Part shown: piece by piece, positions 1-64,000 of the stretch
Layout: every line of letters starts with the position of its first letter
Position numbering within the stretch: the first letter of the stretch is position 1
DNA from: an uncultured delta proteobacterium
GTDB taxonomy: Bacteria; Desulfobacterota; Binatia; JACPRU01
Direction: 5' to 3'
Length of the DNA stretch: 64,000 nt
NCBI GenBank assembly: GCA_963745025.1
Contig: CAVUWD010000008.1
Coordinates: 64,001-128,000 of the forward strand
The notes under the pieces: generated by a model
The model's database searches: none
What the model saw: only the letters and a program-made list of their open reading frames with translations
What the model was told of the DNA's origin: nothing
Program-made: the position numbers and the translations under genes

Positions 1-1153
1 CGCGCGGTAGGCCGCCCGTTGCGCCTTGCCGCCGACGCGCGAAACGGATTTGCCGACATCGACCGCGGGCAGCACGCCCAATTCGAACAGCGACGGCGAG
101 AGGTAGATCTGCCCGTCCGTGATGGAAATCAGGTTGGTCGGAATGTAGGCGGAAATGTTCTGCGCTTCGGTTTCGATGATGGGCAGCGCGGTGAGCGAGC
201 CGCCGCCGAGTTCCTTGCGCAAGTGCGTGGCGCGTTCCAGCAGCCGCGAGTGGATGTAGAAGATGTCGCCGGGAAAGGCTTCGCGACCGGGCGGACGGCG
301 CAGCAGCAGGGAAAGCTCGCGATAGGCGCGCGCATGATGGGTGAGGTCGTCGTAAACGATCAGCACATCGCGGCCCGCTTCCATGAAATACTCCGCGATG
401 CTGGTCGCGGCGTAAGGAGCGATGTAGGCGAGACCCGGCGGGTCGTTGCCCTCGGTCACGACGACGACGGTGTAATCCATCGCGCCCTTTTCCCGCAAGG
501 TGGCCACGGCCTTCGCGACGGCGGACGCGCGCTGGCCGATGGCACAATAGACGCACAGCGACATTCTGGCCGCGCTGGTTGAGGATGGTGTCGATCGCAA
601 TGGCGGTCTTGCCCGTCTGGCGGTCGCCGAGAATCAACTCGCGCTGGCCGCGCCCGATGGGAATGAGCGCATCGATGACTTTGAGGCCGGTCTGGAGCGG
701 CACGGTGACGGGCGCGCGGTCCATGATGGGCGCGGCGGGGCGTTCGATGGGCAGGCGCTCGCTGGCGGCCACCGGCCCATTGCCATCGAGTGGCCGACCG
801 AGCGGGTCGATGACGCGTCCCAGCAATCCATCGCCCACGGCCACGTCCATGACCCGGCCCGTGCGCTCGACTTCATCGCCCGCGTGCAGATGCCAGTATT
901 CGCCGAGCAGCACGACGCCGATTTCGTCCTCGTCCACGTTGAACGCGATGCCGAACACATCGCCGGGAAACGTCACCAATTCCTCAAAGCCCACGCCGGG
1001 GAGGCCGGACACCTTGGCGATGCCGGTGGCGATGCTGGTGATCGTGCCCACCTCCCGCGGCGTCAGTTGCGGCGTGAAGGCTTCCCGCACCTGGCTGATT
1101 CCAGCAAACGCGCTGTCGAAAACGCTCTGGAGGCTCTCAGGTTCCATGTTCAT
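1..1153 (-). CDS. atpA: N-ATPase (alternate F1Fo) subunit alpha; runs off window edge, one frameshift near 560
   Basis: Minus-strand translation gives [20 protein letters not shown] (Walker A), [36 protein letters not shown]; extra base near 560. Confidence 0.93.
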
Positions 1154-1171
1154 TGGCTCTTTGTTTCGGGC

Positions 1172-1978
1172 TTAGGTCTCTTCAGGTTTGGCACGGCTCG
1201 GCTCGTTGGCTTCAGGTTTGTCCTTCTCTTTCAGAAGTTCGCCGACGCCCTTTTCCAGCGACGCGAGATAATCCGCGATGCTCCACGCCACCTTTTGTCC
1301 ATTCGTGGTGAGTTCGATCCCGCTGACCAGGTCCGGCGCGGTCTCGAACCGGACGTGGATTTCAGCCGAGAAGGTTTCGTTGAGCGCATTTTGTATCGCC
1401 GCGCGTTGCTCCGCAGGCAGGTCAAACGCGCTGCGCACGAGCGCGGGGTCAGACGCTGTCTTGAGGGCCTCGGCGAGGCCTGCTTTCGCCTGGCCGTCCA
1501 TCTCTCGCAAGCGGCGAGTGAACACCTCGCCCAGGCGTTCTTCCAGACTCGTCGTGGCGAGATCCGTCAGCGCCTTTCGCGCGATGGCAAACACTTCCTG
1601 CTGGGTCCGGCGACTGATGGCTTGATTCAGGTTATGGGCATCGTTTCTCAGCGTTTCCTGTCGCTTGGCACTCAAGGCGTCGGCCGCCTTCCGCGCTTCG
1701 TCGAGGAGCCGCTGACGTTCGGCTTTCGCCTCGTCCGTCGCCTTGCTCAAGAGCGCGGCGCGCTGCTGGTCGAACTCCTCGTTCTTGTGCTGGAACTCGT
1801 CGCGCTCCTTTTGGGCTTCGGCCTTTTTCGCGTCGGCATCCGCGAGTTCCGCGGCGATCCGCTTCTCCCGCGCGTCGATGGCGTGGAGGATGGGCTTGTA
1901 AAGAAAGCGCTTCATCAACCACACCAGGATGAGGAAGTTGAGCGCTTGCGCACCGACGGTGAACCAATCGATGAGCAT
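1172..1978 (-). CDS. atpF: N-ATPase subunit b (b/delta-like fusion)
   Basis: MLIDWFTVGAQALNFLILVWLMKRFLYKPI N-terminal TM helix, coiled coil, C-terminal LVSGIELTTNGQKVAWSI. Confidence 0.92.
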   Translation of the reverse strand: MLIDWFTVGAQALNFLILVWLMKRFLYKPILHAIDAREKRIAAELADADAKKAEAQKERDEFQHKNEEFDQQRAALLSKATDEAKAERQRLLDEARKAADALSAKRQETLRNDAHNLNQAISRRTQQEVFAIARKALTDLATTSLEERLGEVFTRRLREMDGQAKAGLAEALKTASDPALVRSAFDLPAEQRAAIQNALNETFSAEIHVRFETAPDLVSGIELTTNGQKVAWSIADYLASLEKGVGELLKEKDKPEANEPSRAKPEET

Positions 1979-1981
1979 GGG

Positions 1982-2262
1982 TTACTTTCCTGCGGCTTGG
2001 GCGATGACGTGATTCCAGAACGGGTTGGCGAAAATGAGAATCATCGAGACCACGAAGCAGTAGATGGCCGTGGACTCGATCATCGCCAGACCGACGAACA
2101 GGGTCCGGGTGATGGTGGCGGAGGCATCGGGCTGCTGCGCCAGCGAACTCAGCGCCGTCGCGACCGCCCGCCCTTCGCCAGCGCAGGCCCCATACACCCG
2201 AAGCCGATCGTGAGGCCGGCGGTGACGATTGAGGCCACCGCGATGAGGGTCATGCTATCCAT
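1982..2262 (-). CDS. atpE: N-ATPase subunit c (one base missing near 2180)
   Basis: MDSMTLIAVASIVTAGLTIGFGCMGPAL / EGRAVATALSSLAQQPDAS...GLAMIESTAIY; span is 281 nt, one short of an intact frame. Confidence 0.9.
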
Positions 2263-2293
2263 AGTATCTCCTTTCGTTGTTGTCGTTCGTGCT

Positions 2294-2993
2294 TCAATGT
2301 CTTGGCATCTGGTTCAGGCTTGGGCTTGCGGACGTGCGCGTGGCGGCCGCGATGTAAACCGCGGCCAGGATGCTGAAGATGTAGGCCTGCACCATGCCGG
2401 TGAGCAGACCGAGCGCCGTCATGACGATCGGAAAGATGAAGGGCGTGATGGTCAGCAGAATGCCGATAATCATCGCCCCGCTCATCATGTTGCCGAACAG
2501 ACGGACGGCCAGGGCCAGCGTGCGCGAGAGTTCGCTGATGATGTTGAACGGCAGCATGATGAACGTCGGCTTCACGTAGGACTTGAGGTAGCCGCCCAGC
2601 CCCTGCTCCTCGATGCCGAAGAGCGGCACGGCCACAAACACGCACAGCGCGAGTGCCGCGGTGGTCGAGAGCGAGCCGGTCGGCGGCTCGTAGCCGGGAA
2701 TGATGGTGCAGAGGCTGGCCGTGGCGACAAACAGGAAGAGCGTGCCCAGAAAGCCGAGATATTTCTCGCGGCTGACGCAGGCCGACCTCTTCGATTTGTT
2801 TCTCGATGCCGGTGACGACGATTTCCAGAAGGTTCTGCCAGCGGGAACGTTTCAGACCCGTGGAAAGTTTGCGCGTGATGAGTTTTGAACCGACGGCCAG
2901 CACGAGCATCAGTCCCCACGTGAACACAATGGTGGCGTTGAGTTTGAGAAACCCGTGTTGCCAGAAGATCATCTCATCGGGACTAAGGCGCAT
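2294..2993 (-). CDS. atpB: N-ATPase subunit a (frameshifted)
   Basis: MRLSPDEMIFWQHGF... joined across frames to PFNIISELSRTLALAVRLFGNMMSG...GMVQAYIF with conserved Arg. Confidence 0.9.
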
Positions 2994-3297
2994 GGCTGGC
3001 CTCCTGTGCCGGGCGGGTGTGGTGTTCTCCCGGCGGCCGGGTCAGCCGCGTCACGACGAGGCGCGCCATGACAAATCCAAGGAGACACAGCAGCAGCCGC
3101 TCCCAATGACCGCCCGCGACAAAATAAAATCCAGCCAGGGCAATGCTCATCCGCAGCAGCAGGCTGCCGAAGAACCAAAGCGCCGGCCGTTTGGACGAAA
3201 CGCCCTTGCGCACCGTCCACCAAAGGCCGCCGAAGAAAATCGCACCGAGCAAAACGCCCGCCACCAACGCCAGCACCAGAGTCAACGTTTCATTCAT
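2983..3297 (-). CDS. atpR: N-ATPase AtpR subunit
   Basis: LLGAIFFGGLWWTVRKG...FFGSLLLR hydrophobic protein between atpQ and atpB. Confidence 0.85.
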   Translation of the reverse strand: MNETLTLVLALVAGVLLGAIFFGGLWWTVRKGVSSKRPALWFFGSLLLRMSIALAGFYFVAGGHWERLLLCLLGFVMARLVVTRLTRPPGEHHTRPAQEASHAP

Positions 3298-3627
3298 CGT
3301 TATCCTCCTGTTCCTCCCGCATTGCCTTGTCTTCCTTGGCCACCCAATGCCACGCATTCAAACAGCCGATCGCCAGCCCGACCACCAGCAGCGCCAGCGT
3401 CCAGGAATGGCTTGCCCGGATGGTGCTTGTCCAACCAGATACCGAGCGCCGCGCCGAGCAGCGTCGGAACCACCACCGACCAGCCGATCAGCCCCATCAT
3501 GCCCAGGCCGAACCAGACGCCCTGCGTGGACGTTACGCCGCGCCTTGAGCTTGCGCGCCGCCTTCGCGCCGACCTCCCGGCTGAACGCCGTCCGGTCTTT
3601 CGCGGTCTTGCTTTCCGGTTCGTTCAC
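3290..3627 (-). CDS. atpQ: N-ATPase AtpQ (AtpI/AtpZ-like), frameshifted
   Basis: FSREVGAKAARKLKAR / GVWFGLGMMGLIGWSVVVPTLLGAALGIWLD / WTLALL...GCLNAWHWV spread over several frames. Confidence 0.85.
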
Positions 3628-4013
3628 TCATGATGAAACTCCGCGAAGCGGCGGATGAAACCGCTCTCCATTTTCGCCATCACCGAGCGCACGCTCTGCT
3701 CCCGCTCGTCCAGGTTCAGAAACTCCCGCTCCACCGCCTCGCGCAGTTGGCCGAGGTCCGTTCCGCCAATCGCGTTGCGCACGGAGACGAGCACGTCCGG
3801 GCCGGTCTTGACCAGCACCCCTTCATCGACGGCCACGTAAACCTCGCCCTCCGCTTCGGTTTCGTAGATCAGAATCCCCGGCGCGAGCGCCGCCACGCAG
3901 TCGAGCCGGTGTGGCAAGAGTCCAAACGAGCCCTCGCGCGTCTCCGCGACGATGCGCGACACGCCGGTTTTCTCGGCGAAGATTTGGAACGGCAGGAGAA
4001 CCTTAAGATTCAT
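3624..4013 (-). CDS. atpC: N-ATPase subunit epsilon
   Basis: MNLKVLLPFQIF...EGSFGLLPHRLDCVAALAPGIL. Confidence 0.9.
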   Translation of the reverse strand: MNLKVLLPFQIFAEKTGVSRIVAETREGSFGLLPHRLDCVAALAPGILIYETEAEGEVYVAVDEGVLVKTGPDVLVSVRNAIGGTDLGQLREAVEREFLNLDEREQSVRSVMAKMESGFIRRFAEFHHE

Positions 4014-4134
4014 GAGTGTCGGCTGGCATGTTCGACCTCCGGTTGAGGTTTCGCCTCGGGCTTCGGCTGCGGCTCGGCGTGGCTTTGGCTCGGAATCGGC
4101 GGCAGGCTTCGGTCGGCCTTGGCTTCGGTTTGAC

Positions 4135-5602
<1,468 letters not shown>

Positions 5603-5965
5603 CTACGCCTCGCCCAACCACTTCCGCGCCTCAGCGGCGTCGGCGTGATCGAAGTATCGGATCGTCGCTTTCGTGAACGGCTTGCAGAACGTCGCCATGC
5701 CGTGCTGCCACTTCTTTTCGCCGACCATCGCGAGTCGCTCGATGTCGGCGAAGTGTTTGATGGCAAACTTGGTGTCCTCCCACAGCGCGCCGGCATCCCA
5801 GCCGTGGAAGCCGGTCATGTCGAACAGCACGCGCAGCTTTCCGTGCTGCCGGACGAGTCGCTCGAACTCGGGCACAAAGTGCTCGTAATCTGCTCTTGCC
5901 AGCTTCCCGCTGACGTGAACGACGAGAATCTTCCCGCCGTTTTCTTCATTGAGTTGAATGGGCAT
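5603..5965 (-). CDS. STAS/SEC14 (SpoIIAA-like) domain protein
   Basis: 120 aa: VSGKL...DY...GKLRVLFDMTGFHGWDAGALWED...IERLAMVG. Confidence 0.85.
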   Translation of the reverse strand: MPIQLNEENGGKILVVHVSGKLARADYEHFVPEFERLVRQHGKLRVLFDMTGFHGWDAGALWEDTKFAIKHFADIERLAMVGEKKWQHGMATFCKPFTKATIRYFDHADAAEARKWLGEA

Positions 5966-6187
5966 TTGGGACTCCTTTGAACCGTTTCAAGTTAAGGCCC
6001 GCCCGGCCAGCGGGAAAATCACCGCCGTACAGAGAACGCAGCGGTGCGCCAGATCTGAAAGCAGCACCGCAACCGCCAGCATCACAGCGAAGACCAACTT
6101 CGGCGCGAGGGAAAGGATGTGGCCAGCGCGCTCGTGGTGTCGATAAGCTCTGACACATTGACATTCAGCCCTTTCGCAACAGCAGGA

Positions 6188-7168
6188 TCATGCCGACCAA
6201 TGCCGCCAAGAGTGCCGCCCACAGCCCGATAGCGACGCGCGTGGCTTTCGCGGCGCGATCTTCTCCCACCAGATCGCCGGACGAATGCCCTGTGCCAGAA
6301 ACGTCATCACGCCGGCAGGTTCACGCAGATCAGGTTCATCAGAAACAGCGACAACGCGCCCATCGCCAACACCGGCTGCCCGCCGCCCAGCAGCAGCCCG
6401 AACGTCACCAGCGGCGGCAACAGCGCCACGGCCACCATCACGCCGATCAAGGTCGCCGACACGCCCGTGGTGAACGCCAGCGCGCCGGCGCTGCCCGAGG
6501 CCAATGCCACCGCGATGTCGCCGAGCCCCACCGCGTTGCGCGACGCCACTTCGGGCGATGCAGGGTTCACGTGCACCAGCACGCCGATGATCATTCGACA
6601 ACACCATCGTCGTCTCAATCCCGGCAAGCGCCGTCAAGAGCGCGCGCCGCAGCAGTGACAGGTCACCCAACGTCGTGCCGAGTGACAACGCCACGTTCGG
6701 CCCGAGCAAGGGCGCAATCACCATCGCCCCGATGATGATTGCCACGCTATTGTAATACAGACCAACGGCCGCCACGATGGTCGACAACACGACCATCGCC
6801 AGATAGACGCGCGAACACCGCGCAGCATCTTTGATGTCCTCGTACAACTCCTCTCGGCCGATCCGCTCCGGCGATGGCTCCTGCGGCGGCGATTGTCCGG
6901 GCGCGGCTTCCGGCTCCGGCTCGGCGCGCGGCAATGTTGCTTCGACGGGCAGAATCACCACCCGGTGGCCCTCCGCACCGGCGTACTGTTTCTCCAACAC
7001 ATCCAGCACCGTCTCGCTCTGTTCCGCATCCAAGAGAATCCGTACCAGCACTTCCCCGTCCGGCAATCGGACCTGGCGGTGTTCGAGCACCTTCTGCTCG
7101 TTCAGAAGCTCACGGACTTCCCGGCCGTCCTCTTCTTGCAACACCATCTCGATCAATCGTAGCGCCAT
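6188..7168 (-). CDS. TIGR00341/DUF389 family membrane protein (frameshifted)
   Basis: VVLSTIVAAVGL...AIIIGAMVIAPLLGP; second frame DIAVALASGSAGAL...GVMVAVALLPPL. Confidence 0.85.
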   Translation of the reverse strand: MALRLIEMVLQEEDGREVRELLNEQKVLEHRQVRLPDGEVLVRILLDAEQSETVLDVLEKQYAGAEGHRVVILPVEATLPRAEPEPEAAPGQSPPQEPSPERIGREELYEDIKDAARCSRVYLAMVVLSTIVAAVGLYYNSVAIIIGAMVIAPLLGPNVALSLGTTLGDLSLLRRALLTALAGIETTMVLSNDHRRAGAREPCIARSGVAQRGGARRHRGGIGLGQRRRAGVHHGRVGDLDRRDGGRGAVAAAGDVRAAAGRRAAGVGDGRVVAVSDEPDLREPAGVMTFLAQGIRPAIWWEKIAPRKPRASLSGCGRHSWRHWSA

Positions 7169-7175
7169 CGCGCGC

Positions 7176-9551
7176 TCATCCGTTCCATTTCCAGTTGCGA
7201 ATCTCCGGCAGGTCCTCGCCGTTCTTGTCGATGTACTGCTTGTGCTCGATCAGCTTGTCCTTGAGCTGCTGCTTCAGGTAGATGCCCTTGTCGCCGGTCT
7301 GCGGCAGGCGGTCGATGGTGTCCATCACGAGGTGGAAGCGGTCCAGGTCGTTCAGCACCGTCATGTCGAAGGGCGTGGTGATGGTGCCCTCTTCCTTGTA
7401 GCCGCGGACGTGGATGTTGTCGTGGTTGGTGCGGCGGTAGGTCAGCCGGTGGATCAACCACGGGTAGGCATGGAAGGCGAAGATGACCGGCTTGTCCTTG
7501 GTGAAGAGCTCGTCGAAATCCATGTCGCTCAAGCCGTGCGGGTGCTCGGTTTGCGGCTGCAGCTTCATGAGGTCGACGACGTTGACCACGCGGATTTTCA
7601 GCTCAGGCAGATGCTCGCGCATGATGGAGACGGCGGCGAGCGTCTCCAGCGTGGGCACGTCGCCACAGCAGGCCATGACCACGTCGGGCGCAGCGGCCTG
7701 GTCGTTGCTGGCCCACTGCCAGATGCCGATGCCCTCGGTGCAGTGCTTGACGGCGGCGTCCATCGTCAGCCACTGCGGCGCCGGGTGCTTGCCCGCGATC
7801 ACGACGTTGACGTAATGGCGGCTGCGCAGGCAATGGTCCATCACCGACAGCAGGCAGTTGGCGTCCGGCGGAAGGTAGACCCGCACGACCTCGGCCTTCT
7901 TGTTCACGACGTGGTCGATGAAGCCGGGATCCTGATGCGTGAAGCCGTTGTGATCCTGGCGCCAGACATGCGAGGCCAGCAGGTAGTTCAGCGAGGCGAT
8001 CTTGCGCCGCCACGGCAGGTGCGCCGTGACCTTCAGCCACTTGGCGTGCTGGTTGAACATCGAATCGATGATGTGGATGAACGCCTCGTAGCAGTTGAAG
8101 AGTCCATGCCGCCCGGTGAGCAGGTAGCCCTCGAGCCAGCCCTCGCATTGGTGCTCGCTGAGCATCGAGTCCAGCACGCGTCCGGTCGGGCGCGAGAAAT
8201 TCGTCGTTCGGCACGGTCGCAGCGTCCCATTGGCGGTTGGTCACCTCAAAGAGGGCTTCCAGGCCGTTGGAGAGCGTCTCGTCAGGGCCGAAGACGCGGA
8301 AATTCCGCTGCTCACCGTTCAGCTTCGCCACATCGCGCAGGAAACGGCCCGAGCACATGCGTGTCGCCGATGCCGCGCGCCCCCGGCGAGGGCACGTCAG
8401 CCGCGTAGTCGCGGAAGTCCGGCATCCGCAGGTCGCGCAGCAGCATGCCGCCGTTGGCGTGGGGATTCGCGCCCATGCGTCGTTCGCCCTTGGGCGCAAG
8501 TTCGGCCAGTTCCGGTTTCAGGCGGCCCTGCTCATCGAAGAGCTCCTCCGGCCGGTAGCTCCTCAGCCAGTCTTCCAACAGCTTGAGGTGTTCGGGATGG
8601 GTGGCCGGGTCGGAGAGCGGCACCTGGTGCGCCCGGAAGGTGCCTTCGATCTGCACGCCATCGACCATCTTCGGCCCCGTCCAGCCCTTGGGTGAATTGA
8701 GAACGATCATCGGCCAGCGCGGACGCGTGAGGTTGCCGTGGACGCGGGCGTCCTGCTGGATGTTCTTGATCTGCTCCACCGCCGTATCGAGCGTCGCGGC
8801 CATGGCCTCGTGCATCAGGGCCGGCTCGTGACCCTCGACGAAGTAAGGCGTCCAGCCGTAGCCGCGCAGCAACTGCTCCAGTTCCTCACGCTCGATGCGG
8901 GCCAGGATGGTCGGGTTGGAGATCTTGTAGCCGTTGAGATGCAGGATCGGCAGCACCGCGCCGTCGGTGACGGGATCGAGGAACTTGTTGGAATGCCACG
9001 CCGTGGCCAGCGGCCCGGTCTCCGCCTCGCCATCGCCGACGACGCAGGCGACGACGAGATCGGGATTGTCGAACACCGCCCCGAACGAATGGCTGAGCGA
9101 ATAGCCCAGCTCGCCGCCTTCGTGGATCGAGCCCGGGCACTCCGGCGATGCATGGCTGGGAATCCCACCGGGAAACGAAAACTGCGTGAAACAGCTTCTG
9201 CAGCCCGGCCTCGTCCTGGCTGATGTCGGGATAGACCTCGCTGTAGGTGCCCTCGAGGTACGTGTTGCCCACGACGGCCGGGCCGCCGTGCCCGGGACCG
9301 GATACGTAGATCATGTCGAGGTCGTATTTCTTGATGACCCGGTTCAGGTGCACGTAGATGAAGTTCTGCCCGGGGGTCGTGCCCCAGTGTCCGAGCAGCA
9401 TGTGCTTCACGTCCGCGAGCGTCAGCGGCCGCTTGAGCAGCGGATTGTCGTAAAGATAAATCTGGCCGACCGACAGATAGTTCGCGGCGCGCCAGTAGGC
9501 ATCCATCTTGTGGAGCAGCTCCGGGGCAAGAGTCATGGTTTGTGAATTCAT
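7176..9551 (-). CDS. xfp: Phosphoketolase (xylulose-5-P/fructose-6-P), split by frameshifts
   Basis: [31 protein letters not shown] (TPP motif), [41 protein letters not shown] in three ORFs. Confidence 0.93.
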
Positions 9552-9612
9552 GTTCAGCCTCGTCATTTCAGCTTCAGCGTTCGCGCCTGAGTGTACCTAC
9601 CGACACTTCGAT

Positions 9613-12600
9613 TCACGCCTCCGACGCCGGTAGATGCCAGCCGCGCCAGACGAAGTAGATGGCCGGGTAGACGAGCAGCTCCATGAGGAACGACGTGATC
9701 ACGCCGCCGACCATCGGCACCGCGATCCGCTTCATCACATCGGCGCCGGTGCCGTGGCTCCATATGATTGGTAGCAGGCCGGCCAGGATGACTGAGACCG
9801 TCATAGCCTTGGGCCGCAGGCGCTGCACGGCGCCGTGGTAGATTGCCTCGCGCAGATCGCCGAGCGAGCGCATCGTCCCCTTCTGTCGCCACTCCTCGTA
9901 CGCGACGTTCAGGTAGAGCAGCATGACGACGCCGGTTTCCGCATCCAGTCCCGCCAGCGCGATGATCCCCACCCACACCGCGATGCTCATGTTGTAGCCG
10001 AGGAACCAGATCAGCCAGATCGCTCCGACGAGGCTGAAGGGAACCGCGAGCATCACGATGAAGGTCTCCAGCAGGCTGCGCGTGTTGATGTAGATGATGA
10101 GGACGATGATCAGGATGGTGATCGGTACCACCACCAGCAGCCGTTGCTGGGCGCGCAGCATGTACTCGTACTGGCCGGACCAGACGATGTTGTAGCCTGC
10201 GGGCACGCTGATCTCCCCCTTGGCGATGGCGTCGGCAACGGCGCCTTGCGCGCGTTCGACGTAGGTGCCGACATCGATGTTACGAATGTCGACGTACACC
10301 CACGTGTTCGGCCGGCTGTTCTCCGTCTTGATGCTTGGCGGTCCCTTGCTGATCTCCAGGGTCGCCAGCTGCGCCAGCGGAATGTGCTGGCCCATCGACG
10401 TCGGCACCACGATCGCGCGCAGCTCATCCAGATTGTCGCGCAGCTCGCGCGGGTAGCGCAGGTTGATCGGATAGCGCTCGAGGCCCTCGACGGTGGTCGA
10501 CACGTTCATTCCGCCGATGGCGCTGCTGATGACGTCCTGCACGTCGCCGACGGTCAGCCCGTAGCGCGCAATCTCGTCGCGGCCGATGGTGAAGTTGATG
10601 TAGTTGCCGCCCACGACGCGCTCGGCATAGACGCTGAGCGTGTCGGGTACGCGCCGCACCACCGCCTCCACCTGCTCGCCGATGCGCTGCAAGATGGCGA
10701 GGTCGGAGCCGGAGATCTTGATGCCGACGGGCGTCTTGATGCCGGTCGACAGCATGTCGATGCGCGTCTTGATCGGCATGGTCCACGCGTTGGTCACGCC
10801 CGGAAACGTAATGGCCGCATTGATCGCGTCGACCAACTCGTCGGGCGTGCGCCGGCGATGCGCGATCACTGTGCCGCGCATGTCGGTGATATCGACCACC
10901 GGCCAGTCCTCTTCCGGCTTCAGCATCACCGTGGTTTCCACCATGCTGAGCGGAGCCGGATCGGTCGCTGTCTCGGCGCGGCCGATCTTGCCGAAGACGT
11001 GGTGGACCTCGGGAAAACGCTTGATGATCTTGTCGGTCTGCTGCAGCAGCTCGCGCGCCTTGGTGATGGAGATCCCCGGCAGCGTCGTCGGCATGTAGAG
11101 CAGGTCGCCTTCGTAGAGCGGCGGCATGAACTCCGAGCCGAGGCGACTGTACGGCCAGCCAGGTAACGGCGACCGCGAGCGCCACGCCGACGATGATGCC
11201 CCAGCACCGCGCCTTGTGCCGCAGGATGAGCTCGATCACCGGATGGTAGGCGGCAATGAGGAAGCGGTTTAGCGGGTTGCGTTCCTCCGGCAGGATGCGC
11301 CCGCGGATGAGGTAGCCCATCAGCACCGGCACCAGCGTGATGGAGAGGAACGCGGCCGCGCGCCATGGAGTACGTCTTGGTGAACGCCAGCGGCTTGAAC
11401 AGCCGTCCTTCCTGCGCCTCCAGCGTGAACACCGGGATGAAGCGACACGGTGATGACGAGCAGCGAGTAGAAGAGCGTCGGGCCGACCTCGATCGACGCG
11501 TCGCGGATGATCTGCCAGTGCGGCTTGCTGTCCTGGTCGCGCTCGATGTGCTTGTGGACGTTCTCGATCATGACGATGACGGCGTCGACCATCGCGCCGA
11601 TGGCGATCGCGATGCCGCCGAGGCTCATGATGTTGGCGCCGATGCCCTGCACGTACATGACGATGAACGCCAGGAGCACCGCCATCGGCAACGTCAGGAT
11701 CGCCACTAGCGCGCTGCGGAAGTGGAAGAGGAAGACGACGCAGACGATCGCTACGGCGAGCGACTCCTCGAGGAGCTTCTCGCGCAGCGTGGCGATGGAG
11801 CGCTCGATGAGCGTTGACCGATCGTAGGCGACGTGGATCTCCACGCCCTTCGGCAGCCCGCGCTGCAGCTCGGCAAGCTTGGCCTTCACGCGATTGATCA
11901 CCTCGAGCGCGTTGGCGCCGGAGCGCACGACGACGATGCCGCCGACGGTCTCACCCTCGCCGTTCCATTCGGCGATGCCGCGGCGCATGTCCGGTCCGAT
12001 GGTGACCGTACCGAGATCGGAGATCAGGATCGGCGTGCCGTCGGGCCGCGCGCCAACCGCCGCCTTCGCCAGCTCGCTCGGGTCGGTGACGTAGCCCTTG
12101 GCGCGCAGGATATACTCGGTCTCCGACATCTCCATCACCCGGCCGCCGACCTCGTTGTTGGAACGCTGGATCACCTGCCGCACCTTGCTGAGCGGGATGT
12201 CGTAGGCGCGCAGCTTTTCCGGATCGACGGTGACCTGGTACTGCTTCACGTACCCGCCGATGCTGGCGACCTCGGAGACGCCGTCGGTGCCGGTGAGCTC
12301 GTACCTGAGGTACCAGTCCTGGATGCTGCGCAGCTGTTGGAGGTCGCGTGTCTTGCTGGTCAGCGCATAGATGAACGCCCACCCCACGCCGGTGGCGTCG
12401 GGCCCGAGCGACGGTGTCACGGCGCGCGGCAATTGACCCTGCAGCTGGCTGAGATACTCGAGCACGCGACTGCGCGCCCAGTAGAGATCGGTCCCGTCCT
12501 CGAAGATCACGTAGACGAACGAGAAGTTGAAGAAGCTATAGCCGCGGACGACCTTGGCGAACGGCACCGACAGCATCTTGGTGGTGATCGGGTAGGTGAC

Positions 12601-12792
12601 CTGGTCCTCGACGATGCGCGGCGCCTGGCCGGGATACTCGGTAAAGATGATGACCTGCACGTCGGAGAGATCGGGAATTGCGTCGAGCGGCGTGTGCATC
12701 AACGCGTAGTAGCCGCCCACCGCGATGAACACGGCCATCAGCAGCGCGAAGAACTTGTTGTCGAGAGAGAACTCGATGATGCGTTGGATCAT
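9613..12792 (-). CDS. cusA: CusA/CzcA family heavy-metal RND efflux permease (frameshifts at about 11150-11450)
   Basis: [61 protein letters not shown]. Confidence 0.93.
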
Positions 12793-12799
12793 GGCGAGC

Positions 12800-14497
12800 T
12801 CACTCGGTGCCCGCGGCGTGCGTGTGCGGCGGCGCGGGCGTTTCGTTCTCCGCCTGCGTGTCCGGCACCGGGATCAGCGACATGCCGCAGACCGGACACC
12901 TGCCGGGCCCCGGCTTGTGGACGAACGCGTGCTCGGGCATCGGACACGTCCAGTAGGCGATGCGCGGGCTCTCCACGTGCCCGGCGTGGCGGCGCACCGG
13001 CACCAGCGTCATGCCGCAGATCGGACACTTGCCGGGCGTGTCGTAGAGAGTGTCGCCGTGCCCTGGCATCGGGCAGACGTAGTACAGCCGCCCTTCGTCG
13101 GCGGCCTTCTCCGCCGCCTCGGGATGTGCGGCCGCGGCGGTGCGCGCGGTGGCGTCCTTGACCGGCGCGGCGCCGTTCGCCGTGCCCGGCTGCATGAACT
13201 TTAGCGCCGCCTCACGCAGCCGGCTCTCGGAGTCGAGCAGGAACTGCCCGGACACGACGACCGTCTCGCCCGGCTCGAGGCCGGACAGCACCTCGAGCTC
13301 GTTGCGCTCGGCGCGGCGTCCGATGGTCACTTCGCGCGCTTCGAAGTGGCCGGGCTTCGGCATGACGAAGACCACGGAGCGCGTGCCCGTGTCGATCACC
13401 GCGACGTCGGGTACCAGCGTCGCATCGTCGGCGACCTGGCTGACGAGCGTAACCGTCGCGTACATGCCCGGCTTCAGCTCGTAGCCCGGGTTGTGGAATT
13501 CCATGCGCGCCGACACTTCGCGCGACTTGGCGTCGAGGTAGGGATACACGTAGGTGACGCGGCCGCGGAACGTCCGACCGGGCAGGTAGTCGAGCGTCAT
13601 GAACGCTTCCTGCCCGAGGCGCACGTAGGGCAGGTCGTACTCGTAGACCTTGGCGATGACCCAAACGGTCGACAGGTCGCCAATGCGAAAGACCTCCATG
13701 CCGGCCATGATCCGTTGGCCTTTGACGACGTTCTTCTGCGTGACGATCCCGGTGAACGGGGCGCGAATGGTCAGCGTCTTGCGCACCGTGCCGGTGCGTT
13801 CGAGCTCGGCGATCTGCCCCGGAGAGATGTCGAAGTATTCCAGTCGCGTGCGCGCGTCGCGCACCAGCGCCTCCGAATCACCGCGCGACCGCGGGATCAG
13901 CGGCATGTCCTTTTTCTGCAAGTTGCGCAACGCCGCGAGGTACTCTTCCTGCGCGGAGAACAGCGCCGGCGAGTACAGCTCGAACAGCGGCTCGCCTTCG
14001 TGCACCTGGGCGCCGGTCTGGTTGACGTACAGCTTCTCGACCCAGCCGTCGACCTTGGTGGTCACAACGGTCAGCGTCGTCTCGTCGTAGTCGACGAAGC
14101 CGACCGTGCGCACGGTCTTGGCGAGCGGCCCGCGCTTAACCGTGTCGACGCGCACGCCCATGTCCTGCTCGACCACCGGATCGATCTGGATCGAGCCGGC
14201 GGCCGCTTCGCCTTCGTAGACCGGAACCAGATCCATTCCCATCGAGTCCTTCCCCGGTTTGTCGTGGATCTCGCCCGGACTCATCGAGGACTTCCAGTAG
14301 AGGACCTTGCGGTCCTTCGACGCTGTGCCTTGCGCTGCCGTCGGTGTGCTCGCCGACGCGTGTGGCAGTCCCATGGCTGCGGAACTCTCCGGCGCGGCCC
14401 CATCGGCGGCGGACGCGTTCCACCGGAACGCGCCGACGGCTCCACCGGTGACGACAACGACGAGGCCCATCCCCACGAGGATCGGTCGTAGCGTCAT
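12800..14497 (-). CDS. cusB: CusB-like RND periplasmic adaptor with heavy-metal-binding domains
   Basis: YWKSSM...KPGKDSMGMDLVP, ELYSPALFSAQEEY, LKPGMYA, SGQFLLDSE, two C-terminal CPM...C..CGM.L.P repeats. Confidence 0.9.
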   Translation of the reverse strand: MTLRPILVGMGLVVVVTGGAVGAFRWNASAADGAAPESSAAMGLPHASASTPTAAQGTASKDRKVLYWKSSMSPGEIHDKPGKDSMGMDLVPVYEGEAAAGSIQIDPVVEQDMGVRVDTVKRGPLAKTVRTVGFVDYDETTLTVVTTKVDGWVEKLYVNQTGAQVHEGEPLFELYSPALFSAQEEYLAALRNLQKKDMPLIPRSRGDSEALVRDARTRLEYFDISPGQIAELERTGTVRKTLTIRAPFTGIVTQKNVVKGQRIMAGMEVFRIGDLSTVWVIAKVYEYDLPYVRLGQEAFMTLDYLPGRTFRGRVTYVYPYLDAKSREVSARMEFHNPGYELKPGMYATVTLVSQVADDATLVPDVAVIDTGTRSVVFVMPKPGHFEAREVTIGRRAERNELEVLSGLEPGETVVVSGQFLLDSESRLREAALKFMQPGTANGAAPVKDATARTAAAAHPEAAEKAADEGRLYYVCPMPGHGDTLYDTPGKCPICGMTLVPVRRHAGHVESPRIAYWTCPMPEHAFVHKPGPGRCPVCGMSLIPVPDTQAENETPAPPHTHAAGTE

Positions 14498-15972
14498 GGT
14501 GCGGTGCTTCCCTCTTTTGGTGCCGAAGCGGCCGGCGCGTCATCGGCGATGCGCGGCACGCGCACGCCGATGAGTTGCTGCAGGTCGGCGAAGCGTTGCT
14601 CCAGCTGGGCGAGGGCGCGATCATAGCCGAGCGAGAAGTCGAGCCACTTGCGCCAGTTGTCGATCAGCGCCGTGAATTCGAGCGATCCGGCTTGATAGGT
14701 CGAGGTCGACACCTCGACGGCTTGCCAGGCACGCGGCACGATCAGGTCGCGAAAGAGCAGCGCCTGGCGGTACTGCGTGTCGATCTTCACCAGCGTGTCC
14801 TGCAGTTGGAAGGACAGCTGGTTGCGCATCTCGCGGTACTCCTCGACGGACGCCAGGGTCTGCGCGTTGCCTTCGAGCACGCGGGCGCGCAGGCGCTGCC
14901 ACCAGATCGGCAGGTTGAGGCCGAACCCCAGGCTCCACGCATCGTCGCCGGTGTGCACCGGGCTGATGCCGGAGCTGGAGATGAACGTGTACGTGTAGCC
15001 GACGGTGAGGTCGGGGAAGTAGTTCAGGCGTGCGAGATTGACGGTCTCGATGTCGCGCTCGATCTGCTCCTGCAACCGCGCCAGGCGCGGGTTCGCGGTC
15101 ACGGCGTGTTCCATCGCCTGTGGCAGCTTCCATTGTACCTGCCGGAGATCGAACGCGCGCGGCGGCGGCAGCGGCGCGTCGACGGCGCGATTCATCAGCG
15201 CGTTGAGCTGGGCGCGTGCCGTGGCGCGTTGTTGATCGAGAGTGATCAGCTCGTTCTGCAGGCCGTAGAGCTCGACCTCGGCGCGCAGCACGTCCTGCTG
15301 CGTCGCCGCACCCGCCTTGTAGCGCGCCCCCGCGACGTCGTGGATCTGTTGCAGCAGCTGCTCGCTCTGGCGGGTGATCTGGATCGAAACGTCGGCGAGG
15401 TAGTAGCTGTAGTAGACCTTCTGCACCTGGGCGACGGCGGAGATGCGCGCGTCGGCGAGACTGTCGAGCGCCATGCGCACGGTGGCCTCGGCGATGCGCC
15501 CGCGGGCACTGAGCTTGCCGGGGAAGGGGATCTTCTGGGTGACACTGAGGGCGCCGGCCATCATGCCCGCAGCCGTCTCGATCATGTCACCGGTCGGCGG
15601 GACGATGTTGATCATTGGATCGTCGAGCGAGGTGACCTGCGGGACCTGGTAGCCGAGCACCTGTAGCTGGCGGACGGCGCGCCCGATGGCCGGGTTGTCG
15701 CGCAGCGTGATGCGGACATAGTCGTCGAGCCCGGCATCGTCCGGCAGCGGCGCGTCGTTCGGCGACGGCAGGCCGTGCTCGGCAGTGTTCGTCGCCAGGC
15801 GGAGGGTCGCTGCGGTATCTTCCACCGCCGGCGTGAGATCGCGTGCTTCGGCAGCGATCTGGCGCTGCAACGCCCAGTTCACGGTACTGCAGCCCGCGGT
15901 GCCCAGCAGTAGCGCTGCGAAGCAAGGAACGAGGGCTTGTCCGCGGCGCTTCGCCCGTTCCTCCCGAGTCAT
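14494..15972 (-). CDS. TolC family outer-membrane efflux protein
   Basis: Lipobox-like LLLGTAGC, QKIPFPGKL, ARYKAGAATQQDVLRAEVE, LNLPIW; first gene of the RND operon; GGAG RBS. Confidence 0.88.
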   Translation of the reverse strand: MTREERAKRRGQALVPCFAALLLGTAGCSTVNWALQRQIAAEARDLTPAVEDTAATLRLATNTAEHGLPSPNDAPLPDDAGLDDYVRITLRDNPAIGRAVRQLQVLGYQVPQVTSLDDPMINIVPPTGDMIETAAGMMAGALSVTQKIPFPGKLSARGRIAEATVRMALDSLADARISAVAQVQKVYYSYYLADVSIQITRQSEQLLQQIHDVAGARYKAGAATQQDVLRAEVELYGLQNELITLDQQRATARAQLNALMNRAVDAPLPPPRAFDLRQVQWKLPQAMEHAVTANPRLARLQEQIERDIETVNLARLNYFPDLTVGYTYTFISSSGISPVHTGDDAWSLGFGLNLPIWWQRLRARVLEGNAQTLASVEEYREMRNQLSFQLQDTLVKIDTQYRQALLFRDLIVPRAWQAVEVSTSTYQAGSLEFTALIDNWRKWLDFSLGYDRALAQLEQRFADLQQLIGVRVPRIADDAPAASAPKEGSTAP

Positions 15973-16075
15973 GCACGCACTCCGTAACGATGCGGCGTGT
16001 CCTGGAACCGCGCGCAGCACGCCAAGAGTCGAAGAACACGACCGCGCATCGGCAATCAGACATCGTTTGGTCTCC

Positions 16076-16818
16076 TCATAGCCAGCCGTTCGCAAATCCC
16101 GCCCGCCGTAACCCCGTGACGACGTAGGGGCAACGCCGCGTCAGTCGCCAAAGCAAGTCCGAGCGGTAGTTCTCGCACATCAATACGACCGGCCCCAGGT
16201 TGATCCCGTAATGGTACAGCGAGGTCCAGCCGGGCTTGCCCTGCGAGTCGTGCGGAAAGGTCAAATTGAAGCTGCACTTGAAGCAATACTTGCCGGTGAT
16301 CTCCGGGTAGACCTCCTTGAAATGCCGAACCGTCGGCAGCACGATCTCCGGGGCAAAGGGCAGTGAGGCGACCACTGCCCACGGCGCGACGGTCCCGTCG
16401 TCCGGGCCGTACGGCACGCCGCGCGCCACATAATCGAAGAAGCGGCGCTCGACGCCACGGACCTGCCGCACCGTCCAGCCGGGTCCATCGCTCGCGGTCA
16501 GCCCCCAGAAGTATTGGCCGTAGCCCACGAATGCGAGAGGGTTATGAACCGCGTACTGCTGCTGGACGTGGGTCGCTCGCCGGCTGTTCTCGAAGTAGTC
16601 GATGCCCTTGCCGCGCATGAAGGCATCCTGGATCCCACGGAAGTCGATCCACAGGTGCGAGAATTGATGGGTGAAGAGCGAGCTGCCATACAGGAACTCG
16701 TGCCCATAGATCTCCTTCCACTCGTAGGTGGAGGTCCACGCCGAATAGCTTTCCTTTGGCAGCGGGTACGTCGGCGAACCAAGGCCCAGCACGTACACGA
16801 GCAGGGCCTCGTCGTAGC
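16076..16818 (-). pseudogene. C-terminal fragment of glucoamylase-family (DUF3131/GH144-like) protein
   Basis: YDEALLVYVLGLGSPT, LFTHQFSHLWIDFRGI, YFENSRRAT, WGLTASDGP; N-terminus replaced by unrelated sequence. Confidence 0.75.
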
Positions 16819-17077
16819 ACCGAGCTCTCGCCATTCACAGTGACACCGTCCGCGGGAATCTTCTCGCCTGGTTTGATCAGGACCTTGTCATCCACCGCCA
16901 GCTCGCTCAGCAGCACGTCCTTCACGCTCCCGTCGGGCATGAGCTTGTGCGCGTCCGAGGGCATGAGCTTGGCCAGCTCCTCCAGGGCCCTCGAGGCTCC
17001 CATCACCGACTTCATCTCGATCCAGTGCCCCAGCAGCATGATGTCAACGAGGGTGGCCAGCTCCCAGAAGAACGCGC
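16819..17077 (-). pseudogene. Internal fragment of Cu-translocating P1B ATPase (CopB-like)
   Basis: FFWELATLVDIMLLGHWIEMKSVMGASRALEELAKLMP...IKPGEKIPADG. Confidence 0.85.
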
Positions 17078-17645
17078 CGGCCGCTCAGGGGCACCCTGCA
17101 CAACAATCTCGACGAGCGGCCGCTGGAAGACAGCGATCGGGTACGGAGTGCTCGCCCACCGCGCGGCAACGATCGTAAGCGCAACCCCCGCCCCGGCGAG
17201 CAATATCATCGCGCCAAAGGCGAGCAGAACCTGCGCGACGCGGCTCGTGCGCCCCCGTACATGAACGACCGAGGGCCTTTCGTAGGGGCGCTCGTCCCCC
17301 CAATCGGTTGGGCCGCTCACTGAGATGCTCGATCACGCCACGACGACAACAGCGGCATTACATGATCGTATAAATTTCAACAAGCGAAGGTCCGCAGGGC
17401 TACCCGGGGATTTACCTCACGTCGCTGAGCGGGGTGTTTGTCTGGCCCGGGTAGTCCTACCGCGCCTTCGGGAGCGTTTGCCAGACTACCCGGAGCAGGG
17501 TTCGTAGCGCACGCTTAGGCCGGTGCCCGGCGCCGAGCTGCGCCTTCCTAAGATTTTCTGCAGCTCGCGGGCGTACGTAAGGTTGGAATCTAGGACACCG
17601 GCACTGCCACTCTACCGCTCTACGCCCGCTTTGACGGGGCGCACA

Positions 17646-17728
17646 AGGGGCGCAAAACCACTAACCCCCTGACTCCTCGACTCTTCCTCCACACTTTAAG
17701 GCTGGGAAGTCGAGGAACTTCGGACTAG
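17646..17728 (-). mobile_element. Solo left end of an IS1634-family element
   Basis: Reverse complement closely matches 50014-50096, ends GGAACTTCGGACTAG. Confidence 0.8.
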
Positions 17729-17829
17729 AAGTCCATCGCGAACGCGCTTTGGCCCAGCGCCAAGAGGATAAATCCGGCGATCACCGCCCGAGTTCCTATC
17801 GTCCGCGTCGTTTCGCTCCGGTTTCGGCT

Positions 17830-18430
17830 ATTACTTGGGCTTGCCCAGGCCCGCATCGTCACGCGCGCATATCGCAATCGCCGAAAAGTCCATGTCGCCC
17901 CGTCCCTTGGCAATACTGGACACGAACCGCTCGCGGGAAAGGCGGCTATAGGCATTGGCGCTCCTGCTTCCGCCCCGGTCTCAAGCATCAGTTTTACGTC
18001 CTTGAGGCCGAGCTCCATCCTGAATGTCACGGGCTGGTGCACCATGCGGGCGATTTCGGAGCCAAAGCCCTGGTACACGAGACAGGCAAAGGCTGTTTGC
18101 GTGAGCATCTCCACGGTTTCGACTCGATCGACGCCGCTCTTTTCCGCCAGCGTGAGCGCCTCGGCGAGGGCCTCGATCGCGGCAATGATCAGAAAGTTCA
18201 TGGTGAGCTTCACGACGCTGGCGGCCCCGGGGTCCTCGCCGAAGTCGAATACCTTCTGCCCCATCGCCTCGAGCAGCTGGCGAATTTTTTCTTTCGCGGC
18301 GTTAGGGCCTGACGCGCAAAGCCACATTTGCCTCGATCACGCCGCGTCGGGCCGCCCGAAGGCAGGCGCCGCAACGTAGAAACTCCCGCATTCGGCGTGA
18401 TACCGAGCGAGCCTACTCAACCGGTTCAGG
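17830..18430 (-). pseudogene. 3-hydroxyisobutyrate-dehydrogenase-like NAD(P) oxidoreductase remnant
   Basis: YVAAPAFGRPDAA*...ASVVKLTMNFLI...EALTLAEKSG...LGLKDVKLM; internal stop, frameshift, no N-terminus. Confidence 0.75.
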
Positions 18431-18657
18431 TCCTGGTCGCCGCGAGCTAGATAACGCCTCGATCTCAGACGCCCGCACTCCCGCTCCGCCGCCCCGCTCT
18501 GACGGGAGCAACGTCCCTCTTCTCGGCCTCCACCTAAAGTAGGGGCGAAATCCCTACTTCCGCTGGATTGGCGGAGCGCGCCGGGTGCGTTCCACTTCCC
18601 GATCCGACCGTCGGGCCAGGCCACAACGGGTTCCGCGTTACGAAAGGAAATCATCCC

Positions 18658-18906
18658 GTGAACAAGGCGTTCCTTGCAGTCCCTTGCGCGATGGGCCTTG
18701 TCGGCATCGCACTCATCGCTATCGCGCTCACCGCCGCGGAGGAATTTCGTTTCCTCGGCGCGACATTGGAGAAGCGCTTCGGCTTCGTGCTCGGCGGGGT
18801 CGGAATCCTTGGCGCCGTGGTCATCGCTTCCGTAATGCGCGGGAAGCTGAAGGCTGAGGCGCAGGGTCCTCGGCGCACGGCCGAATCGCACCGGCCTCGC
18901 GCCTGA
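18658..18906 (+). CDS. Small 2-TM hypothetical protein (82 aa), paralog of 23669-23917
   Basis: AAAGGA RBS, GTG start, two hydrophobic segments. Confidence 0.65.
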   Translation: MNKAFLAVPCAMGLVGIALIAIALTAAEEFRFLGATLEKRFGFVLGGVGILGAVVIASVMRGKLKAEAQGPRRTAESHRPRA

Positions 18907-19307
18907 TGCTGGAACCACGGATGGGCGGCGCAGCAACGACCCGTGGAAGCCGGATGGCCAGCCGTCTTCCACGAGGCGTGTGCAGCAGCGAGAGAGACGG
19001 CGTAAGGGCTTTCGCAGTAGGCAGGTGGGCGCCATCGTTGGCAGAGGCGACCATACTTGTGCGTTTCGTGACCGTGCCGCTGCTGGCGCTATGGCTAAGC
19101 CGCTGCACCAAACCCCACGACGAAGGCCTGGAGAGCTGGCGGGGCAACCTTTGCAGAGATCATGCTGGGATCTGCCGTGATGCAGCCAGCGGGGAACAGG
19201 CGCCAGTCGTATGCGAGGATGCGAGCATTCCGGTTTGCCCCAAGATGCGACTATGAGTGCTTGCCGTCGTGAATCGAGTTGGAAACTCTGGGCTTCGCAG
19301 GTCAATC

Positions 19308-20600
19308 GTGACGAAAAGGTTCTTCTTCGCCCTCTTCTTAGCCACGAGCCCAGCGTGGGCGGAGGCGCAAGCATCTCACGACGATCCGATCGCAGCAGTC
19401 GCCCTCTGGTTGGCCGTCATCCTCGTGACCGCAAAGCTCGGTGGCGATCTCGCCGTGCGCGCAGGTCAGCCGGCCGTTCTCGGCGAGCTCATCGGCGGCA
19501 TCGTGCTTGGCAATCTCTCGCTCGCTGGGGTCTCGGCGTTTGCGGGAATCAAAACGGACCTGTCCCTCGAGATGCTCGCTCGGATCGGTGCGCTCATCTT
19601 GCTCTTCGAGGTCGGTCTCGAGTCGACCGTGGCTGAGATGCTCGACGTCGGGACTTCGGCGATGCTCGTGGCGACGGCCGGAGTCGTCGCTCCGTTCGCG
19701 CTGGGCTGGGGCGTGGGGGCGTGGCTCCTCCCGGAGCACAGCACGTACGTCCATGCCTTCCTCGGCGCCACACTCTGTGCCACGAGCGTCGGTATCACCG
19801 CGCGGGTCTTGAAGGACCTCGGACGGTCGCAGAGCCGCGAGGCACGAATCATCCTCGGTGCGGCTGTGATCGACGACGTGCTCGGTCTCGTCGTGCTCGC
19901 GGTCGTCAGCGGTGTCGTCGTGGCAGCCGATACGGGCGGCCATCTTTCCTACGGCGCAATAGCCGCGATACTCGGCAAGGCCATTGCGTTTCTCGCCGGC
20001 TCGCTGATTCTCGGTGTCTATCTGTCACCGAAGATCTTCCGTCTGGCAGCGGCCCTCCGTTCGGGAGGCGTGCTGCTCGCGGCGGGGCTCTCCTCTTGCT
20101 TCCTCCTCGCGTGGCTTGCGAATGCGATCGGCCTTGCGTCGATCGTCGGAGCGTTCGCCGCCGGTCTCATTCTCGAGGCCTTGCATTCCGCGATCTTCGT
20201 CGAGCGTGGCGAGCCCGGGCTTCGGGAACTCGTTCATCCGATCTCGGGCTTCCTCGTGCCGGTGTTCTTCGTCGTCATGGGAGCCCGCGCAGACCTTCGT
20301 GCGTTCACGGAGCCTACGATCGTCGGCCTGGCCACGGCGCTCACCATTGCCGCGATCGCCGGCAAGCAAGCGTGCTCGGCAGCGGTCACAGGCCGAGGCA
20401 TCGACCGTTTGTCGATCGGAATCGGCATGGTGCCTCGCGGCGAGGTCGGGCTGATCTTCGCGAACATGGGGCTCGCGTTGTCGGTCCATGGCGAGCGCAT
20501 CATCGACGCTTCCACGTACTCCGCCTTGGTCGTGATGATCATAGTCACCACCATGATTACTCCGCCGGCTCTGAAGTGGAGTCTCGCGCGAAGGCGCTGA
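19308..20600 (+). CDS. Cation:proton antiporter (CPA2 family)
   Basis: GQPAVLGELIGG, LLFEVGLES, ATSVGITARVL, ILGAAVIDDVLG, GMVPRGEVGLIFA. Confidence 0.92.
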   Translation: MTKRFFFALFLATSPAWAEAQASHDDPIAAVALWLAVILVTAKLGGDLAVRAGQPAVLGELIGGIVLGNLSLAGVSAFAGIKTDLSLEMLARIGALILLFEVGLESTVAEMLDVGTSAMLVATAGVVAPFALGWGVGAWLLPEHSTYVHAFLGATLCATSVGITARVLKDLGRSQSREARIILGAAVIDDVLGLVVLAVVSGVVVAADTGGHLSYGAIAAILGKAIAFLAGSLILGVYLSPKIFRLAAALRSGGVLLAAGLSSCFLLAWLANAIGLASIVGAFAAGLILEALHSAIFVERGEPGLRELVHPISGFLVPVFFVVMGARADLRAFTEPTIVGLATALTIAAIAGKQACSAAVTGRGIDRLSIGIGMVPRGEVGLIFANMGLALSVHGERIIDASTYSALVVMIIVTTMITPPALKWSLARRR

Positions 20601-20869
20601 GCGTACCGCGAGCGACGAGGGTTCCCATGACCTCTGCCGTGCCACTGGATTCTTTTGGCTGGCGGCTCGTCTTGCCACCGCCGGCTGCTCGATGGTCGCG
20701 AGCAGGCGCAGCCGCTCGCTGCTTTCGGGACAGGCAAGCACGTCGGAATGCCCAGAGCCCCTACCCGCCCGATCTCCACCCGGTTTCCCGGTTCTGTTCG
20801 ATTCGCGGCTCGATTAAGGTGCCCCTGGCGCTCGGCCGACGTGCTGCATCGGCTGGGCCGGTGCCCGGG

Positions 20870-21323
20870 CCGCCGTGGGCGGCGCTCGTTTCTCCGCGAT
20901 CGTCCGCGCTCCTTTGACCGGGATCGTCCTTATCGTGGAGATGACGGGTAACTACTCGCTCGTCTTGCCCTGTTGGTCGCCTGTCTTACCGCTTATGGTG
21001 TCGCTGAGTTCCTTCGCGACCGCCCCGTGTACGAGGCCTTGCTCGACCGTGACCTCGTCCGAAGTCAGGAGAACGCGGCACTCGAGGGCACCCTGCTTCT
21101 CGACCTCACCATCACGTCCGGAGCCCCGTTCGACGGTCGGCGAGTGCGCGAACTGGGACTTCCGCCAGGCTGCATCGTGATCCTGCTCCGGCGGGGAGTG
21201 CGCGAGGAAGTACCCACTACCGAGTCTCGCATCATGGCCGGCGATCAAATTACCGTGCTGGCCGCCCCGCACGCGGCGGGTGCCCTTCGGCTTCTTCACG
21301 AAGGAGCTGGGCTCGGTGCCTGA
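20870..21323 (+). pseudogene. C-terminal fragment of ClC chloride channel with TrkA-C domain
   Basis: IVRAPLTGIVLIVEMTGNY / PVYEALL...GRRVRELGLPPG...GDQITV; frameshifted, N-terminus absent. Confidence 0.75.
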
Positions 21324-21782
21324 CGTTCCGTTCCTCGACTCATCGCCTGCGCGCAGCAATGAAAGCCGAGACCAGGCACGCAGGACGCATGAATCCCCAG
21401 GGAGCTGCGAAGTCTTACGGAATACGCCCTACCACGACCCGGTTGCGGCGCTGGGGTGGGTCGCATGGACTCCGTGGTCGTTGCCCGACCGCCGAACCCG
21501 ATACTTTCAACGGGGACCGCAGGAGCCCCGTTGCGGCCGCCTTCATGGAACAATGCATCGGAAGCTCACCGAGCACTTCATTCGCCGGTTGTACCAACCG
21601 TGTCGCGCCGGTGAACCGGGCGAAGAGAACAGAACGCGGGACAAATCGAAAGCCTTCGGTGCCCGCCTGGATCGAAGACACCGTCCGCGCGGCATTGCGG
21701 ACCGACTCACCGTGCGTGTAGTTCGATCATGCAGCCAACTACGCGGGCGCGCAGCGACCCGTGGCGACAAAGGCGAACCTCC

Positions 21783-22898
21783 ATGATCACACGTCATCTT
21801 GCCGATCTGGATCTCAACATCGCTCGAGCTCGGATCTTTTTGTCTCTCGCCACCCTGGTTTCCGTTTATGCCGATCCGAATGTGCCCGACATGACTCCAT
21901 GGATACGGTTGACGGGCGGGCCGATGCGCATCGACCGCTATGCATTGGCCGCGCTGTGCACCCACCTCGGCTACAGCGCGGTGATGCACGCCGCCTCCAG
22001 CTATCGGCCGCTCGGTCCGCGGCTTCACCTCGCCTCAAAGATGCTCGACATTTTCTTCGCCGTCATTGTCGCAGTGTTCACGGAAGGAAGGACGAGCCCG
22101 TCGTTCGTGTTCTTCGCATTCGCCATCATCGCCGTCGGCTGTCGCGAGGGTTTTCGCGCGACGATCACGGTTACTCTGTGCAGCGCGATGCTGTATTTGG
22201 CCCTGCTCGTCTTATCCTCGCAGGGTACCGCGCCGAGCGCCTATCTGATGCGTCCGGTCTATCTGGCAATCACGGGGTACCTGATCAGTTTCCTCGGTCA
22301 GCAGCGAATCAACTTCGAGACCCGGGTTCGGGAGCTCGAGACCCGCGCGCAGCGGCTGACGATTGCGCGCTCTTTGCACGACGGATTCATCCAGTCGCTT
22401 GCGGCGGTGAAGCTTCGCCTCGCCACGTGCAGTCAGTGGCTCTCGGAAGGGCAGCTGGAGCGCGGAATCGCTGATATCACCGATCTTCAGTCCGGCATCA
22501 CGCGGGAGTACGACGAGGTCCGAGCGTACGTACGCTCGCTGGCGGAGCTCGAGGGGACTGCGGTTTCGATGCCCGAGAACTCCGATACGCGCTTCGAGGT
22601 CGACGTGCGCTTTCGCGCGCGCGGGGCCGTGACCGAGCAAATCCTGCAAATCCTACTCGAGGGTACACGCAACGTCGTCCACCATGCCGGCGCGACCTCG
22701 GCGGTGTTCTCCGCGAGGGAAGAGGCCGGAACCGTGCGCATCTCGCTCGACGACGATGGGATCGGCTTCCCCGCAGGAACGCAGGCGCCTTGGTCGATCG
22801 CCTCGCGGGTGTCGGAGGTAGGCGGGCGAATCGAAGTTTGCGATCGGTCGGGGGCAGGCGTACACCTCGAGGTCGAGCTACCCGCTGCGTACACCTGA
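21783..22898 (+). CDS. Membrane sensor histidine kinase (HisKA_3/NarX type)
   Basis: Several TM helices, IARSLHDG H-box, EGTRNVVHHA N-box, DDGIGF G1-box. Confidence 0.88.
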   Translation: MITRHLADLDLNIARARIFLSLATLVSVYADPNVPDMTPWIRLTGGPMRIDRYALAALCTHLGYSAVMHAASSYRPLGPRLHLASKMLDIFFAVIVAVFTEGRTSPSFVFFAFAIIAVGCREGFRATITVTLCSAMLYLALLVLSSQGTAPSAYLMRPVYLAITGYLISFLGQQRINFETRVRELETRAQRLTIARSLHDGFIQSLAAVKLRLATCSQWLSEGQLERGIADITDLQSGITREYDEVRAYVRSLAELEGTAVSMPENSDTRFEVDVRFRARGAVTEQILQILLEGTRNVVHHAGATSAVFSAREEAGTVRISLDDDGIGFPAGTQAPWSIASRVSEVGGRIEVCDRSGAGVHLEVELPAAYT

Positions 22899-23533
22899 TG
22901 AAGAATCGCGTCCGCGTCATTCTGGCCGACGACCACGCCCTCTTCCGCGGAGCTCTGCGGTCTCAGCTCGCGCGGGAGGCCGACATCGAGGTGGTTGGCG
23001 AGGTAGAACGAGCCGGAGATCTCGCGGCGACGATCGATCGCGTCGCGTGTGACGTCTTGCTGCTCGATCTCCAGATGGAGCGCTGGTCACTCAACGACAT
23101 CGAAGAGTTGTCGAAGAGAGTACGCGTGGTCGTCGTCACTGCCAGCGAGCGCTCCGCGGATGCGCTCGCGGCGGTTCGACTGGGCGCACGAGCCGTGGTT
23201 CAGAAGCACCTCGCCTTCGAGACGCTGGTCGGCGCCATCCGGGCTGTCGCGGAAGGACTCGTCTGGCTTCCACCTCATCTACAGACAGAACTCGCCGAAG
23301 ATTGGAGATCCCCCGGCCGGACGTCACTGACGGAGCGCGAGCGTGAGGTCACCCGGCTGGTGGCGGTCGGATTGCGCAACGCGGAGATCGCTAAGCGACT
23401 GTTCATCAGCGAGCTCACGGTGAAGACGCACCTCAACAACGTTTTCCAAAAGCTAGCTCTGCGAGATCGTGTCGAGCTGACTCGTTACGCGATCCGCGAA
23501 GGCTTGGTCGGAGTGCACGACCCGGAAGTCTGA
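22898..23533 (+). CDS. NarL/LuxR family response regulator
   Basis: LADDHALFR, LLLDLQM, LTEREREV...NAEIAKRLFISELTVKTH; TGATG overlap with kinase. Confidence 0.92.
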   Translation: MKNRVRVILADDHALFRGALRSQLAREADIEVVGEVERAGDLAATIDRVACDVLLLDLQMERWSLNDIEELSKRVRVVVVTASERSADALAAVRLGARAVVQKHLAFETLVGAIRAVAEGLVWLPPHLQTELAEDWRSPGRTSLTEREREVTRLVAVGLRNAEIAKRLFISELTVKTHLNNVFQKLALRDRVELTRYAIREGLVGVHDPEV

Positions 23534-23668
23534 GCCAACCCCTCCTACCAAAGTACCAGGGGAGATTCCTCCCGTCGTCGAATGGTCGGTTGGCCAGCTC
23601 GCACTATATTCGTGCCTGGTCGAATTGTCTCGCGCAGTTCGCGCGAGCGCCGAAGGGAGGCTTTGCCT

Positions 23669-23917
23669 GTGCAAAACAAGATTGCCTTGCTCATCCCGGC
23701 CGGATTGCTCCTTGTCGGCCTGTACGTGCTCGGCACGTCGTTCGTAGCCGGGGAGTCGATGACGCTCTTTGGGATCCACGAGCTGCCCACGCGGTTTGGG
23801 TACATACTCGGCGCGCTCGGGGTTTTTGGTGGGGGGGTGGTGCTCGTCGAGATGGTCGTGGGGGGGCGCGCGAAGCGCACGCAAACGAATAGTTCCCGCC
23901 CATCGCCGGTGTCGTAG
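23669..23917 (+). CDS. Small 2-TM hypothetical protein (82 aa), paralog of 18658-18906
   Basis: GGAGG RBS, GTG start, two hydrophobic segments. Confidence 0.65.
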   Translation: MQNKIALLIPAGLLLVGLYVLGTSFVAGESMTLFGIHELPTRFGYILGALGVFGGGVVLVEMVVGGRAKRTQTNSSRPSPVS

Positions 23918-24064
23918 AGCGCGCGTGCGACGCAAAGCACGTCGCGACCAGGCCGCCTTGGCGAACGTCCATCGCCTCGGAAGGCGGTCACGGCAGTAAA
24001 TGCGGGCTCCACTTCCGTGTAACCGCTGGCGGAAGCTGGTGCCGGAAGGTGCGCGAAGCTTGAC

Positions 24065-25462
24065 GTGAAACTCACGATCATCAGCCAGGCGTGCCTGCTC
24101 GTCGAGTCCGGCCGCGGTGACCGCCTCATCATCGATCCCTGGATTCTCGGGTCGTGCTACTGGCGGTCGTGGTGGCTGTTTCCTCCGCCGCGCGCTGACC
24201 TGGTCCATCCGGAGACAATCACGGCCGTCTACTACACGCACGAGCATCCAGACCATTTCCACTTCCCGTCGCTGCGGCGGTTTCCCCAGTCGGTCCGCAT
24301 CCTGGTTCCGCGCTTTCCGGCTCCCCGCATGGCCACGCAGCTCCGCGAGCGCGGTTACCTCCGGGTCGAAGAAGTCTCCCACGGCGGGAGCGCGAAGATT
24401 GGCGCGCTCGAGCTCTTCTCCTATCAGAGCGGAGCCGACGACTCTGCCGTAGCGGTGACGGACGGCACGGCCACCGTGCTGAACATGAACGACGCCAAGC
24501 CGGGTGAGCTGGCGCTGCGTCAGATCCGACGCCGCCACCCCCGCGTCGATTTTCTCCTGCGTAGCCACGCCCCCGCTCAATCCTATCCGTTCTGCTACAC
24601 CGCCACCGACGAGCGGGCGCTGAAGCTCCTGCCGCTCAGCTACTACACCGACAGCTTCGCTTCGCTTGCCCAGCTGGTGGGGCCGCGTTGGGCGATTCCG
24701 TTTGCCAGTAACGTCTGCCACCTCCATCCCGAAAGCATCGATCAGAACCGCTACCTGATCTCGCCCGACGATGTACTCGATGCCTGTCGCGACAAGGTTG
24801 GGGAGGTCGAGATCGTACCGATGTCGCCCGGCGATTCGTGGGAGAGTGGCGCGGGGTTCGTGCTGGCGCCGAGGCTGTCGCGGGACGAGCGGGCGCAGCG
24901 CCTGCAGGCGCTGCATGAAGAGAAGATGGAGACGCTAGGGCGCGCCGCCGCCGAAGAGCGCGCAACGCCGGCTCTCCAGTTCGAAGTATTCCGCGACTAC
25001 TTCGAGCGCTTCGCCGCCGCTGTGCCCTGGCCTCTGCGCCGTGCGTTCGCGAGCCGCGTAGCCTTCGTCACGCCCGCGGAGGAATTCTTCGTCGTGGACC
25101 TCGGATCGCGGCGCGTCTACCGCACCGCCTCGCTGCCGGCGGACGTGCATTCGGTGGTGCGCATCAATTTCCACATGCTCCGCGACGCGATCGACAAGTC
25201 TGGGGTCAGCCTGGTCGGCATCAGCAAGCGCGCGCGCATCCACGTTCCCGGCGAAGGGCTCACGCGCGATGCAGCGTTTTGGGGCCTGTTGACCTTCTAT
25301 GAGCTCAGCTACTTCCCGCTGCGCAACCTGTGGAATGCCCGCGCGCTCGCCGGCCTGGCGCGGCGATGGCGCGAGATCGTTAGCGCCGCGCCGATCCTGA
25401 TGGGCCCGCGCAACGCCCTCGAGCGAGTCATCGAGCTGAAGCAGCCCCGCGGCACCCCCTGA
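24065..25462 (+). CDS. MBL-fold metallo-hydrolase
   Basis: IDPWILGSCYWRSWW, THEHPDH (HxHxDH) metal motif, AIPFAS. Confidence 0.82.
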   Translation: MKLTIISQACLLVESGRGDRLIIDPWILGSCYWRSWWLFPPPRADLVHPETITAVYYTHEHPDHFHFPSLRRFPQSVRILVPRFPAPRMATQLRERGYLRVEEVSHGGSAKIGALELFSYQSGADDSAVAVTDGTATVLNMNDAKPGELALRQIRRRHPRVDFLLRSHAPAQSYPFCYTATDERALKLLPLSYYTDSFASLAQLVGPRWAIPFASNVCHLHPESIDQNRYLISPDDVLDACRDKVGEVEIVPMSPGDSWESGAGFVLAPRLSRDERAQRLQALHEEKMETLGRAAAEERATPALQFEVFRDYFERFAAAVPWPLRRAFASRVAFVTPAEEFFVVDLGSRRVYRTASLPADVHSVVRINFHMLRDAIDKSGVSLVGISKRARIHVPGEGLTRDAAFWGLLTFYELSYFPLRNLWNARALAGLARRWREIVSAAPILMGPRNALERVIELKQPRGTP

Positions 25463-26220
25463 GCTCGGCCGGGCGCTGTCCTTGGGCACCTCGTGGATCA
25501 ACAGGTCAAGGAAAAATGGACGATTTCCATCGCCTCTTGGCCTGGGTCATCGCCGACTCCGTCTTCTGGGCCGTCCTGGTTGGAGTCTGCCTGTGGTGCC
25601 TGGAGTGAAAACTTACCCGATCCGCCCGCGGCCGAGAGAGCTGGCCCCCGGCGCTCCACCGGAAGACGCGCTCGAATAGGTCCTACCCGCCTGTGGGGTC
25701 GGCGACGTGGGCCCAAGGCGCGCTCTCCGCGACGCGCTGTGGGATCGGAGGCCGATCACGATGACGAGATCCACTTCCCGAAGGTAAGGCTCAGCGTCGG
25801 ACGAGTCGGATCCCTGGCGGGAACGTTCGCGCGCCGAGGCCGAAACCGCGGGCTTCACATACGGGGACTTGATTCCGGAGTTTCGCGAGCTATCGCTGCG
25901 GCGTATGACCTCGATGCTGATTCCGAAGGGCTCGGCCAGCACCGGCCACTACAGCGATGCCGGACACCAGTGGGTCGCCGACCGCCTTCACGAGCGTCTG
26001 CTCGACTTACCCGAGCTTCGCGACCACCTTGCTCACCTGGGTCGGTGACGGCGGCTTGCCTCTCCGATCACGGGCAATCTTCGCGCAGCCCGAGTTCGAA
26101 GGCATTCTCGCACTGGCTTTTTGCCTCCTGATCGCATCGGCGCTCTTTCTCCTGCCGAAATGATTCAAGGCACGCCCCGCGCGCGCGCCTGTAGGCGGCG
26201 CGCGGGAGCCTTTCAGCAAA

Positions 26221-26597
26221 TCAGGAGCATCTCGCGCCCGCGAGTGAGACGTCTTCAACTGCGATGTGGCCACCTGCAGGGTCGGTCGCATAGTGACCCA
26301 AATAGATGCCGTTCACGTGCGCTCCTGGTTCAACGATTCCTTCGGCTGGATCCCGAACAAACTGCCTGTCAGCCGCACCGTGCCGACACTCTTGCCGTCG
26401 TCGCTCTTGGCATTGGTCAAATCGAAATAACGAGTGCCGGTAGACTCTTGCGTGAGACAACCTTGGAATCCGTGCACGCGTCCGTCCTGCAGCGACCCTA
26501 CCTCGGCGTTTCCGGCGAACGCGGGGGCGGCTACAATGAAGATGAATGCACCGGCGGCCACCGGTAGTGCGGAAAGACTAATTCGTCGAACTTTCAT
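26221..26597 (-). CDS. Exported hypothetical protein, probably frameshifted near 26320
   Basis: Signal peptide MKVRRISL...AAPAFA, GGAG RBS; reading continues in adjacent frame. Confidence 0.5.
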
Positions 26598-27041
26598 TTG
26601 GGTCTCCTTCTCTTCTAAGGGGACCCGCGCGGAAGCCGCTCACGAAAGAGCTCGACGATGCGCATCGACTCGCTCCGCCGAACATCGGTCCGCACGGAGC
26701 CCAGTCCTTGTTGTCGAGACGAATCGTGAGGCGTGTGTATTCACGTGACCGGCGCACGGGCATCGGATACCGCGTAATCACGTCGATCATCGACCGGTAG
26801 ATCGCCGTGCCCGACGTTCGCTCTTAGTGCACAACTGCAGCCACCTTTACCATGGCCCGACGGACGGGCATTAGAGAACCTGAATTGCACAGTTGGGGGG
26901 TCGAATCGAGATCTGTTGCTGCATCGAGAGGACGCAAGGCGTTCTCGAGTCGCCCGACGCATCGTCGACGGTCGGCTTCGTGTTGACGCACGCCGGCTAC
27001 CGCCCCGCGGGGGTGGACCTATTCGACCCAGACCTTCGTCC

Positions 27042-28499
27042 GTGGAGCCTGGCATAGCGCCGCATCTCGATCGCTACCGCGTCGCGATCCTGCTGCTCGC
27101 GCTGGCGCTGGCGCCGCTCACCACGCTCCGCCTCTACGGCTCCGACGAGATCCAGTACTTCGCCTACCTGCGCTCTATGGTCTTCGATCGCGATCTCGAC
27201 TTCACCAACGAGTACCGCTGGTTCGTGGATCGCGACCCGAAGGAGTACGCGGATTTTGCGATGACGTTTCTCGGCCCCAAGACTCCCGCGGGCCGGCCGC
27301 CGAACAACGGCCCGATCGGCTCGGCGGTGCTCTGGTCGCCTTTCTATCTCGCGACGGTCGGTGCCGAATGGTTGCTCGGCGCGGCCAGCACGCCACCCGG
27401 CTACTCGCGCGCCGACTTCTCGGCCGTTTGTCTCGCCTCGATGCTCTACGGCGCCCTCGGTCTGCTGCTCACCCAGGAGGCCTGCCGCAGCTTTGCGAGT
27501 GCGCGTTCGGCGTTCTTCGCCACGGTGCTCATCTGGCTCGGAACGAACCTGCTTTTCTACATGTACGTGACGCCGCCGATGTCACACGCGGCCTCCTTCT
27601 TCGCCGCGGCGCTGCTTCTCTGGGCGTGGCTGCGGTCGAAGGAGAGCCCACGCGCCGGTTTCGTGATTGGGCTCCTCGCGGGGCTCGTCGCCAGCGTGCG
27701 CTTGCAGGATGTGCTGCTCGTTCTCGCGCCGCTTGCCGCGCCGCTCTTTTCCGGCAAGCGGGACGACCGCGCGCGCCTCGCTCGCCTGGCCGTTTGGGGA
27801 GCGGCGATCGGCGGCGGCTTCGCGCTCGCCTTCCTGCCACAGATCTGCACCTGGGAGGTGCTGAATGGCTCACTGACTCCGTTCGGCGTGATCTCAGTGA
27901 AGGGGCGTTTCACGCTCATCCCCTACCATCTTCCAGGCGTGCTCTTTTCGCCCTTTCACGGACTCTTCCTCTGGTCGCCGATCTTGTTGCCTGCTCTCGC
28001 CGGCCTCGGGACACTCGCCGTGAGCGACCCTCGCGGCAAGGCGATGGCGCTCGCCGTCGCCGCCGAGGTCTCCTTGATCTCGGGCTACGTTGTGGCCTTT
28101 GGCCACGGCTTCGGGCAGCGCCTCTTCATCAGCTCGCTGCCGATCGCGACGGTCGGGCTCGCCGTGTTCGCCGATCGCTTCGCGCCGCGCCTACCGCGGG
28201 CTGCGCCCGTTGCAGGAGCCCTGGCCGCGGTGTGGTGGAATCTCTCCCTCGTCGTGCAGCATTCGACCGGGATGATCCCGCGGAACGAAGGCGTCAGCCT
28301 CCAAACCCTCGTTCAAAACCAATTCATCGGCGTACCCGAGCGCCTCCCCGGCGTTGTCGGCCGCTACCTATTTGACCGAAGCTCGCTCTACCACGTCGAC
28401 CCGGAGCGCCCGCGCAGCGGCGACCCGCCTTCGTGGGCGCCGGGTGATTCGACCGCACGATCCAGGCGCGAGCATTCACCCGAAAATTCGGACCGGTAG
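27042..28499 (+). CDS. GT-C fold membrane glycosyltransferase (GT39/PMT-like)
   Basis: GSDEIQYFAYLRS acidic loop after first TM, many TM helices, LFSPFHGLFLWSP, GFGQRLF. Confidence 0.75.
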   Translation: MEPGIAPHLDRYRVAILLLALALAPLTTLRLYGSDEIQYFAYLRSMVFDRDLDFTNEYRWFVDRDPKEYADFAMTFLGPKTPAGRPPNNGPIGSAVLWSPFYLATVGAEWLLGAASTPPGYSRADFSAVCLASMLYGALGLLLTQEACRSFASARSAFFATVLIWLGTNLLFYMYVTPPMSHAASFFAAALLLWAWLRSKESPRAGFVIGLLAGLVASVRLQDVLLVLAPLAAPLFSGKRDDRARLARLAVWGAAIGGGFALAFLPQICTWEVLNGSLTPFGVISVKGRFTLIPYHLPGVLFSPFHGLFLWSPILLPALAGLGTLAVSDPRGKAMALAVAAEVSLISGYVVAFGHGFGQRLFISSLPIATVGLAVFADRFAPRLPRAAPVAGALAAVWWNLSLVVQHSTGMIPRNEGVSLQTLVQNQFIGVPERLPGVVGRYLFDRSSLYHVDPERPRSGDPPSWAPGDSTARSRREHSPENSDR

Positions 28500-28888
28500 G
28501 AACGCGCAACGTCTCCGCCTGAGCGTGCCACGGGGTTTATCTTCGCCGAAATGCGGAAACTGCTCGGCAGGCGTGGCGAGACCGTCGAGCGCTATTGAAT
28601 CACCCTCCTCCTGGGAGCCGAGGATCGTTCCGTCGCCGGGCGCGCCGTGAACACGTTCAGCGCGAGTTTTTTTGGCAAAGGATAGCGGCATAAAGGCCGG
28701 AAGGCTTTCGCCCGAAATGAGGTCGGCCATCGAACTGGGCATGGCCGACGCTTTAGCGAGTTTACAAACCTCCAGAAGCGCATCGACGCCAAGGAAGTGA
28801 CCGCCGGCGAACTGTTACCTTTCACCGCTAGCTGCACCCTTTCTTCGCGGATGACAAAAGTCCCATGCTGGTTGAACTATTGAGCCGA

Positions 28889-29140
28889 TCACAGGCCTGA
28901 CAGTCGGGAACCGCCTGCGGTGGATTTCTGCTTTAGCTGAAGCAGTAGCAGCCGAAGCTCATGAAGCCCGCGAAGAACGCGAAGCAGATCGAGAGATTCT
29001 GCGCGCCGGCCATCAGCGGCTGTTGCCAATTCCGTCGACGAAGCCGGACCGTCGGTAGAAGATTGGACTTCGCCACCCATGATCGTGTCCGTACGCTCTG
29101 GCTCGGGGACGGGTGGGTCCAGAAGGTTGGGGTCGCTCAT
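28889..29140 (-). CDS. Hypothetical protein downstream of AlpA
   Basis: ATG 9 nt after AlpA stop, same strand. Confidence 0.35.
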   Translation of the reverse strand: MSDPNLLDPPVPEPERTDTIMGGEVQSSTDGPASSTELATAADGRRAESLDLLRVLRGLHELRLLLLQLKQKSTAGGSRLSGL

Positions 29141-29148
29141 GAGTAGTC

Positions 29149-29454
29149 TCACACGGCTGTGCGCGTGCGGAGCCAGGCCTCTATCTCGTCGGCAATCCAG
29201 CCGACGGCCCTGGCGGACAGCTGTCGCCGCCGAGGAAACTGGTTCGCTTGCTCCAGCCGCCAGATGGTGCTCCGCGACAAGCCGGTCATCGCGCGTACGT
29301 CGGGAAAGCGAATCGACCGCGTCGCCGACGTCAGCGGCGTGCTCGATGGCGGCTCTTCGCTTCCTCGGCGAGACCCAAGCTCGTCGAGACCCTTCGCGGG
29401 GCTCACGCCGCTTGCGCTGTCGCAATCATGAGGGCGTTTCTCTTGGCCGCGCAC
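29149..29454 (-). CDS. alpA: AlpA family regulator/excisionase
   Basis: IRFPDVRAMTGLSRSTIWRLEQANQFPRRRQLSARAVGWIADEIEAWL; start uncertain. Confidence 0.85.
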   Translation of the reverse strand: MRGQEKRPHDCDSASGVSPAKGLDELGSRRGSEEPPSSTPLTSATRSIRFPDVRAMTGLSRSTIWRLEQANQFPRRRQLSARAVGWIADEIEAWLRTRTAV

Positions 29455-29627
29455 AACACAAATATGTCATGCGGCCGCTTCTCAGGCGATTCGGGGAGGG
29501 CCTGACGGACGGTAATGTCGCCCAGCGATAGAGGCACAAATCAGAATTATTCGCTGGACAGCAGGTAGCCTGGGAGTTACGATCGGCTCCGGGACTAACG
29601 CCAAAGCACCGCGCCCTGGCACGTCTA

Positions 29628-31211
29628 ATGCAACGGAAGTCAAAATCTGAATCCAGGAAGACTGTGGCGAGCTTCGACCAAGCCTCCAAGCGACGGTATT
29701 TCGATGGCCTCGTTGAGATTCTACGTGAAGAGTCGGAACAGTCCCTTGAACAGCTCGGTATCCTCTACCGCGTCTTTGCCATCACGTCGTCAGATGCAGA
29801 GGTGCGGCAACGCGCCCTCACGACAATCTCCCTGCAGCGACGATCACGACGCCAGGCGAGGATTCCGTCCTTCGCGTCCAGAATCCTGCAGCTCTCCTTC
29901 GCCAAGGATGCGCTGACGGTTGCGCGCGAGAGCCGCACGGCGGAGAAACATCGCCGCGTCGAACGTCTCGAGCGCCGGCTTCGTCTCAGTCCCGAAGAGC
30001 TTTCCCTCTTATGGAAGTGGATCCGTTGGGAGGACACGATCCTCAAAACGATCAAGCACGATCTTCGCGTTTCTCTGCGGCGTATCCCCTACAAGCTCTT
30101 TCGGCAGGCGGAAGAGACCGGCTTTCCGGTCTTGGCGTTCTATCTCAGCGGAACACGAGTTGGCTTGGCGGCCGTGGGCATTCCGCGAGGCCCAGCGGCC
30201 GAACGACAGAACCCGATGCTCGTAGCACTGGGTGCGAGCGCCGCCGCGGCGTGGGCAACGCTGAGCGTGCTGCCCGTCTCCGAGGTCCGCGACCTGCCGG
30301 CTCAGATCCTCTCCGAGGGGATCGTGCAGGACGTTCGGCTTTTCGGGGCGTCGGTCAAAGAGATGGTGGCTCTACGCGAGCGCTATCTCTGCTACCTCGC
30401 CGAGGACAACAAGGTGCTGATCCAACAGTCATCGGTACCAGCGTCGCCGCCACGAAAAAGGGGAAGCGTCGACGATCAGCGCTCCACGGCTTACTCCCCA
30501 CTCTCGGCCCTTTGGAATAGGGACCGATCGCTGGCAGGCGCGAAGCCTCTCGACACCGGTACGGTCAAACGACCGACCGCTCGCGTGAACGTCGTCGTCC
30601 GTACTCTAGTCGATCTCGCGAACGAGCAGCTGGTGCCGAACAATCCGGGTGGTGAAAGTCCAGCTGCCCAACCCACGGATGAAGTCCGGCAAGCCTGGCA
30701 CGAGAGACTTTGCGAACTCTCCCCCTATGCACGCGAGATTCGGTACGGGAGTTACTCCCTGCGCGATCTTCAGCGCGAGATTCGAGACATTCTCACGAAC
30801 CTTGCGGCCAAAGACTCTTGGGCGTCGTCCAAGGAGTACGCCGCCCTGGCGACTGTTCAGAAGTGGAGAGAGCCGGGGCTGGAGCCGTTCGCCATCGGAA
30901 GCTCCGGGGTCGGCATTCTCCCGTTGTCCGGGTCGCTTCACTGGGAGTGGGATTCCAACGGCGTATTCGAGGAGAGTTTCGCTCCGTGGGATCCCCGAAG
31001 TTGTGTCGTCCTCGCGCTGCGAGAAGCGTTAGGGTCTTCCGACGATAACGCACGGATACTGAAATGTCCCGTTTGCGGAAAATTCTTCGTGCCGAATCGC
31101 CGACAGCGCTATTGCGTACAAAATGGTCGGTGCAAATCGAAGGCGACCGAATTCCTGAGAGATCGTGAGAAGCACAAGAAGCAAAGACGAGATCGTTACT
31201 GGGCGGCTTGA
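29628..31211 (+). CDS. Hypothetical protein with C-terminal CGNR-like zinc finger
   Basis: 527-aa ORF ending CPVCGKFFVPNRRQRYCVQNGRC plus basic tail. Confidence 0.65.
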   Translation: MQRKSKSESRKTVASFDQASKRRYFDGLVEILREESEQSLEQLGILYRVFAITSSDAEVRQRALTTISLQRRSRRQARIPSFASRILQLSFAKDALTVARESRTAEKHRRVERLERRLRLSPEELSLLWKWIRWEDTILKTIKHDLRVSLRRIPYKLFRQAEETGFPVLAFYLSGTRVGLAAVGIPRGPAAERQNPMLVALGASAAAAWATLSVLPVSEVRDLPAQILSEGIVQDVRLFGASVKEMVALRERYLCYLAEDNKVLIQQSSVPASPPRKRGSVDDQRSTAYSPLSALWNRDRSLAGAKPLDTGTVKRPTARVNVVVRTLVDLANEQLVPNNPGGESPAAQPTDEVRQAWHERLCELSPYAREIRYGSYSLRDLQREIRDILTNLAAKDSWASSKEYAALATVQKWREPGLEPFAIGSSGVGILPLSGSLHWEWDSNGVFEESFAPWDPRSCVVLALREALGSSDDNARILKCPVCGKFFVPNRRQRYCVQNGRCKSKATEFLRDREKHKKQRRDRYWAA

Positions 31212-31411
31212 GTCACCGACTCTCCTCGCTGGAAACGCAAACGGCGACGCTACGAGAAAGGTACGGCGAGGCGTTCGAGACCTGGTAGTTGGTGCCGACC
31301 AAGCGCCATCCCCATCCACCTCCCGGATCCGCATCGAGGTCAACCAACCGCCTCGCTCCTCCGTCTCAACATCATAAAGCTCACACAAGGGTTCGAACAG
31401 GAGGAGAAGGC

Positions 31412-31912
31412 AATGACTCGAAGGGTGTAGTTTCGCTGGTCGGCGTCGTCTCGATCGTCCCCGTGGCGGCGATGCACGGCGCGGCGTCCGCACACGGCAG
31501 GGGACGTCATCGAGGCGGCGGAGACGGAGATCTCTGGCTGCTCGCGCACGCCGCGGGTTTGAGTAGGAGCCAGATCGCCACGGCGTTCAAGAACGATTCG
31601 ACTCTCAAGACCGACCGCTCCAACCTGCGGAGCGTGCGCGAGGCCCTGACGACTTGCTTGGTCTCGGGAAGCTCGTGCGCAAGCCAGATTTCAGCCTATG
31701 CGAGCGCACACCAGGCACTCGCTCAGGAGGAGATGACGGTATGGGGAACCCTCTTCCAGGGCGCTCCCAACGCAAAGCAGGCGGCTACGGTTCTCAACCA
31801 GCTGAGGCAACTGCAAGCGCAGCGAAAGCAGATCTTCCAGCAGGTTTTCGACTCGACCAGCAGCCCGACGTCGGATGGCAGCACCGCGACGTCTGGTGAC
31901 GGTAGCTCGTAG
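31412..31912 (+). CDS. Secreted helical protein (Spy/CpxP-like), frameshift just after start
   Basis: GGAG RBS, signal peptide ending ASA-HG, Gln-rich helical body. Confidence 0.55.
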   Translation, partial: NDSKGVVSLVGVVSIVPVAAMHGAASAHGRGRHRGGGDGDLWLLAHAAGLSRSQIATAFKNDSTLKTDRSNLRSVREALTTCLVSGSSCASQISAYASAHQALAQEEMTVWGTLFQGAPNAKQAATVLNQLRQLQAQRKQIFQQVFDSTSSPTSDGSTATSGDGSS

Positions 31913-31951
31913 ACGGAGCTCGCCTTTTCCTATCGCGAAAGGAGAAAAGCA

Positions 31952-32170
31952 ATGTCACGTTCCCTAGTTCTCCTCTGGGCGCTTACCGCACTGACGGCCG
32001 GTCTCGCGGCGGCGGCGAGCGCTGCCGCGGTCGCCGCCGCCCCGCGCATCTCCCCTAGGATTTACACGCTCCAGTCCGCGCAGAATCTACAGGTCGCGTG
32101 CAATGGCGACGACGACCCCTCTGACGACTCGGGCTCCGGCGACTCGCAATCGGTCGACTCCGAGGCGTAG
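31952..32170 (+). CDS. Small secreted hypothetical protein
   Basis: AAGGAG RBS, Ala-rich signal peptide, acidic tail. Confidence 0.55.
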   Translation: MSRSLVLLWALTALTAGLAAAASAAAVAAAPRISPRIYTLQSAQNLQVACNGDDDPSDDSGSGDSQSVDSEA

Positions 32171-32228
32171 CGTGCAACCTCCAGTGCCAGCTCGGTGTTT
32201 AAAAGAGCGGTACCCGTTGATGCCAGCG

Positions 32229-32644
32229 ATGAAACGAACCATCTCGCGCGCCCTCGGCCTGCTTCTCGTGGCCGCCTGTCTCCTCGCCGCAGCGCACACC
32301 GCTTCGTTCGCCCTTTGGCCGAACGACTTGCGCCAGCCGTCCCTCTACATCATCGAGGGCTATCTCGATCGCGCGCCGCAGGACGCTAAGATCCAGGACC
32401 GAATCGACATCACCGCGCACGGTCGGTCACGCGCTATGGGACGCCCGGCGAAACCGGGCTCGATCGCTACCTTTCGCGCGTGATGGCGCAGCCGTTCGCC
32501 ATCGAAGGGACGTCCGAGGAGGTCGACCGCCTCGCGGATGCGCCGCCAGGAACGAAGATCGCCGGCATGTTCGCCGCGTACACGCACGGGTCGCCCTGGC
32601 TGCTGATCACGGATCTCACCGCTCCTGCTCCGGGGGAGTCGTGA
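32229..32644 (+). CDS. Secreted hypothetical protein (frameshifted)
   Basis: MKRTISRALGLLLVAACLLAAAHTASFA signal; continues in another frame after about 32440. Confidence 0.4.
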
Positions 32645-33372
32645 GGCAGAGCGAGAAGTCAAAGCCGAAGAGATCGAGGCGAAGCTGCGTGACGGCGCCG
32701 AGCTTCACCGCGCCTTGCCCGATGTGCTTGGCGGCTGCCCCCCGCGGCTCATGCCCGACGGCGCGGGTGGGGGCAATGACCGAGCTTTGCAACGCCGAAA
32801 GGAGCGAAGCGAATCCAACGGAACGCGCCAAATTAGTTCACAGAACTTGTGGAACAGGACACTGGGGCGAGTCCCGCGTTCGGCGCCCGAACGTCCAGTT
32901 TTCGCGATTCGAATCGGCTGCTGAATTCAGCACCACTCTGCCGATTTCAGCAGGCGACGCAGACTGCGATGCCGCACCACGTCGAAGGTTGTTGGAGGAA
33001 AGGGAGCTTGGCGCAAAATTTGCTGCCCACCAAAGTAAACCTTCACGCGAAACGGTCCGCGACCGAATCCGTGACCTCGAACGAGAGAATTTGGCCATGA
33101 GCCTCGCCGCAGCGATCCACAGGAGCGATGAAGCGCGCCTCGAGTTCGAGAACCGCGTTTGCTCGTACGGCGACACCGTGTGGTTCGCGCCAACGGCGCG
33201 CGCCGCCGAGGCTCGACAGTGGTTTGTTGATGGCTACTGGCAATGCCCGTTCGCATTTCGAAGCGTTTGCGATCTCCTCGTGCTCGACGCCGAGACCTTG
33301 CTTTTGCCCGTGCTGGACGAGCTCCGCAGCACGCACCGCACACGTCGGCCCTTGGCGAATCGCCCGGGCTGA
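32641..33372 (+). CDS. Hypothetical protein (true start probably downstream)
   Basis: C-terminal EARQWF...PFAFRSVCDLLVLD motif recalled from an uncharacterised family; not verified. Confidence 0.45.
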   Translation: MRQSEKSKPKRSRRSCVTAPSFTAPCPMCLAAAPRGSCPTARVGAMTELCNAERSEANPTERAKLVHRTCGTGHWGESRVRRPNVQFSRFESAAEFSTTLPISAGDADCDAAPRRRLLEERELGAKFAAHQSKPSRETVRDRIRDLERENLAMSLAAAIHRSDEARLEFENRVCSYGDTVWFAPTARAAEARQWFVDGYWQCPFAFRSVCDLLVLDAETLLLPVLDELRSTHRTRRPLANRPG

Positions 33373-33392
33373 TATCCGAAAGGGATAGTGAG

Positions 33393-33929
33393 ATGACGAA
33401 GACGACTGCCGCCACATCGAAGCTGGCCCCCTACGTAGAGATCATTCTCGGGCTTGTCATTGTCGGAGTCGTCACGCTGTGGGTGAGCGCGGCACATGCC
33501 GAATCGACGGAGCGGCAGCCGCTCCTGATGCCCGTTCTCGTCGGCGACGGCCCCGGTATGCTGATCCCGGTCATCGTCAAAACCGCCGAGCTGACGGAGG
33601 AGCAAGACGCGGCTGTTACCCAGCTGATGGAGAAGGAAAACCCGCCGATGCGCGAGCTTCTGAACGCTCTACAGACCGCCAGTGTCGAGCTCGCCGAGAA
33701 GACCTTCGAGGCCAAGTCTCCGCGACCGACGGACACAGCGCCGCTCCTGCGGCGGATTTCGGAGATCCGGGGGCAACTCATGCAGCGAGAGATGGCGACG
33801 CTGCTGCGCATCCGCGCGCTCTTGAAGCCCGAGCAGCTCGCCAACATAGAGAAGGTGAACGCGGCCGTGATGCAAGAGTCTCGCCGACCGGGACCCTCGC
33901 CCCTCGACCCCGCCATGCCCATCGAGTGA
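33393..33929 (+). CDS. Spy/CpxP family periplasmic protein
   Basis: Signal peptide (AHA), ELTEEQ and LLKPEQ LTxxQ-type motifs. Confidence 0.75.
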   Translation: MTKTTAATSKLAPYVEIILGLVIVGVVTLWVSAAHAESTERQPLLMPVLVGDGPGMLIPVIVKTAELTEEQDAAVTQLMEKENPPMRELLNALQTASVELAEKTFEAKSPRPTDTAPLLRRISEIRGQLMQREMATLLRIRALLKPEQLANIEKVNAAVMQESRRPGPSPLDPAMPIE

Positions 33930-34595
33930 CGGGATCCTCAGGAGAAAGATGGAGACGGGGCAGATGACGGCTCGAATCCGCGTGCTGATCGACGAGGGAG
34001 TGTACTTCACGCCTCCTCCAGGGATGTAGGTCGTCGCTGGGACAGAGTTCTGAGATCTCACGGAGCTTGTCTTGCTCGTTACGGATCGAGCGCCGGAGGC
34101 GAACCTTCAAGACCCGACTCCGCATTTCGACACTCATGACCTCCGGTATCCGTCATGCGGTCCGGTTTATTTGCCGCGAGTTGGTGCGGGTCGTGTCTGT
34201 CAAGTGGTGGAAAAGTGCAGAACATCATTGTTCGGCGAATTGATCAGTTGATCTTCAGTGGTCCTATGCAGCCTTGTCACGTGGCGTGACGGCGGGCATG
34301 TCCTGCCAGCCAACGATCCGACGAAGTACGACTTGGCCATTGCGCAGCAAGCCGAGGAGCAATAGCAGCACGGCGTCCTCGCCCGGAAGCGATGCCTGCG
34401 TCTTGGTCCGTCGTCGAAACTCCTCGTTGATCCGCTCCAGCGCTCACCAAGCGGTGCCTCATCAGCCGGCGGTGCTGTTCCTGGACGAGCCGACGATCGG
34501 TATTGAATGCGGACATATAGGCTAGAGTCAGCCTTCGTGACCTGCGCCGGCGAGGCTGAGAGTCCAGGAGGGTTTCGAAGGGCTTCGGCCGAACG

Positions 34596-35771
34596 ATGAC
34601 CTACGCCGCCGATCTGCGCACGGACCGGCCCGGAAGCCTGCTTCCGCCGTTGGCGCTCTCCATTCTCGTTCACGTGCTCTTTGCACTTCTGTTCGTAGCC
34701 GCATCGCTACGCGTTCCGCAGCCCGCTTCCTCGCCGTTCGAGGTCGAGATTCTGCAGCCGGAGGACGCCGCTCGCGCGAGATCGAAGCCGCGAAGCCAGC
34801 AGGCCCAAGCGGCTGCGCCGTCAGTCGAGCCGCGGGTCGCGCCGCCGAAGACTCAGATCGTAAGCCCGCCCGACAGTCCCGAGCAGACCCCTGACAAAGC
34901 GCGGCTGCTCAGCGATCGCGACAGCCGCGCCGCCGAAGAGATGATCAAGCGCGGCGAGCCGGCCCCTCCCGCGAAGCCCCCGCAGGATGCCGCCAGGCCC
35001 GAGAACGCCAAGCAAGCAACCGCCGACCAGCCGGCGACGAAATCCAAGGGTGATACCCAAGGAGCCGAACGCGCCGCGGCGCTCGCCAAGTCCGACGCTC
35101 GAGCTCGAGAACTGACGACGCACACGGCTCCGCTCGTCGGACTGAGCGACCTCTTCATCCGCCCTTCGGAGCTGGCGCGCGATCCTGCCTTGCGCAAAGG
35201 GGAGTCGGGCGACGGCGATAAGACGGCGGAAGGCGGCAAGCGCGACCTCGCGTCGCTCAGCCGGCCCGACCTCTGGGCAGATCCTGGCCCGCGCGGCTCC
35301 GCCGACTATCTGCCCGACGTTCGTGGGGGCAACTTCACGCTGCTCAATACCAAGGCGGATCGCTTCGCGCCGTTTGTGCGCCGCGTCGGCATGCGTGTGT
35401 TCCAGAGCTTCAGCATGGCGTTCAAGCGGGAGATCTATGCGGGGACGGTGCCGCAAGGTAGAGAGAACGTCGAGATCGAAGCGGTCATGAGCCGCGACGG
35501 CAAGCGCGTAGACGTCTACCTAAAGCAGCACAGCGGCAATCTCTCCGCCGATCGCACGCTGCTCGGGACGCTGAACGACCAGAGCTTCTTCGACGAGAAT
35601 CCACCGGCCGAGGCCGTGGCCGGGGATGGCCGCATTCACTTCGTCTTCGCGCTCGACGCGGAGGTTTTGTCCCGGCGCGACGGCCGAGAAGGAGGAGGGC
35701 GAGAAGGAGGAAGGCGAGGAGGAGGAAGGCAGCCGGACGCGCAGTGGGTATTGGGTGCGGGGCTGCTCTAG
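34596..35771 (+). CDS. TonB/TolA-like energy transducer protein
   Basis: LALSILVHVLFAL TM with SxxxH, Pro/Ala/Lys-rich linker, globular C-terminal domain. Confidence 0.7.
   Translation: MTYAADLRTDRPGSLLPPLALSILVHVLFALLFVAASLRVPQPASSPFEVEILQPEDAARARSKPRSQQAQAAAPSVEPRVAPPKTQIVSPPDSPEQTPDKARLLSDRDSRAAEEMIKRGEPAPPAKPPQDAARPENAKQATADQPATKSKGDTQGAERAAALAKSDARARELTTHTAPLVGLSDLFIRPSELARDPALRKGESGDGDKTAEGGKRDLASLSRPDLWADPGPRGSADYLPDVRGGNFTLLNTKADRFAPFVRRVGMRVFQSFSMAFKREIYAGTVPQGRENVEIEAVMSRDGKRVDVYLKQHSGNLSADRTLLGTLNDQSFFDENPPAEAVAGDGRIHFVFALDAEVLSRRDGREGGGREGGRRGGGRQPDAQWVLGAGLL
35685..35729 (+). repeat. 3 x 15-bp tandem repeat (CGAGRAGGAGGARGG)
   Basis: Read directly; encodes REGGG-REGGR-RGGGR. 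Confidence 0.85.
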
Positions 35772-36036
35772 ACCCTATGGAACGACCTACCAAATCACCT
35801 CCGAATTACGTCGAACCAGTAGCACCCACGCTCACTCGAAATCCTCGTCCGTTGGCGGAGTTGGTTGTTCCTGGTTCGGCTCCGTCGGGTCCTGTAGAGA
35901 ATTCGTGATCAGCAGGGCGCGCCAACCTGAACGGGACTCCAAGTGGAGTTTGGACGCCGGCGTTCAAACTGGTGTTGAAACATGCTGAATCAAGCGGAAA
36001 CCGGCCGAGTTAACTTCGCGATTTCACGAGATGGCG

Positions 36037-36063
36037 ACGGGTTCGAATCCCGTCGGGGGGCCC
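36037..36063 (+). other. Degenerate tRNA 3'-end fragment (tRNA-Glu-like att scar)
   Basis: ACGGGTTCGAATCCCGTCGGGG T-arm with no 5' half. Confidence 0.55.
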
Positions 36064-36175
36064 AGCCTGCGTGTCGTCGCGCGGGGCCGTGGAGAGATCA
36101 GCTACATAAATGGGAGTCGTCATGCCGCGGTCTTGATCCGGCGGATCAAAAAGAAGCTCGGTGCGCAGACGTGTA

Positions 36176-36272
36176 AAATCCCGTCGGGGACGTGAACCCT
36201 CTCCGCAGGGCTGCCGCAACTAGGATACCACCTCTGCGGCAGCCAGCTCGACGACTTTCCCCGAACGCTGCC
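36176..36272 (+). repeat. 97-bp direct repeat copy 1 (tRNA-Glu-like end plus integrase 3' end)
   Basis: 9 mismatches by hand alignment to 45264-45360. Confidence 0.9.
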
Positions 36273-37428
36273 TTTGATCGTTCCTGAGGATGTCTCGAAG
36301 CCGCAGATCCCATCTCAGGAGAGCATCTTCCTTATCCGAGTCGTACGAGTGCCGGTCGTAGACGGCCGTGACGTCGCGCTCGGCATGATTCAGGATCTTG
36401 CCCACGACGAGCCTCGAGATGCCGATCCCTGTCATGTGGCTCGCCGCCGTGCGGCGCAGATCGTGGAAGCGAAACTCGATCCCCGTTCGCTGACGAAGGC
36501 GCCGCATCGGCTTTTGTAGGTTCGCAATGGGCTCCTCCTTGGAGCCCGGAAAAACGTACGCCGACCCCTCGGACTGTCCCCTGAGTCTTCGGAGAAGATC
36601 GAGGGCTTGCGGAACGAGCGGCACCCGATGCGACATCTTGTTCTTCGCGCGCTCAGCCGGGATAGTCCACCAGCCTGCGTCGAGATCGAGTTCATCCCAT
36701 CGCATCCCGAGCACTTCGCCTCGTCGCTGCGCCGTCAAAAGGGCGAGCTTCAGTGTAGCTGCGATCTGCAGGCGCTCGTGATCGAGCGCCCCCCATACCT
36801 GTCGGATCTCTTCCTCGGTCAGGACGCGGTCCCGCCGCCGCTCCTCACCCGAAATTGGTACGTTGTGGATGGGGTTGTATTCGACGACGCCCCGCTGAAT
36901 GCCGAAGTTGAAGATCTTGCTAGCGAGGGCACGGGTCCGGTTCGCCATGATCCCCGATCCGCGCCCCGCGATCTCGTCGAGCATTGCGATCACGTGCTTC
37001 CGCTTGATCTCGATCGCCTTCCAGTTCTTCCACCGCGGCAGCAGCTCCCGGTTCATCGTCCGCTCGTCTTCGCGCCAGCTCCTCTTCAGAACCTTGGCGT
37101 GCTTCTCGAGGTAGAGTTCAGCCAGCTGGCCGAAAGATTCCGCTCTTCGCTGAGCCTGCTTCTCTCCGGCGGGATCCGCGCCGTGAGCGGCGTCACGCAA
37201 TGCAGCTCGAGCGAGCCGGCGAGCGTCGGCAAGGCTGAGGGTAGGGTAGGCGCCGAGGGTCATTCTTCGGAGCCGGCCGTTGTGCCGATAGATTGTAACC
37301 CAGGACTTCTGTCCTGCCGCGGAGACGCGAAGGCCAAAGCCTGAAGCGTGGGTATCCCAGTAATCGATTTGCCCCTGGTGGGGCGGTTTGACGGAGTCGA
37401 CGAACAGCTTGGTCAGGGGGACGCGCAT
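36220..37428 (-). CDS. Tyrosine integrase, P4-like with arm-binding domain
   Basis: GFGLRVS...MTLGAYPTLSLADAR arm domain; catalytic LTAQRRGE, KNK, HDLRR, ILNH, VY. Confidence 0.95.
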   Translation of the reverse strand: MRVPLTKLFVDSVKPPHQGQIDYWDTHASGFGLRVSAAGQKSWVTIYRHNGRLRRMTLGAYPTLSLADARRLARAALRDAAHGADPAGEKQAQRRAESFGQLAELYLEKHAKVLKRSWREDERTMNRELLPRWKNWKAIEIKRKHVIAMLDEIAGRGSGIMANRTRALASKIFNFGIQRGVVEYNPIHNVPISGEERRRDRVLTEEEIRQVWGALDHERLQIAATLKLALLTAQRRGEVLGMRWDELDLDAGWWTIPAERAKNKMSHRVPLVPQALDLLRRLRGQSEGSAYVFPGSKEEPIANLQKPMRRLRQRTGIEFRFHDLRRTAASHMTGIGISRLVVGKILNHAERDVTAVYDRHSYDSDKEDALLRWDLRLRDILRNDQRQRSGKVVELAAAEVVS

Positions 37429-37459
37429 AGGATCTCCGAAGTCGTTGCCTGGCGTTTCC

Positions 37460-37478
37460 AGGTAACACATAGGTAACA
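37460..37478. promoter_or_regulatory. Putative integrase arm-type sites (AGGTAACA x2)
   Basis: Direct repeat with 11-bp period between integrase start and att core. Confidence 0.45.
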
Positions 37479-37607
37479 AAATCGCGAGGACTTTGCGGTG
37501 AGCTGCGAGCTGTCGTGAAACAAAAAACACTCAGTAATTCCATATGCTAGCAGGGAACAACCAGTTCAGGATGTTTCAGGAGAAGTCGTAATTATCCTGG
37601 GATCACA

Positions 37608-37652
37608 GATTCGTAATCAGCAGGTCGCCGGTTCGATTCCGGCGGGTGGCTC
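37608..37652 (+). other. att site: 3' half of tRNA-Thr(CGT)
   Basis: GA-TTCGTAA-TCAGC-AGGTC-GCCGG-TTCGATT-CCGGC-GGGTGGC-T; D arm and 5' acceptor strand absent. Confidence 0.85.
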
Positions 37653-38014
37653 TTTTATTCCAACTAGTTACGCGGTGCCTGCTCTCATCCGTGTGCCACA
37701 CGTGTGCCATTGGGTCTACCGAGGGAATCGCGAACGGAGCGGGTCGGCACGCTGTCGAGTTTCATTGGGGAGGCGCGGCGCCTCGGCCTCGGCGTGGGTA
37801 GCCCAGCCCATGGGCTGTGACGTGGCGACTAAAATTATCAAGCAGCTGCGGAATCGCGTTGCGCCCGCGCTATCCGGCGGCCCCTGCCGGATGACGCGCT
37901 AACGAGCGCTGGTCAGGTGCAGGGTTATTGAGGGATTGCAGCGGGGTGGGCGCGGTGTGGGGGAATCGATGCCACTTTATCGGGTGTGATAAACGATGGG
38001 TTCGGGCAGGGTGG

Positions 38015-38040
38015 ATTTGCAGGTCAATACGTAGTTGGGC
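38015..38040 (+). other. attI-like integron recombination site
   Basis: ...GTCAATACGTA-GTTGGGC core (GTTRRRY) with no attC hairpin before it; complementary to GCCCAAC of the downstream attC. Confidence 0.55.
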
Positions 38041-38153
38041 GGACGCACATCTGGAGGCGCTAGGCAGGAGGAGCGGCAAACGAGGACCGGTGATTGAGTA
38101 CAGATGCTCCTCACCCAACTGATGACAAGACGCTGTTTGCAGAGGTGATCGAG

Positions 38154-38843
38154 ATGGCGACGTTCGTTCTCGTCCACGGTGCGTTCGGCAGCCCCGCCGA
38201 GTTGGCGCCGGTGATTCCCTTGCTCGAGGCGCTCGGTCACCGTGCCATCGCCGTCGACCTGCCGTGCGCGGACCCGGCGGCGACACTTGACGACTACGCC
38301 CGGACGGTGGTCGAGGCGATGGCCGGGATCGAAGGGCCGGTCGTGGTCGTCGGCCATTCGGCGGGCGGCGCGACGATCTCGCTCGTGCCCGGCCGGACCC
38401 GCGTCGACCGCCTGGTCTACGTGACGGCGGTCGTTCCCGAGCCGGGGCGCTCGATCGCAGACGTCGTTGGCGCCGACGTTCGCGAGACGATGCTGTCGGT
38501 CTCACATGACGACGGCAACGGCTGCCGGTCGTTTGACCTGGAGATGCTGGCCTCGCTCGCGCCACCGGAGGAGCGGGAGGCGTATCTTGCCTTCCTCAGA
38601 GCCACGCAGCGCCCCCAGGGCTGGGCAGCGTTGGAACAGCCCTGGCCCGGCCGGTCACTTCCCGACGTGCCCCGCACCTACGTGCTCTGCACGGAGGACA
38701 AGATTATACCGCCCGCGAAACAGCGCGAGATGGCGGCGCGCCTGGGCGTGGAGCCCATCGAGATCGCCTCCGAACATGCGGTCTTCGCCCTCCAGCCCCG
38801 CGAGCTCGCCGCGGTGTTAGCGGCGCAGGGCCGATCCACGTGA
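38154..38843 (+). CDS. Alpha/beta hydrolase (esterase-like), gene cassette 1
   Basis: MATFVLVHGAF, GHSAGG nucleophile elbow, CTEDKII Asp, SEH His. Confidence 0.9.
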   Translation: MATFVLVHGAFGSPAELAPVIPLLEALGHRAIAVDLPCADPAATLDDYARTVVEAMAGIEGPVVVVGHSAGGATISLVPGRTRVDRLVYVTAVVPEPGRSIADVVGADVRETMLSVSHDDGNGCRSFDLEMLASLAPPEEREAYLAFLRATQRPQGWAALEQPWPGRSLPDVPRTYVLCTEDKIIPPAKQREMAARLGVEPIEIASEHAVFALQPRELAAVLAAQGRST

Positions 38844-38885
38844 GCTCCCAGGATTCGGAAGCTCAAGCACTGCACGTGAGGCGCT

Positions 38886-38946
38886 GCCCAACCCGGCGAT
38901 GCAGCGGACCGGTTTCGCCGGCCGCTGATCACCTAGGCCGTTAGAT
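38886..38946 (+). other. Integron attC site
   Basis: GCCCAAC (RYYYAAC) ... GATGCAGCGGACCGG-TTTCG-CCGGCCGCTGATC ... GTTAGAT (GTTRRRY), 61-bp imperfect hairpin. Confidence 0.85.
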
Positions 38947-39181
38947 GGCGCAAAGAAGAAGACTGATCGCCACGCTGCGATGGATTGTTGAACGGCTCGT
39001 AACGCTCGCCATCGCCGTTCCAATTCAGCTCGGCGCGTTGCTGGTCTGGGCGATTGTCGTGGGCAGGCTCCAAGACGCGGTGGCCGGTGTCCTCGGTCAT
39101 CCCGTTCTCGATCCTGACGACGAGTTCACAACGAGGGTCACTTTGCGAGCGGCGCCATCTCCTAAGAAACAACGACAGTAG
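38945..39181 (+). CDS. Small membrane hypothetical protein, gene cassette 2 (3' end altered by IS110)
   Basis: ATG overlaps the GTTAGATG core; one hydrophobic segment. Confidence 0.5.
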   Translation: MAQRRRLIATLRWIVERLVTLAIAVPIQLGALLVWAIVVGRLQDAVAGVLGHPVLDPDDEFTTRVTLRAAPSPKKQRQ

Positions 39182-40268
39182 GGGTTTGTAATTGCACGAG
39201 TTGGAAGCCGAGAGAGGCGGCGCGCTTGGAGAGAGAGCGGACGGTGCGCTCGCGGAATTTGAGTTCGTAGTAATCGATGCCGAGATCTTTGTAGGGTTGG
39301 CGGTGCTTCCACATTCGGTAGAAGATGCGCGAGAGCTTGTGGGCGGTGGCGGTGATGGCCTTGGGGGGCCCGAGTCGGGCGCGCATGCGGCGATGAAAGG
39401 CACCCAGAGCGGTGTGGCTGTTGCCGGCAGACTGAGCGGCTCGGCGTAAGGCAGTGGCCACACGGTTGGAGGCTTTTCGGGTCTTGGAGCTTTTCACTTC
39501 TCCTCCGGTGACACGGTTGTCGGGGCACAGCGCAAGCCAGGAGGCGAAGTGCTTCTCGGAGGGAAACTTCGAGGGATCGAGGCCGACCTCGGAAAGGATG
39601 GTCTGCACGGTGAGGGCATCGAACCCCGTGATGGCGGTGAAGTCGACGCCTGAGATTCGATAGAGGTGGGTGCGCAGGTCGAAGCCAGCCTCGTTGCGCT
39701 GGGGCTTGCGGTGGGTGGCCTTGGGTTGTCCCAGGGGCGTGAGAGCAGGGTCGACTTGGGTGTCGAAGCCGCCCAGGCATTGCTCGATCCGCAGGTCGCA
39801 GTCGGCAATCATGCTGCGGTAGGTGTCATAGAGCGAGAGGCATTGCTCAAGTGCGAAGAGGTGCTCGGGTCGGTAGTCGCCCTGGAGGGATTGGGCGATG
39901 CGCTCGGAGGTGCTCTTGATGCGATGATCGCGCATCGCGGCCAGAAGCTGTGGATCTCGCTCACCGGCGAGGATGGAGCGAATGATTCTCATGCCGCTGA
40001 CGCCGGTGATGTCACTGATGACCTTGTGAAGCTGGATGTTCATCTGGGTCAGGGCCTTCTGCATGCGCTGCACGTGAGCGGCCGCGTCGCGGATGAGAGT
40101 ATCGCGCTGGCGGATGTAGCTGCGCAGCACGCAGGTCTGATCGTCGGGACGAAACGATCCCGAGAGTAGACCAAAGGTGTGCAGCTGCTGGAGCCACTGG
40201 CAGTCCTGGATGTCGCTCTTTCTGCCGGGCAGGTTTTTGACGTGGCGGGCGTTGACGAGCTTGACCTC
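39162..40268 (-). pseudogene. IS110 transposase lacking its N-terminus
   Basis: EVKLVNARHVKNLPGRKSDIQDCQWL, VISDITGVSG, HFASWLALCP...TGG, KAITATAHKL; no start codon or first DEDD residues. Confidence 0.88.
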
Positions 40269-40483
40269 TCCTAAACGGGATAACCCTCCGTGCGAGGGAG
40301 GGCTTCACCAATGAAACAACCGCAAGCCCCCCGGAACCATGCTAACCCACGGGCGCGAAGGCACCATTGGCGCTACGGTCTTAGCTACCCGAGCACATCC
40401 CGGTGTACTCGACGCACACCGGCGCAGCAAAGACACTCAGGTTTCTTCCATCAACAACACCGCGCCTCGCGCGGGGTCAAATG
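40269..40483 (-). ncRNA. Putative IS110 bridge-RNA-encoding non-coding end
   Basis: About 215-bp non-coding end upstream of the transposase with hairpins, GTTAG (target+core match) and TTAGGAG (donor+core match). Confidence 0.5.
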
Positions 40484-40565
40484 CTAACAAGGCGCACAAC
40501 CTGCTCGCTGCGCGCTCCGCTCCGTTTCGCTTGCGGGCTCCGCGCGAGGGCGGCCTCGCGCGGAG
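40484..40565 (+). other. Remainder of second attC (right arm missing)
   Basis: CTAACAAGGCGCACAACCTG left arm, then GGCTCCGCGCGAGG/CCTCGCGCGGAGCC hairpin; no GTTRRRY follows. Confidence 0.6.
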
Positions 40566-40671
40566 CCGTCTGCCGGCCCATGAGCGGTGAGCCGGATGCT
40601 GCAAGGCCGAGCGATAGCCGCCCCGAGCGAGGTCGCAAGCGCCGTCGGCGCGCGCAGCCGAGCGTAGTCAA

Positions 40672-41334
40672 TCAGACGCGCCGCCGGCGGGCGCTCGCCT
40701 TGTACTGCGTGAAGCGCTCGGCGTCGCCGGGCCGGAGCGGGTCGCGCCCCGAGAGGAACAGCTCGAGATAGGCCAGGTCGTCGAAGCCCCAGAAGAGCTC
40801 CCCGTCGACCGCGAAGGTCGGCACGCCCCACACCCCGAGGCGCACCGCGGCGTCTGTCGCCTCGCGCAAACGGGCCTTCACCTGGTCGCCGGCGGCCTCC
40901 GCGACGAGCGCGTCGCCGTCCAGCCCGGCCACGCGCGCAGCCTGCGCCACGACCTTCGGATCGCTGATGTCCTGCGACTCCGCCCAGGCGGCGCGGAACA
41001 GCGCGTCGATCAGAAGGCGGCGCGGCTCGCCGGCGGGCGCGGCCCACGTCGCGCGCAGCGCGAGCAGCGGCGGGAACGGGTGCGTGGCCGGCGGCGCAAT
41101 CGGGATCCCGAGCAGCCGCGCCTTGCGCGCGACGTTCAGCATCATCCAGCGCGCCTTCGGCGCGACTTCCGCCGGCCCGAGCTGGCCGTGCGCGTTCAGG
41201 AGCCCCGCGAACAACACCGGCACCGGCTCGATCGCGCGCCCACAGCGCTCCGCGAGCGGGCCGAGCTGCACCCACGCCAGGTATGCATTGTGCGAGATGT
41301 AGTCGAAGTAGAACCGGATCGCTGAGCCGCTCAC
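40672..41334 (-). CDS. DsbA family / 2-hydroxychromene-2-carboxylate isomerase
   Basis: IRFYFDYISHNAYL, GVWGVPTFAVDGELFWGFD. Confidence 0.88.
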   Translation of the reverse strand: MSGSAIRFYFDYISHNAYLAWVQLGPLAERCGRAIEPVPVLFAGLLNAHGQLGPAEVAPKARWMMLNVARKARLLGIPIAPPATHPFPPLLALRATWAAPAGEPRRLLIDALFRAAWAESQDISDPKVVAQAARVAGLDGDALVAEAAGDQVKARLREATDAAVRLGVWGVPTFAVDGELFWGFDDLAYLELFLSGRDPLRPGDAERFTQYKASARRRRV

Positions 41335-42106
41335 GCGGCGAGTGTACCAGCTCGCAGCGGCTTGAGGTACGATCGGCGCGCGATGAAGTTCGTCTCCGCG
41401 CTCGGGGAGAGTGCGGCCGTCGGTGCGGCACTCGATCAGGTGATGCCCGAGATCGCGCCGAGGCCGCCCTTGAACAGCGCCTCGTCGGCCGCGCGCAGCA
41501 GCGCCTCGGGCGCGATCTCCGACAGACAGGTGAGCAGGCGCAGGAACAGGGCATAGGGTGTGGTCTCGTCCGCGTGCTGCACTACGCCCAGCACGCCGAC
41601 CGGCTCGGCGTCGATCATGTGGCCGACGTAGTCGAGGCCGTCGAGGCGCGCCAGCGGCTGGCCGGTGCTGCCCGAGACGGACAAGGGTCTTAGCCGGGCA
41701 GCGTCCAGGTGATCTCCCGGCCCTTCAGCTCGCGGTAGCGGCGCGCGTGCGCGCGTAAGCTCGCAGGATCTGACATGCCACGCGACAGCCAATCCCGATC
41801 GAGCCGCGCCGCAGCGTCGATTGCGGCCATTGTCGTCGCCTGCAGGGCGCGCTTCGCGAACGCGTAGGCCGGGTAGCAGTCTGGTGGCACGAGAGCAGAC
41901 CAGGTCACCGCGTCATCCAGTAGTCGGCCTGGCGCCGCCGTCTTGCCGACCACACCCATCTTCACGACCGCCGCGAGATCGTACGCCTGACCGAGCAGCG
42001 TCAGCTGCTTGCGTGGCCCGTGGAGCGTCGCCGGCGTCGTCCGCACGAAGGAGCTCTGACGGCCGCCCGTGTGGGGGATTGGGTGGAGACGATCGTCAAG
42101 AAGCGC

Positions 42107-42132
42107 GGCTTATGCCGAGCTCGGCATAAGCC
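42107..42132. repeat. Perfect 26-bp palindrome
   Basis: GGCTTATGCCGAG-CTCGGCATAAGCC. Confidence 0.85.
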
Positions 42133-42153
42133 TGGGCTAAGCGGGCAAAGCCT

Positions 42154-44907
42154 TCATGCCGTCGCCTCGGCTTCCGACCTTCCGCGGGCAAAATACGCAC
42201 CCTTTCCAGCCTCGAGCAGCTTTGTCGAATCGAGCATTCCGAAGAGCTGAATGAGATACGCTACCCCGCCCGTCCATCCCGTCTGGTGGCTCGCGCCCAG
42301 CCCCGCCCCGTTATCCCCGTGGAAGTACTCATAGAACAGGACGTGGTCGCGCCAGTGGGGGTCGGTCTGGAACTTCTCGTTTCCACCGTAGACGGCCCGC
42401 CGGCCACGCTCGTCGCGCAGGAAGATCCGCGTGAGCCGGTCGGAGATCTCCTTGGCGACCTCGAAGAGGTTCATCATCTTGCCTGAACCGGTCGGGCATT
42501 CGATCTTGAAGTTATCGCCGTAGTACGCGTAGAAGTTCCCGAGCGCCCTGAGAAGAATGATATTGACCGGCATCCAGACCGGCCCCCGCCAGTTGGAGTT
42601 GCCGCCGAACATGCCGGTATTTGATTCGGCCGGCAGATAGTCCACGCGGTACTCCTGGCCGCCCACGTGAAACACGTACGGGTGCTGCTCGTGGAACTTG
42701 GAGATCGAGCGGATGCCGTAGGGGCTCAGGAACTCGTTCTCATCGAGCATCTTGGAGAGGATCCGGCGCAGCCGCTCCGGGTTGACCAGGGCGAGAATCC
42801 CCCGCTCGGCCACGCCGAAATGCCCCGGGCCCGTGGGGTGGATGGACTCCAGGAGCTCGGGCATCTGGCGCAGGCGTGCATAAACCGCGGCCGCGGCCCG
42901 CGGGACGCGCTCGCGCTGCGCCTTCTCGACCACCGTCGTGGCGCACAGGGGCAGGAGCCCCACCATCGAGCGCACCTTGAGCCGCGTGGCGCTGCCGTCG
43001 GGGAGCCGCAAGAGGTCGTAGTAGAAGCCGTCCTCCTCATCCCACATGCCGTCCTGCCCGGGCTTGTTCATGGCCGCGGCGATAAAGGTGAAGTGCTCCA
43101 TGAACTTGACGACCATGTCCTCGTAGCTGGGGTCGTGGGCGGCGAGCTCCGTGGCGAGCTCGAGCATGCTCTGCGTGAAGAAGGCCATCCACGACGTGCC
43201 GTCCGCCTGCTCCAGATAGCCGCCGGTCGGCAGCGGGGCGCTCCGGTCGAAGACGCCGATGTTGTCGAGACCGAGGAAGCCGCCCTCGAAGACGTTCTTG
43301 CCGAACCGATCCTTGCGATTCACCCACCAGGTGAAGTTCAGCGCGAGCTTGTTGAAGGCGGACTTGAGGAACTCGATATCCGCCTCGCCGCGCAGGGCCA
43401 GCTCGGTGCGGTGGAGGACCAAGGTCGCAAAGGCGTGCACCGGGGGGTTCACGTCGCTGAAGTTCCACTCATAGGCGGGGATCTGGCCGCTGGGGTGGAG
43501 GTACATCCCGCCGAGCATCAGTTTGAGCTGCTGCTTGGCGAAGTCGGGGTCCACGATCCCGATCGGCAGCGTGTGGAAGGCGAGGTCCCAGGCCGCGTAC
43601 CAGGGGTACTCCCACTTGTCGGGCATGGAGATAATGTCGTCGTTGATCATGTGGAACCACTCCCGGTTCCGGAAGTCGCGGCTGCCGCGATGGAGGGGGT
43701 GGGCGTGGTGCTCCTCCAGCCACGCATTGCCGTCCCAGTAGTAGTACTGCTTAGACCAGAGCATGCCGGCGATGGCCTGGCGCATCACATTGGCGGCATC
43801 CGGGGAGACCGATGGCGGAGTCACCGACTCGTAGAACGCGTCAGCCTCCCGCAGGCGGGCGGCCACTGTCTCGTCGAAGTCTTTCCCGAAGGGGACGGCG
43901 CCCCCTTCTGTCGGCGTGCGCGACCCGGCCGGAGCCTGGGCGGTGAGACGCAGCCGCACCGTCGCCGAGCGGCCGGGGCCGATCTTCAGCCGGTAGTGCG
44001 CGGCGGCCTTGGTGCCGCGCCGCTCGGGATTCACCCTCTCGTGCTGACCCTGGACCACGTAGTCGCTGATGCCGTCCTTGAGGTACGGGCCCACGTCCGG
44101 GTAGTCGAGGTGGAGTTTGGCGTGGTTGGTCGAGTTCTCGGTAAAGAGCAGCGGCGCATCACCTTCGCAGTACAGGCAGTACGACCCCAGTACGGGATGG
44201 GTTGCCGCAATGGTACTCGCGCCTGCCCGTCCCTCGAGCTGATTGAGCATCGGCTTCTCGGCGGGGTGGGTGATCCACGACGCCCAGTCGTTGCGGAACC
44301 ACAGGGTCGGCAGCACGTGCAGCTCGGCCTCCTCCGGTCCCCGATTGGCTGCCGTGATCTGCACCAGGATGTCTTCTGGGCCCGCCTTGGCGTATTCCAC
44401 GAAGACATCAAAATACCGGTCCCGCTCGAAAACCCCGGTGTCGAGGAGCTCGTACTCCATCTCGTTGCGGCTGCGCCGCCGGTTCGTCTCCACCAGGTCG
44501 GCGTAGGGATACGGTGCCTGCGGGTACTTGTATAGGAATTTCATGTACGAGTGGGTCGGCGTGCTGTCGAGGTAGAAGTAGTACTCCTTGACGTCCTCGC
44601 CGTGGTTGCCTTCGCTGTTCGTGAGCCCGAAGAGCCGCTCCTTCAGGATCGGGTCTTTGCCGTTCCACAGGGCGAGGGCGAAGCAGAGGCGCTGCTTGTC
44701 GTCGGAGATCCCGCCCAGGCCGTCCTCGCCCCAGCGATACGCCCGGGAACGGGCGTGATCATGGGTGAAGAAGTTCCAGGCATCTCCGTTTGCGCTGTAA
44801 TCCTCGCGCACCGTCCCCCACTGCCGGTCCGAGAGATACGGTCCCCATTTCCGCCAGGGAACCTCCTTGGTGCGGGCTTCTTCCAGACGACCATGCTCGA
44901 CGTCCAC
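42154..44907 (-). CDS. GH63 / MGH1-like glucosidase
   Basis: [68 protein letters not shown]. Confidence 0.92.
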
Positions 44908-44974
44908 CTGTTGCCTCCTTCACTTCCCGACCTCTTGTCCTTCGTTCGTTTCCGCGCTCCGGGCGGACCGGGAA

Positions 44975-45002
44975 TAGGCCGTATTAGCTAGGCCGTATTA
45001 GC
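44975..45002 (+). repeat. Tandem 14-bp repeat TAGGCCGTATTAGC x2
   Basis: Read directly, upstream of GH63. Confidence 0.8.
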
Positions 45003-45255
45003 GCCCTCTAAGGCTCGACCACAAACGCGCAAAGCCCCACTGCTGCCCCGGAATGTCCCTTTTCTGCGGAGCACACAAGGCGCTTGTCAACCAGCTCGGG
45101 CTGAAGTGATGGTGTTCCTGTCGCCCCTAGCGCTGGGCACGTAGCGCGAGCCGCTGAGCGGCTATAGAAACGCCACCCGTGGCGTTTCCGGGGAGTTTTA
45201 AGGGCTTTCCGGAGCAGCCTAGACCGGAAATTCTGTTGGATTCTCGGAGACGACT

Positions 45256-45360
45256 ACGGGTTCAAATCCCGTCGGGGACGTGAACCATCTTCGCAGGGCT
45301 GCCGCAACTAGGATACCACCTCTGCGGTGGCCGGCTCGGCGACTTTCCCTGAGCGTTGCC
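45256..45360 (+). repeat. tRNA-Glu-like 3' end plus copy 2 of the 97-bp repeat (integrase 3' remnant)
   Basis: ACGGGTTCAAATCCCGTCGGGGACG followed by match to 36176-36272. Confidence 0.88.
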
Positions 45361-45362
45361 GC

Positions 45363-45623
45363 TCACCACACGCCACGTAACAGGCGCCAGGGTACCGCCT
45401 GCATATAGGCGCGATAGGCGTCCCCGCGCGCCGTAATGAGGCGGCCTTCCTCGATCGGGATGAAGAAGATGAACGTCGCGCCGATCATCAGGCTCCACAG
45501 AAGTTGGCCGAGATTACAGTGCAGGAAAAGAGTGCAGACGGCCGCGCCGGTGGCGGCCCGGTACATCGGGTGACGGACTTGGGCGTACTGTCCCTCGGTC
45601 AACAGAGGAGTCTGGCCTTCCAT
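45363..45623 (-). pseudogene. C-terminal fragment of isoprenylcysteine/phospholipid methyltransferase family protein
   Basis: LLTEGQYAQVRHPMY...IEEGRL...GDAYRAYMQAVPWR. Confidence 0.7.
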
Positions 45624-45991
45624 ACGGTCTCCTTGGCGCTGGCGGGGCTGTCTACATCCTCAACCGCGAACGCGTCCATCCGCTGAATATTCCGTTCACG
45701 GAGGCGATCAAGTCCATCTCCCGTTGGGGTTCGGGAGCGAAGGACCTGGTAGCCGCCATGGAGTCACCGAAAACTTGACGCTCTCTTCATCCTTGGACAA
45801 GTCGGAATTCTCCGCCGCCGTTATCCGCCGTGTCCTGGGAATGCTCAGCGCACCGAGGAACGATCCGTTCATATCCAGCGTTCGCCTGCCGACGAGGCCG
45901 ATCGCCGGCATCGGCAGCTGCCGCCCTCCCGTGGCGAGCGGCCAAGAAGCTGCCGCACCACCCAGCAAACGACAACTGCGACGTCTCAGAA

Positions 45992-47726
45992 CTATTTCCG
46001 ATCAAAATGCCACGAGCCATCCCAATCGGCGGCAAGCGGACTTTTCTCTAAGCTCTCGACCCGGCTCAATAGTGTCATCGAGGGCCCGTCGCCGGGGACG
46101 GCTTCGAGTGCCGCAGCAAAGGAGCGGCGCGCTTCATCCCAGCGACCCGCTCGATACGCGACAACACCCTCAGAATACCGAGTCCGCAACATACTTTCTT
46201 CCGGCCTTAGTTCCCCCTTTCGGCCCATGATCTCAAACACGACCTGCGGCCGCGTCTGGCCAACCACTACCACGCGATCAATTTCGCGCACCTCAATGGC
46301 TGTTCCGGCGGCAGCGATAGTGGCTTCCGAGACCAAGGATCGACTGCCGTATGCCTTGTTCGCCGTCTCGAGCCGCGCCGCGAGATTCACCGTGTCACCC
46401 ATGACGGTGTAGCTCATCATAAATTCCGAACCGATGCTGCCGACCAGCGCTTCGCCGGTGGCGATACCGATCCGAATGTCGCATTCTATGGGCATGGCAC
46501 GCACCCCCAGCAGTTCAGGCAGCTCCTTACGCAACGTCGCTACTCGATCAATCATGTCGATCGCGGCCAGACATGCGAAACGGGCCTGGTCTGTTTCTTC
46601 GATAAATGGGGCACCCCAGTATGCCATTATGGCATCACCAATGTACTTGTCGATGATGCCCCGATGATTGCGAATTGGTTCCGACATGGTCGCCAGGTAG
46701 CGGTTCATGACTTTGACGAGACCCTGTGGCGTCATGCCTTCGCTCAGGGCTGTGAACCCCTTCATGTCGCAGAACATAACGGTCATGATCCGACGCCGAC
46801 CCTCAGTGGCAGCCAACGCCGGCTGATCAATCAATCCTTCCACGACCCGCGGGTCGATGTATCTGCCGAAGGTTTCACGGATTCGCTCGTTGTGACGCAA
46901 TTGCTCGATCATGCGATTAAACGCCGTCGACAGTTGGCCTATCTCGTCCCGAGTGGTGACATCGATGGATCTACCTAGATGTCCGGCTTCGACGTCTCGT
47001 GTGCCCTCTAGCAAGCGCTGAACCGGACGGGTGATGCCACTGCTGACGAGTGTCGCGACAGCCAGCCCGACGATTGCAGCGAGTCGCTGTCACAATCGCA
47101 GAGATCACTATCGCGCGTCGCTGACCGCCCATCGCGGTCGAGGCGCTGGCAATGACCTGTTTCAGCATGTCAGCTCGGATCGTATCGATCTTCTGGTTGA
47201 ATTCGTCGCGAAGTGAATCTACTCGCGCGAGGCCCAGTCTGACTTCCGCGAAATCCCGCGCTTCGAGATGGGAAAGTAGTTGGGATATCTCTTGATTCAT
47301 ACGACGGCGGAGATCATTGCTTGCGGCATCGATTCGTGTCTCGATACGCGCCAGCGCAGCATTATCTGAGGGCGTGCTGACGTCATCGATGATCGCGATG
47401 ATGAGCTTACGCGCGGCCTCCGATTCCTGATCGATTTCGGGACCATTCTGTTCAAACATCTTCAGACGAGCGGCATAGTCTGTTTCATCTGGCGGAATCT
47501 GCATTTTGGCGATGACCATCCGGCGAAGCGCCAGGGCGCGTTCTAGTGACCGGACATTCATCCGTGCCAAATGACTATAGGCCGGGACGTATTTGGTCGT
47601 CAACTCATCGAGCAATTGACCGACTCTGGCCGCCATTAGCATCGACAGCGCCGACGTGATCACCATCAGAACGATCAGTCCAACGGCTATACTGACGATT
47701 TTCCTCTTGATTGATCGCCGGAACAT
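45992..47726 (-). CDS. HAMP-containing class III adenylate/guanylate cyclase (frameshift near 47085)
   Basis: TM, periplasmic helices, RDEIGQLSTAFN, VMFCDMKGFT, IDKYIGDAIMA, YTVMGDTVNLAARLE. Confidence 0.9.
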
Positions 47727-48564
47727 CAAAGGGCGCTCGTTGGCGTCATACGTCTCAGCTGAGGGGCGTCTGACCTGCCCGGCAAGGCGATGGCAGTATC
47801 GCAACCGTATGCGAGTGTGCAACGGAGTATAGTGTGGCTCTTGCCGTGTGGAAACTCGTGCATCGGGCTAGGGTAACGAGCGCAATCCGCCAAGGGACAT
47901 CCGGTCATAAGTTTCGAGCATTTTCGAGCTTCATCATGCTCAGTGCCACCAAGACGCGACAGAAGGACGCCTAAGAGCAACACGCCGCTCAGCGCCAATC
48001 GCCCCTTAAATATCATCGTCGTTGTGCCTCTTCCCGATGGCGATAGATCGGGACGCTCTCGGAGATTCGACTGTATTGGCGAGGCAACCGCACACTCAAT
48101 GGCTCGCCCCAGCGCATATCACCGATCTGTTCGTACAGGGAAACGCTCAACCGAGCGGGACGGCAAGAGCCGGTCACCGTAGAGCGATGCGGCGCACTCC
48201 TCGATTGTCTCGGGTTCGCCTGTGTGGAGTGAGCCCAGCGCACGACTCTTCTCGGATTCGAGTCCGGCGATGTGCGCGCTCGAATACTCAACAACGCCGC
48301 CGTTGCCGATCTCGATCGGCCCGTCGCCACTCCCTGTCGTCGGTCACCAGGCGCGACGGGCACTGGGAGGTCGCCGAAACGTCTCAGAAGGGGCGGGCTG
48401 TGCCCGAACTGTGCCAACCACGCGGGCTACTCGACCACGCGGTGTCCGTTTGCGGGGGCGTGGGCGACTTTGCTCCTGTGAATCCCTTCCTGCCCTGGAC
48501 GAACGCAGGCTCGGCGGCGAGTCGACACGATCGGGCCGACGAGACTAAATAGAAGCGCAGAGCG

Positions 48565-49290
48565 ATGCCGAACCTGTACAATCTCGGGGACCGCGCGACC
48601 AGCCGATCGCAACGAGCGCTGCAGGCCGTGCGCTCGCACGTGCAGCCGGGCTCGTTCCCGCTGCTCCTCGTTGCGGGCCTGCTCGCCTACATATTGAACG
48701 GGCTGGCGGCCGACTCGACCGCAAGTGCGATACTCGTGCAGGTCGGCCGCGCCGGTGTGATCTGCGCGGGCCTCTACGTGCTGAGCGCAAACCGCGTCAC
48801 GGTGTGGCTCGGGGTCTTAGTGACGGGGCTCTTCATCACGCTCCAAGCTCGGTTGTGGCCGCTCGATCCGCAGGTCAGGCGGGTGTTGGAGGATTCGGTC
48901 GCGATGGGCTTCGTCTTCTGGGTCCTCGTCGTCGTGCTTCGCGAGGTCTTCCGTTCCACCACGACGGAGAGGAACGCGATCGTCGGGGCGCTGTGCGGCT
49001 TCGTGCTCATCGTCTCGGTCTTCACGCGTCTGCACAGCCTGATCGAGGCGCTGTGGCCGGGCTCGTATCACACGGACGGTCCGCCGCTTTTGGAGCGCTC
49101 GGACATGATGCTGACCGCCGTCTTCCAGTACTTCAGCACCATCACCGTAACCACGGTCGGGTTCGGTGACATCGTTCCCGTCACGCCAGCCGCCAGGCTC
49201 GCGACGGGGCTGGAGGCGATCGTGGGTCAGCTCTACCTGGCGGTCGTGATCGCGACCCTCGTCGGGCGGGTCGCCGCTCGCCGAGACTGA
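48565..49290 (+). CDS. Potassium channel family protein
   Basis: YFSTITVTTVGFGDIVP selectivity filter, EAIVGQLYLAV. Confidence 0.88.
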   Translation: MPNLYNLGDRATSRSQRALQAVRSHVQPGSFPLLLVAGLLAYILNGLAADSTASAILVQVGRAGVICAGLYVLSANRVTVWLGVLVTGLFITLQARLWPLDPQVRRVLEDSVAMGFVFWVLVVVLREVFRSTTTERNAIVGALCGFVLIVSVFTRLHSLIEALWPGSYHTDGPPLLERSDMMLTAVFQYFSTITVTTVGFGDIVPVTPAARLATGLEAIVGQLYLAVVIATLVGRVAARRD

Positions 49291-49329
49291 CGTCACGCCG
49301 TGGCGTCGTTGTCACGCTGGGGCGACCCC

Positions 49330-49725
49330 CTGCTGTCCAAGACAGTTCTGAAGGGGTACGGCGTCCATCGTGATGTTCGGGATTTTTGGCGGACAGGAGC
49401 ACGAATGCGGCGGCCAGGCCCCCGGTCTGCTGTCCAGGATTCAGGCAAGGGCAGCTCTGCCTGAAGCGGCTCGGGAATCTCGGGCGGCGTCTCGAAGGGA
49501 CGATCCAGCCAGGACCACAGATCGCGGTGAACGAAGAGATTCATGCGCAACAGCGCCACGAGATTGGAGAGCGACCAGCCAAGCGCGATCGCAACTGCAG
49601 GAAGTGAAGGACGAGGATGGCGATCAGCGCCGTCCAGATCTGCACGCGAAGCGCATTCGGCGAGGTGCCGACGAAGGTTTTGATCTTGAGATTCTGCTTG
49701 AGCGCCTTGAAGAAGGGTTCGAAGC
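49330..49725 (-). mobile_element. IS4-family transposase 3' remnant
   Basis: FFKALKQNLKIKTFVGTSPNALRVQIWTALIA / LLRMNLFVHRDLWSWLDRPF. Confidence 0.8.
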
Positions 49726-49884
49726 GGCGCGTGCGCACACGGGTAGCCGCCGTGGCCGAGGATGATCTAGATCGACGGGGGCCAGACCGTACGTCGCGGC
49801 GGTCGCCACCGAGCTGCGCGCCATTGCCCCATAGGTACTTCTCCATCGCCGCTGCACCGCCGTCGGTGCCGGCGTCGGCGGCGT

Positions 49885-50017
49885 CGACGGCGGACACCGC
49901 GTGCTCGCTTCGCAGTTGCTCCATCCCTTCGCGGCTCGTCGGCGCCTCTCCGCGTGCCACGACCTTCCCATCCTCGTCTTCGATGACGAACACGCTCTGC
50001 TTGCTGTGAACGTCTAG
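49885..50017 (-). pseudogene. IS110-family transposase N-terminal remnant
   Basis: LDVHSKQSVFVIEDEDGKVVARGEAPTSREG. Confidence 0.65.
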
Positions 50018-50130
50018 TCAGAAGTTCCTCGACTTCCCAGTCTTGAAGTCTGGAGGAAGGGTCGAGGAGTCAGGGGGTTAGCGATTTTATGCCCCTGCAT
50101 TGTGTAGCCATGTAGATTCGTGTGTGTGGC

Positions 50131-50158
50131 TTGAAAAGATGGCATCAATGTGTATAAT
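50131..50158 (+). promoter_or_regulatory. Sigma70-like promoter of IS1634 transposase
   Basis: TTGAAA-N16-TATAAT, 6 nt before the ATG (would be leaderless). Confidence 0.5.
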
Positions 50159-50164
50159 GCACCC

Positions 50165-51850
50165 ATGCATGTCGATGTGGTGCCGAACCGCGGTTCTCGC
50201 CCGGCGTATCTGCTGCGTGAATCGTTCCGCGAAGGCGCCAAAGTCAGAAAGCGCACCCTCGCCAACCTCTCCTCCCTGCCCGATGAGCAGATCTTCGCCA
50301 TCCGTGCGATCTTGCGAGGCGAGAAGCTTCACCCCGCCGATGAGCTCTTCGAGGCCATTGCCTCGAGGCCTCACGGTCACATCGAAGCCGTGCGTGTAGC
50401 CATGCAGCAACTCGGTTTCGAGCCGCTCGTGGCCTCACGTGGGTGTCGGGAGCGCGATCTGGTGTGCGCGATGGTGGCCGCTCGCATCATCGCCCCGCAC
50501 ACCAAGCTCGCCACCACCCGCTGGTGGCACACCACCACCTTGGCCGAGGACCTCCGTGTGGCCGATGCCGACGAGGACGATCTCTACGCGGCGATGGACT
50601 GGCTGCTCGAGCGTCAGGGGACGATCGAGAAGAAGCTCGCCACGCGCCATCTCGGCGAGGGGAGCCTGGTGCTGTACGACTTGAGCTCGAGCTACTTCGA
50701 GGGGACGACCTGTTCGCTGGCCAAGCTCGGGCACGATCGCGACGGCAAGAAGGGCAAGCTGCAGGTGAACTACGGGCTGCTCACCGATCGGCGTGGTTGC
50801 CCGGTGGCGGTGTCGGTCTACGACGGCAATACCAGCGACCCCAAGACCCTCATGCCGCAAGTCCACAAGCTCAAGAAGGACTTCGGCATCCAGACCCTGG
50901 TCCTGGTCGGCGACCGAGGGATGATTTCACAGAAGGCCATCGACGAGCTGCGGGAGCAGGACCAAGTCGCCTGGATCACGGCGCTCAAGACCCGTCAGAT
51001 TCGAGCGCTGGTGGAAGGGGGGCAGCTTCAGCTCGGGCTCTTCGACGAGAAGAACCTCTTCGAGCTCTCGCACCCGGACTTTCCTGCCGAGCGCCTGATC
51101 GCATGCCGCAACCCGCAGCTAGCGAAGCTGCGCAATCACAAGCGGCAGTCCCTGCTCGATGCCACCGAGAAGGAGCTCGAGAAGGTCAGGGGCATGGTCG
51201 AGCGGGGGCGCCTTTCGGGCCGCGACGCTATCGGCGTGCGCGTGGGCAAGGTCGTCAACAAGTACAAGGTCGCCAAGCACTTCGCGCTCGACATCGAGGA
51301 GCACCGCTTCGGCTTCCATCGGCTCGAGGACGACATCGCTTCGGAAGCGGCCCTCGACGGCATCTACATCATCCGCACGAGCCTCGGGAAAAAGCAGATG
51401 ACGGCCGCCGACTGCGTGCGTAACTACAAGTCCCTGGCTCAGGTCGAGCGGGCGTTTCGATCGCTGAAGACCATCGATCTGAAGATCCGCCCCATCCACC
51501 ATCACCTCGCCGACCGCGTCAGAAGCCACATCTTCCTCTGCATGCTCGCCTACTATGTCGAGTGGCACATGCGAGAGGCCTGGCGCCCCTTGCTCTTCGC
51601 CGACGAGGATCCACTCGCCAAGACCGCCAAGCGCTCCGCGGCCGCCGAGGCCAAGGCCGCCTCTCATCTCCTCGACGACGGCACCCCCGCCCACAGCTTC
51701 TCCACCCTTCAACAGGAACTCGCCACCATCGTCCGCAACACCTGCCGCGCCCCCCACGCCGGCGACGACGCCCCAACCTTCAAGATCACCACTACTCCCA
51801 ACCCGAAGCAGCGTCGCGCCCTCGAACTCCTCAACGCCATCCACTTGTAG
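50165..51850 (+). CDS. IS1634-family DDE transposase
   Basis: LLRESFREGAKVRKRTLANLS, LYDLSSSYFEG, VGDRGM, YKSLAQVERAFR. Confidence 0.93.
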   Translation: MHVDVVPNRGSRPAYLLRESFREGAKVRKRTLANLSSLPDEQIFAIRAILRGEKLHPADELFEAIASRPHGHIEAVRVAMQQLGFEPLVASRGCRERDLVCAMVAARIIAPHTKLATTRWWHTTTLAEDLRVADADEDDLYAAMDWLLERQGTIEKKLATRHLGEGSLVLYDLSSSYFEGTTCSLAKLGHDRDGKKGKLQVNYGLLTDRRGCPVAVSVYDGNTSDPKTLMPQVHKLKKDFGIQTLVLVGDRGMISQKAIDELREQDQVAWITALKTRQIRALVEGGQLQLGLFDEKNLFELSHPDFPAERLIACRNPQLAKLRNHKRQSLLDATEKELEKVRGMVERGRLSGRDAIGVRVGKVVNKYKVAKHFALDIEEHRFGFHRLEDDIASEAALDGIYIIRTSLGKKQMTAADCVRNYKSLAQVERAFRSLKTIDLKIRPIHHHLADRVRSHIFLCMLAYYVEWHMREAWRPLLFADEDPLAKTAKRSAAAEAKAASHLLDDGTPAHSFSTLQQELATIVRNTCRAPHAGDDAPTFKITTTPNPKQRRALELLNAIHL

Positions 51851-51949
51851 ACAGAAACTCGCACACCTGATTCGGTCTATCTCCCCGAATCATGAAAGGA
51901 TTCCGCTCGAACCAGCGGGGAACTTTAGTCTAGCCTCGACGGACAGTAT

Positions 51950-52375
51950 GCCAATCTCGAGCAGCCGACCTCTGTCGTCTTCAACGGACGCCCCGAGGCC
52001 CTCTACGGACAGCGCGCGATCGGAGTGCTCGGCGGCCCGATCCGGGCCGGAGAAACGGTGCGGCTCTTCGTGGGTGACATCGGTCCGAACCTCGCCTCGA
52101 GCTTTCACATGATCGGCGCGATGTTCGACAAGGTCTACGTCGAAGGATCGTTCGGCCTGGTGAACACGGACGTGCAGATCACGCTGATCCTGTCTGGTGG
52201 AGCGGTCGCCGTGGAGACGAAGTTCGTGATCCCCGGCGACTACCTGATCGTTGACCACTCGATCTTTCGACTCCACAAGGGGGCCTCCGCAGTCGTCCAC
52301 GTCGAGGGTCCTGAGAACAAGTCGATCTTCGAGCCAAAGGGCTACAGCGAGGGAATCCGAGAGGGGATCCAGTAG
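51950..52375 (+). pseudogene. nirK: C-terminal fragment of copper nitrite reductase
   Basis: VVFNG, GETVRLFVGDIGPNLASSFHMIGAMFDKVYVEG, PGDYLIVDHSIFR. Confidence 0.8.
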
Positions 52376-52436
52376 GCGGCCGAAGCGACGGCGATCCAAT
52401 GCCGACGCGACAACTGCGACGCGCAGGAGGGAGCAC

Positions 52437-52934
52437 CTGCCCAAACTCATTCACGGGTTCCTGAGTCGGGACCATAAGCGGCTCGACGCGCTGCTCGCTC
52501 GGGCGACCTCTGCCCACGAGAACATCGACATGGCTGCCTACGACGAGTTTCGCGCAGGCCTGCTCAGGCACATCGCGATGGAGGAGAAGGTTCTCCTCCC
52601 CGCCGTGCAGGAGTCGCACGGCGGCCTGCCCCTGCCGGTCGCAAAGCGATTGCGCCTCGTTCACGGCGCGTTGGCGGCGCTGCTGGTGCCGACCCCGACT
52701 GCCGCGATTGTGGCGACGATCCAACGCATCCTGAGGGAACACAAACGAGTCGAAGAGAGGCCGGGAGGCGTCTACGAGACCTGCGAGCGGCTGGCCGGCT
52801 CCGGCGTTGAGAACCTGCTCTTGCGTCTGCGAGCAGTGTCCGCGGTTCCGGTCGCCAGGCACAAGGACGGCCCCCTTGTGATGGACGCCGCCCGCCGGGC
52901 CCTCCTGCGGGCTGGCTACAGCCTCGATCAATGA
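52437..52934 (+). CDS. Hemerythrin (HHE) domain protein
   Basis: DHKRLD, LLRHIAMEEKVLLP, LRLVHG, EHKRVEE; start uncertain. Confidence 0.78.
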   Translation: MPKLIHGFLSRDHKRLDALLARATSAHENIDMAAYDEFRAGLLRHIAMEEKVLLPAVQESHGGLPLPVAKRLRLVHGALAALLVPTPTAAIVATIQRILREHKRVEERPGGVYETCERLAGSGVENLLLRLRAVSAVPVARHKDGPLVMDAARRALLRAGYSLDQ

Positions 52935-53288
52935 TCCCGCGAGGCATCGACTCCGTGTAGAGCTATGGTTCGCCTTCGGGTGATCGAGGCCGGAGATTCG
53001 TTCCGCGGGGTTGATGGCGGTGGGCTTTGGCGACCACAGCAATCATCTTCTGACCGCAAAACACCCGCATCGGTAAAGAGCTAGAAGCGTCGGGGCGACC
53101 TCCGAATCTGGAGGTCGAAACTAGGACGCTCGCTGCTCGAGGAATGGCGCGATGCCGACGCCGCCCGCACCGAGCCGCCGCGGGTTTTGTCGATGCACTT
53201 TCGGCAAAGAGAAGCGCAACCATGATGACCCGCGCCGCACGCGGCCTTTCAACGCCGAGGCCTACGCCGCGCGAGCGCATTGACGCGC

Positions 53289-53597
53289 TCAGGCGTACCG
53301 AGGGATCGGGCCGTTGTGCGGTGTCGTGCGACCAGAGAAATCGAAAGAGACCTCGTCGACATAGCACCAGCCCCAACCTTCCGGCGGGTCATAGCCTTCG
53401 ATGATGGGATGACGGGTAGCGTGGAAGTGCTTGGTGGCGTGACGGTTCGGCGAGCTGTCGCAACAGCCCACATGGCCGCACGTCCGGCAGAGGCGAAGAT
53501 GGACCCACACCGAACCGATTTTCAGACACTCCTCGCAACCCAGCGCGCTGGGGGTCACCTGGCGGATGCTCGCCGTATGGGTGCATTCCTTATCCAT
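53289..53597 (-). CDS. UBP-type zinc finger protein
   Basis: CTH...CEEC...WVHLRLCRTCGHVGCCDSSPNRHATKHF. Confidence 0.9.
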   Translation of the reverse strand: MDKECTHTASIRQVTPSALGCEECLKIGSVWVHLRLCRTCGHVGCCDSSPNRHATKHFHATRHPIIEGYDPPEGWGWCYVDEVSFDFSGRTTPHNGPIPRYA

Positions 53598-55300
53598 TAA
53601 GCCCTCCTGGGATTGGCGATGATGGCGGAGTGATCGCCGCTCTCGGCCAGAAAGGCGTGAAGCGTTGCCACCACCTGGGCACCTTCGCCGACGGCAGCGG
53701 CCACCCGCTTGACCGATCCGGCCCGCACGTCGCCGATCGCAAATACGCCGTGGCGACTCGTCTCGAGCGGTCGGTGCCCATTTTCGAGCTCTGCGCCCGT
53801 TCGCACGAAGCCTTTGTCGTCGAGCGCCAGATCGGATTGCGACAACCATCCGGTATTCGGCTCCGCACCGATGAACAGAAAGATGTGGCGGGTGGGCCGC
53901 CGTGTCTCTTGGCCCGAGGGCAGGTGGCGCCAGCGGATCGCTTCCAGGATGCCCCCTTGTCCCTCGAGCGCAGAGACTTCCGTTTGCACCAGCACCTCGA
54001 CATTGGGCAGCACGGCGATGCGATCGACAAGATAACGCGACATGCTGGCTTCCAAGCCGGATCCGCGCACGAGCAGCCGGACCTTGGCTACGTGGCCCGC
54101 CAGATACACCACTGCCTGGCCCGCGGAGTTGCCGCCGCCCACCAGCGCCACCTCTTGCCCGGCGCACAGCTTTCCCTCCAAGGGCGAGGCCCAGTAATGG
54201 ACGCTCGAGCCCTCGAAGGCCTGGAGGTTCGCGACGTCGAGACGCCGGTAGCGGGCGCCGCTGGCGATCACCACGGCGCGGGCGCGCACCTCTTCGCCGT
54301 TTGCGAGCCTCAGTTGGAACCGCGCGCCGTCAGGGTCCCCGCGGCACTCCAACCGCACGACCTCGTCCGGTATCGCGAACTCGACGCCGAATTTCTCACC
54401 TTGGTTGTGGGCTCGGGCCATCAGGGCCATGCCGGAGATTCCGGTCGGAAAGCCGAGATAGTTTTCGATCCGTGCCGACGCGCCCGCCTGGCCGCCGAAG
54501 GCACGGCTATCGAGCACGATCACCGATAGACCTTCGGACGCTCCGTACACCGCAGCGGCGAGGCCGGCCGGTCCGGCGCCGACGATGGCGACGTCGTAGA
54601 CTTTGGCGGCATCGATCGGTCGGACGAGGCCGAGCGAGCGAGCGAGCTCGCCTTCGCGCGGATTGCGCAGCATCTGCCCATTCGCGAGGAGCACGATCGG
54701 GAGATCGGACGGCTCGATGCGGAAGCGCTCAACGAGCGTCTTCGCACAGGAGTCGGTCTCGGGATCGAGCCGTTGGTATGGATGGCCATTGCGCGAGAGG
54801 AACCCTGCCAGCCGAAGGACGTGGCCATCGTCCGCAGGGCCGATGATCACGGGTCCCGCGATACCGCCTTGGAGAAGGCCGACGCGACGCAGGATGAGCG
54901 CGCGCATGATGCGCTCCCCCAGCTCGGCTTCCGCCACCAGAACGTCGCGGACCCTGAGCGAAGGAATCACGAGCGCCTCGGTTGGCTTCGTCGCGCGCGC
55001 GTCGACCAACGAAGGACGACCGGAGAGCTGCGCGAGCTCTCCCATGAGCGCGCCCGAGCCGTGCGTGATGATCGGGTGATCGCGATCGAGCACGTTGTGC
55101 TGGGTGACCGCGACCTCTCCCGACAGAATGATGAACATGCCCGGACTGACCTCGCCGGTCGCCAGCAGAGCTTCGCCCGTCCCGTAGCTCCGCGGCTCGC
55201 CGAAATGCCGCAGCCGCTCGATCTCCGCGAGCTCCAAGGCGGGAAACATCTGCTCATATCGGGTCTCGATGACCGGACGCCCAGATGCAGCCATGGTCAA
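53597..55300 (-). CDS. cNMP-binding-domain TrxB-like FAD oxidoreductase
   Basis: N-terminal cNMP fold (GELAQL...DARA), GAGPAG, GGGNSAGQA, FAIGDVR. Confidence 0.9.
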   Translation of the reverse strand: MTMAASGRPVIETRYEQMFPALELAEIERLRHFGEPRSYGTGEALLATGEVSPGMFIILSGEVAVTQHNVLDRDHPIITHGSGALMGELAQLSGRPSLVDARATKPTEALVIPSLRVRDVLVAEAELGERIMRALILRRVGLLQGGIAGPVIIGPADDGHVLRLAGFLSRNGHPYQRLDPETDSCAKTLVERFRIEPSDLPIVLLANGQMLRNPREGELARSLGLVRPIDAAKVYDVAIVGAGPAGLAAAVYGASEGLSVIVLDSRAFGGQAGASARIENYLGFPTGISGMALMARAHNQGEKFGVEFAIPDEVVRLECRGDPDGARFQLRLANGEEVRARAVVIASGARYRRLDVANLQAFEGSSVHYWASPLEGKLCAGQEVALVGGGNSAGQAVVYLAGHVAKVRLLVRGSGLEASMSRYLVDRIAVLPNVEVLVQTEVSALEGQGGILEAIRWRHLPSGQETRRPTRHIFLFIGAEPNTGWLSQSDLALDDKGFVRTGAELENGHRPLETSRHGVFAIGDVRAGSVKRVAAAVGEGAQVVATLHAFLAESGDHSAIIANPRRA

Positions 55301-55804
55301 TTCCTCGAGGACGTCGTTGCGGACAAACGTGCCGACGTCGCTGGCGGCTTTACGGACGATACGCCTCTTTTGCCGATCTCGCTATGGCCTACCGAAAATG
55401 GAAGGCGATCACAGCTTGGCTTCGGGTTCGACGAAGTCGCGCGCTATCTGCTCCAAACGCTTCACCATCTCGCTCGGCCGGCGGCACGTCGACGACGACC
55501 AACGCGACTCCGTCGGCGCCGGCGTCGCGATAGCGCTTCAGGTCATCGGTCTTGATCGGCTTCGTATACGGCTATACCGCGGGCTCGACGTCAGAGGGTC
55601 GAGGTTGTTCGGGTGCTTTGCGAGCCCGCGCACCGCCAAAGATGCCGATGACTCCTGGTAGGGCTTAACGAGCGTCTTCTCGAGCTCCTTCTCTTCCCAC
55701 GGTCGTAGCGACTTGAGGCGGACGTTGAGCTGCGGGCCGTCGCGATCGTGTAGGCGAATTGGGCAGCTTGGCGAGGACGCGCAGCTGACCCGGCCCCATG
55801 GTGA

Positions 55805-56335
55805 TCAGTCGATCGTCTGTGGCGGATCCGTGAACTCCGCCGGGTGGATCGGCGGGTCGGCCGGAGCTTTGGCGATCTCAGCCTTGACGAGCCGCTCGTG
55901 CTCGCCCTCCTCTTCGCGGAGCTCGGCGAAGAGGCGCGCCACGTCAGCATTGGCGATCGCGGGCAACGCGGCGGCGAAGAAGGCGCCGGCTTTCTCCTCG
56001 GCTCGCAGAGCGGCCGCGAGGGACTCGCGCACGGTCATGAAGGCGCGCACTTCGTCGTACTCGGGCGCCTCGACATCGAAGAGCATCGCGCGCGTGACGT
56101 GACTCGGCTCGACTCCGAAGCTCTCCGCGCGGCGTGTGGCGAGGACCACGCGATGCTTCTCTTCGTTGCCGGCCATGAGGCGGAAAAAGCGCGCCGCTTC
56201 GAAGCTCCGGTGGATCTCCATTTGATCGGCGAACTCGACGTAGCGATCGCGCGCCTCTTCCTCGATGAGGATGGCAAGATCCAGCGCGTCGCGCAACTCG
56301 AGGTGCGCGAAGTCGATGCCTTGGGTTGTGTTCAT
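55805..56335 (-). CDS. Rubrerythrin/ferritin-like di-iron protein
   Basis: LAILIEEEA, EEKH, EEGEH ExxH motifs; GGAGG RBS. Confidence 0.85.
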   Translation of the reverse strand: MNTTQGIDFAHLELRDALDLAILIEEEARDRYVEFADQMEIHRSFEAARFFRLMAGNEEKHRVVLATRRAESFGVEPSHVTRAMLFDVEAPEYDEVRAFMTVRESLAAALRAEEKAGAFFAAALPAIANADVARLFAELREEEGEHERLVKAEIAKAPADPPIHPAEFTDPPQTID

Positions 56336-56352
56336 CGTTCCCTCCTGCAAGT

Positions 56353-57276
56353 TCAGTGCTGCACGAAGCGATCGAGGATGCGCTCGCGCGGCACGGCGTC
56401 CGGAGCGAGGGTCGCTTGCCGCTCGCGCACCAGCACTTCGAGCGGCGGCGGCGGCTGCGGATTGCGGTAGAGGACGCCGGTGTAGAGCTCGCGGCCATAG
56501 TCCTGCGCCAGCGCCAGCGCGCGCATGTGATCGGACGGGTCGTGCCCGAGCGCGGCGAGCGGCTTCATCATCGTCTTGTGCACCTTCATCTGCTGGTGGT
56601 GCTCGCCGTACGTGACGCACGGGGACTGCACGTTGACGAAGGAGAAGCCGGGGTAGCGGATCGCCGCTTCGAGGATGAGCGCGAGGCCGGGCATGTCCGC
56701 GGGCGTGCCCTGCGCGACGAAGCCGGCGCCGTACGCGAGCACGTACGCGAGCGGGTTCACCGGGCACTCGAAGCTACCGTAGGGCGAGGTCACGGTCTCG
56801 AGACCGCGCGGCGAGGTCGGCGAGAGCTGGCCCTTGGTGAGCCCGTAGATCTGGTTGTCCATCACGATGTAGGTGAGGTCCGGGTTCCGGCGGACCGCGT
56901 GCGCGACGTGGCCACCGCCGATCGAGAAGCCGTCGCCATCGCCGCCGGCGACGAGGACCAAGAGGTCGGGGCGCGCGAGCTTGACACCTTGGGCAATCGG
57001 CAGCGACCGGCCGTGCACGCTGTTGAAGCCGTAGGCCGTCGTGTAGCCGGGGATGCGCGAGGAGCAGCCGATGCCGGAAATGAAGGCGATATCGTGCGGC
57101 AAACGCCCGATGGCAGCGAGCGCGCGGTAGACCGCCTGGAGGACGCCGAAGTCGCCGCAGCCCGGGCACCAGATGGGCTTGAGCTCGCTCTTGAAGTCTT
57201 TTTGGCCTGGGCCCTGGAGTGGGTTCGAGCTCATGGGGTCGTGATCTCCGTGCGAGTGTGACTTGATTTCATTCAT
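56353..57276 (-). CDS. 2-oxoacid:ferredoxin oxidoreductase beta subunit
   Basis: WCPGCGDF, SGIGCSSR, GGDGDGFSIG, MDNQIYGLTKGQLSPT, SPCVTY. Confidence 0.92.
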   Translation of the reverse strand: MNEIKSHSHGDHDPMSSNPLQGPGQKDFKSELKPIWCPGCGDFGVLQAVYRALAAIGRLPHDIAFISGIGCSSRIPGYTTAYGFNSVHGRSLPIAQGVKLARPDLLVLVAGGDGDGFSIGGGHVAHAVRRNPDLTYIVMDNQIYGLTKGQLSPTSPRGLETVTSPYGSFECPVNPLAYVLAYGAGFVAQGTPADMPGLALILEAAIRYPGFSFVNVQSPCVTYGEHHQQMKVHKTMMKPLAALGHDPSDHMRALALAQDYGRELYTGVLYRNPQPPPPLEVLVRERQATLAPDAVPRERILDRFVQH

Positions 57277-59062
57277 GCGACGGCCGTGACTCGCCGCCCC
57301 GCAGCTGGAGCGCCATCGCCAGTTCGCTGAGGCGCGCGAGCACCTCCGTTGGCTGGAAGGGATTGGCACCGCTGCGCGTGAAGGAAACGATGCCGGGCGG
57401 CACATCCAACATCATGCGCAGGATGCGATAGAGCTGGCCCTGGTGCGATTGCTCGACCACGAGCCCAGCCTCCACGCCCTCGAAGAACTCGCGGTAGACG
57501 CCCTCGGCGACGGGGTAAATGAGCTGCGGCACACAGAGCTTCACGCGCAGGTGTTGCGCGGTCGCGAGGTGCAGCGCTTCGCGACAGACGCCGCCGACCG
57601 AGCCCCAGCCGATGAGGGCCAACGGGGCGCGCGGATCGCCCTCGATGATGAAGAGGTCGCGGCGACCCTGGAGCGGCGCGAGCTTCTTGAAGCGCTTGGC
57701 GTTCATGCGCCCGTGGACTTTGCCGCTAACGGTGGGATCGCCGTGCTCGTTGTGCTCGATGCCGGCCGCGAGATAGGTGCCGCCGGGCATGCCCGGATGG
57801 CTGATCGGGCTCACCCCCGAGCCATCGTCGGCGAAGCGCTGGTAGTTCTTGAGCTCGGCAGCCGTTGGACGCTTGCGCTCGATCAGCGCGAAGCGCGAGA
57901 GGTCGAAGGGCTCGACGGTCTCTTTGCGCTGGGCGATCTCCTGGTCCGACAAGATGATGACTGGGGTCTGATACTGCTCGGCCAGGTTGAAGGCCTCGAC
58001 CGTCACGGCAAACGTGTCGGCGACCGAGGTCGGCGCGAGCACCGGCCGGACGACGTCGCCGTGCGCCGAGAACGCGGCCTGGAAGAGGTCGGACTGCTCG
58101 GGCTTGGTCGGAGTGCCGGTCGATGGGCCGCCGCGCTGGACATTGAGCAAGACCAGCGGCAGCTCGGCGATCGTCGCGAGCCCGAGCATCTCAGTCTTGA
58201 GCGACATGCCCGGACCCGAGGTCGCGGTCATCGCCTTCTTGCCGGCGAACGAGGCCCCGACCGCGACGCCGATGCCGGCGATCTCGTCCTCCACCTGAAG
58301 CACCGCGCCGCCGTACTTCCAGATCTCGCGCGCGAGCGTCTGCATGACCTCGGTCGACGGCGTGATCGGGTAGCCACCGAAGACATCGCAGCCCGCGAAG
58401 AGCGCGGCCGAGGCGCACATGTCGTTGCCGTCGAGAAGCAGCTGTTTGCCGGCGCGCTCGGGCGGCGCCAGATCGAGTGTGCGCGGGACGGCCAGCGGGC
58501 GCGAAGCGGCATGGGTGTACCCGAGGTTGAAGGCACGTTCGTTGGCCTCGATGAGCGCCGCGCCCTTGTCGGCCCAGGTCTTGGCCATGCCGCGCAGGAT
58601 GGCCGCCGCGGGGATACCAAACCACTCGGCGAGCAGGCCGAGGACGACGCTGTTCTTGGCGCGCTCGGTGCCGGTCGCCTCGCGCGCCAGCTCGCCGATC
58701 GGCACGGCGAAGACCTGCTCGGGCACGATGCCAGGCAGCGGAAGCTGGTCCGGGGCGACGCCGCTCTTCTCCTCATAGATGACGACGGTGCGGCCGCCGA
58801 CTGGAAGCTCGGCCCCGAACTTCAGGAAGTCACCCCAGTCGAGCGACACGGCCACATCGAGCACGCCGCCCGGACCGAACAGGGGATCGACCGCAATGCG
58901 CACGCGGCACGAGGACTCTCCGCCGCGAATCTGCGACCCGAAGCTCTTGGTCATCATCGCGTGGTAGCCCTCGGAGGCTGCGGCGGAGATCAGCGACTCG
59001 CCGGCGCTGACGATACCGTCGCCGCCCGACCCTGCCATTCCGATCACGAGGTCGCGAGCCAT
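57269..59062 (-). CDS. 2-oxoacid:acceptor oxidoreductase alpha subunit
   Basis: AGSGGDG, SQIRGGES, GYPITPSTE, EDEIAG, TATSGPG, QRGGPSTG. Confidence 0.93.
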   Translation of the reverse strand: MARDLVIGMAGSGGDGIVSAGESLISAAASEGYHAMMTKSFGSQIRGGESSCRVRIAVDPLFGPGGVLDVAVSLDWGDFLKFGAELPVGGRTVVIYEEKSGVAPDQLPLPGIVPEQVFAVPIGELAREATGTERAKNSVVLGLLAEWFGIPAAAILRGMAKTWADKGAALIEANERAFNLGYTHAASRPLAVPRTLDLAPPERAGKQLLLDGNDMCASAALFAGCDVFGGYPITPSTEVMQTLAREIWKYGGAVLQVEDEIAGIGVAVGASFAGKKAMTATSGPGMSLKTEMLGLATIAELPLVLLNVQRGGPSTGTPTKPEQSDLFQAAFSAHGDVVRPVLAPTSVADTFAVTVEAFNLAEQYQTPVIILSDQEIAQRKETVEPFDLSRFALIERKRPTAAELKNYQRFADDGSGVSPISHPGMPGGTYLAAGIEHNEHGDPTVSGKVHGRMNAKRFKKLAPLQGRRDLFIIEGDPRAPLALIGWGSVGGVCREALHLATAQHLRVKLCVPQLIYPVAEGVYREFFEGVEAGLVVEQSHQGQLYRILRMMLDVPPGIVSFTRSGANPFQPTEVLARLSELAMALQLRGGESRPSHE

Positions 59063-59511
59063 GGATCCTTCTTCGTCAGACCCCACCAGCGTTGCACTAC
59101 GATCGCCCGACCACAAGCGAACTCGCGGGTCAGACCTGCCCGCTATCGCCGGATTCCATGCGGGATGGAGGCGTATCGCCCGAGCTTTTGTTCGGTGGTC
59201 CGTTCGCCACAGCGGGCAAGCGCTGGGCGGGGCGCGCATGGATATCGAGCTCAACCTGCGGCACGATGCAGATCGCGGCCGTCGTTCCACGCGGGATTCA
59301 CTCGCTTTGCGGCCCGCAGCTTTGCTCGAAGAACCTTTCGTCCTCCTTTACCCAGGGCTCCGGCAAACGGGATCGCTTCCACTAACCGCCCGGGTTACTA
59401 TGGAAGTGTACCGACAACTCTTCCAGCGGAACTCTCATCCGCTGGGCATCTGCGCCTTCGTAGCGCACTCTCGGATTGAGGTTAGTCTCCAGGTTGCTCT
59501 GGAGAAAAGTC

Positions 59512-60825
59512 ATGACGACCCAGCAGAAGAAGATGGCCATCCTCGTAGCAGGCGAACCTGCACCCGGCATCAACAGCGTGATCAGCGCCGCGACCATCCG
59601 CGGCGAGCTCGAAGGAGTCGACGTTATCGGTATCCAGGACGGCTTCGAGTGGCTCATGCAGGGCAACATCGATTACGTCACCCCGCTGACCATCGAGAAC
59701 GTGAGCCGCATCCACTTCCGTGGTGGGTCGTACATCGGCATCTCACGTGCCAACCCTACCCTCAAGCCCGCTCACCTCGAGAACACGATCATCTCACTTC
59801 TGCGCTTGAACGTCTCGCAGCTCATCACGATCGGCGGCGACGACACGGCCTTCTCTGCCATGAAGCTCGAGGAGCAGTCGCAAGGGCGGATCCGCGTGGT
59901 GCATGTGCCCAAGACGATCGACAATGACCTCGTCCTGCCCGCTTATGTCGATACGTTCGGCTTCCAAACCGCACGCCACTACGGCGTCGACATCGTCAAG
60001 AACCTGATGGTCGACGCAGAGACGACTTCACGATGGTACTTCATCATCACGATGGGCCGGAAGGCCGGCCATCTGGCACTCGGCATCGGCAAAGCGGCGG
60101 GCGCCACGCTGACACTCATCCCCGAGGAGTTTGCCGGCCAGCCGCTCCGGCTGAATGCGATCGTCGACACGCTCGTGGGCGCCATCATCAAACGCCTGAG
60201 TTACGGGCGACGTGACGGCAGCGCGATCATCGCCGAGGGTCTCGTCCTCGACCTGGACCCACAGGATGTGACGCAGCTCGAGGGCGTCGAGCGCGACGAT
60301 TACGGAAACCTTCGGGCCGCTGAAGTGACCATCGGCGAGATCCTCAAGGCCCAGGCGAACAAGCGACTCAACGAATTTGGCATCAAGACGACGATCGTCG
60401 CGAAAAATATCGGCTACGAGCTTCGCTGTGCCGACCCCATCCCCTACGACATGGAGTACACGCGTGACCTCGGGTACTGCGCGGCCAAGTACCTGCTCTC
60501 CGGCGGCACTGGGGTGATGATTTCGATGCAAGGCGGGCGCTTCGTCCCGGTGCCGCTCGGAAGTCTCATCGATGCAGCTACGGGGCGGACCCGGATCCGC
60601 TTGGTCGACATTCACTCGACACGCTACGCGATTGCCCGCCGCTACATGCTCCGCTTGCGCCGCGATGACTTCGAGGATCCCCACGAGCTCGCAAGGTTTG
60701 CAGCGACGGCGCACATGTCTCTCGAGGAATTTCGGAAGCAGTTCGAGCACCTCGTGCACAGTGAGCCACCGCCCCTCGCGCTCGACCTGGGGATCGAGGA
60801 GCCGCTGGGCGAACATGGCCGGTGA
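59512..60825 (+). CDS. pfp: Pyrophosphate-dependent phosphofructokinase
   Basis: IGGDDT (PPi-type Asp), PKTIDND, MGRKAGHLAL, IGYELRCA. Confidence 0.9.
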   Translation: MTTQQKKMAILVAGEPAPGINSVISAATIRGELEGVDVIGIQDGFEWLMQGNIDYVTPLTIENVSRIHFRGGSYIGISRANPTLKPAHLENTIISLLRLNVSQLITIGGDDTAFSAMKLEEQSQGRIRVVHVPKTIDNDLVLPAYVDTFGFQTARHYGVDIVKNLMVDAETTSRWYFIITMGRKAGHLALGIGKAAGATLTLIPEEFAGQPLRLNAIVDTLVGAIIKRLSYGRRDGSAIIAEGLVLDLDPQDVTQLEGVERDDYGNLRAAEVTIGEILKAQANKRLNEFGIKTTIVAKNIGYELRCADPIPYDMEYTRDLGYCAAKYLLSGGTGVMISMQGGRFVPVPLGSLIDAATGRTRIRLVDIHSTRYAIARRYMLRLRRDDFEDPHELARFAATAHMSLEEFRKQFEHLVHSEPPPLALDLGIEEPLGEHGR

Positions 60826-61016
60826 GTCGGCTCTGCGAGTGGAAACGCTCATCGGTTCCCGCGGGAAGTCGGCCGCGCCCGGGGCGACCGTCGGCATAGC
60901 TGGAACACAGAGAACTCCGGTGGTTGCATCCCGTCGTCACCGCGCTCGCCACGATCGGGAGCACGCGCTTTTCGGAGAGTATAACGATTCTGAAGGCATC
61001 AGAGAGGGACGTACGC

Positions 61017-64000
61017 ATGAGCCGAGCAATTGCCACGATCGATGGGAACGAAGCGGTGGCCGCGGTTGCCCATCGTCTCAACGAAGTGATCGCCATCTAT
61101 CCGATCACCCCGTCGTCGCCGATGGGGGAGTGGGCCGACCAGTGGGCGTCGGAGGGCACGCCGAACATTTGGGGGGCGGTGCCGTCGGTCGTCGAGATGC
61201 AGAGCGAAGCCGGTGCGGCCGGCGCGGTGCATGGCGCGCTGCAGACCGGGGCATTGACGACGACGTTCACTGCATCGCAGGGCCTCCTGCTGATGATCCC
61301 CGACATGTACAAGATCGCCGGCGAGTTGACGGCGACGGTGTTCCACGTTGCAGCGCGCTCACTGGCGGCGCAGGGGCTGTCGATCTTCGGCGACCACAGC
61401 GACGTGATGGCCGCGCGCGCCACCGGCTTCGCAATGCTGTGCTCGGCTTCGGTCCAAGAGGCCATGGACTTCGCCGCCATCGCGCAGATGGCGACGCTGG
61501 AGAGCCGCATTCCGTTTCTGCACTTCTTCGACGGCTTCCGTACCTCGCATGAGGTGGCGAAGATCGAGCTGCTGTCGGACGATGATCTGCGTGCGCTTAT
61601 CGACGACACGCTCGTGCTGCAACACCGCAGCCGCGCGCTGTCGCCGGATCATCCGGTGCTACGCGGCACGACACAGAATCCGGACGTCTACTTCCAGGCG
61701 CGCGAGACGGTGAATCCGTACTACGCGGCGTGTCCCGACATCACCGAGCGAGCGATGGAAAAGTTCGCCCGACTCGTCGGCCGTGCCTACCGGCTCTACG
61801 AGTACCACGGCGCCCCCGACGCTGAGCGCATTCTCGTTCTGATGGGCTCCGGCGCCGAAGCCGTGCATGAGACGGTGGACGTCCTCAACGCCGGCGGCGG
61901 GCGCGTGGGTGTGTTGAAGGTACGCCTCTACCGCCCCTTTGACTCGCGCCGTTTCGTCGAGACGCTGCCTGCAACGACGACGGCGATTGCCGTGCTTGAT
62001 CGGACGAAGGAGCCCGGCAGCGCCGGCGAGCCACTGTACCTCGACTGCGTGAACGCGATCCACGAAGGGATCACCAACTGTTGGGGTGCGTTGCACTCGT
62101 ACCCGAACCTCGTCGGTGGTCGCTACGGGTTGTCGTCCAAAGAGTTCACACCGGCAATGATCAAAGGGCTGTTCGACCACCTCCGCAGCGAACGGCCGAA
62201 GAACCACTTTACTATCGGCATCAACGACGACGTCTCGCATACCAGCATCGACTACGATCCCGAGTTCTCGATCGAGCCGGACAGCGTCGTCCGCGGGCTG
62301 TTCTACGGTTTGGGGGCGGACGGCACGGTGGGCGCCAACAAGAACTCCATCAAGATCATTGGCGAGGATTCTGATCACTACGCGCAAGGCTACTTCGTCT
62401 ACGACTCGAAGAAGGCCGGCGCCGTGACTGTGTCGCACCTGCGCTTCGGTCCCCAGCCGATCCACTCCACCTACCTCATCACCCGCGCCAACTTCGTCGG
62501 CTGCCACCAGTGGGTGTTCCTCGAGCGCTACGACATGCTCAAGAACCTCGTACCGGGTGGGACGTTCCTACTGAACAGCGCCTACGGACCGGGCGACGTA
62601 TGGGCGTATCTGCCGCGCACGGCGCAGGAGCACATCATCGCCAAGGGCCTCAAGTTCTATGTCATTGACGCCTACAAGGTGGCGCGGGAGAGCGGCATGG
62701 GCGGGCGCATCAACACCGTCATGCAGGTGTGCTTCTTCGCAATCTCCGGTGTGCTGCCGAAGGATGACGCCATTGCCGCGATCAAGAAGTCGATCGAGAA
62801 GACATACGGGAACAAGGGCGCGGAGATCGTGCAGATGAACTTTGCCGCCGTCGACAAGACACTGGCGCACCTGTTCGATGTGACGGTTCCCGACCACGTG
62901 ACCAGCACGATCACCATGCCACCGCCAGTGTCACCGCAGGCGCCGCAGTTCGTACAGGAGGCCACGGCGCGTATGATCGCCGGCATGGGTGACAGCTTGC
63001 CGGTGAGCGCGCTGCCGGCGGACGGCACCTATCCCACCGGCACCGCGAAATGGGAAAAGCGCAACATCGCGCAGGAGATCCCGGTGTGGGATTCGGACGT
63101 ATGCATCGAGTGCGGCAAGTGCGCCATGGTGTGCCCGCACGGCGTCATTCGCATCAAGGTGTACGACCCGCAGCACCTCGCCGGCGCGCCGGCGACGTTC
63201 AAGTCGTGCGACGCGCGCGACCGTGAGTGGCAGGGGCTGAAGTACACGATCCAGGTGGCGCCGGAGGACTGCACGGGCTGTGGCATCTGCGTCGACATCT
63301 GCCCCGCCAAGAACAAGTCGCAGACGCGGCTAAAGGCGATCAACATGAGCCCGCAGCCGCCGCTGCGCGAGCCGCAGCGCGAGAACTGGAATTTCTTCCT
63401 GACGATCCCCGAGATCGACCGCCGCCACGTGAAGGCCAGGACGATCCGCCAGCAGCAGGTGCAAGCAGCCGCTGTTCGAGTTCTCCAGCGCCTGCTCCGG
63501 CTGCGGCGAGACGCCATACATCAAGCTGGCGACCCAGCTCTTCGGCGATCGCATGATCGTCGCCAACGCCACCGGGTGCTCGTCCATCTACGGCGGTAAC
63601 CTGCCGACGACGCCGTGGACACAGAACGGCGACGGTCGCGGACCGGCATGGTCGAACTCCCTGTTCGAAGACAACGCCGAGTTCGGACTCGGCTACCGTC
63701 TGTCGATCGACTATCAGCGGACATTCGCCTCCGAGCTGCTGAAGAAGTTAGCCGGCACCGTTGGCGACGATCTGGCGCACGCCATCCTGACCGGGGAGCA
63801 GAAAGACGAAGCCGACATTTTCGAGCAGCGCGACCGCGTCGCCGCATTGAAGGAAAAGCTGCGCGGCACGGACTCCTACGATGCGCGGCAGCTGTTGAGC
63901 GTCGCCGACATGCTGGTGAAGAAGAGCGTGTGGATCATCGGCGGTGACGGCTGGGGCTACGACATCGGCTTCGGCGGCCTCGACCACGTGCTCGCCAGCG
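61017..64000 (+). CDS. nifJ: Pyruvate:ferredoxin (flavodoxin) oxidoreductase; frameshift near 63460, runs off right edge
   Basis: IYPITPSS, EMQSEAGAAG, two CxxCxxCxxxCP clusters, then ACSGCGETPY, ANATGCSSIYGG, GGDGWGYDIG in next frame. Confidence 0.95.

Follow-up and report, generated by a model that had tools for sequence, protein, structure and literature searches.

An IS110-group deletion derivative carrying a putative bridge RNA with its target guide set to GTTAG of integron attC and other sites

RESULTS

Element at the locus and its intact copies

The window (the whole 64,000-nt stretch of DNA that was analyzed) contains an IS110-family element of 1,323 bp at positions 39161 to 40483, minus strand, which was identified as an internal-deletion derivative of a 1,689-bp element by its identity to the other copies in the same genome. 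The dinucleotide AG (transposase strand) stands on both sides of it; the left core at 40484 to 40485 is preceded by the left target CCTTGTT and the right core at 39159 to 39160 is followed by the right target ATGGCGCC. Excision of 39161 to 40485 in silico gives GGCGCCAT-CT-AACAAGGCG. The boundaries, given as CT in the original prediction, were correct in coordinates and sequence. The ends were also fixed independently, as similarity among the four other genomic copies stops at exactly the same bases. These four copies are intact (1,689 or 1,693 bp) and make up five in total with the window copy. All five have the form GTT-AG-IS-AG with identical ends, and the core is the 2-nt AG at both junctions with no longer target duplication (5/5 copies). 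Nucleotides 1 to 217 and 216 to 1323 of the window element are 100% identical to full copies C16, C12a, and C8b and 98% identical to C12b.

The original prediction overlooked that the element is defective. Comparison with the four full copies revealed an internal deletion of 366 bp (by subtraction, 1,689 − 1,323), which removed the 3′ part of the noncoding region, the ribosome-binding site, and transposase codons 1 to 102. The deletion junction lies at 40265 to 40268 (minus strand); the lost segment is nt 216/218 to 581/583 of the full element, and a 2-nt microhomology, GA, marks the junction. Formation of the deletion by the recombinase was considered and rejected, as this microhomology is GA and not the AG core in register. 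What had been taken for a 215-bp noncoding end is not the whole region but comprises nt 1 to 217 of a 275-nt region, joined to transposase codon 103. The transposase remnant (39162 to 40264, minus strand) comprises codons 104 to 470 and the stop codon TAG (39164 to 39162) and has no start, ribosome-binding site, or first half of the DEDD domain, while the closing strands of two RNA helices were also taken by the deletion. Because the start codon, the ribosome-binding site, the first 102 codons, and these two strands are gone, the window copy is deduced to be unable to act alone. The deletion was present only in the one assembly, and contigs from three other sequencing runs carry the full-length form. 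No contig bridging the deletion junction or the window flanks was found among contigs from four runs, which weighs neither for nor against the deletion. Nineteen sequencing runs from 16 studies contain at least half of the sequence words, presumably the IS itself.

The 5′ noncoding region of the intact element spans 275 nt; the element further has the Shine-Dalgarno sequence AAGGAGG, an open reading frame at nt 276 to 1685, and a stop codon at nt 1686 to 1688 of 1,689. The recombinase is a 470-amino-acid DEDD/Transposase_20 protein, and a single nucleotide separates its stop codon from the right end. A long noncoding region upstream of the transposase gene (275 nt before the ATG) together with a short right end is the IS110-group layout, and the anatomy of the full copies thus supports the prediction of an IS110-family element with its noncoding part upstream. 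Pfam searches returned DEDD_Tnp_IS110 (PF01548) and Transposase_20 (PF02371), the window remnant covering PF01548 profile positions 74 to 154 only, and a full copy scored 276 bits (cutoff 140) against NCBIfam NF033542, "IS110 family RNA-guided transposase." The sole PDB match of the transposase was the IS621 transposase. In the search for sub-terminal inverted repeats, the best pair matched at 10/12 positions at unequal distances from the ends, which was no better than for shuffled ends. A scan of the noncoding region found no sigma-70-like promoter; a sigma-70 scan is not informative for the host organism.

Fold of the noncoding region

The proposed RNA has two modules, similar to each other, enclosed by a long closing helix. 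The fold comprises 31 pairs, 17 of them with compensatory change, and 91.2% of the cells were paired versus 40 to 50% when the alignment was slid. Among 500 shuffles, none scored as high on four of the five measures and one did so on the fifth (pairs with change on both sides). Compensatory changes were seen in 7/10 pairs of donor-module hairpin D (element nt 174 to 208; 40276 to 40310, minus strand). A helix between the two CA-N-UGG motifs was tried and dropped, as the variable middle base changes in eight or more lineages without a partner change (alignment by eye). An Rfam scan of 36000 to 44000 (E ≤ 1) returned only a weak unrelated hairpin and no matching family. One RNA-library run (X20) gave a single 151-nt contig at 40052 to 40201, which lies inside the transposase gene and has no bearing on expression of the RNA, and no circle joints were present among contigs from the runs examined. 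By analogy with IS621 and ISEc21, the RNA would be made, bind the recombinase, and direct strand exchange.

Guides and their covariation with target and donor

The two short matches proposed originally as guides, GTTAG at 40346 to 40342 and TTAGGAG at 40274 to 40268 (minus strand), are both present, and the check that had been called for, covariation of the loop positions with target and donor, was borne out for both. The first lies within the left-target guide (LTG), TGGGTTAG (element nt 135 to 142; 40342 to 40349, minus strand), the 8 nt after a conserved CCCG, which track the target across lineages. The LTG is identical in sense to the left target plus core, so that the bottom strand would be its pairing partner. 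In six groups with ends set by copy comparison, the 8 nt after CCCG equal the left target plus core. Over 15 aligned lineages and about 90 loci, they follow the 6 nt left of the core in at least 18 guide variants, and RNA nt 136 to 140 equal target positions −6 to −2 in 93 to 100% (15 aligned lineages). For the 47/52 loci with an AG|CA candidate (18 guide variants), the cognate match of the LTG was 4.66/6 versus 1.73/6 with guides of other lineages. The scaffold was also found in 44/80 metagenome loci, 39 of which match the LTG at at least 5/6 positions in a scan that had no control. Relatives with the same scaffold are set to unrelated targets, e.g., TCATTGCG-AG or AACCCTGAA-AG, and a few guide bases suffice for natural retargeting, TGGGTTAG here corresponding to ATTGTTAG or ATTGGTAG in relatives of 77 to 81% identity.

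The left-donor guide (LDG), TTTAGGAG (element nt 209 to 216; 40268 to 40275, minus strand), is the 8 nt after the second CCCG and matches the right end ..TTCTTAGG plus core AG. The variants TTTAGGAG, CTTAGGAG, and TTTGAAAG match right ends set by copy comparison, and ATTAGAAG, TTCGATAG, TTCGGTAG, TTCGGGAG, and GAGAGAAG match ends located near the stop codon; the right ends of all eight variants have an invariant GTT 12 nt from the end. A candidate right-target guide, GUAGCGCC (element nt 108 to 115; 40369 to 40376, minus strand), occupies a 5′ position in the target module. This assignment has statistical support, the cognate match being 2.33/5 versus 1.23/5 for noncognate pairs with 0/5,000 permutations as high; the core G is the predicted partner of the final C of this guide, which is invariant. 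Against the four assessed sites of its own element, this candidate matches only 0 to 2 of 5 positions. No right-donor guide emerged when the 5′ side of the donor module and the sequence following the LDG were inspected, or when the left end (first 14 nt) was scanned for 4-nt diagonals (best 0.53 identity and 0.62 complement).

Target site in the window

The left part of the interrupted target box lies at 39152 to 39160, and the restored box, GCGCCATCT-AAC, is a 12-nt complement of 38940 to 38951. The restored site holds the exact 12-nt reverse complement of the latter sequence, GTTAGATGGCGC, which occurs once in the 5.65-Mb genome. The complementarity of the restored site to the opening of cassette 2 was thereby confirmed and is longer than the 8 nt originally quoted. 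An attC-type site, GCCCAAC...GTTAGAT on the plus strand and ATCTAAC...GTTGGGC on the minus strand, occupies 38868 to 38946 and is homologous to an attC in the C6 cassette array; this genuine attC stands 207 bp from the window insertion site. The restored window site itself reads ATCTAAC (plus) and GTTAGAT (minus), which agrees with the core boxes RYYYAAC and GTTRRRY. The fold of the restored site gave no partner arm as a second complementary box, neither GTTAG nor CTAAC occurs between 40489 and 50076, and the attC-family profile gave only noise on the restored site (best 0.4 bits). Of the original proposal that the insertion lies exactly in an attC core, the attC-core-like box therefore stands, while no second half was detectable and the attC-family profile did not match.

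No integron integrase was found in the 92.65%-complete assembly (best 74 bits versus a cutoff of 265). The recombinase neighboring the window site is of the P4 type. In the search for an empty site in relatives, only the DsbA-like gene was conserved (65 to 68% identity) and the intergenic target was not.

The attC family and other insertion sites

A profile search of the genome found five full members of an attC-type palindrome family of about 95 nt, two of which carry the IS exactly at the GTTAG end; the attC calls rest on this profile and on context, not on IntegronFinder. Of the five genomic copies, these two are in the family, the window and C16 sites are outside it, and C12b has only 10 nt of flank. 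In a related genome from the same taxonomic family, a true IntI (470 bits, cutoff 265) is encoded about 750 bp from the palindrome family, which occurs there within a row of CTAAC...GTTAG palindromes. Two further insertions came from elsewhere: a contig from another metagenome run ends ...GGTCCGCTCCAACCGTTGTTAG followed by the IS, at an attC-family member, and an 81% relative is inserted at the end of an attC-family-like site (E 0.026). The C6 and C12 arrays have brnT/brnA cassettes, and as to which attC end is hit (R″ or R′), the gene orientation of these cassettes gives opposite answers in C12 and C6. The three sites of a Binatia relative are palindromes of GGTTGTTAG/CTAACAACC units and gave no match to the attC-family profile. 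The claim that the guide is programmed to attC holds insofar as it matches the GTTAG core and as two of five copies and the two insertions elsewhere are in the attC-type family, but the window and C16 sites do not belong to that family.

DISCUSSION

The data are best explained by a defective form of a 1,689-bp IS110-group IS whose bridge RNA carries an LTG and an LDG, with the target guide set to GTTAG of attC and other sites; we put the probability of this reading at about 0.85. In the proposed mechanism, the 8 nt after CCCG in the target module (TGGGTTAG) would specify the sequence left of the insertion, and the 8 nt after the second CCCG in the donor module (TTTAGGAG) would specify the element's own right end. 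The top strand right of the core probably base-pairs with the shorter guide, located 5′ in the target module. Strand exchange at AG would then integrate the element between two copies of this dinucleotide. Since the guide reads (G)GGTTAG, insertion would be directed to GTTAG sites, among them the core of integron attC. The window copy would be mobile only with recombinase and RNA supplied by intact copies.

The most serious alternative is that the element inserts at any (G/T)GTTAG with no recognition of attC structure or context. The attC association would then follow simply from the fact that the attC core has the consensus GTTAG, a motif otherwise rare at 64% GC (819 occurrences on both strands of the 5.65-Mb genome). 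This is consistent with the five sites, which share only (T/G)GTT-AG and differ in their right flanks, with the position of C16 outside the attC family and of the window copy at a site that is not a full attC, and with relatives in which the same scaffold is aimed at unrelated targets. However, only about 5 of the 819 GTTAG are in full family members, yet two of five copies are found there (about 4 × 10⁻⁴ under random choice), and the two insertions elsewhere are in the same attC-type family. Furthermore, outside the IS copies some 74 GGGTTAG sites carry no insertion in spite of a better guide match, and one of them, which matches at 7/8 positions, is an attC member in C4. As the window site matches its own LTG at only 5/8 positions (GTTAG) and these sites are empty, the guide match alone is deduced to be insufficient for site choice. 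Indiscriminate insertion at GTTAG is accordingly considered possible but rather unlikely.

Membership in the published IS1111-attC group (ISPa21, ISPst6, and ISKpn4 type) is very improbable. It could be suggested by a DEDD transposase element aimed at one end of attC sites, and the NCBIfam and Pfam matches give the wider IS110 family, but it is refuted on layout, as the long noncoding region precedes the gene and 1 nt follows the stop codon. The lack of sub-terminal inverted repeats above background also argues against it, as does the 470-amino-acid transposase versus 330 to 350 amino acids given for IS1111 transposases (PMC11187229). That the 5- to 7-nt matches are due to chance, the protein alone picking the target, is less credible still: such matches are expected about once between a 275-nt region and a 30-nt junction on two strands, and no Rfam family matches the locus, but the same alignment columns shift in step with target and donor in at least 18 guide variants.

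Returning to the preferred reading of a guided element, a wider interpretation can be offered only tentatively, and we regard it as doubtful in its entirety. An IS110-group clade with recombinases of about 470 amino acids, ranging from Wolbachia to Acidobacteriota, Dehalococcoidia, and Binatia, may use two tandem homologous modules (an N7-C-A-N-UGGUG hairpin and then CCCG-N8). The distal hairpin would stand between a 5′ top-strand guide and a 3′ bottom-strand guide, an arrangement opposite to that of IS621, and a separate right-donor guide would not be needed. One lineage might have been retargeted by three base changes (ATTGTTAG to TGGGTTAG) to the attC core, convergently with IS1111-attC elements, and attC preference beyond the 5- to 7-nt match could reflect recognition of context or fold.

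The finding places a known mechanism, an attC guide in an RNA-guided element, in another branch of the family, that with the IS110-type layout. Besides IS1111, the IS110-type branch would thus also have acquired an attC-core setting of the guide, which suggests that cassette recombination sites are a recurrent safe harbor for RNA-guided insertion sequences. The family alignment is in effect a natural guide-to-target table of at least 18 left-target and eight left-donor guides. It comes from a large-recombinase clade very distant from IS621 and could help in comparing the architectures of bridge recombinases. Annotations should label the window copy a nonautonomous deletion derivative and not an intact IS.

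Comparison with known systems

Tetu & Holmes 2008 and Post & Hall 2009 are reportedly cited on IS1111-attC elements. RNA-guided attC targeting is published for the IS1111-type ISKpn4, ISPst6, and ISPa25 (seekRNA; Siddiquee et al. 2024, PMC11187229), and because it is already in print, the idea is less new than originally held. No published report of IS110-type attC targeting was found in the library of papers searched; the supplements of PMC11208160 and PMC11187229 (bridge RNA models and target tables) may already list the clade.

The element resembles IS621 (Durrant et al. 2024, PMC11208160; structures 8wt6 to 8wt9) in its DEDD and Transposase_20 recombinase, its long noncoding left end upstream, and a predicted RNA with separate target and donor modules. 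In both, the guide is 8 nt long, includes the 2-nt core, and reads in the direction of the left target or left donor; the core is duplicated at both junctions, and long sub-terminal repeats are lacking. The recombinase, unlike that of IS621, has 470 amino acids versus 328 in the IS621 chain, with similarity at only E 2e-4, and the core is AG here and CT in IS621. The bottom-strand guide is 3′ of the distal hairpin in both modules and the candidate top-strand guide is 5′, whereas the order in IS621 is the opposite, and the right-donor guide was not found here.

ISEc21 (IS110 type, upstream seekRNA; PMC11187229) also has an upstream noncoding region, which is required for ISEc21 movement, and natural retargeting by few guide base changes is described there as well (ISMch6). 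The proteins of the ISEc21 cluster have 345 to 385 amino acids versus 470 here, and the bottom-strand match in ISEc21 is 5′ of the top-strand match, an order that appears reversed here. With the IS1111-attC elements ISKpn4, ISPst6, and ISPa25 (PMC11187229), the element shares the character of a putatively RNA-guided DEDD-transposase IS that stands, in some of its insertions, at one end of attC-type sites. In those elements, however, the noncoding region and seekRNA are downstream of tnp and there are sub-terminal inverted repeats of 7 to 17 bp. The upstream RNA, the lack of such repeats above background, and the 470-amino-acid recombinase imply that its guide became set to the attC core independently, by convergence.

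Structure of the element and its copies

The IS110-family copy in the window (39161-40483, minus strand) is bounded by CT at 39159-39160 and 40484-40485, and on the minus strand the stretch between these dinucleotides starts CATTTGACC and ends TTTCTTAGG. A search of the same genome with its 1323 bases retrieved four longer copies: C16:890226-891914, C12:72179-73867 (C12a) and C8:156014-157702 (C8b), each of 1689 bp, and C12:115258-116950 (C12b), of 1693 bp and 98% identical. Apart from the 98% copy, these match the window copy at 100%, with 366 extra bases (1689 - 1323, by subtraction) between element nt 217 and 582. Since the longer copies carry these lost bases, the window copy is a deletion derivative. 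A sixth, fragmentary copy opens contig C20 (1 to ~257), comprising element nt 125 to ~381 followed by unrelated sequence.

In the intact element, 275 nt of 5' non-coding sequence with a ribosome-binding site (AAGGAGG) precede a 470-codon ORF that starts at nt 276; its TAG stop at 1686-1688 leaves 1 base to the right end. The non-coding region thus lies upstream of the transposase, in the IS110-group layout originally proposed. No sub-terminal inverted repeats above background were found in the element. The protein comprises DEDD_Tnp_IS110 and Transposase_20 domains and scores 276 bits (cut-off 140) against NCBIfam NF033542, "IS110 family RNA-guided transposase"; its sole PDB relative is the IS621 transposase, a distant one (E 2e-4).

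What had been described as a 215-bp non-coding end is the piece of the 275-nt region (nt 1-217) left after the deletion. The deletion removed what remained of the non-coding region, the ribosome-binding site and the first 102 codons, where the first Asp and the Glu motifs of the DEDD domain lie, together with the 3' strands of two helices of the predicted RNA (outer and donor-module). The deletion junction has a microhomology of 2 nt (GA) only. The window copy is defective.

Covariation of the guides with target and donor

Transposase relatives were collected at 80 loci from one genome per species and at 80 loci from metagenome contigs. In six multi-copy groups, the element ends were fixed by copy comparison, independently of any RNA model. 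All six groups share the non-coding scaffold ...CA-N-TGGTG...CCCG-N8-CATGG...CATTGGTGA...CCCG-N8-ATT, and in each of them the first N8 is identical to the sequence on the left of the insertion followed by AG. This N8 is TGGGTTAG in the window's own element, ATTGTTAG in a Binatia MAG (three TTGTT-AG sites), TCGTTTAG in Wolbachia (TCGTTT-AG and near variants), TTTGCGAG in a Desulfobacterales/Pirellulales group (TCATTGCG-AG), TCTTTCAG in Acidobacteriota (CCCTTTC-AG) and GTACAAAG in Dehalococcoidia (TTGTACAA-AG). The second N8 equals the right end of the element plus AG: TTTAGGAG or GTTAGGAG with ends in TTCTTAGG-AG, CTTAGGAG with TTCCTTAGG-AG, and TTTGAAAG with GTTAGTTGAA-AG.

The same correspondence was found more widely. 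An AG|CA candidate lay within the expected distance at 47 of 52 scaffold-bearing loci (18 different first N8), and the match of each locus's N8 to the six bases preceding the core averaged 4.66/6, compared to 1.73/6 for other lineages' N8 in the same search (47 loci). Five of the 52 lacked a candidate and three were poor fits. The scaffold was present at 44 of the 80 metagenome loci: the match was at least 5/6 in 39 of them and lower in 3, and 2 lacked a candidate; these are cognate matches only. In a 15-lineage alignment, RNA nt 136-140 and target positions -6 to -2 carried the same bases in 93-100% of lineages, and the two sufficiently variable columns of the second N8 were identical to the donor in 100%. 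Five further second-N8 variants (ATTAGAAG, TTCGATAG, TTCGGTAG, TTCGGGAG and GAGAGAAG) match ends near the stop codon. These ends were located by the guide itself, and are supported by an invariant GTT 12 nt from the end, common to all five.

Because the N8s match target and donor both in the groups and in the wider tests, GTTAG (40346-40342) is deduced from sequence to be the 3' part of the left-target guide (nt 135-142) and TTAGGAG (40274-40268) the left-donor guide (nt 209-216). Both motifs were in place as originally described, and their interpretation as guides is confirmed by this covariation.

Predicted fold and candidate right-side guides

The RNAalifold prediction from 15 lineages has an outer helix, formed in the window's own element by nt 91-95 and 242-246 and extended further in the single-sequence fold. 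The target module is closed by a helix of its own (104-108 with 145-149), and a small hairpin precedes CCCG and the left-target guide. A further helix (~151-156 with 234-238) closes the donor module, and a hairpin (174-184 with 198-208) lies directly before the left-donor guide. Cells were paired in 91.2% of cases, compared to 40-50% with the partner slid by 1-3 columns, and 17 of 31 pairs showed changes on both sides. The observed values were reached by 0/500 shuffles on four of five measures and by 1/500 on pairs changed on both sides.

In the target module, the 8 nt that precede the invariant C-A (GUAGCGCC, nt 108-115 in the window's own element) form a candidate right-target guide. It is complementary to the core G plus right flank at 2.33/5 positions, compared to 1.23/5 for other lineages' guides (42 distinct sites, 20 guides; 0/5000 lineage-label permutations as high). 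The signal comes mainly from Wolbachia and Acidobacteriota. The clearest right-flank consensus, AG-AAGATT of the Wolbachia relative, agrees with the candidate: GAAGATT was predicted, and GAAGATT, GCAGATT and GTAGATT were observed. At the four assessed sites of the window's own element it fits only 0-2/5 positions. Should this candidate hold, the distal hairpin would have the top-strand guide on its 5' side and the bottom-strand guide on its 3' side. No right-donor guide was found.

Insertion sites and the proposed attC target

All five copies share the flank pattern ...(T/G)GTT-AG-IS-AG-..., with left flanks CCTTGTT, CGGGGTT, TTAGGTT, CCGTGTT and ACAGGTT and unrelated right flanks (ATGGCG, TTGACA, GTTGGG, GCCGCT and CGTTCC). 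In this genome (5.65 Mb, 64% GC), GTTAG is a rare motif, present 819 times on the two strands together. The left flanks of C12a and C8b, two of the five copies, are alike, and a search with them revealed a family of ~95-nt imperfect palindromes with a CTAAC start, a GTTAG end and bulged bases. The genome holds five full members (two on C12 and one each on C6, C4 and C8) and about six partial matches.

No integron integrase was found in this genome (92.65% completeness; best 74 bits, cut-off 265), and one is present in two of seven other same-family genomes (439 and 470 bits). In one of these, a row of CTAAC...GTTAG palindromes is found past the 3' end of intI but not on its other side, and a member of the palindrome family (55 bits) stands in this row, ~750 bp from that 3' end. 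In the window's own genome, at least three attC-type sites, spaced 500-850 bp, occur at C6:422031-423976 (locus L188, 1532-3477) together with a brnT-brnA toxin-antitoxin cassette and a cupin-like ORF, with no detected integrase; between the two C12 members lie a brnT gene and a small ORF. Given the placement in the row beside intI and these short arrays, we regard the family as probable attC sites, belonging to cassette arrays that have no integrase close by. On contig C248 of the same-family genome G004 (loci L099 and L101), the attC row follows the 3' end of intI instead of preceding its 5' end, a layout that suggests an "inverted" integron; a DDE transposase fragment is among its cassettes.

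The IS lies exactly at the GTTAG end of two of the five full family members. Beyond the window's own genome, an 81% relative that carries guide ATTGTTAG is inserted where a family-like site ends (E 0.026; alignment ending GTTAG|CATTT), and a contig from another wetland run ends ...GGTCCGCTCCAACCGTTGTTAG directly at the IS left end. Several observations speak against strict specialisation on attC: the C16 site is outside the family, the left flank of C12b is missing, and at C8b the insertion has in addition cut off the end of an antiporter-like ORF of 409 aa. Furthermore, ~74 GGGTTAG sites outside the IS copies are empty, including one in the C4 attC, and the Binatia relative lies in palindromes of GGTTGTTAG units without a match to the family profile. 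The proposed targeting of attC is supported for the lineage and only partly for the window locus.

Elsewhere in the clade, Wolbachia wCon and wStri (loci L024-L033) carry many copies of a 57% relative with guide TCGTTTAG. The lineage with guide TTTGCGAG (L036, L039-L041, L138, L157, L159 and L163) inserts in a GTCATTGCGAG...GCAATC palindromic repeat, a further case of a repeat-targeting guide.

The site in the window

Removal of the element and one CT restores the box originally described, GGCGCCATCTAACAAGGCG, in which ATCTAAC/GTTAGAT is a perfect attC core. Its complement, GTTAGATGGCGC, is present at 38940-38951 as claimed; the match amounts to 12 nt, and this 12-mer is unique in the genome. 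The 12-mer, 207 bp off, ends a site (38868-38946) with an attC-like fold; a homologue of that site is the attC that follows the brnTA cassette in C6, with 90% identity over 31 nt and the same R boxes. Box and complement show the relation expected of a cassette start and the first box of its own attC, in line with the original argument. No second arm follows the restored box on either strand, and the restored site gave no match to the palindrome-family profile. Next come a terminator-like hairpin and, on the other strand, a DsbA-like gene. The site fits the element's own left-target guide at 5/8 positions and would fit the relatives' ATTGTTAG guide at 7/8. In our reading, this is a box of attC-core type, perhaps a remnant, with a real attC beside it.

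The hairpin (40545-40578; GGCTCCGCGCGAGG/CCTCGCGCGGAGCC) is a perfect 14-bp GC-rich one downstream of the DsbA-like gene (40672-41334, minus strand), of which it is probably the terminator. The gene at 36220-37530 (minus strand), divergent from the attC-like site and a hydrolase gene, encodes a tyrosine recombinase of 436 aa, of P4 type and not IntI, whose domains are Arm-DNA-bind_3, Phage_int_M and Phage_integrase. The window yielded no tRNA. A 69-nt inverted repeat (93% identity; ~17661-17729, minus, and 50013-50081, plus; 32 kb apart) encloses integrase, cassettes and IS, and its two arms may be the ends of a larger mobile unit. The right repeat has an exact 100-nt copy at C8:129432-129531 and 92% copies at C8:81661 and C19:77194.

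Comparison with known systems

For IS621 and ISEc21, a mechanism is established in which a bridge or seek RNA carries guides for target and donor and the core has 2 nt (PMC11208160, PMC11187229), and the NCBI protein-family name already says RNA-guided. According to PMC11187229, seekRNA-guided insertion at one attC end is established for the IS1111-type ISKpn4, ISPst6 and ISPa25; no report of an IS110-type element set to attC was found in the literature searched. In layout, repeats and size, the present element differs from IS1111; it has the transposase domains, the upstream non-coding region, the covarying guides and the 2-nt core of the IS110 group. The candidate guide order would be opposite to that of IS621 (Durrant et al., PMC11208160) and the same as in IS1111 seekRNAs (Siddiquee et al., PMC11187229). 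Durrant et al. (PMC11208160) predicted bridge RNAs in 85.7% of IS110s, with varied structures.
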